Below are positions 1 to 64,000 of a stretch of 64,000 bases of DNA, one piece after another. The notes beneath the pieces were generated by a model that made no database searches, was not told the DNA's origin, and saw only the letters and a program-made list of their open reading frames with translations. Source of the stretch: Alloascoidea hylecoeti (lineage: Eukaryota); contig BCKZ01000024.1 of assembly GCA_001600815.1 (NCBI GenBank), positions 1-64,000 on the forward strand, written 5' to 3'. A program made the translations under genes and the position numbers. Within the stretch, counting starts at the first letter, position 1. Each line of letters starts with the position of its first letter.

Positions 1-1355
1 TGTTGCATCTTCAGAAGATTCTTCATAAATTTTTAAACGATTAACAAATAATTTTAAAACATAAATATTTGCTAAATTCTCTGTATTAATTTATCATTTA
101 ACCATAATTGATCATTTTCTTCATATATTGAAATATCATTTTTCAAAAGAAATAGGATGTGAATATATAGCAGATGAAATTAGGGAAAATATAATATGTT
201 ATCAATACTTTGTTCACTTGTTCCCTTTAAACGTTTACTCATGGAGTAGTACGTGGAGATTCGGTGATGTGTTTTGTAGTCCTTGATATTGTTGTAATAG
301 ATGGACATTGTATATTTTACACAAATGATTAAATAATTGTAGTTAGTGTCAGGTAATTAAAATATTCTCATTAGTATTATCCCGGAACAAATGTTTAAGG
401 GATGATTCACACCATTATTATTTTTCTCTGCTGCTAATTATATGCCATGAAAATTACTAATAATTCTTTCACATGATGTGTTAATATTATTCACAAATTA
501 TATTAATATATTTTCACAAATCTTACTATTTATAACAATAGCAATTCGTTAATTAAGTTCACACAAATCATTATAAAGTATAATTTATATCTTGTGTTAA
601 CGTTATATTTTGTTACAGATTTGTTTTGCCTATTATTATCTTTACAGATCTGTCTTTTAATAAATAGTACTAAATAATAAACATTAGAATATATAAAGGC
701 TATATAATCCTACTTATAATAAATTTACTGAGAATAGTTTGATTTTAATTTTTCCCAACCTATATTTTTAATATACAAGATTATAGCGCTACACCACATA
801 GTATAAAATGTAAGAAAATTTAAAGCAGTAAACTAAAAAATCTCACAAATAGGACACAAGCATATAGAGCAGTTGATCATGAGCACTCACCTCACCAGAA
901 ATCGAATACTTTCCAACATAATTGTTTAACTACTTCATATTTCATTTATCAAACCTTTTAGCAAGCTCTTATTGTGCACGATAGAAGTATTTTAGATCGG
1001 GTTGGTTTTCTGTTTTCCATCACTTCACTTCAAGACTTCTTCTGGATTGAATGGTGATATACCTGTTATTTTAAAACGAGATGTTATATAAAATAATTTT
1101 AGGTATAACTACGCTTATGATAAATTACAGATGCTTCTTTGAGTAAAATTAACTCAAACATTAAGCATCGCTTTGAATTTACCCGGACTTTACTATAGGT
1201 AAAGGGTTAACCTCACTCTTAGATAATTGTATTACCAACCAACTTCACTCCACTTTTGTTGGAACTTCTTTTCCTGCACCACCTGCTGTTCTATCCAGGT
1301 TTTTCATACTTTTATATACTTTATTTATCTGTTCCGTGCTTCGATCATTTACAAT

Positions 1356-2381
1356 ATGATTCAATCAAATAGTGCTCCAGAAGCAAAATTTAACGGGCCT
1401 GACCTTAATATATCACTTGTTTGTCCCGAATGTAAAGTTTATCCTCCTCAACTTATCGAACGATTCAGCGAAGGAGATGTTGTATGTGCATTATGTGGGC
1501 TTGTTTTAAGTAATCGCGTTGTTGATACACGATCTGAATGGCGTACATTTTCAAATGATGATCAAAACGGTGATGATCCATCTCGTGTTGGAGATGCAGG
1601 AAATCCATTACTTGAAGGTAATCAATTATCAACGATGATTAGTTTTGTTAAAAGTGATTCTAGAATTAGTAGAGATTTAAATCGTGTTCAAAATAAATCA
1701 GGTATGGATAAAAGAGATATTAATTTACAGCAAGCATTTTCAAAAGTATCTCAAATGTGTGAAGGTTATGCATTACCGAAAATTGTTCAAGATGCTTCGA
1801 AAGAAGTTTACAAACTAGTCTATGAAGAAAGATCATTAAAGGGGAAAAGTACTGATAGTATAATGGCAGCCGCTATATTTATTGGATGTCGTCAAGCAGG
1901 TGTTGCTCGTACATTTAAAGAAATTTGGGCGTTAACAAATGTACCAAAAAAGGAAATTGGAAAAGTTTTTAAAATTGTTACAAATATTTTAAATTCAAAA
2001 GATAAAAATCTAAGTATTAGAAATACTCAGGAAACTGTTAAAACAAATACAGATGATTTAATTAGAAGATATTGTTCACATTTAGGTTTACCAACACAAA
2101 TTACAAATGCTGCTGAATATATTGCAACAAAGGCAAATGAAATTGGTATATTAGCTGGTAGATCACCAATTACAATTGCTGCTACAGCAATTTATATGGC
2201 TGGTTCATTATTTAGACAGCAACAACCATTAACTCCTGCTAAAATTGCAGATAGAACTGGGGTTAGTGATGGTACCATTAAAACTAGTTATAAAATGTTA
2301 TTTGAAAGACGAGAAGATTTAGTTGATCCTGAGTGGATAAAAAGTGGGAAAGTTAATCTTGAAACTTTACCAAAATTATAA
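1356..2381 (+). CDS. SUA7: Transcription initiation factor TFIIB
   Basis: Zn ribbon CPEC...CALCG, B-reader EWRTFSND, cyclin repeats (GRSPITIAA). First ATG is at 1356; the ORF track start at 1227 is a TTG. Confidence 0.97.
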   Translation: MIQSNSAPEAKFNGPDLNISLVCPECKVYPPQLIERFSEGDVVCALCGLVLSNRVVDTRSEWRTFSNDDQNGDDPSRVGDAGNPLLEGNQLSTMISFVKSDSRISRDLNRVQNKSGMDKRDINLQQAFSKVSQMCEGYALPKIVQDASKEVYKLVYEERSLKGKSTDSIMAAAIFIGCRQAGVARTFKEIWALTNVPKKEIGKVFKIVTNILNSKDKNLSIRNTQETVKTNTDDLIRRYCSHLGLPTQITNAAEYIATKANEIGILAGRSPITIAATAIYMAGSLFRQQQPLTPAKIADRTGVSDGTIKTSYKMLFERREDLVDPEWIKSGKVNLETLPKL

Positions 2382-2604
2382 TCAATAATTTATTTAATTG
2401 ATTAATTGGTTTGTTTATTTATTGTATATGGCTAGGAATTCGAAGTAGATTTGATAAAATATTAGTTTGAATTATTTATTAGAATTGAAGGTAAAGAAAA
2501 ATTTTATAATATTAATTCTGAAAACTGAAGCTTTTTAAGTACTGTACTTGTCGTATTATACGTAATTGATTCGTAAAATATAAACTAATATAATTTACCA
2601 TGAC

Positions 2605-2857
2605 TGTTGTAACTACTTTTAGTTATAACAGACGAATACAAATAAATTTCAATTCTAATAATCTTTCGATATCACCATTTTTGCACTTGACCAACTATTA
2701 GCTGATAAGTTTTATTAAAAGGGAATATCTATTCTTTATATAGTCTAATTTTTCTTATGCTATTCTAGTATAGCAATCTCGTCAATTTAGTATAGCAATA
2801 GCAACTTTAATGTATTATCCAATTTAATATGTTTGAATTATATCAAATAATACAACA
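2605..2857. mobile_element. Solo LTR (253 bp) with 4-bp target-site duplication TGAC
   Basis: Ends TGTTGTA...TACAACA. TGAC flanks it at 2601-2604 and 2858-2861. A homologous inverted copy lies at 39857-40081. Confidence 0.85.
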
Positions 2858-3025
2858 TGACATAGTTAGTTAAGAAAACGTAACTCAAGTTCAATTCGAG
2901 TTTTATAATATTTTTCGCTGCATAATTGGGGAACTGCTGTATAAGACAAATTGTCAGGTCTACTCTATAATATATTTCATATGACTAACATTGTATACAA
3001 ATATTATGTCCATGATATAAATAAT

Positions 3026-4078
3026 TTACTTAGTCTTTGGCTTTTTACTAAAAAAACTATCAATACTCCCTTTACCAGTTTGTACTTTAACTGTCTTTTT
3101 TGTACTTAATTTTCTTTTTAATGGTTGTTTTGTTATAGTTTTTTTCTTATTTAATATATTTTCCTTTTCTTGAGAAATTAACATTTCTTCCATATGTTTT
3201 CTTGCATTTTCAACATTTTTACGATGTTGTTTTGAATATTTAATAAAAATTTCAAGTTCTTTGAATTGAAAAAGGGATGGTGTTAATAAAGATAAAAATG
3301 TTAATGATGTTTGGGAGAGATATGATGAAAGGATTGAAAATGAAGTTTTTGTATATGATTGATTTATTATTTCTGGAGTTGGGATTAAATTTTCATCTGT
3401 TTTATTTTCACTTGTTGTTTCTGATGTTGTTGATAATAATGGTGTAATTGGTGGTAAGATAAAATTTGTAACTATACTATTTTTTTGTCTATTATTTTGA
3501 AAAAAATTATTAAGGGATTTAATTTTTGAATTTATAAAAGATTGAAATTTTAATTCAGATAATTTATAATATATTTCATTTCCTAAATTTTGAAAATCTG
3601 TAAATGGTTTTAATGATTTTTCAAATAATTTATGAGGAATTATAAGTGCTTCTTTATTTTCAATTAATGATTCATATTTTTCAATAATATCATCAAATGA
3701 TAAAAATCGATCTTTATTATCAATTAAAATATCAAGTATAAGATATATTGGATTAAATGGAGTTAATGTGTAATAAGTTGGATCTTCAATTGCGAATCCA
3801 TTATCCTCATTTTCTTTATCATCAGTCTGATTATCATTTAATGGTTGTAATAAAATACTTTTATATATACCATCACGTATAACATCATTATAAAATAGAG
3901 ATTTTGAATGTGGATTTGATCCATTAATTTTTAAAATTTCATAAAATGAATTTGATGAATATGCAAATCTTGTAAATTGTTTTGATTTTGGATGAGGTAA
4001 TGAGATTAATACTAATTTTGAAGATTCTGAATTTGGAATAATTAGAATCTTGCTGTCTTTTGTTATATTAACTGACAT
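3026..4078 (-). CDS. RNH202: Ribonuclease H2 subunit B
   Basis: N-terminal LPHP motif, TPFNPIY motif, C-terminal PIP-like GSIDSFF. MCB-like ACGCG cluster upstream. Confidence 0.85.
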   Translation of the reverse strand: MSVNITKDSKILIIPNSESSKLVLISLPHPKSKQFTRFAYSSNSFYEILKINGSNPHSKSLFYNDVIRDGIYKSILLQPLNDNQTDDKENEDNGFAIEDPTYYTLTPFNPIYLILDILIDNKDRFLSFDDIIEKYESLIENKEALIIPHKLFEKSLKPFTDFQNLGNEIYYKLSELKFQSFINSKIKSLNNFFQNNRQKNSIVTNFILPPITPLLSTTSETTSENKTDENLIPTPEIINQSYTKTSFSILSSYLSQTSLTFLSLLTPSLFQFKELEIFIKYSKQHRKNVENARKHMEEMLISQEKENILNKKKTITKQPLKRKLSTKKTVKVQTGKGSIDSFFSKKPKTK

Positions 4079-4101
4079 GATATAAATATTGAAAATTCAA
4101 T

Positions 4102-4158
4102 ACGCGACGCGCGTTGGAAGATATGATGATCCGGGTAACCGGCTCTAGCACACGTGAC
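4102..4158. promoter_or_regulatory. Divergent RNH202/ESS1 promoter with MCB-like cluster, Reb1-type site and E-box
   Basis: ACGCGACGCGCGT at 4102-4114, CCGGGTAA at 4131-4138, CACGTGAC near 4151. Confidence 0.6.
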
Positions 4159-4244
4159 ATGATATGGAAAAATTTAAGTGTTTGGGTGTTTTGAAAGAAC
4201 AACAAGAAAGATCATCACAGAGAACAACATCAAATATCGCAAAG

Positions 4245-4795
4245 ATGGTGAGTAAGGAAGTCTTCAATTGTGCCAAGTAGCATACTAACTGGATGAACAG
4301 AGTGGGGAGACCGGATTACCAGCTGGATGGGAAGTGCGTCAATCACGCAGCCGCAAGATTCCATACTTCTTCAACGCCGCCACACGCGAATCTATATGGG
4401 AACCACCGGCCGGAACAGACGAAGATGTGTTGAGAGAGTATCTACACGAGTCAAACAACAAGATCAAGTGCTCGCATTTACTGGTCAAACACGAACAGAG
4501 CCGTAATCCCAAGTCGTGGAAGAGCCCCGAGGGGATTACCCGGACCAAGGAGGAGGCGTACGAGATTTTGAGTGGATACGCTGCTCAGATTCAGTCCGGA
4601 CAGTTTACGTTGGGCGAGCTTGCTTTGAGTGAGAGCGACTGCAGCAGTGCCAAAAGAGGAGGGGATTTGGGATACTTTGGAAAGGGAGATATGCAAAAAG
4701 AATTCGAACGTGCGGCGTTCCGTTTGAAGGTCGGCGATATTTCCGGAATCGTCGAAACCGCCAGTGGCTTACATATCATTGAGCGTACTGCTTAG
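4245..4795 (+). CDS. ESS1: Pin1-type peptidyl-prolyl isomerase (WW + parvulin); exons 4245-4247, 4301-4795
   Basis: ATG|GTGAGT...TACTAAC...CAG intron 4248-4300. WW domain GLPAGWEVRQS...WEPP; HLLVKH and SDCSSAKRGGDLG motifs. Confidence 0.97.
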
Positions 4796-4862
4796 TCATT
4801 TCTACTTCCATTTCCTTCATAATGCAAAAATTTCCTTTCTTTACGTGTAAAAGCAAACTAAA

Positions 4863-7658
4863 ATGTTTGGAAGATGCTGGAACAAATTCCTTCGTCCTTC
4901 AATAGTAAACAAATTCGTACGGCTGCCAAGTAACCTCGTTTCTAGTGTTGTGCCGTATGACACCCGTTCCCTATTTAAACCCCCTCAATCCCGTTTTTGT
5001 TCCTGTTCCTCCTCCTCCTCCTCTTCAATTCTATCTTCTCTTAATATGCCTCGTCAAACTCTTCCAACAAATGTCGTTCCCAAAAACTATGATGTTACCT
5101 TAGAACCGGATTTCACTTCCTTTACCTTTAATGGTAACGTAAAGATCGATCTCCTTGTTGCTCAAGATTCTAACTCAATTGCTGTCAATACTTTGGAAAT
5201 TGAAATCAAAAAGGCTACTGTTACAACTAATTCTGGTTCAATCGATATTCCATCTTCAAATCACTCTTATGATGATGATTCTCAAACAACTACTTTCTCA
5301 CTTGATTCTACTATCCCCGCTGGTTCAAAAATCGTTTTGGATATTGATTTTATTGGTCAATTAAATGATAAAATGGCGGGTTTTTATAGATCTAGTTATA
5401 AAGATGATGATGGAAATCAAAAATGGTTAGCTACTACTCAAATGGAACCAACCGATTGTAGACGTGCTTTCCCATCATTTGATGAACCTGGTTTGAAAGC
5501 AACTTTTGATATTTCTTTAATTGCTGATAAAAATTTAACATGTCTTTCAAATATGGATATTAAAAATACAATTGATTTTTCTTCAACGAAACAAAAAGTT
5601 ATTTTTAATAAAACTCCTTTAATGTCAACTTATTTAGTTGCTTTTATTGTTGGTGAATTATCTTATGTTGAAAATAATGATTTTAGAATTCCTGTAAGAG
5701 TTTACGCAACCCCTGGATTAGAAGTCAAAGGTCATTTTGCAACTGAATTAGCTGCAAAAACATTAAAATTTTTTGAAGATAAATTTGATATTCCATTCCC
5801 ATTACCAAAAATGGATATGGTTGCAATTCATGATTTTAGTGCAGGTGCAATGGAAAATTGGGGTCTTATTACTTATAGAGTTGTTGATTTATTATTAGAT
5901 GAAAATAACGCTTCTTTAACCACAAAACAAAGAGTTGCTGAAGTTGTCCAACATGAATTGGCTCATCAATGGTTTGGTAATTTAGTTACAATGGATTGGT
6001 GGGATGGTTTATGGCTTAATGAAGGTTTTGCAACTTGGATGTCTTGGTTTTCATGTAATGAATTTTATCCAGATTGGAAAGTTTGGGATACTTATGTTAC
6101 TGATAATTTACAATCTGCTTTATCTTTAGATTCTTTAAGATCAAGTCATCCAATTGATGTACCAGTTAAAAGAGCTGATGAAATTAATCAAATTTTTGAT
6201 GCAATTTCTTATTCAAAAGGTAGTGCTGTTTTAAAAATGATTTCAAATTACTTAGGTGAAGATATTTTTATTAAAGGTGTTTCACAATATTTAAAAAAAC
6301 ATAAATATGGTAATACAAAAACTAGTGATTTATGGGATGCACTTTCAAAAGCAAGTGGTAAAGATTTAAGTTTAGTAATGGATATTTGGACAAAAAAAAT
6401 TGGTTTCCCTGTTGTTAATGTTATTGAAAATGAAAGTAAAAATGAAATTACATTAACACAAAATAGATTTTTAGCAACTGGTGATGTTAAACCAGAAGAA
6501 GATGAAACATTGTTTCCAATTTTCTTGTCATTAAAAACTTTAAATAATGAAATTGATGAATCATTAATTTTAAAAGAACGTACAAAAACTATTAAATTAT
6601 CATCAGAAGATTTTAAAAATTTTAAAATTAATGCCAATCAATCAGGATTATATCGTACAAATTATGAAACTTCAAGATGGTCAAAATTATCAAAATCTCC
6701 AAAAGGTTTTTTAACTCAACAAGATAGAGCAGGATTAGTTGCTGATTCAACATCATTAACTATTTCTGGTTATGGATCAATTAATAATGTTTTTGAATTA
6801 GTTAATAATTGGAAAAATGAAGATGAATTTATTGTTTGGGAAGAAATTACTGGTGCAATTGGTCAAGCAAGATTTGCATGGAATTTTCAAGATGATGATA
6901 CTAAAAAAGCATTAAAGAAATATCAATTAAATTTAGTTGGTGATAAATCTGAAGAATTAGGTTATGAATTTAAAGAAAATGATTCATTTTTATTACAACA
7001 ATTAAAATCATTATTATTTGATGCTTCTGTATCAGCAGGTAATGAAAAATTAATCAAAGCAACTAAAGAAATGTTTAACAAATTTATTAATGGTGATCAT
7101 AAAGCAATTCATCCTAATTTAAGAGGTACTGTTTTTAAATCTGTAATTAAAAATGGTGATGAAAAAGAATGGGAACAAGTTTTTAATATTTATTTAAATC
7201 CAAGATCTGCTGATGAAAAAAAATCAGCATTAAGTGCTTTAGGATCAACATTAAATCCAAAATTAATTAAAAAGACTTTAAATTTAAGTTTAAATTCTGA
7301 AATTGTTAAACCACAAGATTTTTATTTACCATTAAGTGGTACAAGATCATCTTCAATTGGTATTGAAATTTTATGGAGTTGGTTTACTGAAAATTTTGAT
7401 GAAATTTATAAAATTTTACCCCCAGGTTTATCAATGTTATCATCTGTTGTTTCAATTTCAACAAGTGGTTATATTACTAAAGATGGGATTAAAGAAATTG
7501 AAGAATTTTTCAAAAATAAAGATACAAAAGGTTATGAAATGGGTTTAGCTCAAAGTTTAGATTCTTTAAAATCAAAAATTCAATGGGTTGAAAGAGATAA
7601 TGAGAAATTAGTTGAATTTTTGAAGAAAGAAGGATTTTTAAATAGTGGAAAGTTGTAA
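4863..7658 (+). CDS. APE2: M1 family zinc aminopeptidase
   Basis: GAMENWG and HELAH...E motifs. R/S-rich N-terminal leader before a second ATG at 5046. Confidence 0.95.
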   Translation: MFGRCWNKFLRPSIVNKFVRLPSNLVSSVVPYDTRSLFKPPQSRFCSCSSSSSSSILSSLNMPRQTLPTNVVPKNYDVTLEPDFTSFTFNGNVKIDLLVAQDSNSIAVNTLEIEIKKATVTTNSGSIDIPSSNHSYDDDSQTTTFSLDSTIPAGSKIVLDIDFIGQLNDKMAGFYRSSYKDDDGNQKWLATTQMEPTDCRRAFPSFDEPGLKATFDISLIADKNLTCLSNMDIKNTIDFSSTKQKVIFNKTPLMSTYLVAFIVGELSYVENNDFRIPVRVYATPGLEVKGHFATELAAKTLKFFEDKFDIPFPLPKMDMVAIHDFSAGAMENWGLITYRVVDLLLDENNASLTTKQRVAEVVQHELAHQWFGNLVTMDWWDGLWLNEGFATWMSWFSCNEFYPDWKVWDTYVTDNLQSALSLDSLRSSHPIDVPVKRADEINQIFDAISYSKGSAVLKMISNYLGEDIFIKGVSQYLKKHKYGNTKTSDLWDALSKASGKDLSLVMDIWTKKIGFPVVNVIENESKNEITLTQNRFLATGDVKPEEDETLFPIFLSLKTLNNEIDESLILKERTKTIKLSSEDFKNFKINANQSGLYRTNYETSRWSKLSKSPKGFLTQQDRAGLVADSTSLTISGYGSINNVFELVNNWKNEDEFIVWEEITGAIGQARFAWNFQDDDTKKALKKYQLNLVGDKSEELGYEFKENDSFLLQQLKSLLFDASVSAGNEKLIKATKEMFNKFINGDHKAIHPNLRGTVFKSVIKNGDEKEWEQVFNIYLNPRSADEKKSALSALGSTLNPKLIKKTLNLSLNSEIVKPQDFYLPLSGTRSSSIGIEILWSWFTENFDEIYKILPPGLSMLSSVVSISTSGYITKDGIKEIEEFFKNKDTKGYEMGLAQSLDSLKSKIQWVERDNEKLVEFLKKEGFLNSGKL

Positions 7659-7865
7659 ATAATTACCACACATAGATGATTAAAATAAATTCGTCTATTT
7701 CGAGAGAGTGTAATTCGTGTACTATATTGTAATCATACTCGTTTAAAAATTGACATGAATGAACATCCGTACATACATACAAGTTACATAAAGTTCACGA
7801 TAATGACGCGTAATTAATAATTAAAAAAATTTCGCGACTTTTTTACAAATATAAACATAAACAAT

Positions 7866-9104
7866 ATGGATTTTGGAGATATAACAGATCCAAGTGATTG
7901 GAAACTAACTAAAACACCATTTTTAACGGATGTTGAGTGTTTTTTACAATGTCATATATGTAAAGAATTTTTAACAGCACCAATGATGACATCTTGTGGT
8001 CATACATTTTGTTCATTATGTATTAGAAGATCCTTAAATAACGAAAGAATTTGTCCAATATGTAGAATGGAACAAGGTGAGGAACAATTAAGAAAAAATG
8101 ATTTGATTGAAGATATTGTTTTTGTTTTTAATAAGAATAGGAAAGTTTTGATGGAGATTGTTAAGAAGGATGATGTGGAAATGGAAACAGAAGAAAAGAA
8201 AGATATAATAACGTATGATGTGGGTACAGAGACAAATGATACGATAGCTTCAAGGACAAAAAGGAAAAGAAATATAACAAATGAAGAATATGTTATAGTT
8301 GAATCAGATGATGATGAACAGTTAGAAGAAGTTAAATCTAAAAAAACAAAAACATCCTCAAAATTCTTTACAAGTAATACAAATGATACAAATGCAAGTA
8401 ATGAAGAAGAGATTGAAAGTGAATGTCCAATATGCGGAGAATTATATCCAATTAGAATATTACAAACAATTCATATTGATAAATGTTTAAGTAATTCAAA
8501 AACACCAATACCATCATCACAGAAAAAACAACAAAGTTCATTTTTTATAAGTCATAAAAGATCACAAAATATAAATATTAATCAATCAAGATTAACAACA
8601 ACAACAAAACACCTAGAAAAAATGAATATTTCAAAAAATAAAAAAAAATTACCAAAAATAACATATTCATTATTTAAAGATTCTAAACTAAAATCAAAAT
8701 TACAAGAATTAAATTTATCAATTATTGGAACAAGATTAGAATTAGAAGAAAGACATTCATATTGGGTTTCATTATGGAATTCAAATCTTGATTCAAAAAA
8801 TCCAATTAATGAAATTGAATTAAAAAATAAATTATATTTATGGGAAAGAGATAAATTAAGAAGTCTTAATCAAAGATTAAAAAAACAAGATGTTAAAAAT
8901 ATTTCTGATAAAGAATGGAAAAAAACTTATGAAGATGATTTTTTAAATCTTGTTGAAAAGGCAAAAAATTCAATTAAAAAATCAACATCTTTGGAAACCG
9001 AATCCGAGGATTTATCAAAATATGAATCAAACAATGAATCAAAAGAAGAATTAAAAGAAAAATCTGAGAATTTATTAAAAAATGAAGATTTATCAAACAA
9101 ATGA
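7866..9104 (+). CDS. RAD18: Post-replication repair E3 ubiquitin ligase
   Basis: RING CHIC...CGHTFCSLC...CPIC, UBZ CPIC...HIDKC, SAP-like region. MCB ACGCGT at 7806. Confidence 0.93.
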   Translation: MDFGDITDPSDWKLTKTPFLTDVECFLQCHICKEFLTAPMMTSCGHTFCSLCIRRSLNNERICPICRMEQGEEQLRKNDLIEDIVFVFNKNRKVLMEIVKKDDVEMETEEKKDIITYDVGTETNDTIASRTKRKRNITNEEYVIVESDDDEQLEEVKSKKTKTSSKFFTSNTNDTNASNEEEIESECPICGELYPIRILQTIHIDKCLSNSKTPIPSSQKKQQSSFFISHKRSQNININQSRLTTTTKHLEKMNISKNKKKLPKITYSLFKDSKLKSKLQELNLSIIGTRLELEERHSYWVSLWNSNLDSKNPINEIELKNKLYLWERDKLRSLNQRLKKQDVKNISDKEWKKTYEDDFLNLVEKAKNSIKKSTSLETESEDLSKYESNNESKEELKEKSENLLKNEDLSNK

Positions 9105-9245
9105 ACATTAATGTATTAAGTAGTGCTATAGATAAGCCATCACACGTGACATAAATTTAATAAACCTACAACCACATAAACGATATTTCTTTTTAAAAAA
9201 CCCTCTTTTTTCATTTCTTATACCAATATTGTAACATTTTTAATA

Positions 9246-10521
9246 ATGAGACATTTAACATTCTTTACTTTTACAATTGGTTTATTACTATTAATTACTG
9301 GGATTTTAGCAGATGAAGATTATTATAAAGTATGTTTTTTGTATATTATTATTATTATGCCACGTCATATGGGTGTTTGCTAACTCTTTTTTTTTTTCAA
9401 TTTATAGTTATTGGGGATAAGAAAAAGTGCAACTGAAAAGGAAATTAAAAAGGCTTATAAACAATTAAGTAGGAAATATCATCCTGATAAGAATCCGTAT
9501 GTTTTATTAAACAAATCATCATTAACTGATAAATTTATAATATTAACAGTTTTTGAAATATTATAGAGGAAGTGAAGAAGCACATCAAAAATTCATTGAA
9601 ATTGCAGCTGCTTATGAAGTTCTTTCAGATAAAGATAAAAGAAAAACATATGATAAGTATGGAGTAGAAGGTATTAAAAGACAAGAACAAGGTGGTGGTC
9701 ATCCAGGAGGTGGTGATCCATTTGATATGTTTTCATCATTTTTTGGTGGTGGTGCTAATGTTAATCAAAGAGGTAAACCAAGAGGAAGAGATGTTCAAGC
9801 AAATTTAGAAGTTACATTAGGTGAATTTTATAAAGGTAATGGATTAGATTTTGGCCTTGAATTACAAGGAATTTGTGAAGAATGTGATGGATCTGGTTCA
9901 AGAGATGGTAAACAACATGAATGTGATTTATGTGGTGGATCTGGTGTTAGACAACAGGTTAGACAATTAGCACCAGGTATGTTTCAAAACATTAGAACAC
10001 ATTGTGAAAAATGTCATGGTACTGGGAACTTAATTACACATAAGTGTCCTGTCTGTAAGGGTGAAAGAGTTGTAAGAGAATCTCGAGATTTTTATGTTTA
10101 TGTTAAACCTGGTACAAGAAGAAATCATGTTCATGTTTTTGAAGGTGATGCTGATCAAAGTCCTGATTATATAGCAGGAGATTTAAGAGTTGGATTATTA
10201 GAATCTGATAAAAACACATTTGGTTATAGAAGAAGAGGAAATGATTTATTTAGAAAACAATTATTATCATTATATGAATCATTATCTGGTGGTTGGGAAC
10301 AAAAAATCCCATTTTTAGATAATGAAACTGAAATTTTATTAACAAGAAAAAAGGGTAAAGTTGTATTTAATGGAGAAATTGAAATTTTAAAAGGTAAAGG
10401 AATGCCTATATATGAGGAAGATAATGATGATCATTCTGGTCGTTATGGAGATCTATATATTGAATATCAAGTGATATCTCCAACAAGTGGTAAAAAGTTA
10501 AATATAAAAGATGAGTTGTGA
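9246..10521 (+). CDS. SCJ1: ER-luminal DnaJ co-chaperone; exons 9246-9329, 9408-9496, 9567-10521
   Basis: Signal peptide, spliced J-domain (DYYK|LLG...HPDKNP), CxxCxGxG repeats, C-terminal KDEL, two GTATGT...TAG introns. Confidence 0.93.
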
Positions 10522-10808
10522 TTTTTTACATTGTTTTTTCAATTGCAATTGTATTTATATAGAATTTTAATATTATAATTTTTTCATACTGGGATATCTG
10601 TAACTGATTGCAATTGTAGCCTTTTGTAGGGCACTGAAAAATCGATATGCAGATGAGACAACAAAAAAATTTAAGTTCCTTTCATTAAAAATTTCTTACA
10701 AAATATAACCGACAACTTCATTAACATTGAAAGAATATTTGATTATCTCTGGCCCTTAATTCAGGCTAGGTTTACATTTATATAAATATACGCAAATTAT
10801 AAAGATAG

Positions 10809-12593
10809 ATGGAGAAACTTAACAATAATATTGAAATCACCAAAGGTGTTAACGTTGAAATTGAAGAAAACAATTTTTTCATACCAGGTACAAGGCATAT
10901 CTTAGCAGATGAAGAAGAAATTATTCGAAATGGAACAAATGGTAAAATTAAATACGATGGGAATATAATTTTATTGCCACAACCATCAGATTCAAAAAAT
11001 GATCCATTAAATTGGAATTTTTATAAAAAATGTTGGCATGGGATTTTTTTATGTGGTATTACAGCATTAACAGCAGCAACTTCAAATTCAGCTGGTGCAA
11101 CACAAGATTCATTAAATGCAATATATGGAATTTCATATGATTCAATGAATACTGGTGCTGGAGTTTTATTTCTTGGAATTGGATTATGTTCTTTGTTTAT
11201 ATCACCTTTTTCCTTTTTATATGGTAGAAAAATAAGTTATTTATTATGTATCACTCTTGGAATGATTGGATTAATTTGGTTTGGTTATGCAAAAAATACA
11301 AATGATACTATATGGAGTCAATTATTTATTGGTTTCTCGGAATCTTGTGCTGAAGCTCAAGTTCAATTATCATTAACTGATTTATTTTTTAATCATCAAT
11401 TAGGTGGAATTTTAACTGCTTATATTTTATCAACTTCAATCGGTACTTATATGGGACCAATGATTTCTGGTTTTATTGCTGATAATTTAAATTTTAGATG
11501 GGTTGGTTGGATTGGTGCAATTATTTCTGGAGTTTGTATAATTTTATTGTTGTTTACTTTGGATGAATCATATTTTGATAGAACTCCTTATACTGTTACA
11601 CAAGTTGATGATAGTACTGCTGTTAATAAAAAAGAGGATGATGATCAATTACAGTTACATGATGAACATGAACAAGAACATGATAATATTGATATTGATA
11701 TTGAAACATTAAATGGTATACAAAGAGGATCAAGTGAATTATTAAATAATCCAATAATTCCAAAAAGTATAAATGAACAATTTGGAGGTTCAAAAATAGA
11801 TGCCTTCAATGAACCTTCAAAAGGATATTTTAAAAGAATGGCTATACTAACACCGGCATCAAATTTAAAAGGTTATGGTTTTAAACAATATTTAAAAAGA
11901 TTATGGACAACTTTACGTATATTTAAATATCCTGCTGTATTATATTCAGGATTACAATGGGGTGCACAAGATGCTTGGTTATCTTTTTATATGACAACAC
12001 AAGAAACTGTTTGGTATGAAGAACCTTGGAATTATGGTAATAAAGGAGTTTCAATAATGAATGTACCAACTTTAATTGGGGCTACTATCGGGTGTATTTA
12101 TGGAGGTGTTCTATTGGATAAATTTGTTATATGGGTTGCGAAGAGAAATAATGGTATTATGGAGGCAGAATCTAGATTATGGTTTATGTTTTCAGCATCA
12201 ATTATAAGTCCATTAGGAATGTTTTTATTTGGAATTGGATCAGGAAAAGGATGGAAATGGCCAGTTCCATATATTGGTTTAGGATTTATTGGATTTGGAT
12301 GGGGATGTGCAGGAGATATTAGTATGGCATATTTAATGGATGCTTATCCAGAGATGGTTTTAGAAGGAATGGTTGGAGTTTCTGTAATAAACAATTTTTT
12401 AGGATGTATTTTTACATTTGTTTGTTCATATTGGATTGATGCTTTAGGTACAACAAAAACTTATATTGTTATTGGAGTATTGGATTTTCTATTCTTTATG
12501 ACTACTATTCCAATGATTTATTATGGGAAAAGATGTAGGAGTTGGACACAAGATTCTTATAGACGATTTTTAGAAATTAGAGATGGTATATGA
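10809..12593 (+). CDS. HOL1: MFS transporter, Hol1-type (polyamine/cation)
   Basis: PQPS..NDPLNW, QDSLNAIYGISYDSMNTGAGVLF and SESCAEAQVQLSL closely match yeast Hol1 as recalled. Confidence 0.88.
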   Translation: MEKLNNNIEITKGVNVEIEENNFFIPGTRHILADEEEIIRNGTNGKIKYDGNIILLPQPSDSKNDPLNWNFYKKCWHGIFLCGITALTAATSNSAGATQDSLNAIYGISYDSMNTGAGVLFLGIGLCSLFISPFSFLYGRKISYLLCITLGMIGLIWFGYAKNTNDTIWSQLFIGFSESCAEAQVQLSLTDLFFNHQLGGILTAYILSTSIGTYMGPMISGFIADNLNFRWVGWIGAIISGVCIILLLFTLDESYFDRTPYTVTQVDDSTAVNKKEDDDQLQLHDEHEQEHDNIDIDIETLNGIQRGSSELLNNPIIPKSINEQFGGSKIDAFNEPSKGYFKRMAILTPASNLKGYGFKQYLKRLWTTLRIFKYPAVLYSGLQWGAQDAWLSFYMTTQETVWYEEPWNYGNKGVSIMNVPTLIGATIGCIYGGVLLDKFVIWVAKRNNGIMEAESRLWFMFSASIISPLGMFLFGIGSGKGWKWPVPYIGLGFIGFGWGCAGDISMAYLMDAYPEMVLEGMVGVSVINNFLGCIFTFVCSYWIDALGTTKTYIVIGVLDFLFFMTTIPMIYYGKRCRSWTQDSYRRFLEIRDGI

Positions 12594-12652
12594 CACAATT
12601 AATATTTGTTATTATTATATTCTAATGCAACATTTTTATATAGATGATATAT

Positions 12653-13256
12653 TTAAGTAAAGATTCTACATGGATAGTCACTTGTATACATTCCATGTTC
12701 AGGCTCTTCTAAGATTTTCCAAGTTTTCTTTACAAAACTTGGCGCAACGGGTGGTTGACCATCAGCACCTAAAACTTCACCATTAATGATACTTTTTGAC
12801 GAAGATTTGATTGCTTCAGCAAGACTAACTGAACCTTCTTCAATTTTGGTTAATGACTGTTGACCGGCATCTCCAGCTGCAATTCTTGGAGCTTGTTCAG
12901 AACCAAGAGTTAATAAACCAGCGATTTGAACTTGTGAAAAAGAAGAGGTTTGTGGATAATTACGACGATAATCTCTTTTATAATATGGATTTCCTTTGAT
13001 ATCACCGGCTGGGATTGTGACTGGATCAACGTAATATTTGTGCTGGGGCTGAGAGCCTGGAGTTGGGACACGGAATAGAGGGACAATTGGATTACCGGTT
13101 GATCGATTGGGCACCAAAGCGAGTACCTGACGGATCTTTTCCCATATTCCTTTTGAGCCGACGGTGTATTTCTGTTTATTTTACTGTTAGTTGGAGAATA
13201 AGCAATGTTCCATTACGGTTACATACTTTGTAGACAGGAACTGGACCTCCGGACAT
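12653..13256 (-). CDS. NUZM: Complex I accessory subunit NUZM (21.3 kDa family); exons 13256-13227, 13171-12653
   Basis: Spliced start MSGGPVPVYK|KYTVGSKGIWEKIRQ; PNRSTGNP, NPYYKRDYRRNYPQ and C-terminal YPCRIFT motifs. Confidence 0.85.
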
Positions 13257-13335
13257 TTTTGATATTAATATTTACTGATTTCTCTTTTGATGAAGTAGAT
13301 TGAAGAGGTTGGACCACCAGCCAATCAGAGCAGTG

Positions 13336-13984
13336 ATGTTATCATCCGTATGTTGCACATTACAAGTTACGGAAAAACAAGCTATATTACTAATGCTTAC
13401 ATAACACTTTATTCTAGAGATGCAACGCCTTTTCACATTTTCTACATGTTATAATTATATGCTCTGTACAAATGGATACAAGAGTAAGAAATGTCAACAT
13501 CGCTGGCCAAACAAGACAAAATGCTCGTTTTAGAATGATAGTAACTCCCATGATGATTCTGAAAAGTTTGTGCCAAGTGGTAACAATGATTCTTCTCATA
13601 TTATTGGTATTAAGGTCGATGGAGAGATTAATGAAATGGGTAGCATTTTCCCAAACCGGAGACATGGACACATTTGCTTTTTTAGTATCAAAAAATACAC
13701 CAATATTTTATTTAGAAAATCCAATTCATGTTAATAAATTACTTTTGAAATTTATGGAGATTTTAATCGTTGATTTAAATTATAATCATAAAAATTGGAA
13801 TACAAAATTCATAACTGCAATTATTTTCATTTTATATCAATTAAGTGCATCATCAATTATTGTTTTTTTATTTGTTTTTCAGTTATCTTGTATATTGTTT
13901 ATAATTCATAAAAAATGGAGTTGGTTAAGGAGATTTATTGCTGATGTTTGGAATGCTGGTGATGCAAATAGAGGAATTCTTTGA
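13336..13984 (+). CDS. Uncharacterised ~192-aa membrane protein; exons 13336-13347, 13418-13984
   Basis: GTATGT (13348)...TACTAAT...TAG (13417) intron joins ATG 13336 in frame to the 170-aa ORF. Several hydrophobic segments. Confidence 0.6.
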
Positions 13985-14246
13985 TTCTTCATAAACATTT
14001 AATTTATATGATTTTATTTCATATTTTTCATCAGTACTGGTACTGTCTATGATTATATATATGATTGGTATATATAAATGTATAATTCTAATCTAATTTA
14101 CTTTTTTATACATTTTATATTTTATATTTTATATTTTTGACATTTTGATATTCTTTACTGAAACACCCATTAACCATTAATTTATATTCAAATCCCTTAT
14201 CGTCATTTTCATTTATCGTTTTAATTATAAACTGCTTTAAAGATAT

Positions 14247-16247
14247 ATGGACTTGAAAACATCTCCATTATCTCACCATCCGCGTCCGGAGGGACCTCCA
14301 AATAAAAATAAAAATAAAAATAAAAGTAAAAGATTAAAAATATATAATCATATTTTTGCAAGTTTTATTATAACACTATTAATCATCTATTTATGCCATT
14401 CTTCTAAAAATGTTAAGTCTCATCATCAGCAAGTTATTAAAACAATAGATAGACCTTTAAGCTTTTCTCTCAAACATGTTTATCATCATTCAACTAAAGA
14501 TGATGAACATATAAGACTTGATGTTACTCCAAAATGGTTAACAAAAAATCAAGATTCTCTTAACATTATGGGTAATGACAATAAATTATGGCCTCAAAGT
14601 TTAAAAGATATTTCAAATTCAAATTCTCCTTGGTCTGCAAATTATGGTCTTAAAACAAAACATAAATTAATACGAAGAATGAAACAACGAAATTCAGATT
14701 TTGTTGAATCTTATATTAATTGGTCACATAAAGTTGGTTCATCAAATTATAAAATTGATTTAGAATGGATTGATGAAGATGTTGAAGTCCCTGATATAAC
14801 TGATAAAAATACTGTTTTATTATTAGCAGGTATGTCTGCAGATGCTTATCAAGAAATCCCTGGCTTACAAAATGATTGGTTCCCAGTATATGGAGGATTT
14901 AATAATTCTAAAAATTTCTCATATGGTTGGAATAATACTGGATTAAGAGGTCATATTTTTGTTTCTGATGATAAATCAACTGTTGTTATATCAATTAAAG
15001 GAACAAGTGCTGCTTTGTTTTATGATGGCGGTGGTACTGTTAATGATGATAAAATAAATGATAATTTATTATTTTCTTGTTGTTGTGCAAGAGTTAGTTA
15101 CATGTGGACAACTGTTTGTGATTGTTATAAAGGTGGTTATACTTGTGATGCAGATTGTATTGAAAAAGAATTATATGGTAAAGATCATTATTATCAAGCA
15201 TCATTAGACATTTATAGAAATGTTACTTCAATGTATCCAAATTCAAATATTTGGGTAACCGGTCATTCATTAGGTGGTTCAATAAGTAGTTTTTTAGGTA
15301 GAACTTTTGGTTTACCTGTTGTTGCTTTTGAAGCACCTGGTGATTTATTACCAACAAGAAGATTACATTTACCATTACCACCCTCGTTACCTCCATGGTT
15401 AGAATATATTTGGCATTTTGGTAATACTGCTGATCCAATTTATATGGGAGTTTGTAATGGTGCAAGCTCAAGTTGTTCATTAGCTGGTTATGCAATGGAA
15501 ACTAAATGTCATTCTGGTTTTCAATGTATTTATGATACTGTTACTGATTTAGGTTGGCATGTTAATATGTTAAATCATAGAATTCATACAGTTATTGATG
15601 ATATTTTATATAAATATAATGATACTGCAAAATGTGTTGTACCACCTGAATGTTTTGAAAATTGTTTTAATTGGAAATTTATAAATGGTAATGAAGATAA
15701 TCCTTCATTTTCAACGTCATCAATATCGGAACCAACTAGTGAATCTGAACCTATACATTCTACAAGTGTTCCTTTGGATGGATCTTCATGTGTTGGAAGA
15801 AATTGGTATGGTAGATGTACAAGTTATATAATTCCAAATATTACCTCATTTACATCAACTGTTCCAACCACTTCATCTCATTTACATATTACAAGCACTA
15901 AAAAAGAAGAAACTCTGACTTCAACTTTGATTTCAACCCCAGTACATTCAAAAGCAGAAAGTTATATAACGACACCTCCTCCATCATCATCAAAATATAT
16001 ATCAACAATAACGACAACAACAACAGAAACAGAAACATGTATTAGATATAATTGGTATTATAAATGTGTTGAATATGGACCTATTACATCATTATCAACT
16101 TCAATGATAATAACTCCATCACCAGAATCTTCAGTTCATTCAACAAATAAACCAGAAGAAACATGTTTAAAAAGAAATTGGAGATATCAATGTATTGAAT
16201 ATGGTTCACCAGATGCTCAACAAGTATTTAAGACTTCTATAAAATAA
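14247..16247 (+). CDS. ATG15: Vacuolar lipase for autophagic body breakdown
   Basis: N-terminal TM segment, DNLLFSCCCARVS, lipase GHSLGG motif, S/T-rich tail. Confidence 0.95.
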   Translation: MDLKTSPLSHHPRPEGPPNKNKNKNKSKRLKIYNHIFASFIITLLIIYLCHSSKNVKSHHQQVIKTIDRPLSFSLKHVYHHSTKDDEHIRLDVTPKWLTKNQDSLNIMGNDNKLWPQSLKDISNSNSPWSANYGLKTKHKLIRRMKQRNSDFVESYINWSHKVGSSNYKIDLEWIDEDVEVPDITDKNTVLLLAGMSADAYQEIPGLQNDWFPVYGGFNNSKNFSYGWNNTGLRGHIFVSDDKSTVVISIKGTSAALFYDGGGTVNDDKINDNLLFSCCCARVSYMWTTVCDCYKGGYTCDADCIEKELYGKDHYYQASLDIYRNVTSMYPNSNIWVTGHSLGGSISSFLGRTFGLPVVAFEAPGDLLPTRRLHLPLPPSLPPWLEYIWHFGNTADPIYMGVCNGASSSCSLAGYAMETKCHSGFQCIYDTVTDLGWHVNMLNHRIHTVIDDILYKYNDTAKCVVPPECFENCFNWKFINGNEDNPSFSTSSISEPTSESEPIHSTSVPLDGSSCVGRNWYGRCTSYIIPNITSFTSTVPTTSSHLHITSTKKEETLTSTLISTPVHSKAESYITTPPPSSSKYISTITTTTTETETCIRYNWYYKCVEYGPITSLSTSMIITPSPESSVHSTNKPEETCLKRNWRYQCIEYGSPDAQQVFKTSIK

Positions 16248-16853
16248 TTTAAGATAGGGAAATCTTCATATATATACCTATATATATATATATGTATATT
16301 GGGTTTAGAGGTGGATATAGAGGTTCATTTGTTTTCGTAATTGTTAAACATTCATATATACATTATTCATATTTTTCATTTTTCATTCGTTAATCAGTTT
16401 TAGCTATTTCACTTAGTTTCGGCCATGTAAATCCATACATGATGTCGTTCCATAAAAATCCATATCCCTAATTAAAAATAATTAAACGAAATTCCGAATT
16501 TTTTATACGTGCCTGCATATTAACGGGTAATAATATTAATGCGGCTTATCTTTTTATTCCATTTTCCATACCTTTCTAGGGCCTTCTATGATAAATAATA
16601 GGACTAATTCGCCCCCAAAGTAGTTATGGAGTGTCTATACTTAGTAGTCAAAATGGCCTAAACTAAGTGTATCATGATCACGTGTGCAATGGGGGTTATC
16701 GAATAATTTTAACATGTTAGATTTAAACAATTTGATTCATAAAGATCAGTTATTTTTTATGACTCATTTTAATTGTATCAATATATAATCCATTAAAATC
16801 CTTCTCTTTTATCATCAACTTAAGTTAAATCAATTAATTGTGAAAAAATCAGA

Positions 16854-17094
16854 ATGACTTCAGCAGCAACGAAAGGTGATGAGAATCCATTTTCATGTTT
16901 AATAGAATGGTTAAAACAAAATCCACAATCATTTTTAAGTCCAAAATTAAAGATCACAAATATTAAAGATTCAGGTAGAGGTATTATAAATAATGCAAAT
17001 GAAATTATTAGAGAAAATGAAAGACTTTTTTATATTCCTTGTTCTCATTTAATTAATTCAGATAATATATTAAAAGAATTAAAACAATATATTG

Positions 17095-17144
<50 letters not shown>

Positions 17145-18530
17145 ACAAATAAATTTGAATATAATATTCATAATGATAATGATAAAGAAGATTTTATTAA
17201 AAATGATATATATAATTATTTAAAAGAAAATGAAATTCAATCATTATCGGGTTATCAATTAGTATCATTATTTATTCATTTTGAATATAAAAGAAGAGAT
17301 AAATCATATTGGAAACCATTTATTAATATATTACCAAATATTTCGGATTTTATTGGCGCTCCAATTACATGGTTTGAACCAGTTAAAATACCACAAATTA
17401 TCGAAAAATTAGAAAAACATTTACAAAATTCAAATAAATTTAAAGATATTGAAAATGAAATTGGTAAAAAAAGTGTTAATATTGATTCTGAATATCTTTT
17501 TTATCAATTACCTTATTCAACAAAAAAAAATAGTCTTGAAATGATGAAGAAATTTAATAATGATTATAATATTTGTAAAGAATTAATATCAACAATTTTA
17601 AAAAGAAATATAAATTTAAATTTAAATTCACATTCAATTGATAAATATATAACAATATCTGATTTTTTGTGGTCTTGGTTATGTGTTAATTCACGTTGTT
17701 TATATATGGAAATCTCATCAGCTAAGTCACAAGAAGATAATTTTACCCTTGTACCATATGTTGATATGTTAAATCATTCTGATATTCAACAATGTAGGAT
17801 ATCATCATCATCATTAGATGCTGCTTCAAATTCAAAATTACCAAGAGCACCAAGAAGATCATCATTAAATGGAGGAATTGGATTTTCTCTTTATACAACA
17901 AGTAATTATAAACCAGGTGAAGAAATCTTTTTGGGTTATGGCCCTCATTCAAATGAATTTTTATTAAGAGAATATGGTTTTACATTATATAAAAATAGTT
18001 GGAATGATCTTGATATTACAAATTATATACAACCATTAATAACATCATCAGAATATATAAATTTTTTAAAAAATGAATCTTATTGGGGTGGATATACAAT
18101 AAATAAAGAAAATGTATCATTTAGAACTCTTGTTGCTATTGCTGCTATTATACAATTACAAAATGAACAAAAATATTTTAAATCCCATAATATAACAGAT
18201 TTTAGAAAATTAAATGCTTTAATTTCAGGTAACCTTGATTGGTCTACTTTTCAAATTGAAGGAACTGAAATTATAAAAGATATTTTGAAACAAGTAATTA
18301 ACGAAGCTGATGATAAAAAACATTATGAATATGCTATTTTAATTCAAGATGATAATTCATCTAATGATGATTCACATGATATAAATGATAATGATATTCA
18401 TATTATTAAAGAAACACCCGAAGTTATTCAAAGAAGAAGTCAATTTGTTGGTCAACTTTATAGAGAGAGGGCTGATATTGCTGAAATTCATTTACAAATG
18501 ATACAAGAAATAGGATATGTTGAATATTAA
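16854..18530 (+). CDS. RKM2: SET-domain protein lysine methyltransferase (Rkm2-like)
   Basis: SGRGI, WLCVNSRCLY, LVPYVDMLNHS and YGPHSNEFLL motifs. Adjacent to CBS2/CAB5 as in S. cerevisiae. Confidence 0.85.
17097..17141 (+). repeat. (AAT)15 microsatellite encoding poly-Asn in RKM2
   Basis: Read directly from the sequence. Confidence 0.95.
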
Positions 18531-18580
18531 TCATTCCTTTCATATTATATATACATTTATAATTACTATGCATTGATGAT

Positions 18581-19816
18581 CTATGATATCATACTTTTAA
18601 TTGCTGAATCGGCTCTAAACCTCGTTAAAGATAACCTTGCTTTAATCAAATTTGTAAACATTGTATTAATGGGGACATAAATCCCATGTCTTCTTCCTAA
18701 AAAAGCAATATGACCATTAATATAATCAATTTCAGTCCCTCTTAAATCAGTAATATCTTCTCTCATACTACTTGAATTATATTTTGTTATTGAAATAATA
18801 TGATAAACTATATCTAATAATCTTTCAGTTGTTAAACTTTGAATTGCAAAGGCATTTTTATTAAGATGTGGATTTGATATAAATATAACTTTTAAACATT
18901 CATTTATTATACTTGTGAAAATATGTTTATGATCTTCAAGTCTTAATATTTCACCATTTAAACAATCATATAATGCTGTAATTGGATTTATACAAGCATT
19001 AATAATTAATTTTTCCCATTGTAAAACCTCAAGTGTTGAATAATTATAAAGTGATGTTGATAAATGTTCACAATCAATTAATAATGAAATCATGGGATTT
19101 TTTTCAAGTTCATTTAAATCTTTTGTTTCAATTTCTTCACTATAATTATAATCTAATTGACTACGATTTTCTTTTATTAATTTTTTTGTTTGAGTTTTTG
19201 TTGTTTCATCATTTATAATTTCATTTTCTGAAATCAATGTATCAATTGGTTCATAATTATTTGGTATTTTAGCAATTTTTAAATCACCTAATCCAACATG
19301 ATGAAATCTGAAACCATCATTAATTCTATAAATTCCATGGGTTGTGATTCCATGTAATAAGATTGGTCTTTTTTCTTTATCTGGCCAAACAGTCTTACAT
19401 AACTGATCAATTGTGCCCATACCATTTTGAACCAATAATACAGTTGTTTTATTGGTTATACCTGGTAAATATGGCTTTAAAGCATGTAATGTTTGGTGAG
19501 CTTTTGTAGTTATGATTAAATTATCAATCGGCATATTGACACCAGTGACAAACTTCCGAGGTGCACTATATGCTCTGATATTACTTTCAAAAACTTGGTT
19601 GAAGGTTTGGCTTGAAGTTGGTGTTTCTAATAAAGATCTTTCAATAGTAACAGTTGAGTTATCATTTTCAATATATGACTGTAAACGACGGATGGAACTG
19701 AGATATAATATAACTTGTGGTATACTTGGTTGAATAGGTAAACTTGCTATGCTCTGTGCTATTAAGCAACCGATACTTCCTGCTCCAAGAACATGTATTT
19801 GTGGAAGTATCTTCAT
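18581..19816 (-). CDS. CBS2: Ketopantoate reductase (ApbA/PanE) family protein; positional ortholog of CBS2, Pan5-like sequence
   Basis: HVLGAGSIG, TTKAHQ, VQNGMG, WEKLIINACINP, SSMRED and TEIDYING motifs. Likely start 19816 (alternative 19888). Lies between RKM2 and CAB5. Confidence 0.75.
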   Translation of the reverse strand: MKILPQIHVLGAGSIGCLIAQSIASLPIQPSIPQVILYLSSIRRLQSYIENDNSTVTIERSLLETPTSSQTFNQVFESNIRAYSAPRKFVTGVNMPIDNLIITTKAHQTLHALKPYLPGITNKTTVLLVQNGMGTIDQLCKTVWPDKEKRPILLHGITTHGIYRINDGFRFHHVGLGDLKIAKIPNNYEPIDTLISENEIINDETTKTQTKKLIKENRSQLDYNYSEEIETKDLNELEKNPMISLLIDCEHLSTSLYNYSTLEVLQWEKLIINACINPITALYDCLNGEILRLEDHKHIFTSIINECLKVIFISNPHLNKNAFAIQSLTTERLLDIVYHIISITKYNSSSMREDITDLRGTEIDYINGHIAFLGRRHGIYVPINTMFTNLIKARLSLTRFRADSAIKSMIS

Positions 19817-19915
19817 TTGACAATTGTAGGTTTGGTGTATCGCAAAATTTGGAGGTTTTGATATTTTTGAAATTAAACATCCAGGCATCTAGATATTTTC
19901 TCCACAACAACAATT

Positions 19916-20632
19916 ATGTTAATCATCGGTCTCACTGGAGGTATAGCATCTGGAAAATCCACAGTTTCAAATCGTCTGAATCAAAAATATCAGATTCCAA
20001 TAATTGATGCTGATTTAATTGCACGACAAGTTGTAGAACCAGGCCAACCAGCATATAATCAAATAATTACCCATTTTAATTCATTCGTACCAAATCTCAT
20101 TTCTGAAGATAGGAAATTAAATCGACCAGCTTTAGGTAAAGCGGTTTTTGGCAATGATAAAGAATTAAAAGTGTTGAATGGAATTGTTCACCCGGCTGTA
20201 AGGAAAGAAATGTTACGTCAAGTTTTAATGGTATATTTAAAAGCATCTGATATGGTGGTGCTTGATGTTCCATTATTATTCGAAGCAAAAATGGATATGT
20301 TATGTGCAAAGACAATAACAGTTTCTTGTAATCTGGACACACAATTAGAAAGATTATTATCTAGAAATAAAGAATTATCTAAAGAAGATGCAGTAAACAG
20401 AATTAACAGTCAAATGGGTAACGATGAAAAGAATAAACGAGCAGATATTATTATTGATAATTCAACATCTTTAGATGATTTATATTCACAAATTGAAAAT
20501 GTTGTGAAAACTATTAAACCTTCAAAGTTTTGGGTATGGGTATCTTTATTGAACCCAATCCCGGCATTATTAATTACAATTTATAGATATTTTGTGAAAT
20601 CTAGGGCTCAAACAAAAACAAAATCTATATAA
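19916..20632 (+). CDS. CAB5: Dephospho-CoA kinase
   Basis: GLTGGIASGKST, IDADLIAR and DVPLLFE motifs. Confidence 0.96.
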   Translation: MLIIGLTGGIASGKSTVSNRLNQKYQIPIIDADLIARQVVEPGQPAYNQIITHFNSFVPNLISEDRKLNRPALGKAVFGNDKELKVLNGIVHPAVRKEMLRQVLMVYLKASDMVVLDVPLLFEAKMDMLCAKTITVSCNLDTQLERLLSRNKELSKEDAVNRINSQMGNDEKNKRADIIIDNSTSLDDLYSQIENVVKTIKPSKFWVWVSLLNPIPALLITIYRYFVKSRAQTKTKSI

Positions 20633-20657
20633 TCAATACCATTTATTATATTATATA

Positions 20658-23325
20658 TTATGTTCTTAAATATTGAGCAAGGCTGTGTAATCTATCAAAT
20701 ACAACTGGCATAATAGCTTTAACACTATCATTAATTAAATTTTGAAAATGCATTATAGCTTCTTCTTCTGTCATTTCTAAACAAAATTTTTCTTTTACCT
20801 TATGAACAGCTCTATCTGGTTCCATTTTAATATCTGGAATATTTGAATCAAGCATTAATGTTAAAAGATTTAAAATTAAATTTGAATTTTTTCGAAGTGT
20901 TGTAAAAGCTGTAAAACAATAACCTCTAAATTTATTATAATTATGTGATTGTGCACCTCCCATACCTTCAATTATTTGAATTGGTAATTTCATTAATGGA
21001 GGAAAAGGATTAGGATCTCTACCTAAAATATATCCAAAATCTGCATGAAAGAAATGGCCATCTGTTTTAATTAACAAATTATCCATATGTCGATCTCCAA
21101 CTCCAAGAATATATGTAATTACACAATACCCAGCACATGATTTAACAAATGTATCCATAACTGAACTTTTAACTCCAAGTTCTTCATTAGGATCTGGATT
21201 ATGATGTTTTAAGTATGGTAATATTCCATGGAAATCATTTAATACATCTGTCATTGTATTATTTGGAATAAATTGAATTGTACCTGCTGTTGCACCAGTA
21301 GCTAAAATATGATATGGAGTAATTTTAAGATCTAAATTTTCATTTTGTAATAATCTATCCATTAATGTAAAAATTTGAATAACTAATTGATCTTGTCTTA
21401 AGTCATCTCCTGATTTAAACATTATTGGATATTTTGAGCCATCTAATTTTTTAAATGTAATTTTAATTGGTGATACTGCACTTTTAAAAACACTTGATTC
21501 TTCTGGAAAACAACCAATAATTTGAATATTTGGATCAATTGGTATTCCAAGAGGATGATCAAAATTTAATAAACCATTTTTAGGATCTGATAAAATTGAT
21601 TTTAAATGTTCTATTCTTTTTGGTGTTGATTCTTTTGAAGTTTTCATTTTATTTGCTAATGATGTTAACATTTCAATAAATTCAATTTGTCTATGAAGTA
21701 ATCGCACCCGATTTGATGATAATGTATTGATATAATTGTCTAAAGTAAATTGAAAGATACTACCAGGACTTTTATCTTGAGTTTCCACTTTAACATACCA
21801 ATAAAAATAATTTCCAAGTATTTCATTATTAACTGCTCTACTAACTAAAAATGTTGATAAAGGAGATTTAAAATGGCTTGATGATTCACCAATGAAATTA
21901 TCTTCATTTCTTTCATTAGTATTATTGATATCTAAACCATTAAGAGCAGCTGCTATATCTACAATAGTATTATCAGTATCTAAATGAGATCGTTCAAAAT
22001 TTAATGCTTGTACCAATTGTAATAAATATAATTGTAGTTCATCATCACTTGCTTTTTTCAAACGGTTAACCGCATATGCTCTAACTGTGATATTTCGATA
22101 TGTAGGACCTAATAATTCTAAAGCATCAGCTAGATCAATTTCAGTCCATAATGGTAATAATTCACAAGCTTGTGTTACTTCTTGTTCATTATCCCAAGAT
22201 ACAGATTTTAAATATTTTGTTAAACCACGTTTATCTCTTGATAAATAATATCTAAATTTCCAAATTGTACTTTTTTCAGATTCTTTCAATTCTTGAATAG
22301 GTGAATAATTTAAAATTGAATTTAAATAATCTCTCATTTTTGCATTTGGTTTAATTTCCCGAACTAATGAACTATTTTGTTGAACGCGTTCTAATTTTCT
22401 ATATTTTGTTTCAATTGGATTATCATAAAATTGTTCAGGATCATAGATTGTTATTAATGATTCATCATCATTTGGTAAATCTAAATTTTTTTGATTTGAT
22501 ATGAAAGAATCATATGTATCATTTGTTGGTGGTACCATTGAGTATAATTTTGATAATTTTGAATATTTATGATCTGAAAAAACAATAGGCATATCAAATT
22601 GTAATAAATCAATTAATAAAAAATTTCCAGAATTATGACCTTCTGAACTGTTTATTTGTTCAATACGACGGAATGCTAAATTATCCAACCATTCTAGTGT
22701 AACCATATCCCCTGCTTCATGTTTCTTAATGAGTTTTTCTAATCTATCCATTTCACCTATCTCATCATACATAGAATTGGTAACTGAATGTGTAAAACCA
22801 TCTGCTTTTTGACCTAACCATAATTTTAATTTTTGTCGTCCTCGTTTTAAAGTCCCATCTTTTTGATCAAATAATGGGATGGTAGTACCTCCATATGGAA
22901 CTTTATTTTTAGGACCAGAATATTCCCAAACAGTAATAGCTAATTGTGATGAAAATGGAAGTTGTGAATAATTGATTGGAAGTGTAAGCCATTCTGACCA
23001 TTTTCTTATAGATTTAAATGCAATATATGAAGTTGTAACAGGTATTGTAAGTGGTTTACAATCAGCAAATATTTGAGCCGTTACAAATAAATCTGAATTT
23101 GGTATAACTTTTGATTGAGTGAATATTTCTTCGGGTTTTGTTATTTGAGTAGAATATGGTATCAAAGGTATATTACCTTCAAGAGATGCTCTAGAGTAAA
23201 GAATAATAATTAATAATTTGTAAATGTTGATGTAAATACAAGAGGAAGTTTTTGACATACATTCTCACTTTGAAGGGGCTATTTATCTCTCTTGAGATAA
23301 AAAACACAAAAGTGTGGTTATCCAT
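20658..23325 (-). CDS. VPS34: Phosphatidylinositol 3-kinase; exons 23325-23261, 23190-20658
   Basis: C2, helical and kinase domains (FKSGDDLRQD, GVGDRH, HADFG). GTATGT...TAG intron 23260-23191 restores KVRIASLEG. Confidence 0.96.
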
Positions 23326-23463
23326 AGTGGAAGGTGATGCAGCAATCACAATATGTGGAGGTTAACTACAACAAGCACAAGCACAAACACAAACAGAAAA
23401 ACAGAAAAACAGAACACAAAAACAAATTTTAAATCTTAAATCTTATGGTATTTCTATTTACAA

Positions 23464-25380
23464 TCATAAGTCATCAAACCGACTTGATACATTTAATCTT
23501 CTTCCCAAGGACCCTCTTTTAACATTTCCTCTCTCACTTTTTGCCCGTTCTTTTTTTATCCGCTGATATATCTCTGTTTGCCGTTGTTTTATCTTTGGTA
23601 ATTTATCAAATGAACCATATCTAGCAGATTTCCCCGTTACTTCTCTATTAAAACCCCCAAAATTACCTTCATATCCTAAACTTCTAGCTATAAATTTAGT
23701 TTCACTTTCATCACCTCCCGTAAGATCAAAATAATCAAATGCTGCTTGTGGACTAAGTCGTAATTGGTCTCTCCAGATTGAACTTGGGATTTTCGGTTTT
23801 GTGGTATGACCTAGATCTTTATTGAATTGAAGTGCAGATGCTATCAAAAGATCAGGTTGTATATTATATGCTTTCATTGATATACAATAAAAACTAAGTA
23901 ATGATGATATTAAATCCTGAGTTCCTGGTTGTTGTAAAGCTAAATTTCCTAACTTCATAATATTTGGAACTGCTTCAAAATCACTACTCCTTGATATACT
24001 AATACCACGATTTTGTAATTCTTTAAGTAAACCAAGTTCAATTTTTGATAAGATCATTATAGCATTCCCTGAATTCCCCGCTCTACCAGTTCTTCCTATT
24101 CTATGAACATAAGTTGCTGGTTGAGAACAAATACCAATTTGAATAACATGAGTAACATTTGGGAAATCCATTCCTCTTGCACCAACATCACTTGTAACTA
24201 AAACACCACGATTTGCTTTTTTAAAGCTTTCAACTACAATTTGACGTTGATGAAGGGTTAATTTACCATGTAATCTCCATATTGGAACATCTGTACCTTT
24301 CATAAATATAGCAAGTGTTGTATCGAAAAAATCAACAAGTCGTATGGTAGGTAAAAAAACAATTGTTTTATATTCTTCAATCTTACTACTATCTTGTTTA
24401 ACTATAGCCATCCCAGCAATTAAAGTTTGGGAAAAAGAAGTTGTCTTAACTAGTTCTTGACTGATATCTAGATTAGTTTCCATCTCATTGGCATCAATTG
24501 TATCAACATATTTATAATTTTCACCCATTATAGAAGCAGCGAAATTCTTAGCATTTTTATCAATTGTTGCAGAAAATAATAATGATCGAGGATTAGAATG
24601 TTCTTTAAGATATCTAGTAATTTGTAATAATGAAGCTTTAAATCCATCATCTAACAATCTATCAGCTTCATCAATAACTGTATATTTAACATTATTAAAA
24701 AATTTATCAACTTTACCATTTTCCATAAAATCAATTAATCTACCAGGTGTTGCAATCAAAATATCAGCAGGATTTTCTTTTGAAAATGAATCTTTCATTT
24801 GTTTATCTTTCATTTCACCACCAACAATTAGTGATATATTTAATGATTTTAATTGTGTATGTTTTTCAATTATAATTTTTAAATCTTCTTGGATTTGTAA
24901 TGCTAAATCACGAGTTGGTGCAATAATAATTGAATTTATTTTACGTTTGTTATAATCACCAAGTTTGATTCTTTCTTTTATTGCTGATTCAAGTAAAGGA
25001 ATTCCAAATGCTAATGTTTTACCTGTTCCAGTTTTAGCTCTTGCAACAACTCCTGAATTATCCTCTAATATAACTTTAATTGATTTTGCTTGAACAGGTG
25101 TCATATGAGTAAAACCACATTTCTTAATACCATATATTATTCTATTGTCGATTAATTGATTTTTTGAAAGTGAATCAAATGAAAGATCGTCATTTTCTTT
25201 TGTATTGTTGATCCCTTTAACATTTATAGATTCATTTGTACTGGAATATCTTAGACCGCACCTAGGTCTATTTGACAGAAGTCTATGTGTGATACTGAGG
25301 CTTCGGTTACCACCTATAAATAAAATCCCATTTAATTGTTTAGATCTAAGTAGTTGACCACAAAACTCACCGAATAACAT
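23464..25380 (-). CDS. MSS116: Mitochondrial DEAD-box RNA helicase
   Basis: Presequence-like N-terminus; MTPVQ, AKTGTGKT, DEAD, SAT and HRIGRTGR motifs; basic tail; position near CAB5. Confidence 0.85.
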   Translation of the reverse strand: MLFGEFCGQLLRSKQLNGILFIGGNRSLSITHRLLSNRPRCGLRYSSTNESINVKGINNTKENDDLSFDSLSKNQLIDNRIIYGIKKCGFTHMTPVQAKSIKVILEDNSGVVARAKTGTGKTLAFGIPLLESAIKERIKLGDYNKRKINSIIIAPTRDLALQIQEDLKIIIEKHTQLKSLNISLIVGGEMKDKQMKDSFSKENPADILIATPGRLIDFMENGKVDKFFNNVKYTVIDEADRLLDDGFKASLLQITRYLKEHSNPRSLLFSATIDKNAKNFAASIMGENYKYVDTIDANEMETNLDISQELVKTTSFSQTLIAGMAIVKQDSSKIEEYKTIVFLPTIRLVDFFDTTLAIFMKGTDVPIWRLHGKLTLHQRQIVVESFKKANRGVLVTSDVGARGMDFPNVTHVIQIGICSQPATYVHRIGRTGRAGNSGNAIMILSKIELGLLKELQNRGISISRSSDFEAVPNIMKLGNLALQQPGTQDLISSLLSFYCISMKAYNIQPDLLIASALQFNKDLGHTTKPKIPSSIWRDQLRLSPQAAFDYFDLTGGDESETKFIARSLGYEGNFGGFNREVTGKSARYGSFDKLPKIKQRQTEIYQRIKKERAKSERGNVKRGSLGRRLNVSSRFDDL

Positions 25381-26045
25381 ATCATGAATTATGGTGGTGA
25401 AGGTTAACGTTTATTCCAAAATTTCTTTAAGCATAAAGCCGGGTAAAAGTTATGACATTTTTAAACTCACAGGAATTCTCAATCTCATGATTAACATCGA
25501 AGAATAAACGACGATTAGGATTGTACAATTTATTTCATAGGTTATTCAGATGCTTAATAAGATTGTTGATTTTTAGTTTTGTGTCTCGTTGTTTACAATA
25601 TTCATCACCATATGCATATCATAGTATTCTATATGCAGCTTACTCTTGAAATATGCAGCAAAAACTAATGGATGCCCGATTTGTTAATGAACAGGAAATA
25701 AAAAAAAATGATATTGATATTAAAATCCATTTCTTCGAACTCTAGATAAAAGAATCTCAATCTAACTTAACTACATACATAAAAATGGAAAGAATATCGA
25801 TTTCAGCGGTGTTTAAGACTAAGCTTAATTACCCGCGTATAATGTATTAAATCAATTATATGAAACAAAAAAAATAGCTATGTAGTTATAAGCTTATTGG
25901 TATACCTATATATTTAGGATTATACCATTATATTTCAAATATAACTAATTATATAAATACAAATAATAAATTCAAGCTTAAGAGCTTGCTTAACAATTCT
26001 AATTGGGAATATATTGTTGTAATTGAAATCGATAAGCATAATTAT

Positions 26046-26078
26046 AAGAAAAGAAAAGAAAAGAAAAGAAAAGAAAAG
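26046..26078. repeat. (AAGAA)n pentanucleotide microsatellite
   Basis: Read directly from the sequence. Confidence 0.85.
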
Positions 26079-26414
26079 AGAAAAAAAATAAGAATTCAAT
26101 CAATTATATAGTTCTATATATAACCAAATGATATTTATACCAGTACAGAGTGATTTTCATCGATATATCATTATAATATTAAATTAAAAAAGACAATTGC
26201 AATAAAAATTCATCATTCATATTAAGAAGAAAATCATATAATATAATAAATAAAGGTTAAATAATTTATACAAAATAATTTAAAAGGATAAAAAAACTTA
26301 TAAGAGAATATCGAAGTGGAAGTTGAATCCAAGAAGAATTAATATTAAAAAAAATAATAATCGTTACCCATGTCATTATGAAGCTTAACGTTAACTATAT
26401 AATATTCATATTGG

Positions 26415-27935
26415 TTATATAGAATGGTTTGATTGTAACGCAATTTCTACTAACTTTTGTCGTGGTAATCTTAAAGTGACCATTAATCTTGAAGGTGCCT
26501 TTTTAACGAACACTTTTTCAATGTTATTTCTCGATGTGTAATTACTGCTAACTCCAGGTCCCATATTTTCATCACTACTAGAAGTGAATTCATCATAAAA
26601 GTCACTATATTGGTCTGTATTAATATCAACTCTTTTATCTGGTTTTATAACACCACCTGGTAATAAAGAGGAATAAATAGGTGTTCGAAAAGTTCGAGGC
26701 ATATCAGAAAGATCAGGCATAATTGGAATACCTCTTCTTGTAACACGATTACCGGCTCGACGTTTACGTCGTGTATCACGATCTCTTTCCCTTTCAAGAT
26801 GATGTAGTTCTAGGTTACCAACTTCAGTTAAAGAGGGACCAAAGTCCTTTCGAGAACTTTTCAATCTGAATACATTTTCTGGTAGTAAAGTAGGTCTGAT
26901 ATGACCTCTTATATCTTCATCTTCAATTAATCGACCATCGAATTTGAAACCACTTGCATGGATACATTGTGTATATATTTGACATTGTTCACGAATTGAA
27001 TGTGAAATTGCTGTTGAAAATTCACCTGATAAGCTCATCTCATCACATAAAACAGATGCGAATTCTTCAGGGTTATTATCAGGGTTATTTATGTCCCATT
27101 CGAATTGGTCAACAAATGTTTTTGAACCACTAGTTATATCTAATTTAATTAAGATTCTCATATCTTCATCTTTTTGTAATAAATTCCCACGAGAATCATA
27201 ATAATAATGATCGTTAACATCTTGTTTATTGAATTCATGTCGTCGAAAATGAATTAATTGATCTTTAATACTTGTTAAAACAGTATTTGAAAATAATTTA
27301 TCAAAATCAAAATCTTGTGATAAATGATATACGAAGAACTCTAAAGGAATAACAGTTTCATTTAAATTCCAAACAAATGTATCGCGTAGTTGAAAATTAT
27401 CTCTATCATTTGTGAATTCTAAACGAATGGGAACCAACACGTCTGAAATCTTCGCCTGATGTTTAATTTGTTCACTAGAAACCTTTAACCCGGGGACTTG
27501 AGTTGGATTCTTATGATGGTCTGGATACACTATGCGTACCGCTTGTCCAGTCCATCCATTTCCATAACCTTTATAACCTTCACCCCAAATATTTTTATTA
27601 GTTTGGAGAAAACTTCCTAACCTTTTGTTTTTCAGTTGGTTATAAAACATTGCTTGCGATTGTATTTTCATCACGGTTTCTCGCCATCCTTGAGTGTTCC
27701 ATCTACCACTAGTTTGGGTATTTATGAGGTCGCGCACTATGAACTGATTATAGTGCTTGAGATCAGTATCGTGCAGTTGCTTGTTCTGCTTTCTGGTCCA
27801 GTAGAAGGGAGGGACGCGGATATTTTGATCCTGAGGGGTCGAATCCGAGGTCTGACCATTCTGAGGATGACGGTGAATCTGGGGAGGCCAGGGGTGTGGA
27901 GGGTGAGCGTGTGGAGGAACGTGTGGAGGGTGCAT
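26415..27935 (-). CDS. SNF5: SWI/SNF complex subunit
   Basis: WGEGYKGYGNG, LVPIRLE...LRDTFVWN and DQFEWDI...PEEFA Snf5 repeats. Confidence 0.93.
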   Translation of the reverse strand: MHPPHVPPHAHPPHPWPPQIHRHPQNGQTSDSTPQDQNIRVPPFYWTRKQNKQLHDTDLKHYNQFIVRDLINTQTSGRWNTQGWRETVMKIQSQAMFYNQLKNKRLGSFLQTNKNIWGEGYKGYGNGWTGQAVRIVYPDHHKNPTQVPGLKVSSEQIKHQAKISDVLVPIRLEFTNDRDNFQLRDTFVWNLNETVIPLEFFVYHLSQDFDFDKLFSNTVLTSIKDQLIHFRRHEFNKQDVNDHYYYDSRGNLLQKDEDMRILIKLDITSGSKTFVDQFEWDINNPDNNPEEFASVLCDEMSLSGEFSTAISHSIREQCQIYTQCIHASGFKFDGRLIEDEDIRGHIRPTLLPENVFRLKSSRKDFGPSLTEVGNLELHHLERERDRDTRRKRRAGNRVTRRGIPIMPDLSDMPRTFRTPIYSSLLPGGVIKPDKRVDINTDQYSDFYDEFTSSSDENMGPGVSSNYTSRNNIEKVFVKKAPSRLMVTLRLPRQKLVEIALQSNHSI

Positions 27936-29734
27936 TTGGGTGCGGTACTAATGTTTCAATAAATAAATTGAGGCTTCTAGAAAAGCAGCAAATGCATCTT
28001 TACATTGCTGTATGGATGTCTGCCAGATTCGACCCACAAATGTAAATTTGTTTAGTCCCACCAAATTTAAGGTCCACAATGTCTCCACACACTGTATATC
28101 TAAATATACCGAATCAACAAACAATAAATTTTACGTGATTGAATAAATTTAATTCAGATTTGCAATTATCCAATCTGAAATATTATCACACAATACTTTT
28201 TGAATGATATGCGGTTAATTATCATCATTTAATTGATTTATCAATAGAATGTATTACAGTGGGTATTCATGTATGGAACGACATAATCAATGTTTTAACA
28301 TAGTTCAATGAATTGAGTTAATATTTCATAATGCTTTTTCACTGGCTGAGAAAGATAATCGTCATCTGGATATTGCAATGGGGAAGTGAAAAAACGATGT
28401 AGGTGGGTGGCTGGTATTTCTGGGCTGGGGATTAATGCTCAAAATTCATAATGGAATACTATATACCGATCATCTTAATAACAATATACTGATCATGGAT
28501 GATTCTATTTCTTCTTGGTATCACCATGCTGTTAAATTTAAAAGCCTGGATGTACGGAGAAAGCTCATGTTTTGGATTGTTAATGCTTAAACTGATGATC
28601 GCTTATAAATTTGCGGTTGAGCAACTTTTGTTCACTAATATTAATTTTTTCATTTGAAGGTTCTCAACTAGACAAACTATTGTATCAAACTATTATATCA
28701 CATGGGACATTTATATTTTTACTCGAGATTGTAGTTTAGGTCTGGTGGCGTGGAAATTGCCATTTAATATGCCTCCTACTTCTGCTCAAATCAAAGTGAA
28801 GTGATCCGTCAGCTATATTTTGGATGCTTTTAGCAATTAAAAGTATGGGCCTAACATTTCTCTTAAGATGAGATGATGACTTGTCAGGCTATTGACTTTC
28901 GGTTCAACGATAGCAGGACAGAATTTTTTAACAATTGCATTATAAAGGAACTAATGAAAAGAGTTAATGATTTCGGAAGCTTTTTTATGATAAAAATTAC
29001 TCAGAAACTCTCTTAACTCTGTTGGGAAAGATTTTGATTGATGCTCTTCTTTGAGTCAAGTTTGTACGATATGTTTCACTTTTTATATAGCTTTCGCTTT
29101 TTATATAGCTAGTTATCACGAAGATGATGAATCAAAATAATATTAATAAAACATAAGCTTTATTCATAAAAATTTTAACAAGATAATAAAAGATAAACTT
29201 TGTAAAATTAAATGGAAAGATACGTGGGAAAAAATCCAAGATAATATTATTATTGGTATAAGTTATATTTTTCTCTTGGTTTTTTTTTCTTTAAAACTAG
29301 CACTTGAATTTCTTTCAAATTTTAAATTTCGTTCTTTTCCCACATCACAGCACTCAAAATTTAAAAACCTCCAAAATTAAATATTTGGATATTCTTCAAC
29401 AATCAAAAGAAGGGAAAAAAAGAGAACCAGATTTTCACACTTCCACGCGCACAATTTCAAAATTTATTGATTTTAAAAATAAATTTAACATTTTAAGAAT
29501 AACATAGTTGAAATCTATTTTTGTTGCGATTTTTGACGTGTCGCATTTAGTGTCCTTTGGGTTCTTTTTCTTTTGGACTAATTTATATTTCAGCAAATTA
29601 TCATCAATTTTACGTGTCAACACCTCTTTTCACATCTTAAAACATCATAAGTAATATTACTATTGAATTCTGGTTATTTTCACCCCCTTAAAACAACATA
29701 TTTTTACAAATTACTCGTTTAAATCTAGGTAGAT

Positions 29735-32308
29735 ATGAAAAATGCAGATAAAATTAAAGATTCAAACGGTTGGAGTGAACCATTATTAGCAAATCCTATT
29801 CCAGGAGTAACTGGTTATCCTTTAGATGCTCCTCCACCTCAAAGAATGACCAAGAAAAGGAAATCTACTTCTAAAACCGGAAATACGCGCAAAAGAAGAT
29901 CCGCAGATAAGAAGTTAGTAAGTTCAAATACAACCCTAATCGTAGGAATGAATGATGGGGATTGTAAGAGCGGTCCAGTTTTACGTCTTAAGCCGTCGAG
30001 GCAGAAATCTACTTCATTATCATCATCTGAGGAATCGGATGAAAATTTAACAGAAGAAAAAAACAAAAATGAAAAGATTCTCGACTCACAGACACCATTA
30101 CCACCTATAAATATTAAATTAACACCAAAAAAGAAAGATAATGGTAAGAATGGTAATGATAATACTACTTTTAACAACGGAAATGGCAATGAAACCAAAA
30201 AAGAAGGGAATTTAAAAATAACTCTGAAATTAGGAAAACCGTATTCGCCTCCTAAGGAATCTCCACAAACTAGTAATGTGCGTTCAACTCTCGATACGAA
30301 AAAGAAGAATTTATTTAAAACGATTAGGTTCACACAATCAAGTTATAACGAACTAGTGGCTAAAAAAGAAAATCAGAATAGTGATGATAAGCCTCCCAAT
30401 AGGCGGCAACAACATTCCAAAGAATCAGTTGAAAAGGCTTTAAAAGATAATGTCAATTTAAAACTTGAAAATACGCCCAAACCACCGAAAAAGAAAGCAA
30501 AAGTACATGTGTACGTGTACAAAGTTTTAATTTACATATGTTTAATCATTAAATAACTAACTACTCTGTTCATTGTTTGGATTTCAATAGGAAACAAGAC
30601 CATCATCATACAAATCCACTTGGTTATGATCTTCCGATTATTCCAGAACCTTCGGAAACCAAGCAAGAGATAGAACCCTTTGATGATCCCGCAAAAGTAA
30701 GTCGAATATTATCATACTTATTTTATTTACTTCAATAAAAAAAATGATTAATAAACTAAACTAAACTAATCTAAAAAATTTAGTATAATGACGATTTTTG
30801 TTCATGCTGTGGTGGTGATGGAACATTTCTTTGTTGCGAAGCTTGTCCAAAGTCTTTCCACTTTTCTTGTTGTGACCCCCCTTTTGACCCTGACGAACTA
30901 CCAGAAGGAAATTGGTTTTGTAATGATTGTGGGGCAAAGAAAGTAAGTAAAAAAAATCCAGTTAGTGGCGATCTGCCATTATTATATATTTTCTAACTTA
31001 TTTTAGAATCCACCAAAACCTTACAAAAAGGGGTTGTTTTCAGACTTACTTTACAACATCGAAAAACAGAATCCTGTAGTTTTCCAACTTCCAAAGAAAC
31101 TTCGGGAACGATATGCAGGAGTTTCAACTGGGGAATTTGGAAAATATGAAAATGGTGATATGAAACATATAGTAAATACTGGTTTTGGACCTATTGATTC
31201 ATATAATTCTGCTTTTCTTTCTTTACGGGATAAAAAGGGTGATCCGGTTTTATGTTATCATTGCCATAAATCTGTCATCCATGGCCCAATGCAGACATGC
31301 GATTATTGCAGTACGAATTTCCATTTAGATTGCTTAAATCCTCCCCTAACTTCTAAAAAAACCATCGGGAAAAAATGGAAATGTCCACTTCATTCCGATG
31401 AATTCCTTGATAAAAGGGGTAATAATAGGAAAACTCGTCAAACAAAAATAATAGATGTAGCTTTACGCCGAGGATTTAAAAATAATGGTGATATTGAAAT
31501 CCTATCTGATAACGAAGAGGCTGGGACCTTAGATTATGTCGAGCCAATATTTCAGGTTAAAGGACCAAAAAAGAGAGGTCATATTTTTGTTCCTAATGAT
31601 ATTGAGAATGAAATAAATGCAGTTGGGTTTGAGAAACCAATTTATCATCCTTTAGATGTACCACCCTTCTTTAGTTATGAGGATACCAGAACTGGTGTAA
31701 AAGCTAATATTCCAAAACAAAATCAAAAGGATTACGGACCGAATTCGGGAATTATCTATAGATTACCTGAACGGGGAATTATTTTAGATTTTTTGGAGGC
31801 GGTAACAAAAAATCGAGAACAGAAATTATTCGAAAAATCTGAAGCACTTGTCTTACCCAAATGTCAATATTTATCCGATGCATTTGAATCGTCTACTAGT
31901 CTTATCAATCCAACAGAGAGTGAACAAATTGCAGTTGAAAAATTGATTTCTTTAAATCAAGAACAATCAAATGATTCAAATGATTTGAAAGAAATTGTTA
32001 AAACTTTATTTGCTTTAGAAGCTAAACGAAAAGAAGATAAATCAAAACAAAAAAAAAATAATCAAAAACAAAAATTAATTGATAATGATAATGGATTTTT
32101 ATCACCGAAAAGATCTAAAATTCATTATTCTGATTATGCTTTAACTCCACCACATTCATCAATTGAAGAATTAGATTTTGAAGAATATGATAAAATTCAG
32201 TTGAAAAATATTGATATTGATTCAAATGAATTAGTTCAATTAATGTTAATTAAAAAAATGATGTTAGAAAAAGGTAAAAGAGATTTATTAAAATTTCTAT
32301 CAGCATAA
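29735..32308 (+). CDS. RCO1: Rpd3S double-PHD subunit; exons 29735-30510, 30591-30696, 30784-30942, 31007-32308
   Basis: Spliced PHD1 NDDFCSCC...CEACPKSFHFSC...WFCNDC; PHD2 CYHC...CDYC...HLDC...WKCPLH; three canonical introns keep the frame. Confidence 0.88.
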
Positions 32309-32841
32309 AATATATGGAAATTTTTAAAAAAAATATACATAACAATTTATTTCATTTTTATATATATGCATTTTATATTCACTCCTTTTATCATTTTTTC
32401 ATGTTTTAATTATATATAGCTATATTCACTGGGTGCTACATTATCTATTTCAGTGAAATCTATCTTTTTGTTGAAATTGATTGCTCAATAATATGACGTC
32501 GACATTAATATTGAAATATGTTTAAATTTAAATCTATTTTGTGTGATTTTCAAAGTTAATTGATTGCGATTTGATCATGAATGATTTACATTATAATTTA
32601 TAATTAAGATCATAAGTTTCAAAATCAAATATACCGGTATAATAATGATAATGCAAATTATAATAATATAATTTGGCTAATCACAAAATAAAAGAATCGC
32701 TTAACATTTGCCTGCAAATGAAATCGCTTAAAATCACACAACGAAGGATACTACGGTACTGAGTACTCTGTCTAGTTTTAAGTAATTTCGCAGCATCAAC
32801 AAGTTGACAACAATCTTATCCCCACCAAATAAAAAGAAGGA

Positions 32842-33110
32842 CCTTATTGTCCAATCCACCATTACTGTTAAAATAACAACCATATTATAACACTAGTTAA
32901 TAAACTACATTGTCAAATAGCATACGGTTGTCCAATAATTCCAGCCCCAATAATAATATTAGCCATATTCATAAAAGCCATTTTCATATTACTTTTAGAA
33001 TATTCCTCTCTTAAACCTTCTAATAATTCATCATTGTTACTTGCTAATTTCCATCGTCATCATCATTTAACAATATTTCTTCTTCAAAAAAATAAACATC
33101 ATCAAGATGT
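32842..33110 (-). pseudogene. AVT2: Decayed 5' fragment of an Avt2-like vacuolar amino acid transporter
   Basis: KSNMKMAFMNMANIIIGAGIIGQPYAI*QCSLLTSVII, then a frameshift, then VILTVMVDWTIR. In-frame stop at 32915-32913. Confidence 0.8.
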
Positions 33111-33681
33111 CATGAGCTAAGATCATCTCTATCTATTGCAAAACAATCCCGAGAGGTGTTTCTTCTTAGATAGTAGAGAATCTAGATGCATAGTAACGGA
33201 TTAAACAGTACAATTGAGAACAAGCGTAGAAACCAGCATTAGTATACTGTATCTCTCTAACAAAACATCTTCCCGACCTTACCAATAACTCTAGATCTGT
33301 ACCTGTTCCATCAAATTTCTGGGTATCTTACAGAGGAGTGTAGAATGTACCCATATGGTGTTTTGCGGAACAATAGTGCTTTGTTATCGCGTTCCTTGTT
33401 TGAAAATTTTGAATAAGCCCCATGAGATGGCCCCAGAGCTTGAAGACCAGTGATCGGCCTGGGAGTTCTGTTTCTGGTCGTAATAAAACCTGAATGTGTG
33501 CGCGTGTATAAGTAATTATATATGGGTATACCAAGTAATATTAAATGAATATTGGGGAAGGAGTCAATTGCAGGGAGCTGAAATAAACGCGTACCCATTT
33601 TTGATGATCCTCTGGCGTGTTACTTAATTATTAACCTTCTCGCGATCGTGAACTCTTCTTTTTTCTCCACCATTCCACCGA

Positions 33682-34977
33682 ATGTTTAAACAAACTCTTT
33701 CCAGCCCCGGTGAACCCATAATCCGCTCTTCTGTCGATATTCCATCGTCTCCCGCCGATAGCTCACGATCGTTTGTTTCTTCAATGTCTGACGAGACACA
33801 GGACACAATATATTCTGCAAACACAAGTGATACTCCACTTCAAGTAAAAGGACCCTGTCTTAATCCTGTACGTTTTTTCACATTCATATTGATAACTGGA
33901 TTTTTTTTGTGTTCTAACTAATGTGATTCTTAATAGTCCAACTCATTGTCTAATAACCAAGAATCTGCGGATTACGAAGCTCTTGCTAGAAAGGTATGTG
34001 TCCTGTTTAAATTTACTTATGAACTCTCTTATATTAGACCGTATTAACGCGTATTAACGTGCTTTACGGCTCTCAATTCGTGGTTTCATTTAAGTTTCCT
34101 ACCAAATGAATATTGAGACTAATGAAATGTTGTTATGTAGCATGCCGATATATTGAAAATCAGACTGAAGCTCGCCTACTACAAAGTCTCTACCAATCAG
34201 ACTAAAACCCCGTTGATGCAATTACCTATACCAACTCCACGCGTACAATCTTCAAGAGCAAAACCAGGTCAATATAAGAAACAAAAATCAAAATCAGAAA
34301 ATAAGAAATTGGACTTTAGTAAAAATAAAACCCCTTCCTCTATTTCAAAGAACACGGTAAATAATTTTATATGTTCAACATTGTCGCTAAACCGCGTTAA
34401 GAAATCTTCAATAGAGAGTCGATTGAATCCACCCCCCAAATTAGTATTACCTTCTAAATCATCATCCAAACCGCCTCTTTCATCCATTCAGCATTTACAA
34501 GGTCAGGTGCGGCTAAGCCCCATTTCAAAACTCTCTAAATCATTGTCATTTCGTGGTTCTCCAAAACCTCCTTCAAAGCTAGGCTCATACCCTTCGGTAA
34601 CGGCCGAAGGTCAAGAAGAAAAAGAAAATAAGTACTCCACAAAACCCAATAGTTCCTTTCAAACACCCATTAAAAGGAAAAGAACTCTTATTTCATCCCC
34701 GAGTCTCAGTTCGGTTAACAAACGTCATTCTTTGCCATTAAATGCTATCATGGCTTCAACTCCCATAAATGAATCGCATAATTTACATAATCCACATTTC
34801 TCATCGTCAGATTCCTCCTCTAATGATAACAAATCATTAAATTATCAAAACAGAAATATGGGCTCTTCTTCGCCAAATATATCTTCGGGTTCACTTCATT
34901 CCAGCCCTTCGAGGCAAGGTACCGCCGCTTCTGTTGGTGCCGCAAAGTGTTTACTACAACTAGCATTTGTGCAATAA
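33682..34977 (+). CDS. NRM1: Whi5/Nrm1-family G1/S co-repressor; exons 33682-33867, 33937-33993, 34141-34977
   Basis: GTB motif LKIRLKLAYYKVSTNQ, C-terminal SVGAAKCLLQL, many S/TP sites. MCB ACGCGT at 33587 and 34047. Confidence 0.75.
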
Positions 34978-35815
34978 CAACCTGGAATATACACCAGGTT
35001 TTCCGATGTGAAGAAAGGAATAAAAGCGACAAAATAAATAAAATATCTATTACTTAAATTCGAGACCACAAAACACTTTTATATAATTCATTTCTTGATA
35101 TTATTCGCAATTGGAATGCTTCACATTTATTTGTAACAGTTCTTCATGTAAAAAATCATTTGTCTACATTTTCATAGCATATAAGTATATAATTTATAAC
35201 ATTGATTCATTTACTTCTAATAGTATATGAGCAGTAAGCAGTGCATCTACTACTACATGTTTACAATTTCATTTTATAGTCTCTTACAATCATGTCTTCG
35301 TCATTCATTTACTTATAATTATTAAAAGTCCTTCATTATAAGCTTAAGCTCAGAGTACACCCAACACATTCTCACTTTGAGATGATTTCAATACCTGATA
35401 ATCGGGATTAAAATATACTTTTTAAAAGAAACTTCTTTAAATTCTGTGACATATGTAATTTTGTTATAGCATTGTAATTGGAAGCTAACGCCTGGGCGTT
35501 AATAGAAAAAATAATATAAGCTGAGCTATAAACTATAATTACGATATATACTATGTTATAGTGGCGTATTAATCGCAATACTAGTCATCTTCTCCTGACA
35601 AGTGGAACACAAGTCCTTTTATGGTCCCCAGATCATACATCTTCTCTAAGAGATAGAATCTTCTAGTGAGATCCACAAGACATGCGATCAGCTTTGCCAT
35701 ATATGGCCGAGTATGTAACATACTATATAATATATAATCATTACTGAAATTGTCATATTAATCTGTGTATTAAAAGCTTAGGGTCCATATGTAGTATAGT
35801 AATATTTGATTATAT

Positions 35816-37183
35816 CTAACATGAAGCACCGGATCCACTTGGGATTCCAGAACAAGTAACAGATTTTTCACCACCAGTAATTGAAATATCAGACCAAGAC
35901 CAATCAGAGGCATTTTCAACAAGGATATAAACATCTGCTCCGGTACTTTGGACAGTACCGGTAACATCTTTAATGGTTAAGTCTGTTACAGGGACACCGC
36001 CAGTTGCAGTACCTGTTGGACCTGAATTTTTGTAATCTCCTTGGACAGCAATACCATAAGTGGTGGCATTAGTAATGGTAATTCCACTATAATTAATGTT
36101 ATTAACACTACCTGTAGCATCGACAACAGTTTTGATTCTAATACCATTGGCAGAGTTGACAACTTCGCAGTCTGAAACTGTAACTGTATCAACAACATTA
36201 TCACTATTACCACCTACGGCGATCGAAATTCCATGACCACCAGAGCAATAATTATTCGAGAAGGTGATGTTAGTGCCTGAATTTATGGCCAGACAATCGT
36301 CTTGATTATAAACCTTACAACTATCAATAGTAATGTTGTTTGAAGAACCAATATCAAATCCATCTGTATTGTGTCCACCATTCGTAACATCACCATCGGT
36401 ATCGTCTATAGTTAGTCCCTTGAATGTAACTCCGTCTGAATTGTTAATGGAGAATATATGTCTTGGAGAGTTCTTGATATTTAAACCGCTAAGAAGAGAA
36501 TTATACATTTTGTAGGTATAAATCATTAATGGTTTCGTTACACCACCGTTACTTCCTAACCCATCCCACCAGGCCTCACCATTACCGTCGATAACATGGT
36601 CACTAGTACCAGTTATAGTTACATCAGTACCTCCAATATAAATTAAAGGGCCATCCCACTCACTATACTCAAAGGTGGTCGTTCCATCAAAAGTAACTGT
36701 AGTACCATCCTGTAGATCAAGCATATCTAAGGTCGTCCCTGCTGGTACGGTTAAATCTTTAATGACAATATTAGTGCATGATGATATAATGGTTGGAAGA
36801 TCAGTTATAGAACTACCCGTCAGAGTACATGACGAATCTGCGGTCGCTGAGCTAGAGGTACTTGTAGATGTAGTAGTTGTACCAGTTGCAACAGCGTCTT
36901 GCTTGACACTTGAAGTAGCAGCAGCCACATCTGAGGTGGCACTAGTAATACCAGTTGCAACAGAATTTTGATTGACAGTTGAAGTAGCAGCTGCCACATA
37001 CGAAGTAGAACTAGATTTAGAAGAATAGCCAGGAAATGCATGAAATCTCCCATTTCCAAACGAATCTCTTCTAACTAAGTTCTCTTCGACCTTCTTTCCA
37101 TTTATAGCAGCAGCATTTATAAGTTGTAGATAGCTTAGGATGAAACTGGCAAAATAAACATTTCTATAGGAGGTAATTTTCAT
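35816..37183 (-). CDS. PGU1: Secreted GH28 endopolygalacturonase with S/T-rich N-terminal extension
   Basis: Signal peptide, dibasic RR site, HNTDGFD, NQDDC, GGHG and RIK catalytic motifs. Confidence 0.93.
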   Translation of the reverse strand: MKITSYRNVYFASFILSYLQLINAAAINGKKVEENLVRRDSFGNGRFHAFPGYSSKSSSTSYVAAATSTVNQNSVATGITSATSDVAAATSSVKQDAVATGTTTTSTSTSSSATADSSCTLTGSSITDLPTIISSCTNIVIKDLTVPAGTTLDMLDLQDGTTVTFDGTTTFEYSEWDGPLIYIGGTDVTITGTSDHVIDGNGEAWWDGLGSNGGVTKPLMIYTYKMYNSLLSGLNIKNSPRHIFSINNSDGVTFKGLTIDDTDGDVTNGGHNTDGFDIGSSNNITIDSCKVYNQDDCLAINSGTNITFSNNYCSGGHGISIAVGGNSDNVVDTVTVSDCEVVNSANGIRIKTVVDATGSVNNINYSGITITNATTYGIAVQGDYKNSGPTGTATGGVPVTDLTIKDVTGTVQSTGADVYILVENASDWSWSDISITGGEKSVTCSGIPSGSGASC

Positions 37184-37684
37184 TTTGTTAAGAGCAATAA
37201 AATCAAAAATATTAATAAAACAAACTGATATTGAGAGTTGTGAATTCAATTGCTTAATATTGCAATTGTGAAATTAAATAGGATCTGAGCTTCAATATAT
37301 ACCGAATCTAATACAAGGCAGTTAAACCAACAGCACTATATATTCTTAGAATAAAAGAAGGCTTGAACAATAATTACAACTTTTGTTTGTAAATATAATT
37401 TGACACCAAACTACATACAATATTATGTTATAATCATAAATTCTGAATCAGTCCAGCATAACATTATGCTGGTAAAGCTTAAACAAACTTAAATATGCTT
37501 GCATATACAACAACTACGAAAAGCTGAAGCTCATCATTTATTTATAGGGCACCAAATATTTTACATTTGTACTATGGTACTGTATTCCTATATATCTGCT
37601 ACGTTATAATTATAAATTAATATTGCCATATTGTTTCTACAATTAATTACACTTAATTTCGGCCGTGCTGATTTCAGAGTAAAC

Positions 37685-38461
37685 GGCCTCTCAATTGCTG
37701 AAATAGGTAACCCTACAACCGTGCAGTTCATAACACCTGGTAGATTTTCTGTCTGGTAGATTTTCAGTTTGTAAAATTTAAAGGCCTCCTCCAGATAAAA
37801 GAAATCAATGGAACAGAATTATATAGTCTAGATATACATGTAAATTGGCGTGGTCTCGGGAAGTTTGGTATAGTGTTCTATTTAGTGATGAGTGTTTCGG
37901 TCATTACATTATATTATTATAGGAACCGGACCGGGAAACTTATAATTATAGGCTAGACAACGGTCACTCCAGGTCTTCTATTCAGACTTGAAAATATTTT
38001 AAGATAAGTAAGTCTGGGTCTGTAAGTCTGGTATAGGCTGTAATTTGGAAAAGAGACCGTGCTTCACTGTATAAAGTGGTCGGGGTTCCTAGAAAGCCAC
38101 CGCACGTTCTTACATGAAGTCTGAAAAAGGCCTTTGAATGAAGGTCTCATATTCAAACAGAATAACACACATATTCATAAAACTGGAATCGCAACGAATT
38201 GGTTTCGTAACAATGTTATAAAGCTATTGGAGTATTATATAGTAGCCCCCTTTCCCCTTGATTTTAATCCAATTGGGCACATGTGGAATTTCTTCAAAGA
38301 AGTTCATCACCAAGCTGTAATTGTGAGTAAGAGCCTTCCACATGGTGTAGAAATAAAGAAAGAATGTGTATGTCTCTTTTAAAACATTGATACCTTATGA
38401 ATCAGGATATAAAATTGATAATCTGATTAGCTCCATGGTCCGTAGAGTGGAAGTCATCCAA
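37685..38461 (+). mobile_element. Degenerate Tc1/mariner (DDE) transposase relic A
   Basis: LAWSREVWYSVLFSDE (first D at 37887), IFKQNNTHIH (~FQQDNAPIH), PLDFNPIGHMW (~SPDLNPIENLW), IDNLISSMVRRVEVI. Contains stops and frameshifts. Confidence 0.85.
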
Positions 38462-38553
38462 ATAAAATTTCTTTACCATACTTTATTAATATTTTTCTAT
38501 TTGCCCATTAAAGATTAATTTTAAGGAAATTATTTTCCGATTTTTCTAATGGC

Positions 38554-39650
38554 CTAATCTGTTCTAGAGTTCTTCATGAAATACTGTTTCAAGCCATCCT
38601 TGAGGTGCTCTAAACTCGGGTATTTCATTTCTTCTAAATTCTTTCTATGAGTCCAGAATATATTCCATTGGCCAGGGCCATACTCCTTGTGAAATCTTGC
38701 ATAATGAACGGTAAAATCACCTACCGTATAATGAGATTCAAGATCAATTGCAATATGATTTTGATTAATTAAGTGACCTGTTGTTTTCATTGACACAAGT
38801 CCAACTTCCTTTCTAAATTTTGATGAATTAATTATCTCAACAATTGTACTCTGCTCTTTTAATCTTAAATTTTTGAAATAGTGATTGAGTATCCCATATT
38901 GAAAAGCATGCTGGGTAAATTCAGATCTTCGAAAAAAAGGTCTCACCTGTATTGAGTTCGTAATCATCTTGACTAAATATGATATCCATATTATAAATAT
39001 CTCTTCATCTTTTAATTCCGAAATTGCCAGAAATTCTTTGGATTTAATCCAATTGACTACATCAAACTTTCCGAGCGAGTTATATAACTCATTATTGTTA
39101 TTTTCAGGAACACCATATATTAGTAAAACCTAATCTCTCTTGTAAATGGTTTGAAATATGATTATCTATTCTTTGAAACTTTTGAATGCAACACATGTTT
39201 AGCAAGATCAGCCTCATAAACCGTTATAATAACATCAATATCTCTGATATATGCGTATATAGGGTACCCATTCATCATTAGGAAAGTAGTCAAATACTCT
39301 TGAATTTTATTTTACTTTATCCTTTTACTCTATCACTTGGATAGTCAACATAAATTATACCATGTATTGATGTAACCATGATAATCACCATATTCTTGTC
39401 TATTAATAAACCCGTTCGAAGATATCTGGCTGTTTACTACGTTTACCATCAGTTGATGATAAAATTGCGATTTTGGAGCCAGATGGTTCTATTTTCCTAG
39501 TTTTTGGGTCTAAATCCTCACCACTGAATTGAACAGGTACCAAGTTGCTTAAGAGATCTCTTAATGTAATCCTTCTATTCATTCTTTGAAGGCTATACTT
39601 TTGTGATGTTTCATAATCATTACCAGGTTCTTTTGCTCTTTCACTTTTTT
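38554..39650 (-). pseudogene. Decayed ORF of unknown family (about 350 codons with frameshifts and stops)
   Basis: The 137-aa ORF extends upstream through several coding-like frame segments to about 39650. Confidence 0.45.
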
Positions 39651-39856
39651 TTTTTTATTTCAGCTATTTGATTTTTCAAAAAAAAAAAAATAAGAGTTAA
39701 AAGTCTTGTTCAAACGCCATTGCTAGATTGATTAACTTTGATATCTTTAAGGATATCGGGAAGAATACAATCATATATTGGATCTTTAAAATATTGCTGC
39801 ATATGATTTAGTTAAGTTCAAAATTGATTCGTTTGAAATTGTTTGATAATTTGTAC

Positions 39857-40081
39857 TGTTGTACGTGTATTATTTGATATAATGCAACATTAGAGTTGCT
39901 ATACTAAATTGTTATACGAGAGATTGGTATACTAGAATAGCAGGCTATATAAAAATTAGATATTCCCTTTTAATAAAACTAATCGGCTATCAGCTAAAAG
40001 CTGATCAACTGCAAAATTGGTGTTAAAAGATATTTAGAAACTCGAAACTTATTATTTTGTATTGTATTAAAAGTTATAATA
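39857..40081. mobile_element. Degenerate solo LTR, inverted copy of 2605-2857
   Basis: Shares TGTATTATTTGATATAAT, GCTATACTAAATTG, TATACTAGAATAGCA and TAGATATTCCCTTTTAATAAAACT with the reverse complement of copy 1. Confidence 0.85.
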
Positions 40082-40199
40082 TGCAAGTCTAAAAAACTAA
40101 CATAAAATCTTGATTAAAAGAGCATTTCTCAAGGGATTATTATTAAATACAATATATTATGTATAGCCTAACCAATCGAAATATAATTGGAGAAGATTA

Positions 40200-40530
40200 C
40201 AGTAGTCGGTATCCCCTTCGTTTGCTTCTACAACTTGTTTGGTGGAAGTGATGCATCAGTCAAAAAGTGATTTATCTGGTTGATCTGATAACTCTACAAA
40301 CTTCTAAAAAATGCTTCTTGATCTTCTTGACACTCCCTTTATTTACTCCATTAATCATCCCTAACTTTTTGTGCTTGTGTTTTATATAAAGTTTGGGCTT
40401 GTGCCACACAGTTTTCGATGAGATTTGGCTTTGGGGTCACAGGCTATACATGTTCTAATTTTGAATTCCCTCCTTGTTGGATTTTGATATTATGATTGGA
40501 GAATTGTCCTCTTAAAGAATAATACTTTAA
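40200..40530 (-). mobile_element. Degenerate Tc1/mariner transposase relic B (C-terminal part)
   Basis: IIL*EDNSPI, *PQS/NLIEN/VWH and C-terminal KQVVEANEGDTDY (~AVIAAKGGxTKY). Confidence 0.65.
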
Positions 40531-40978
40531 AAATCTTCAATTAAAGATATTTCAACCAGTTATAGTACTTTTCTGATATATACTTCTTAATTGGGGTTTC
40601 CCTTCGTAACAGACGAATATCGCGTTTTTTCGTCTGAGTTTCTTGTAATCCTCTTATTAGGCGCCTACGATCATGCGAAGATACCTCTACAGTGCAAAAT
40701 GTTTTGTAAAGAAGCTAGACGGGTCTCCCGGCATTCTGAGGAGCGTCTACAATTCTGCCATTTTTGGATACGTATGACATGATGCGACCAAAAATAAGAG
40801 ATATTACTTTTGCTCTCTAGTCAGCCGAGTTATTTATATTTTCGTTAAATTATTAAGTTTTCGATGAGATATTCATAAATAGAGTTTATCAAATTTTATA
40901 CCATTTTCAGACCGCATTCACATAAATTTAACATGGATATTTTTTATTTCTCCTCTTCGATCTATCAAAGTAACTGGC

Positions 40979-41411
40979 ATGTTGGGCGCTACTTTGACTT
41001 TATGGTTTGATTTTGATATGTTTTTGGCATTATTGATCCTTTATGCTGTTGTTGGGGGCTTCCAGGCATTTCAGAGTGTTAAAACCGTTAAAGCTTTGAA
41101 AAACACTGGCTAGTAATGCCATTGTAATTCGTAATGGTAAGTCTGTGGAAATCGAAGCAATAAATGTTGTCCCAGGAGATATCTTAGAATTGGAAGAAGG
41201 AACTGTCATTCCAGCAGATGGTATAATTATCAGCGACAATTGTGAATTACAGGTTGATGAATCTGCAATCACTGGTGAATGATCAGCCGCTAAAATAGTT
41301 ACTGATGAAGTTGTACGCTCATCTTCTACGGTCAATAGAGGAAACTGTTTTATTGTGGTTATTGGTACTGGAGATGCTACTACTTTCAGAACAGTTGTAG
41401 ACAATGGCTAG
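40979..41411 (+). pseudogene. PMA1: Decayed fragment of a Pma1-type P-type H+-ATPase (TM2 and actuator domain)
   Basis: [12 protein letters not shown]...[19 protein letters not shown]...[12 protein letters not shown]...SSSTVNRG...VIGTGD. Stop in the TGES motif at 41280 plus frameshifts. Confidence 0.88.
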
Positions 41412-41576
41412 TGATAATATTGCCATATTTTTTTGGATCCGGGGTGTACATGTCTGAGTCTTCAGTGTAAAAACTTATAAGTTATAGCTAATAATTATTA
41501 AATTAAAGCTACTTTGATTGATGTTACAGTTATATTCTAAATCAAAAATAATAATCAATACAGTGATAATTTATAT

Positions 41577-43364
41577 TCACAAATCCACTTTATAAATATT
41601 CTTGCGGTGAGTTTCTATCAAGTCTCTACCAATCAATTTATTCCACCATTGATTAGAATAAATAACGGTTAGTTTCCATAAGTTAGCTGGGAAGTCAATG
41701 TACGATCTCAGAATGAATTTAAAAGCTTCTAATGTGTTCTGTAATTCAGCACTAAAATCATCTTTTAATTTGTCTGTTAGAGATCGGTCGTCGTCTGTTA
41801 AGCTTTCCGCCTCCTCGAATACTTCATCATCGTAATCCTCGTATTCATCATACTCTTCAGTCGAATGGTCTGATGTTCCATCCAAATTGCTAAACCGTGA
41901 TTCCTTTTCTTCATCCAATTGTGTGGCATAAATATCAGAGGTTAATTGTTTCCTGAAATTTTCGATAGAATTTATCGACTTTGATAACCGATCGAATGTA
42001 TTAATCAGCCCAACTAATTCAATACGGTTGATCGAAATCTCTTCGTCGTCTTCGAAAAGAATTTTCAAAGCTGTTCCGTAACCTAAAGTTTGAACTTTCC
42101 CCCACATTCTACATCTATCACAAGCAACACAGTCCATAATAGCACTAACATTTCTGAAGCGTAATCTGAACTCATCTTTCAATGCAACACCTTCCGAATC
42201 AGAAAACAACAAATCCTCATTAAAATGTGGTTGATTAGGTGTATCCATTTCATTGACCATTTTTAATAACTGACGACGAGTATCTTGGTCATTACCAGCA
42301 TTTTGAGAACAAAATACTATATCACCGATGTGATCTCGCAATTTTAAAATAGCTCTTGAAACCAAAGCATAATTAAAATAGATATTTGACAGTCTATCAG
42401 GAAAGTTACCAACCCTTGTCATGAAACATTTCATATTTGGCCCCCATTCTCTTGCCATGGGATCAAACCACTCATTACATAAATGTGTAGAAATGGAGGC
42501 ATGCATTCCCGATATAATTCTATAGAATACTCTTTTTTCAAGACACTGTCCAGCTTCTTCATTCATTAAATCTCGTTTCCTATCTCCAATATCTAAACCT
42601 TGTTTCATTTTTTCATTTTTACTGAAATCATCTAAAACACTTCTTAAAGGTCTTGCGGCTTCTGGTACCTGAACATTCCATTTTTCTCTAAAACAGTTTT
42701 CCTGATAAATGGCCCCCCAAACTTGAAATGATTGATTTCCTCCGTATCCAGTGAAACGCTCAGGATTATCTGGTAACGAGACATAAACACCCGGAGCTTC
42801 CAAAGAAAAATCCTCTGGTAGGCAGTAATCTTTATCTGGGTCTTCTTGAGAAGGATCCAACTCATCATCAAGACAAGACGATTCTGTGTTATCATCAAGA
42901 TCTAAAACATGGGATTCTTTAAATTGGTTCTTCTTCTTTTGATATATAGAATTATCAGCGAAATTACCGAGACTTTCATTTCTTATTGATTCCGGTAGGT
43001 CATCGATGTTTTGAACAGAACAACCTTCAGAGAAACACATACCATTATTTTCAAAAAATGGACATTCCCTTCCGTACAGGTCGACCTTAAAGTACTTAAA
43101 ATAGTCTGTATTTATAAGCTCCTTTAATAATGGCCGAACTTTCCGATTTGTTTCTTGAAGACCACCAAAAGTCTGGTCGCATGAGTCTTCTACAATTAGA
43201 GAATCCATGGAGGCGAAGTTGGGATCGCTATAAGACAGTGCTGATTCTGGCGTCACATCTACGCCTGGTGCATTGAATATGTTATCGAAATTATTAGAAG
43301 CATTTGAGATAGAGGAAAAGAATGCTAATACAGTGGCAATTGTACTAACAGATGGCGATTTCAT
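41577..43364 (-). CDS. ERO1: ER oxidoreductin
   Basis: Signal peptide; CPF...C, NPERFTGY, SGMHASISTHLC and CVACDRCRMWGK motifs. Confidence 0.96.
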   Translation of the reverse strand: MKSPSVSTIATVLAFFSSISNASNNFDNIFNAPGVDVTPESALSYSDPNFASMDSLIVEDSCDQTFGGLQETNRKVRPLLKELINTDYFKYFKVDLYGRECPFFENNGMCFSEGCSVQNIDDLPESIRNESLGNFADNSIYQKKKNQFKESHVLDLDDNTESSCLDDELDPSQEDPDKDYCLPEDFSLEAPGVYVSLPDNPERFTGYGGNQSFQVWGAIYQENCFREKWNVQVPEAARPLRSVLDDFSKNEKMKQGLDIGDRKRDLMNEEAGQCLEKRVFYRIISGMHASISTHLCNEWFDPMAREWGPNMKCFMTRVGNFPDRLSNIYFNYALVSRAILKLRDHIGDIVFCSQNAGNDQDTRRQLLKMVNEMDTPNQPHFNEDLLFSDSEGVALKDEFRLRFRNVSAIMDCVACDRCRMWGKVQTLGYGTALKILFEDDEEISINRIELVGLINTFDRLSKSINSIENFRKQLTSDIYATQLDEEKESRFSNLDGTSDHSTEEYDEYEDYDDEVFEEAESLTDDDRSLTDKLKDDFSAELQNTLEAFKFILRSYIDFPANLWKLTVIYSNQWWNKLIGRDLIETHRKNIYKVDL

Positions 43365-43718
43365 TAGAGATCGTTAATACAGTATGACTTGTAATATAAC
43401 CTGAACTTAAATATCGAAATGTAAAGAAATATATGGCTGGCTATACGTTTCAATGAACCGATTTGGTGGTGGATAGTAATGAGCTGTTGAAGAGGAGAGA
43501 AGGTTTTAGATTTGTAATATTTGAAAGGTAACGTTATGAAACTTTATACAGACTACCACAAACACGATATAGCCTTGCTTATAACTTGTGAATAATTTTG
43601 AAAAGAAGAGTCAATAAAAAAACAAAGATGAATACGAATTAACTAGAAAAAATAGAGAAAAGAAAAAGGTTTGAAGAAGCAAGGGTCTGCTTTTATATCT
43701 TTGGTTTGTAAGCTTGAA

Positions 43719-43790
43719 TGCCACGTAAAAATACGCAGATGAGTTTTTACGCCGGGTAATGCATATCTCATTGAAAAATTAAATTTTAAA
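43719..43790. promoter_or_regulatory. Divergent ERO1/DBP3 promoter: UPRE-like, PAC-like, Reb1 and RRPE motifs
   Basis: TGCCACGT near 43719, GATGAG near 43738, CCGGGTAA at 43752, TGAAAAATT near 43772. These fit a UPR target on one side and a ribosome-biogenesis gene on the other. Confidence 0.6.
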
Positions 43791-43859
43791 AATTTAAAAT
43801 TTTCGTTTTGTTAGGCTGAAAATTTATATTACCATTGATCTTACTTAATTATTACCAGA

Positions 43860-45581
43860 ATGAGCGAAGAGGAATCGAAAAAGAGAAAACTCCAACAGGA
43901 AACACAGTCTGTTGAAGACGCAACACTGATAAAGAAACAAAAGAAAGAAAAAAAGGAAAAGAAACACAAAGATAAGAAGGATAAAAAACATAAGAAAGAA
44001 AAGAAAGAGAAAAAAGAGAAACAAGAAAAAGAATTAAAACATGAAAAGAAGCATAAGAAGGACAAAAAGGACAAGAAACACAAAATAGAAGAGAGTAAGG
44101 ATTCTGTTAAACCCATTGAGGATTCCGTACCAGAACCTACATCTTCTGAACAAAAAGAACAAAAAGAACAAAAAGAACAAAAAGAACAAAAAGGACAGAA
44201 GACCTCAGAATATATAGAGTCACAGGAATTAAAATCAGTTCCACAATCCGAAATTGATAATTACCTTAAAGACAATGAGGCTACTATTGAAGATGATATT
44301 AAACCAACTCTCAGACCAATCTTGAAATTTTCTCAACTTACCTGTCTCGATTCTAAAATTTCCAGAGTTGTCTCTCAATTTCAAAAGCCAACTCCAATTC
44401 AAGCTCTTTCATGGCCGTATTTACTTATGCACAGAGATGTCATTGGTGTCGCCGAAACGGGATCTGGCAAGACTTTTGCTTTTGCGGTACCAGCTATCAA
44501 TCATGTAGTTCATCAACTTAAGAATAAAGATAGAAAAGGGAAAAAATCATCAAATGTACAGGTGCTTGTTGTTTCTCCTACTAGAGAATTGGCTATGCAA
44601 ACATTTGATAATATGAAAACTTTAACAGATGCTACAGGTTTAGTCTCAACATGTATATATGGTGGTGTTCCAAAGTATCAACAAAAATCAGATTTGAAAA
44701 TAGCTAATGCTGTTGTTGCTACTCCTGGTCGTCTATTGGATCTTATGGAAGAAGGTGCAGCAGACTTATCACAAGTCGATTATCTTGTGCTCGATGAGGC
44801 CGACAGAATGTTAGAAAAGGGATTTGAAGAAGATATAAAAAGAATCATTAAAGCGACAAAATCAGAGGGTAGACAAACATTAATGTTTACAGCCACATGG
44901 CCACCACAAGTCAGAGATTTAGCGAATTCTTTTATGAACAATCCTACTAAAGTTTCAATTGGAAATAGAGATGAATTGTCCGCCAATAAGAGAATCAAAC
45001 AAATAGTAGAAGTTGTTGATCCAAGAACAAAAGAGAATAGACTATTTCAATTACTAAAACAATATCAGTCTGGCTCCCATCAAGACGATAAAATTTTGAT
45101 TTTCGCTTTATATAAAAAGGAAGCGACTCGTATAGAACGATCTTTGCAGTATCGTGGTTATGATGTGGCAGCAGTTCATGGTGATTTATCGCAAGATCAA
45201 AGAACTAGGGCTCTTGATCGATTCAAGAAGGGCGAATGCAAATTATTATTAGCAACAGATGTTGCCGCTAGAGGTTTGGATATCCCTGCTGTTAAAGTCG
45301 TGATAAATCTGACATTTCCACTTACTGTTGAAGATTATGTTCATAGAATTGGTAGAACAGGCCGTGCTGGACAATCTGGTATTGCACATACTTTATTCAC
45401 AGAACAAGAAAAACATTTATCAGGTGCCTTATGCAATGTATTGAGAGGTGCCAACCAAGAGGTCCCCGAAGAGCTCTTAAAATTTGGAGGACATACCAAG
45501 AAAAAGGAACATTCTGTTTACGGTGCTTTCTACAAAGATGTTGACACTACTAAAAAGGCAAAGAAAATTATCTTTGATTAA
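43860..45581 (+). CDS. DBP3: DEAD-box rRNA-processing helicase
   Basis: K-rich N-terminus; [37 protein letters not shown] and [11 protein letters not shown] motifs. Confidence 0.96.
44148..44183 (+). repeat. (GAACAAAAA)x4 coding minisatellite (EQK) in DBP3
   Basis: Read directly from the sequence. Confidence 0.9.
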
Positions 45582-46351
45582 TCGACCTTCTAAAAGTGAA
45601 CATTACGATAGCATTGGTGTATAGACCTTGATTGTAGACACTAAAAACTGCATGCTAGAAAATTTTATGTTTTATATGATTTTGAAGTATACATAATAAT
45701 AGATTTAAAAATATGATCATGAGGTAGCTTATGATTGGCATTGGACCTATTGGTTGAATAAAAGTTTAAAGTTAAATATAATTCTGTCGGATTTATCTTT
45801 GCAATTTCCATATATAATATTTGTATTAATATTAACTACTGATATAACTCATAAACAATTATCTTATATAATGACCTAAGCCTTTATATATATTGGCAAT
45901 CGAATCTTATTGTGGCTAATAGTATAATAGTGAAAATAACGTACGATTCAAAATATAATAATTTTTCAATTGTAACGTTATTATATTAACCAACCGTTAC
46001 GGAGTTAAATCATCAATTAAAAGAAAAGGATGATTAAGCATTAGTGTCGTTCGATCTCTTAAACTTCCTTTTCCGATCCATCTTCAGCGTATTTATATTA
46101 AGGGCCGGCAACAATATTTATTGATTGTCGTTTTATATTACATTGAAATTTCAGCTACCATCTTTTTTTCTTTTTCTCGGTTGTAACTTACCTCCCGCTC
46201 CACTTATAAGATTATAAAGGAACAGCTTTACAATTTTATATATCTAAATTTATATAGCCCGATTTGTTTTTTCACTGGTATAAGTGTCGGGTTTTTTATT
46301 CACGGTTTTGTTTAAATTGTTTTTGCTTCACAGCATTCAATACTTTTTATA

Positions 46352-48037
46352 ATGAATAGGGACAAATTCCTATCTCGTTCAGACATTGAACACCTCATCT
46401 CTCAAGGCCATATAATCGTCATATACAATGAATGGGCCATTAAAATGGATAATTGGGTTAAAAATCACCCTGGTGGTGATACAGCCGTCTATCATCTCGT
46501 TGGAAGAGATGCTACTGATGAAATGAACGCATACCACTCGGACGAAACGGTAAGTGCTTTCAAGAAATGGAGAATTGGAACGGTCGAAAAGAAATGGATT
46601 AATTTCCAACCTCCAATTCGTGGCGGTAAGTTCAGAAGCTACGAAGAGCAAAAGAAAGAGGAAAAATCTTGTTTGGTATCTGCTGACAGCCCAAATGGAT
46701 TGAGCTCTTCAAGTTCGGTATCAAGTATATCCGAGCCCGATGAATCTCGAGCAAACGATATAAAAATTGATCTTCAACAAAGACTATTAGTTGACGAACA
46801 TGGGATCGCCGTTAAAACAGAAAAAATCACACCAATTGAAATTGCAAAAGTCCACAAAAGTCCACAACAAGTTATTGACGATTATGATAACGCTCTTGTT
46901 GAATATGATTATAAGACTTTGCCATCAGTTGATTATGATACTCAAAAGTTAATTTCCGATAAGTATAGAGAGCTTCATGAGGAAGTTAAGAGGCGAGGCT
47001 TTTACAAATGTAATTACTGGGCCTATTTCCGGGAACTGTGTAGAATCTCTTCTCTTTTTATGTATTCAGCGGTGTTTCTCAAACTTGGTTATATCACACT
47101 TAGTGCATTTTTTATGGGATGTGCTTGGCAACAAATGACATTTATTGCACACGATGCTGGCCACGTTGCTATTACACACAACTATCAGTTTGATAATCTC
47201 TTTGGAATACTTATTGCCGACTTTTTTGGTGGATTAAGTGTTGGCTGGTGGAAAAGGAATCACAACGTTCATCACATAATTACAAATGACCCCGTTAATG
47301 ATCCAGATATTCAACATCTACCTTTTTTTGCTGTTAGCACAAAACTTTTTGGGGACGTTTACTCTACTTATTATGAAAAGGTGTTAAAATATGATGCACT
47401 AGCAAAATTTTTGATACCGATCCAAAACTACACATACTATCCTATTTTATGTTTTGGACGTTTCAATTTGTATAGACTTTCATGGCAGCACATCTTACAA
47501 GGTCTTGGGCCTCGTCATGGAAAGGCAGCGTGGTTTAGATATTGGGAATTTGTTGGACTTAGCTTTTTCTTTTACTGGTACTTTTACCTTTTGATGTTCA
47601 CATGTCTTGATAACTGGAGAGACAGATTTGTTCATTTAATGGTTAGCCATATAACAACTATGGTAGTTCATGTCCAGATCACGTTGTCACATTTTGCAAT
47701 GTCTACGTCCGAACTTGGAGAACAAGAATCATTCCCGCAAAGGCAAAGTCGAACCACTATGGATGTTGATTGCCCCGAATGGTTTGACTATATTCATGGG
47801 GGATTACAATTTCAGTTGATACATCATTACTTCCCGAGAGTTCCACGCCACAATTTGAGAGCCTTGCAACCACTTTTGGAAGACTTTTGTAAGGAAGTTG
47901 GACTTCATTACTCAATATACAAGTTTGTTAAGGGCAACAAGATTGTTATTGGCAAACTAGGAGAGATTGGACAGCAGGCTAAGGTGCTTGCCGAATGTAC
48001 GAAGTTTATGGGAAAAGAAGGTATTTCGTACTTTTAG
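46352..48037 (+). CDS. SLD1: Sphingolipid delta-8 desaturase (cytochrome b5 fusion)
   Basis: HPGG plus HDAGH, HNVHH and QLIHH boxes. Confidence 0.9.
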   Translation: MNRDKFLSRSDIEHLISQGHIIVIYNEWAIKMDNWVKNHPGGDTAVYHLVGRDATDEMNAYHSDETVSAFKKWRIGTVEKKWINFQPPIRGGKFRSYEEQKKEEKSCLVSADSPNGLSSSSSVSSISEPDESRANDIKIDLQQRLLVDEHGIAVKTEKITPIEIAKVHKSPQQVIDDYDNALVEYDYKTLPSVDYDTQKLISDKYRELHEEVKRRGFYKCNYWAYFRELCRISSLFMYSAVFLKLGYITLSAFFMGCAWQQMTFIAHDAGHVAITHNYQFDNLFGILIADFFGGLSVGWWKRNHNVHHIITNDPVNDPDIQHLPFFAVSTKLFGDVYSTYYEKVLKYDALAKFLIPIQNYTYYPILCFGRFNLYRLSWQHILQGLGPRHGKAAWFRYWEFVGLSFFFYWYFYLLMFTCLDNWRDRFVHLMVSHITTMVVHVQITLSHFAMSTSELGEQESFPQRQSRTTMDVDCPEWFDYIHGGLQFQLIHHYFPRVPRHNLRALQPLLEDFCKEVGLHYSIYKFVKGNKIVIGKLGEIGQQAKVLAECTKFMGKEGISYF

Positions 48038-48200
48038 ATATATAGATCTAGATGGCGTCGGGTATAATGTTAATCATGGGACAATTGAAACGCCACCAAT
48101 TTTAATATTAAACGTAAATAAGTATATAAATATTAATGAATATGGTGATTTTTCTACCTCCCCTCCTTGTGAACATTTCCGTGGAGATTTAGATATTGAT

Positions 48201-49160
48201 ATGAATTCATTATATCCAGAACGTTCAAACTCTTTCTCTTTTTCTTTGTTGTCTGCTTTTAGGTTCAATCCAGAGTCAGCCAAATCCGAAGAGGAACAGT
48301 TCAAATTTAAAAATTCCCATGCGCATGCATTCATCAATTATAAGAATACTCGTTCCCTTTCTACTCCAACAACACACATAGTTTCAGATTCTATTTACGC
48401 TGGGTTTGCTAGCAATTCACATAACATGCGTCCCAGACTATTCAAGACATTTTCACACTCCCTGGAGTCCACGAAACAAGAAGATTCAAATCTAACAGAT
48501 ATCAATAACCTCCTTGAAGACCCCCCTCTAGACCCCATCGTCTTAAAGGGATACTCTTCCCTTACAAAGTACAAATTAATGTCAACAGAACTGGCAGATG
48601 ATTTGCGGAATCTTCTACCAACAAGAATGCAACTATATGGAGGTTGGCGACTTGTTTATAGTCTTGAACAGCATGGAGCCTCCTTAAGAACTCTTTATGA
48701 TAATTGTACGCCTCCACAAGGAGAGAATCCAGGATACATTATAGCAATAGAAGATCAACAAGGAAATATATTTGGTGCTTACTCTAACGTTCCACCACAC
48801 CCCACATACACAGCGCGATTCACAGGTAATGGAAGCTGCTTTGTATGGAAGACCAAATTAGTGAATACACACCGACACCAACATGAAAGCGACACAATTG
48901 AGTGCCCTACTCAGAAGCTACCAAAACATTTACAATTCAAAGCTTTCCCGCATACAGGTATAAACGCAGGAATACTTTATTGTACCCAAACTTCCCTCGC
49001 CATGGGCGTGTCAGGTGGCCATTATGCATTAATGATAGACGGCAATTTGGAAAAAGGGCAATCATTCCCCACTGAGACATTTGGCAACGAAGGTTTAAGT
49101 GACGCTGGGAATAGATTCAATATAGTGGGTGTCGAAGTGTGGAGAGTTGGAAAAGATTAA
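48201..49160 (+). CDS. OXR1: Oxidation resistance protein (TLDc domain)
   Basis: WRLVYSLEQHGASLRTLY, GNGSCFVWK, TFGNEGLS and VEVWRVG motifs. First ATG at 48201. Confidence 0.9.
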   Translation: MNSLYPERSNSFSFSLLSAFRFNPESAKSEEEQFKFKNSHAHAFINYKNTRSLSTPTTHIVSDSIYAGFASNSHNMRPRLFKTFSHSLESTKQEDSNLTDINNLLEDPPLDPIVLKGYSSLTKYKLMSTELADDLRNLLPTRMQLYGGWRLVYSLEQHGASLRTLYDNCTPPQGENPGYIIAIEDQQGNIFGAYSNVPPHPTYTARFTGNGSCFVWKTKLVNTHRHQHESDTIECPTQKLPKHLQFKAFPHTGINAGILYCTQTSLAMGVSGGHYALMIDGNLEKGQSFPTETFGNEGLSDAGNRFNIVGVEVWRVGKD

Positions 49161-49567
49161 GACTAATGCAAACCCATATTTCTATTCTTTTTTGTCATGT
49201 TTATATTTTGATCCAGCTTTAACGATAATCACAAACAGAGCAGTTTTTTTCCCTCCCTCATTCTCTCGTTCTCGAGAACTCTCTTTTTACCTATAATGAT
49301 GCTCTTTTCTTATTTTACACAACTTGCATACTTGTCAGACGTTTATTATCAATATTGTTTTATGAATTTTGGTAAGCAAAAAAACTTATAATTATAATGT
49401 GCTTATATATATAATTAGTAAATATTTAAATATATAAATAATATATAAATAACGATACTTGGAATTGATTATATTTATAATTATAGTATGTAAAAAATTT
49501 GTTATCCATTTATTAATGTCATATTTGAAGTATAATTATTTGTGCTTGTTTTCACCTCCACATTACC

Positions 49568-50230
49568 ATGTCTAATAATAATGATCATGATGAAACAACA
49601 TCAAGCACAAAACCAACGGATAATAATACACCTTATAAAAGCATTTCTATATCGCCGCCTCTACACCCAGTAGTCACAAGGAAACGGGGACCTAGCATAT
49701 CCAACAAAACATTTGCGGTATCTCCATTAAACTCTTCAGATTCATTGGATCTATCAGATAGCTCGACGTATGAGTCTGATTATGCTGGATCAGCAGGTAG
49801 CAGCTCGGATGAATTTGTACCTTTAGAGTATCTCTTAGATACCATGAAAACTGCGTTAGATTCATCTATTTTAGATAGGGGGATTGTTCAACAAGTACAA
49901 ACGTATGTATTGAAATGTAACTATATTATATTCACATCTTTTTCACTCCTCTCAGCTAACTAACCAGAAAACAGTTCTGCATTGATTAATGCAAAAACAA
50001 GAGAGATATCAGCACTACAGTCAGATCTTAATGCCCGTTTAATGGAACTACATCAAACTTCAAAATCTGGTATAAAGAATTTAAAAAGTCTAAGACAAAC
50101 TCTCTCAACTTCTCAACGACGGATACTAAAATTGAAAGAGAAAGTACGTGCTAATTATCCAATAGAATATGCCAAAGCTAAAGACAAAGTCATCTACCGG
50201 GAATTTGATGATGATGATGAATACGACTAA
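49568..50230 (+). CDS. KXD1: BLOC-1 subunit (KxDL family); exons 49568-49902, 49975-50230
   Basis: Spliced QVQTSALINAKTRE...YPIEYAKAKDKV; GTATGT...GCTAAC...CAG intron; position near DBP3 and MPC1. Confidence 0.8.
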
Positions 50231-50408
50231 ATAACCAAAGGAGAAAGTGCTAATATAATATTGGATAAAATTACTACAAGTATGATTATAATGATCCATG
50301 ATATGCAGCATTAGTGTTCCAGTTATAATCGATATCAAAATCGTTTACGACAGTACCACAACGGCCACAAGCTTAAGTTTAAGCTTAAGCGGAGAAAATT
50401 CAGTTAAA

Positions 50409-52076
50409 TTACATATAATATTTCCCTTTTAGCAAAGAAAGTAGCTTTTTGGATACCTGACTATCATTTCCAACAGCTTTTTTTAGTTTTTCATTTTGCT
50501 TTATACTTTGTATCATCTTCGCCATCTCTAATGCCTTTATTACCCACACTGTACTATATTGAAAATCATCATTGTAAATATCTAAAGCGTTTCTCAAAAA
50601 TGCACTTGCTCGGTGATAATCTGTTTTCACCAAGTAATATAAGCCGAGAAATTTAAATGCATCCAAGTTATATGGATCCAACTTTAGCATTTGTAAACAT
50701 TGGTACTCTAAAGCACCTTCATATTGCTTATCAAGTCCTTCCTTAACGAACCGCTTAAACTCAACATATTGACAAAAGCTTCTACCTTTAATCAGGTAGT
50801 AGTAGTGATCAACTGATTTCTTTCGAATATAAAGCATCGGAGTAATGATTCCATTCAGTGCTTCTGCAACACAATATTCGACTCCTTCATGTTGATTTTT
50901 ATCATGTACAACCATCCAGGCATCGAATACTAGTTTCCCCAGTTTATTCACATCCAAATGATCTATCAACTCCCTCCTTTTTTTGGTATCAAATTCACTA
51001 ATCACAGCAAAAATTTCAGGGCTGAAAACTCCTTTTAATTCATAAATATTATCAGGCACATAAATATCCATTCCTTCTGAATGCAAAGAATGATACCGAA
51101 GTTCTTTTGAATATTGTGTATATAATTTTTGTGCAATTAATGTACCCCTTGTTTTAACCACGGAATCTGTGCCACATAACTTACAATATCTTGCAAGATA
51201 AAATTCTGATTTCAAGCCATACTCAATTTGATCATAGTTATCTGCAACAGATTTGATGTCATAAATTGACGCTGTGTATAAACTTGCAATAAAAGCAGCT
51301 TTTACCATACATGTTGTTGTTGGATTCAAATGAAGAGAACTAGCATAATCATTGGGAGCTTTTCGTAGAAATGCCCTTCCTTTTATGGCATAAATAAGAC
51401 CTCTATAATCTAGGGCAATATACTTGTACTTTCCATCGGATTGAATATATTCTGTTAATATCTCTAATGCCCGATCCATTTTTGTATTTGAACATTCTTT
51501 TAAAATACAAACAGCTCCTTGTAGTTTATATTCCAGCGAATCATTTTTCGCGTTTAAGACATCTTTCGGTAATTCAATCAGAGGCATATGGTATAATTCA
51601 TTGGCTATTCTCTCACCAGAAATAATCAGATTATAATCGTCTGTCGTTTTGAACATATTTTTAAATATAGAAACGGCTTTCTTAGACAATATTCGGCCCA
51701 GCGCTTTGAATATTGTATCGTTTGTAATGAAAAGCATGAAAGCAATACAAACGTCTTCGAATGCTTCATCCCATTTTTCCAAGGACTCATAAATCAACGC
51801 TCTTCGATAGTAGCATTTCACATATAGACAATTTATCTCCAGTGCTTTTGTACAATCCTCTATCGCATACTGAAATTCATTCAAGTTTTTATAGCATTGG
51901 GCACGGTTTGAATATAGTGCCGCAGATTCAAAGTATTTTAGTCCTGTTGAATACTCTTCTAAAGCTTTCGTGAATTTCTTTTCTTTAACATAAGAGTTAC
52001 CGAGGAGCCTGAATTCTTCTGCCTTCTCTCTTCGTTGTTTTTGCGATGGATTTATGTTTTGAGGTTGAATTTCCAT
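50409..52076 (-). CDS. Divergent Tom70-like TPR protein without an obvious N-terminal membrane anchor
   Basis: TPR clamp AEEFRLLGN...LYSNRAQCY...DCTKALE...RRALIYE followed by a Tom70-like helix (LGRILSKKA). Start codon uncertain. Confidence 0.65.
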   Translation of the reverse strand: MEIQPQNINPSQKQRREKAEEFRLLGNSYVKEKKFTKALEEYSTGLKYFESAALYSNRAQCYKNLNEFQYAIEDCTKALEINCLYVKCYYRRALIYESLEKWDEAFEDVCIAFMLFITNDTIFKALGRILSKKAVSIFKNMFKTTDDYNLIISGERIANELYHMPLIELPKDVLNAKNDSLEYKLQGAVCILKECSNTKMDRALEILTEYIQSDGKYKYIALDYRGLIYAIKGRAFLRKAPNDYASSLHLNPTTTCMVKAAFIASLYTASIYDIKSVADNYDQIEYGLKSEFYLARYCKLCGTDSVVKTRGTLIAQKLYTQYSKELRYHSLHSEGMDIYVPDNIYELKGVFSPEIFAVISEFDTKKRRELIDHLDVNKLGKLVFDAWMVVHDKNQHEGVEYCVAEALNGIITPMLYIRKKSVDHYYYLIKGRSFCQYVEFKRFVKEGLDKQYEGALEYQCLQMLKLDPYNLDAFKFLGLYYLVKTDYHRASAFLRNALDIYNDDFQYSTVWVIKALEMAKMIQSIKQNEKLKKAVGNDSQVSKKLLSLLKGKYYM

Positions 52077-52380
52077 TTCCAATAACCATTTCCTGTGCCG
52101 ATAGTTGAAAAATTGTACCTAAGATGGAGAGGGTAACAAAGTGGAATATTGGAGATTTTAACGAATTATAAAAATTTAAGAGTTATAAACTTATTCTTTC
52201 CATTAATTTAAGTTACAAATAAATAGAAATATAAAAGTTATATTGATACATTCCATAACTATTTAAATGACTAGATTTGATGATCTATATACTTGTTTAA
52301 ACATGCTCTATTAAATGGGCCAAACATTGATAACCTACTGTTCTTAAATATAAATAAAAATTAATAATGTTATCTTTTAC

Positions 52381-53246
52381 TTAATCGGACTAGAAATAAT
52401 AGTAAAGTTAGTAAATTTCAGAAATGAAACCACTTTCAAAATAATAATAATTGCAAGTTACCTTTACTGGTGCTACTTCTTTGTTATCGACGCTAAAAAG
52501 AAAAAAGAAAGAAAACAGTTAGTACAATTCACCGGATTATAAAATCTCAATTATAAAAAAATAACATACTAATTATGTTTGACGAATCTAAAGCCTTGAC
52601 CTAATTGGGCACATTCATTGATAAAATGACATCCTAATAGTAAATAATTCTTTGGACGAATTGCAAGACTATATGAAATCCCACGGGTTAATAAAATCTT
52701 TAACCAAAAAATAAAGGAGACGACGATATCTCAATTGTAAAAAAACATACGAGTATTTCATAAATACCAATGAATAAACGATCAATGACCCTGTCATTGG
52801 ACCTGAGATAAGAGATGGATCTTTCTTAAGATCTAAGATGGCAGCTACTGGAATTCCAAAATTTGACACAGGACCTAGTGGAAATGAAAGATAATATTAG
52901 ACATCAAGATTATTTCCTGATATAATCACAAGATTATTGTATTTATTTTGTAAACTTACCCCAGAAATGTGTAGTGCACATATCTATTATTATTTGTCAT
53001 ATTAGCTAAACTTTCAATCTTATATTAGAAAAATGTCTCGCTTACACCTAGATAGATAATAATTAGTTTGAGGAGTTTTTTTATAATCAAGGAATAATAT
53101 ATCAATTGACAAGATTAAATAAATCCAGTAAAAATATCTCTTTGAGCAACGGTTAAATATAAAGTAACAAGAACTTACTTTAAAAAGTCTTTGGAGAATA
53201 TAAAGCTTGAAGCTTTGCTAAATGCACTAGTTGCGGCGCCGGTCAT
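52381..53246 (-). CDS. MPC1: Mitochondrial pyruvate carrier 1; exons 53246-53179, 53047-53046, 52983-52960, 52874-52751, 52668-52570, 52492-52462, 52389-52381
   Basis: Spliced protein ...[31 protein letters not shown]...PKNYLLLGCHFINE...VKSD*. All six introns are GT-AG with branch-like motifs. The last intron is less certain. Confidence 0.9.
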
Positions 53247-54082
53247 TTTTATGGATATACTGTAGAATAAAACAAATAAAGGTTTTCTTTGAGAAGTTTT
53301 ATAAAAGGTGATGGTATGCTCTATGAGACTTAGAAAAAGATGACAAGGAGCACATAACCGTAAGTTTAGAGTGAAAGTTACGGGTACTGCACTTTCTCGT
53401 TGAAAATGAAATTTGCGGGGATAACGAGGATTCACTGTTATATAAATGCGATCTTTCAGCTACTCAAATTGTCTTATGATTAAAGCAGGAAATTAAAGAA
53501 TTTCTGATCAACTATAATATCATGTTTTAGGTTATATAAATCGCGCATTTTTTGTTTTCTTTTAAAAGTGATATTTAAAATTAAAATATCTAAATTACAA
53601 AGCTTTATTTCTATTATCAGTTCATGAGGATAAATACTAATTATTGAAATGAATAAACATATTGATACTATTGAGATTCAATCTATACCTATAATTGATA
53701 TCATTTTATATATCTATATAAACAATATATAGCCAATGCATATACTTAACTACTGGATTCGACCTTAATGGAAATTCCATTCGATTTAATCAACTTAGGC
53801 TTTAATGTTTTTCAATTTCAACAGGACGTTTCCGTTAGCCATTCAGAAAGGTCGCACGAACATAATCAATATATTGATTCATTAACTGTATACGAGGTTA
53901 TAAGTAAAAATGCAAGAGGGTGTCATGAAGAACACCAATTGAAGTAAACGCCAAAACATCTACCCAACTTTTTTAATAAGTGTCGATTTCAATTAAAAAT
54001 AATGACAAAGGTAAAGAGAAAGAAGAAGACAGATGAAGGTTAACATAAAAATTAACATGAAAATTAATATTAATATTAAGAG

Positions 54083-54155
54083 TAAGATGGAGATGGAGAT
54101 AAAGATAAAGATGAAGATGAAGATGAAGATGAAGATAAAGATGAAGATGAAGATA
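54083..54155. repeat. (GATGAA/GATGGA/GATAAA)n hexamer tandem repeat
   Basis: Read directly from the sequence; it generates the spurious LHLHLH ORF. Confidence 0.8.
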
Positions 54156-54379
54156 TAGCAGTGTATGCGAGCATAAGGTTATGAATGTAGAAATCATAGC
54201 TCGGTTAAAGAATATTATATGCAATAAAATGTCAAATTTCAAGATCTGCGGCGTAGATAATACAGATACAAATAATCTATTGTACACCATATTAATTTTC
54301 TTGAATGTGAAGAGGAGTCCCTAGGATATAATGATAAATGGTTAAAGGATCGGGGAAATTTTGGGGAATAGGTGATGCA

Positions 54380-55243
54380 TCACCAACAATTATCATTTTC
54401 TATAGAGAAAATTCTTTGAAAATCGGTGGTAGATGTAAGACGGTTATGTTGTGACACAAGCCTTGGTAGATCTCTATTAACGGAGTAAGAGGACAATCTT
54501 TCGTATGAATTCCCATTGTTGGACAAAAATAACTCTCCAGATTCCGAGTCTAATGTGCTACCAAAACTAAGTTTTCGAGCCTGTTTAGCTAATTTATCGT
54601 ACATTTCCATTGAAAGGGTTTTCCATTCACCATTTGAGTCGAAGATTGGGCCATCAATAATGTTGGAGTCTGTGTCTTCGAGGGACGGATCAATAGATGC
54701 ATTTAGATGTGGTTCAAGATCAGTCAATACTTCACATTCATTATCACAAATATCGTTATATGAAAAAACGTTGGGGTAAAATGTTCGAAGACCACTAATA
54801 TTGATTTGAGAGCTCGAAGTATTGTCCGTGCTATTTGTTAAACCGTGAGAATCTATGTGCTCACTGCCATTTGAGCTATGGGTCCTAATCCTTGGGGTGA
54901 TAACTCCAGAGTCATTATTATAAATATTTGAATTTGTAGGCTGTGGATGTGCAGAGCGATTTAAATTTTCATTATTATTAATATTCACCAGCTCAGTATC
55001 ATGTAGTGTTCCAATATGACCCTCAGGGTGGTTAGAAGATTGATTTTGACGAACAGCGACTCCTGTCTGGACCTGACCGGAACGAATCATGATGGGTTGG
55101 ACTGTGGTGCGGACCAAATGAACAGCATTACAAGTGGGGCAAAAATTTTTAATGATGGTAACATGATCAGAAGTATTAGTTGATGAATTTTGTGAGACAC
55201 ATTTGTTTGGTGAAGGTTCACCAGAATCATAAAGACGTCCCAT
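54380..55243 (-). CDS. Hypothetical low-complexity protein (single CxxC)
   Basis: About 287-codon open frame in AT-rich DNA; no family recognised. Confidence 0.5.
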   Translation of the reverse strand: MGRLYDSGEPSPNKCVSQNSSTNTSDHVTIIKNFCPTCNAVHLVRTTVQPIMIRSGQVQTGVAVRQNQSSNHPEGHIGTLHDTELVNINNNENLNRSAHPQPTNSNIYNNDSGVITPRIRTHSSNGSEHIDSHGLTNSTDNTSSSQINISGLRTFYPNVFSYNDICDNECEVLTDLEPHLNASIDPSLEDTDSNIIDGPIFDSNGEWKTLSMEMYDKLAKQARKLSFGSTLDSESGELFLSNNGNSYERLSSYSVNRDLPRLVSQHNRLTSTTDFQRIFSIENDNCW

Positions 55244-55714
55244 TTCCAACGTGAGTATTCCTAAAAAAGCCTTTAGTGATCGACCGGATGGAAGAAAAAA
55301 AAGATATTAATATTTGAAAAGAAAACAAGGTTTTCAAGATTCCAAGGGTTTTAAAGTTTCTGCGACGGTTGGATATTTTTTGGACTTAAATCGCGGTCAC
55401 GGGACCTGCATGTATGATTATGGCCAGTCGCAGCCATATGGCTATGCAGGGTCTATTTTAGTGTGGGATATTATCCAACAACCCATAAGATCATAACGTT
55501 GGCCTAGAATCGGTCCTTTAAACGTTAATGTTATTTTATAGTTGGTTACAAAAGTAACTTTCCAATTCGTAACCTTAAATCGAAGCTTAATGGAGCGCCA
55601 TATATGGGACCGACTCCCTTCAAATTTCAAAATTCAAAAGATTTTCATCAGTACAAGTACGGACATGGCCATCAACAAATCTATGTTGTATAAGATATCT
55701 ACCCTTCAGCCTCA

Positions 55715-56908
55715 ATGAATCCTCCAAACATACAGCGAACCACGTCAAATGTTTCTATCTTTGACCCTACAGTCAGATCTGCAACTGCTAATACTGACTC
55801 GATACATCAAAAATTAGATGTTCAATTCAGAAATTCCGATCCACTATGTCTTGCTCCTATAACATCTTCGGGGATCAATTCTTCTCCAACCCATAACTTC
55901 ATAACTTGCCCCAAAAGAAATAGATCTGTTTCCTGCTCAGAAAATACACTGAAGGCTGTTAAAACTGAACAAGATCGATATTCTTCGCTCCGACCATCAA
56001 CCCGCTCAATTGAAAAATTATACCCTATTTATTCTCCTATTAATGACCTATCCACACCTCGCACTACTGAAAATTCATCTTCTAGGTCTATATTGAAACG
56101 ACTAAAATCACGATTAAAGACAAGGAGTGTTGCAAGATTATCACGACGGACAAGAAATGGTAGTATATCCAGTGAAATGTCTTCCGTATCTGGTTCTGTT
56201 CTGTCATCACCTGCAGCGGCTGATATCGATAGTAATTATTTTTCAAATAACATCTCCCGCAATAATCCAAGCCTAGCCCCAACCCCAGATGTCAGAATGT
56301 TGGACTCGCTACGAATATCTTCTTCTTCAACCTTACAATCTATAATAACCCCAGAATTTTCAATTACATCGGCTAATGATGATAAAAATGATAGCGATGA
56401 TGATTTATCACAATATTATAATTCAGCGGCTAAATATTTAGAATCAACGGTATCTAATGTAAGATTTGGCCCAATATTTAGAGAACTTTCAGAATTTGAC
56501 ATTTGTTCTCAAAGATTAGGCCTAGGAGTTCCCTCCTCACCAACATTCGATCATGATCAACAATTATTACCATCATTAAATTCTATTAAATCTTCAAATT
56601 CTTTGCAATCGCAATTGAAAAATGAGTCAATAGAAGAAGAAGAATTAGAATATGAAGGTTGTTCTATCAAATCCCAATCAGACACTAGCGTTATTTTTAA
56701 TCCAGTGACATCTATTGTTCCACAAGAATCACCATGTGAAGATCCATCATGTAACTGTATGGGAATTAATGGAACAGCCAAAGATCAAGCATCGGGTTTT
56801 AATATTACTGAGAAAAAAATGATGGAAAGTGGATGGAGTTCTCCTGAGCATATATTATCTAGAAGAAAACATCATAAGCACATAAAAGAAAGTCTATTTG
56901 TGACATAG
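55715..56908 (+). CDS. Hypothetical Ser-rich, probably disordered protein
   Basis: 397-codon ORF; no family recognised. Confidence 0.6.
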   Translation: MNPPNIQRTTSNVSIFDPTVRSATANTDSIHQKLDVQFRNSDPLCLAPITSSGINSSPTHNFITCPKRNRSVSCSENTLKAVKTEQDRYSSLRPSTRSIEKLYPIYSPINDLSTPRTTENSSSRSILKRLKSRLKTRSVARLSRRTRNGSISSEMSSVSGSVLSSPAAADIDSNYFSNNISRNNPSLAPTPDVRMLDSLRISSSSTLQSIITPEFSITSANDDKNDSDDDLSQYYNSAAKYLESTVSNVRFGPIFRELSEFDICSQRLGLGVPSSPTFDHDQQLLPSLNSIKSSNSLQSQLKNESIEEEELEYEGCSIKSQSDTSVIFNPVTSIVPQESPCEDPSCNCMGINGTAKDQASGFNITEKKMMESGWSSPEHILSRRKHHKHIKESLFVT

Positions 56909-57203
56909 CTATAAAAGTAGACAAATAGCAAAATTTTGTATATGTATTTATAAATATGGATTTTAGCAAAGGTAAATAGTTGTATTTTTAGCTGTACACT
57001 AACAATTGGTGCTCATACACAAAATGATTTCGTCTCGTGAAACAAATTCCAACATTACTTACAATTGTATAATTCGCGTCTTGTTGACTTCATAGATAAT
57101 ATTGGAAATGACTCTATAAAGGTGCTTGACACCAAAACAAAATATTTGGCGAATTATATTTTAAGGATATGCGAATTAAAATTGTTTTATTTATATTTTG
57201 CAT

Positions 57204-57227
57204 TTTATGTTGCCATGGCAACATAAA
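57204..57227. promoter_or_regulatory. 24-bp perfect palindrome containing an RFX X-box
   Basis: TTTATGTTGCCATGGCAACATAAA, about 85 bp upstream of the YCG1 ATG. Confidence 0.75.
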
Positions 57228-57310
57228 TTATTTGATCCGAAATCAAATCTTCTTAGAAATATTATGAAGTATAACAATAACATCAACATTCAAAATTATC
57301 AATCACCACA

Positions 57311-59820
57311 ATGTCTACAACAATCGCAAAGCCTTCATCAAGGAGGCAATCTACTAAAATGAAGATATCACAGCAAATCAGTACCGGTGATCAGATCCAG
57401 ACTGCATTGGGCCAAGTATTTCAGGAAGCGCAACGAGGTTTAGCTGGTCATAGGAAACATGTCGTTGTTTTAAAAGCGATCCAACAAAGAGCTTTTGAGT
57501 TAGGATTTGAGGATCAATTTAATCTTTCATTTTGTCATTTGATTAATAAAGTATTGGTGATTAAAAAATCACAAATAGTTGGTGATAGAATTGTTAAATT
57601 ATGTGCTTCTTTTTTTGGTGCAATTAATTCAAAAGATACTGATGAAAATGCCATGAAAGATGATGATGAAGAAGAAGAAGATACCCTAACGTCTCGATTT
57701 TGCACATATGTTGTTCGTCATCTAATTAGAGGAATCGAAGCAAAGGATAAAAATATTCGTTATAGAGTCTGTCAATTGTTAGCTGTACTTATCAACAATT
57801 TAGGGGAAATTGACGATGAATTATATCAAACATTATTATATGCTTTAAATAAAAGAATTCATGATAAGGAACCTACAGTTCGTGTTCAAGCAGTTTTATC
57901 AATCTCAAGATTTCAAGAAGATGACAGTACTGATGGTAATAATGGAATAAGTGATGCTACTGGTAGATTAATAACTGTTATTCAAAATGATAATAGTGCA
58001 GAGGTTAGAAGAACAGCATTATTAAATCTTCAAAGATCTAAACAAACATTACCTTATTTACTTGAACGTTGTAGGGATGAAAATTCAATTAATCGAAAAT
58101 TAGTTTTTACAAAAGTTATTCCACAAATTGGTGATTTTAGATATCTTTCTCTTGATAAACGTGAAAAATTATTAGGTTATGGTCTTAGAGATCGTGAAGA
58201 ATCTGTTAGAAATGCAGCTACTCAAATGTTTAGTCATTCATGGATTGAAAATGTTGGAAATGATTTAATTGAATTATTAGAACGTTTAGATGTAATGAAT
58301 AGTACAATTGCACCATCAGCAATGTCTATTTTCTTTGCCAATCGACCAGATACAGTATCAAAGGTTAATTTCCCTTCTGAATTATGGGCTTCACTTACAA
58401 CGGAAACTGCATTTCTTGCTCGTACATTTTATGAACATTGTGTTAAGAAGGAAATGGATGAAACGATAGATAATAATTTCCCAGAAGCTTCTAAATTAGC
58501 ATCATATTTAAAAGGTTATCTTAATCAAAAGAAAGAAATTGAGGATAATGGTGAAGATACAACAGAATTAGATTTCATATTGGAACAACTTCTTACAATT
58601 GCAAAAGAGTATGATTTTAGTGATGAAATTGGTCGTCGATTGTTTTTACAAGTACTTCGAGATTCTTTAGTTTCTGATAATTTATCTGAAAAGATAATTG
58701 ATTTATCTCTACAAATTATTAGAAAATTAGCTATCAATGAAACTGATTACAGTCAATTAATTGTTGAAGTTATATCTGATGTAAAAGATGCAATGACAGA
58801 AGAAGGAGATGAAGTTGATGAAGCTTTCCATTTAGCAATTTCAAATAATGAAGTTGAAAATGAAAATGAAAATGAGAATGAGAATGATATAAAAAGAAAA
58901 AGAAAAACATTAACACCTGAAGATGAAGGGAAAAAAAATATATTACATCATTCAATTATTATAAAATGTTTAACAATAATGAAGAGTTTACTTGAAAATT
59001 TAGAAGATAAAATTTCTGGTAATCCTCCAATTCTTATGCTTCTTGATACAATGGTTAGACCAGCAGTTCGAAGTCATGATTCTGAAATTAGAGAACATGG
59101 TCTAAGATGTTTAGGTTTATGCAGTTTATTAGATCAAGAATTAGCAACAGAAACTCTTTATCTTTTTGGTGTATGTGTTACTAAAGGTCATGAATCTTTA
59201 AGAGTTGAAGCATTAAAAATTATATCTGATATTTTAAGTATTCATGGTAGGAAAGTTCTTGATGTTGAAGGAGGTGTTGATTCTTTAAGTTTATATAAAC
59301 TTTATTATAGAGCACTTCGAAATGCTGAAATGCCAATGGCTCAATCTGCTGCTGCTGAAGGATTATGTAAATTATATCTTGCAGATGTAATGACAGATCA
59401 AGATTTATTTGAAACATTAATTCTTACTTATTTTAATCCTTCTTCAACTGATAATTTTGCATTGGTTCAAGCATTAAGTTTTTGTATTCCAGTTTATAGT
59501 TTTTCACATATTTCTCATCAAGAGAAAGTTGGTTTGGTAAGTATTATTTTTCAAATTTTTACTTTTGTTAATATTTTACTAACAATATTAGGTATTTTGT
59601 GATGCATTTGAACGTCTTTTTGATGTATATGAAAGTCTTGATGATCCAACTGAAATGACAGCACCAGCACAAGTTATTCAACAATTAGTTTTTTGGACTG
59701 ATCCAGAGAAAGTTGTTGGAATTACAAAAGATGAATATGAAAAATCACCAATTCAAGCTAATATTGCAATTGAAATTTTACAAAGGGCAACTGATTCTGA
59801 CTCTAGTAAGTAATTTTACT

Positions 59821-59851
<31 letters not shown>

Positions 59852-60278
59852 CATTTTAACTAACGATATTATGTTAAATTTAGAAACAAAAAAGAAAATT
59901 CTTATATCTGCTCTTAGTAAACTTCGAATTGGTAAACGTATTGATGTTGAAGTTTTAAAAGAACTTAATGAATCTGTTCAACGTTCTATTGAGGGTAAAA
60001 TTGCTGAAGATGCACTTTCTAGAAATTCATTAGTGAAATTTGAAACTGTTACTAAAGGAATCTTAGAAGCTGGTTTATTAGAGCAAAAAAGAAATGATGA
60101 AAGTGATCATGATGAAGATTTAGATACAGATAATCATGATCAACAGGATAAAGAGGATCAAGAAGATCAAGAAGATCAAGAGGATCAAGAGGATCAAGAA
60201 AAGGATGTTGCAAATGACATATCTAAACAAAATGTCAATGAACAGGATGAGATAGAGGATGATGATGAAGGTTTATAA
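57311..60278 (+). CDS. YCG1: Condensin HEAT subunit; exons 57311-59536, 59592-59805, 59884-60278
   Basis: AGHRKHVVVL, AKDKNIRYRVCQ, DNSAEVRR and AEGLCKLYL motifs; two GTAAGT...TAG introns keep the frame. Confidence 0.93.
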
Positions 60279-60401
60279 ATAGTTTAAGATTACAGTAATC
60301 ATGTTATGTTATAGTAATAAAATTATACTTAAATTTATGTATATCAATACTACATGATTGTTTATTTAAATTTTTAGAATGATGAGATAATATAAAAAGA
60401 T

Positions 60402-62368
60402 TTACTCGCTTGCATCAGCAAATCTTTCAGAAATATTAAGAAGTAATTTATCAAATTCTTTTGTAATTACTTCTTCACCTTTACTTGGTTCAAAAAATTT
60501 AGCAGAAGCAACTTGATGTTTAACATCAGAAGTTTCTTCAGATAATTGGGCCCAAGCAACGGTATCATTTGAAACAGCTTTTAAAGCTTCATCATAATAT
60601 AAAACAAATGCTTTCATCATTGAATAAGTTTTCCAAATTGGACAAAAAGCATCATAAGTTGAATAACCATTTTGTTGTAAGAAATTTTCTTTAATTAATG
60701 CAGAAACATCTAATGTAATTTTATCAGAATCTGATAAAGCAGATTTACCAACTAATTGAACAACTTGTTCTAATTCTTCAGCAGATGATAAAATTTCTTT
60801 AATTTTATCTCTTAATGTTGCAAAATCTGGATAACTTTCTTCATAATATTTATTTAAAACATTTGTATATTTTGAATAAGAAATTGAAGTATTAATTGAA
60901 GGGAAATGTTTTCTTTGAGCCAATTTTTTATCTAAACCCCAAAATACTTGAGTAATACCTAAAGTTGAAGTTGTAACAGGATCAGAGAAATCACCACCAG
61001 CTGGGGATACAGCAGCAACAATTGAAACAGAACCAACACGACCTGGATTACCTAAAGCAACAGCTTTACCAGCTCTTTCATAAAAAGAAGCTAATTTAGC
61101 ACCTAAATAAGCAGGGAAACCTTGATCAGCAGGCATTTCACCAAGACGACCAGAAATTTCACGAAGAGCTTCAGCCCATCTTGAAGAAGAATCAGCAATC
61201 ATTGAAACATTTTTACCTTGATCACGGAAATATTCAGCCAAAGTAATACCAGTATAAATTGAAGCTTCACGAGCAGCAACAGGCATATTTGAAGTATTTG
61301 CAACTAAAGTAGTACGTTTCATAATTGGTTCTTTACGACCTTCAAATTCAGTATATAATTCAGGGAATTCCATTAAAACTTCAGCCATTTCGTTACCACG
61401 TTCACCACAACCAACATAAATAATAATATCTGAATTTGAATATTTAGATAAAGATTGAGAAATAACAGTTTTACCACAACCAAAAGCACCGGGAATACAA
61501 GTAGTACCACCTTGAACACAAGGAAATAAAGCATCCAAAACACGTTGACCAGTAAGTAAAGGATAATCAGCAGATAATTTTTCAGTAACAGGTCTTGGTA
61601 CACGAACAGGCCAAGTATGCATCATTGAATATTCATATTTCTTACCATCGAATTCAACTTCTAAAATAGGATCAGTAATATTATAAGAACCAGATTCAAC
61701 AATATTTGTAATTGTACCACGAGCTCTTGGAGGTAATAATATTTTATGATCAGAAACCAAACTATTTTCAAAAATATGACCAAAGATATCACCACCAGTA
61801 ATATGATCACCAACTTTCAAATCACCAGGATGGAAATCATAATGAACAGAGCGACTTAAAGCAGGAGTATCAATACCTCTTGGGATATAAATTGAATTTG
61901 ATAATTCTTTAATAGCTTTTAAAGGTCTTTGAATACCATCATAAATGGTTTCCATTAAACCAGGACCTAATTCTACAGATAATGGTTTACCAGTTCTTAA
62001 AACAGGATCACCAACGGTTACACCAGCAGTTTCTTCGTAAACTTGAATGGTAGCTTTATCACTATCAATTCTAATAACTTCACCAACCAAATTATCATGG
62101 CCGACTTTGACCAATTCGTACATGGCACAACCAATCATGTTTTCGGCGACGATGACAGGGCCAGAAACGGAATAGATTTGGCCATATTCACTTTCAGAGT
62201 GATCATCTAATGATAGTCTCTTTAGCTCCTTTCGGGCATTTTCTAAAGCACCAGCCTATAAATTAATTAGGGGGTCAGTTTTACACACAATTGATTTCAA
62301 CAGGCTGGATAATGTGATGAGTCGAAAACTCAGGAATCAATTCGCAGCCAAACAAAGAGACGTACCAT
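60402..62368 (-). CDS. VMA1: V-ATPase catalytic subunit A, intein-free; exons 62368-62366, 62255-60402
   Basis: ATG|GTACGT...TAG|GCTGGTGCT gives [29 protein letters not shown] is uninterrupted. Confidence 0.98.
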
Positions 62369-62435
62369 TTTGTATGTAGATTTGACTGGACGGGAGAACA
62401 GAGTACGAAGTTGGACAATAAAGACAATCAGAAGG

Positions 62436-62690
62436 GAGGGTAACTCTCCGGGGCCGGGTAATGTGCTGTGGCCGGGTGACCGTGCGGGCCGGGTAACTCT
62501 CCGGGGCCGGGTAACGCGCTGCGCTCTGGGTGTGTGGGTGTGCGGGTGTGCGGGCGGCCAATGGAAAGAGTGGAATCTCGCCTGATCCCGAGTGGCCAAT
62601 GGAGGCCGGCTGCGAATTAATAATATCAGGAGCAGATCAGAATCTCCGTGTCACGTGCAGGCTTATAACCACGCTAACGTAATAAACGAA
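62436..62690. promoter_or_regulatory. GC-rich divergent VMA1/ERG6 promoter with Reb1-type site array, TG-rich tract, two CCAAT boxes, E-box and SRE-like site
   Basis: CCGGGTAA at 62454, 62489 and 62507 plus two variants; GGCCAATGG twice; GTCACGTG near 62650; TAAACGA at 62683. Confidence 0.7.
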
Positions 62691-62746
62691 ACCACACAAC
62701 TGAAAAGTTCCCACAACATTCACCACCATTCCTTATTTATAACACA

Positions 62747-64000
62747 ATGTCTTCAACTAGCGTTTACACCCCCAAGCTTGCTGAGAAGAACTTCAGTGCC
62801 GATAAAGATTTTGCCAAAGCTTTGCACGGATCTAATGTTGGGCAAAATAGTGGGCTAGGTGCTGTTATAGGAAAGGATAAGAAGGCCACTGAAGTTGCTA
62901 TCGAAGGGTATTTCAAACATTGGGACGGAAATACTGATGCTGAGCGTGAACATGTGAGTATCTACTAAAGCGGATCATATCAGATCAAATCATTTTTAAA
63001 ATAACGGTGGTGTTAACTGAAGATTTTACTGTAGGATCGTTTGGATGATTATTCCGCCTTGACAAAGCATTACTATAATTTAGTTACTGATTGTAAGTTA
63101 ATCATTCCAGACACCGAACCTATTAACTTATTAACACGAGCTTTCTAGTCTATGAATATGGCTGGGGATCTTCTTTCCATTTTTCTCGTTACTACAAAGG
63201 TGAAGCTTTTAGGCAAGCAACTGCCAGGTATGTTGATCCATTGTTTGATTTCATGGAGGAAAATTCACTAATCATATATGAAATAGACATGAACATTATT
63301 TAGCTCTAAAAATGGGTATTAAAGAAAATTATAAAGTTCTTGATGTTGGTTGTGGTGTTGGAGGACCGGCTCGGGAAATTAGTAGATTTACCGGGTGTTC
63401 AATTGTTGGATTAAATAATAATGATTATCAAGTTGAAAGAGCCAATTATTATTCAAAAGTTTATAAATTAGCAGATAAACTATCATTTGTTAAAGGAGAT
63501 TTCATGCAAATGGATTTTGAACCAGAAACGTTTGATGCTGTTTATGCAATTGAAGCAACGGTTCATGCACCGGTTTTGGAAGGTGTTTATGGAGAAATTT
63601 ATAAAGTTTTAAAACCGGGTGGTGTTTTTGGAGTTTACGAGTGGGTTATGACAGATTCTTATGATGAAAGTAATCCTGAACATCGTGCGATTGCTTATGG
63701 AATTGAAATTGGAGATGGGATTCCCAAAATGTATAAGACCGAGGTAGCAAGAAACGCTTTGAAGAATGTAGGATTTGAGATTGAATATGAAAAAGATCTT
63801 GCTGATATGGACGACGAGATCCCATGGTATTATCCATTGATGGGATCATGGAAATACATGCAAACGTTTGGCGATTTCTTCACGATTGTCAGAACCTCGA
63901 AGTTTGGCAGATTTGTTACAATGGAGGGGTGTGGATTGCTGGAGAAGGTGGGCATTGCACCCAAGGGAACGAAGCAGGTGACGGCCGCACTGGAGGATGC
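62747..64000 (+). CDS. ERG6: Sterol 24-C-methyltransferase, 3'-partial; exons 62747-62953, 63035-63092, 63149-63227, 63287-beyond 64000
   Basis: [29 protein letters not shown] and AIEATVHAP motifs; three canonical introns. Confidence 0.96.

Follow-up and report, generated by a model that had tools for sequence, protein, structure and literature searches.

The MPC1 gene, which encodes subunit 1 of the mitochondrial pyruvate carrier (PF03650) and lies on the minus strand at about 52380-53246 of the window (the whole 64-kb stretch of DNA analysed in this study), very probably contains an exon of only 2 nt. This exon, GT, would be constitutive and flanked by two canonical U2-type introns of 131 and 62 nt that are removed one after the other, an interpretation that we hold with high confidence. 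The presence of the GT in the mRNA, the sequential removal of the two introns and the order of their removal are what we infer from the sequence. The host is an isolated, AT-rich budding-yeast lineage.

The Pfam MPC profile matched the open reading frame of exon 4 (E 7.2e-14, 52.3 bits) and that of exon 5 (E 1.1e-9, 38.9 bits), both above the curated cut-off of 27. A homologue search with the frame of exon 4 as query returned 91 relatives, nearly all of them yeast MPC1 proteins, and exon 4 shared 83-95% identity with 21 yeast MPC1 proteins. Translation of exon 1 gives the conserved N-terminal motif of yeast MPC1, F-x-F-S-K-D-F-[LV]-K, with the Lys at its end. Because this motif of the family is encoded in frame with an ATG, exon 1 is certainly the true first exon. 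When the GT is kept, the joined coding sequence amounts to 357 nt, a multiple of three, and encodes 118 residues. This model was 68-79% identical to the best 25 of its 91 matches, most of these alignments starting at residue 4-7. In 52 of the 91 matches the alignment reaches residue 12 of the model or an earlier one and therefore spans the junction, and 27 of these 52 do so without gaps. The Pfam matches to exons 4 and 5, the N-terminal motif and this level of identity bear out the assignment to MPC1 that had been made in a preliminary description of this DNA, and all the positions and landmarks that it gave for exon 1, the GT, the branch points and the splice sites match the minus strand. The C-terminal end of the gene model (Table 1) is less certain.

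Table 1: Exon-intron model of MPC1, in the order of transcription (positions in the window).
Feature	Positions	Strand	Length (nt)	Description
Exon 1, coding part	53179..53246	-	68	ATG at 53246; ends ...TTA AA, phase 2
Intron 1a	53048..53178	-	131	donor GTAAGT; branch-like AACTAAT; acceptor CTAG
Micro-exon GT	53046..53047	-	2	G as third Lys codon base, T as first Tyr codon base
Intron 1b	52984..53045	-	62	donor GTAAGC; branch-like GCTAAT; acceptor ATAG; phase 1 inside the Tyr codon
Exon 3	52960..52983	-	24	AT ATG TGC ... TGG G, then GTAAGT; encodes the THFWG motif
Intron 2	52875..52959	-	85	GTAAGT ... TCTAAT ... CTAG
Exon 4	52751..52874	-	124	MPC domain core
Intron 3	52669..52750	-	82	GTATGT ... 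ATTAAC ... ATAG
Exon 5	52570..52668	-	99	MPC domain, second part
Intron 4	52493..52569	-	77	GTATGT ... TACTAAC ... TTAG
Exon 6 (tentative)	52462..52492	-	31	
Intron 5 (tentative)	52390..52461	-	72	GTAACT ... TACTAAC ... CTAG
Exon 7 (tentative)	52381..52389	-		TCC GAT TAA, end of the coding sequence

If intron 4 is left unspliced, the frame stops at a TAG that spans its donor. With six introns in less than 900 nt, MPC1 is unusually intron-dense compared with its surroundings. In the 64-kb window, 23 of the 25 listed reading frames of at least 250 residues are single long ORFs, the exceptions among these 25 being the gene of a condensin subunit, with introns near its 3' end, and an overlapping pair of frames at 46352-49160. 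Several other long frames start with a codon other than ATG, which suggests short 5' exons.

The case for the micro-exon starts from the phases of its neighbours. Exon 1 ends in phase 2 and exon 3 needs phase 1. Joined directly, the two exons give a frameshift and a stop after about 46 residues, while exon 1, GT and exon 3 together give an open MPC1 frame with Lys-Tyr at the junction; translation thus confirmed what the preliminary description had said of both products. The pattern [KR]-Y-x-x-[ST]-[ST]-HFW was found in 68 of the 74 homologues in which HFW is preceded by at least 12 residues, and the Tyr alone in 71 of them. As exon 1 contributes AA, the next exon AT and the family has [KR]-Y, the missing bases have to be a purine and then T, as they are in GT. 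All other ways of joining the two exons were enumerated. When donors could be GT, GC or AT and acceptors AG or AC, 11 solutions with a single intron keep the frame, all of them with weak or non-canonical sites and all with loss of conserved residues. With GT/GC-AG introns, one internal exon and the outer donor and acceptor fixed, only two solutions are open and in frame, the 2-nt exon and an exon of 92 nt, and the Lys-Tyr spacing of the family is reproduced by the 2-nt exon only. The earlier claim that MPC1 requires a 2-nt micro-exon is therefore upheld at the level of the sequence, as the only layout predicted to give this spacing.

Canonical splice signals directly flank the two bases. On the minus strand, ACTAAT is found at 53067-53062, an acceptor AG ends at 53048, the GT occupies 53047-53046 and GTAAGC starts at 53045, so that the stretch 53051-53040 reads CTAG-GT-GTAAGC. 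Downstream, GCTAAT is found at 53006-53001, ahead of the second acceptor, whose AG ends at 52984. The branch A of intron 1a (about 53063) lies 15 nt before its acceptor and that of intron 1b (about 53002) 18 nt before its acceptor, and each of the two acceptors is the first AG after its own branch site. Introns 1a and 1b thus have a donor, a branch site and an acceptor each, with distances within the 9-26 nt of the other introns checked in the window. Their signals resemble those of the other introns of the gene, all MPC1 introns, these two included, being 62-131 nt long; intron 1b departs somewhat from the local consensus in its donor, GTAAGC, and in its branch site, GCTAAT. The condensin subunit gene provides introns of a second gene for comparison: those at 59537-59591 (55 nt) and 59806-59883 (78 nt) have GTAAGT donors, TACTAAC or AACTAAC branch sites and branch-to-AG distances of 9 and 20 nt, and their splicing keeps the frame open to 944 residues. 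Judged by these signals, the putative introns on both sides of the GT look normal for the host organism.

The chance occurrence of such an arrangement was estimated in two ways. Counted over both strands of the 64-kb window, the motif AGRTGTAAG occurs 2 times where 0.86 would be expected, and the expectation for one strand of a 195-nt stretch is about 0.001. The 195-nt intervening sequence was then shuffled, 100000 times with preservation of mononucleotide and 20000 times of dinucleotide composition. AG-RT-GTA[AT]G appeared in 197 of the 100000 mononucleotide shuffles and in 36 of the 20000 dinucleotide shuffles; together with a branch-like site 5-40 nt upstream it appeared in 21 and 7 of them, respectively. 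The whole layout, including the second branch site before the final acceptor, was obtained in 3 of the 100000 mononucleotide shuffles and in 0 of the 20000 dinucleotide shuffles.

A simple mechanism could produce the proposed mRNA. In fungi with short introns, an intron is defined by the nearest donor and branch/acceptor pair, according to the accessible part of PMC7138796. By such intron definition, one intron would be bounded by the donor at 53178 and the AG at 53048, with its branch site at 53067, and the next by the donor at 53045 and the AG at 52984, with its branch site at 53006; the GT would stay in the mRNA and no special factor would be needed. No more than 2 nt separate the acceptor of intron 1a from the donor of intron 1b, and only about 18 nt lie between this donor and the upstream branch site. 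Binding at neighbouring sites is hindered by very small exons, as described in the accessible text of PMC4674806, and from this hindrance we infer that two spliceosomes would not assemble together on an acceptor and a donor 2 nt apart, so that removal would be sequential. The preliminary description had called for splicing that is ordered or recursive. The sequential part of this claim agrees with the 2-nt spacing, but a fixed order would not be required, because removal of either intron first would leave a normal substrate. The upstream intron would most likely be removed first, because it is transcribed first. Once it is gone, GTAAGC would directly follow the GT, much as in a recursive splice site with an offset of 2 nt. 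Two routes could lead to a frameshifted product, either skipping of the micro-exon or use of the abutting poor donor GTGTAA. Folding of the RNA at 52960-53200 gave a z of +1.10, with 175 of 200 shuffles at least as good, and no structure that would enforce an order or present or hide sites was seen in this region.

Other explanations of the same sequence have to be weighed against the 2-nt exon. The frameshift on direct joining of exon 1 to exon 3 would also be expected of a broken gene, be it a pseudogene with a recent loss of 2 nt at the exon border or an assembly error, with AG-GT-GTAAGC being coincidental, and a second, intact copy of MPC1 is conceivable, the sequence examined being the 64-kb window. 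This sits badly with the other MPC1 exons, which are all intact and highly conserved, and it needs a coincidence that was met in about 0.2% (motif) or at most 0.003% (full two-intron layout) of the shuffles; moreover, reasoning from the sequence, no single-base homopolymer error restores the K-Y spacing. We consider a broken gene very unlikely. The mature mRNA would be identical if the whole stretch left in one reaction whose non-canonical 5' cut was shifted 2 nt downstream from the GTAAGT donor, in which case the mRNA would carry the GT of 53178-53177. Since GT also opens the intron that follows exon 1, the mature junction looks the same with these bases as with 53047-53046, and in the accessible part of a lariat-sequencing study (PMC4712674) only intron products are described as separating one-step from multi-step removal. 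An intron cut in this way would start with AA, which is no known donor type, and the internal arrangement of acceptor, GT and donor with its own branch site would be left unexplained, making such a cut extremely improbable.

The only other open in-frame GT/GC-AG solution, an internal exon of 92 nt (53137-53046, minus strand) after a first intron of 41 nt, shares the GTAAGC donor and has TTAAC 15 nt before its acceptor. As the main or an alternative form it would place a 30-residue hydrophobic insert between Lys-Tyr and Tyr-Met-Cys. An insert of such a size is present in 0 of the 74 homologues with enough N-terminal sequence, the sole extra stretch there being 4 residues in P0058 that look like an upstream acceptor; the 41-nt intron would be shorter than all eight introns examined (55-131 nt), and the composition of the insert is that of a translated AT-rich spacer. 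We regard this exon as highly improbable: the 92-nt stretch within intron 1a probably owes its open frame to chance, and it could give a minor isoform. Another proposal, made in the preliminary description, is compatible with the 2-nt exon and adds regulation to it. The micro-exon would act as a switch of pyruvate import, skipping (53178 to 52984) or the use of GTGTAA as a zero-length recursive donor leading to a decay-prone mRNA and less import. The frameshift and early stop predicted on skipping hold, and the sequence would chemically allow either skipping route, but nothing around the site speaks for regulation: no conserved element or RNA structure was seen there (the fold z given above), and GTGTAA is a far poorer donor than GTAAGC. 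A regulated switch thus appears unlikely.

If the constitutive 2-nt exon is accepted, its two introns seem to differ in age. The 62-nt intron 1b, which interrupts the Tyr codon in phase 1, seems to occupy an old position common to Lipomyces, as judged from the indirect but concordant evidence of public protein models. In the Lipomyces model P0069, exactly 8 residues (24 nt) are missing between R+W and PVSNFG, with a Trp instead, and this gap fits a skipped exon with the same borders as exon 3. In the models P0040, P0043 and P0058 (Lipomyces kononenkoae) Asp replaces Tyr, as expected from read-through of an acceptor AG-AT, and several other MPC1 models begin at a Met or Val just after the Tyr. 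Because the position of intron 1b seems old, the 131-nt intron 1a looks added, and it is probably the younger one, inserted 2 nt upstream of intron 1b. The borders of intron 1a form a GT direct repeat, so that a drawing of the insertion may take either GT to be the exon. For the comparison of MPC1 intron positions among relatives that had been suggested earlier, a metagenome scan covered 80 loci of 149 relatives, and none of those loci showed the same gene structure. There, an intron in this region was found in 0 of the 18 yeast loci (L001-L018), which all read straight through, and the 62 other fungal loci all have an intron inside the His codon, at a different position. The prokaryote genome contigs scanned contained no relative. 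An origin of introns 1a and 1b from an intron family or from introners was rejected, as no further copy of either was found in the 64-kb window. With confidence somewhat above even, we propose that an ancient intron acquired a new neighbour, an intron of 131 nt inserted 2 nt upstream of it, the GT repeat supplying both the donor and the stranded exon, and that the compact, consensus-driven yeast spliceosome would now need two successive rounds to remove them, which would make this the first described exon of 3 nt or less in Saccharomycotina. Among the open-access papers searched, on micro-exons in budding yeasts and on recursive or nested splicing in yeasts, we found no report of such an exon from this group.

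The first 23-26 bases after GTATG of introns 3 and 4 (52725-52750 and 52544-52569, minus strand) are near-identical, with one gap and one mismatch. This 5' likeness might point to the copying of one from the other; the shuffle p is about 0.007, but this pair is one of 28, and with correction for that number the likeness fails to convince. Public MPC1 models from early-branching yeasts are mis-joined or truncated around the Tyr and the THFWG exon in P0004, P0058, P0069 and P0070 (Myxozyma, Lipomyces) and, at the same place, in P0006, P0011, P0012, P0014, P0051, P0074 and P0079. This suggests that short exons in the Tyr/THFWG region of MPC1 defeat gene predictors in several species.

Several neighbouring loci of the window deserve mention. 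The ERO1 protein (41577-43364, minus strand) has at most 45% identity to its named relatives (43-45% to Lipomyces, 40% to Nadsonia, with Geotrichum among the nearest), and filamentous ascomycetes score almost as high, which points to sparse sampling of the lineage in public protein sets. In the gene of the condensin subunit (Cnd3 domain) at 57311-60400 (plus strand), two short introns lie near the 3' end, the second of them with an uninterrupted run of about 29 T. Just upstream of MPC1, on its promoter side, 54015-54180 is a long imperfect short-period repeat with several open frames (LHLHLH, KMKMKM, DEDEDE). The frames of a cytochrome b5-fatty acid desaturase (46352-48037) and of a TLDc-domain protein (47967-49160), both on the plus strand, overlap by about 70 nt, suggesting that an intron or a start site of the second gene has gone unrecognised.

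If the mRNA confirms the 2-nt exon, a budding-yeast spliceosome constitutively keeps an exon of two bases between short introns, and a phenomenon of intron-rich fungi and plants would extend to the main model group for the mechanism of splicing. The gene would be a concrete example of how a couple of exon bases can be left stranded when an intron is gained beside an existing one. It would also explain the failure of automatic gene models at MPC1 and would make phase mismatches a useful flag for annotation pipelines. Finally, it would offer a natural and genetically tractable substrate for asking how the spliceosome handles a 5' or 3' exon of two bases and whether occasional skipping tunes the output of MPC1.

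The arrangement had been described as reminiscent of fungal spliceosomal twin introns (stwintrons), and this likeness did not survive closer comparison. In a stwintron, as defined in the accessible part of PMC7138796, an internal intron lies inside the donor, branch or acceptor element of an external intron. We rejected this class for MPC1: GTAAGT, AACTAAT, TAG, GTAAGC, GCTAAT and TAG are all contiguous, neither intron interrupting an element of the other, and the upstream intron ends 2 nt before the downstream donor hexamer. With stwintrons, including those of Lipomyces, as far as they are described in the accessible texts (PMC7138796, PMC5639578), the proposed MPC1 layout shares two U2-type introns in one stretch, consecutive reactions, reliance on intron definition and, possibly, an origin by duplication of a donor GT; it differs in the six uninterrupted elements and in that either order of removal would work. 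In the Lipomyces stwintron paper, as accessible, the pyruvate carrier is mentioned 0 times.

Recursive splicing at zero-length exons was likewise rejected as a class for MPC1, as the abutting GTGTAA would give a frameshift and the in-frame donor lies 2 nt further on. Nor would the layout be a device for the removal of a long intron, because its introns are short (131 and 62 nt). A recursive substrate is said to have been engineered in S. cerevisiae by Lopez and Seraphin in 2000, a study to which PMC4712674 and a preprint (10.1101/224170) refer. For BOT1 of Cryptococcus neoformans, the accessible part of this preprint reports natural recursive splicing at an exon of zero length. Like such splicing in Drosophila, vertebrates and BOT1, to the extent that the available text describes it, the MPC1 layout has an acceptor followed by a donor, would need two consecutive reactions and would have a donor at the end of the joined exon. 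Those recursive systems keep no base, and their mRNA equals the product of one step, whereas MPC1 would keep 2 nt that are essential for the frame.

The closest parallels are other ultra-short exons. The accessible part of PMC4674806 describes a constitutive exon of one nucleotide in APC11 of Arabidopsis that was verified by reporter constructs. On this account, it shares with the MPC1 exon a presumed constitutive inclusion at a size far below that thought to be needed for recognition and the fact of having been missed by annotation; it differs in being in a plant gene, in its length of 1 nt and in its reporter verification, the MPC1 exon having been read from the sequence. In fungi, a long-read annotation of Coprinopsis cinerea (PMC12230235, in the part accessible) lists exons of 1-3 nt, among them 57 exons of 2 nt in 50 genes, and CYP621A of Fusarium (PMC12940212, likewise) has a 1-nt exon of the form AG-G-GT, which its authors favour as a cryptic exon that rescued a lost base. 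As these reports present them, the Coprinopsis and Fusarium exons and the putative MPC1 exon are alike in being ultra-short, in lying between canonical introns, in having been spotted by a phase misfit, in their place within a conserved motif, and in that their omission breaks the frame. In contrast to MPC1, which is known from its sequence, the former belong to intron-rich filamentous or mushroom-forming fungi and are supported by RNA, and the MPC1 evidence points to an intron added beside an old one, versus the rescue of a lost base favoured for Fusarium. Exons of 2 nt are already known in fungi; the putative MPC1 exon would be notable mainly for its occurrence in a budding yeast, together with a hint at how such an exon can originate.
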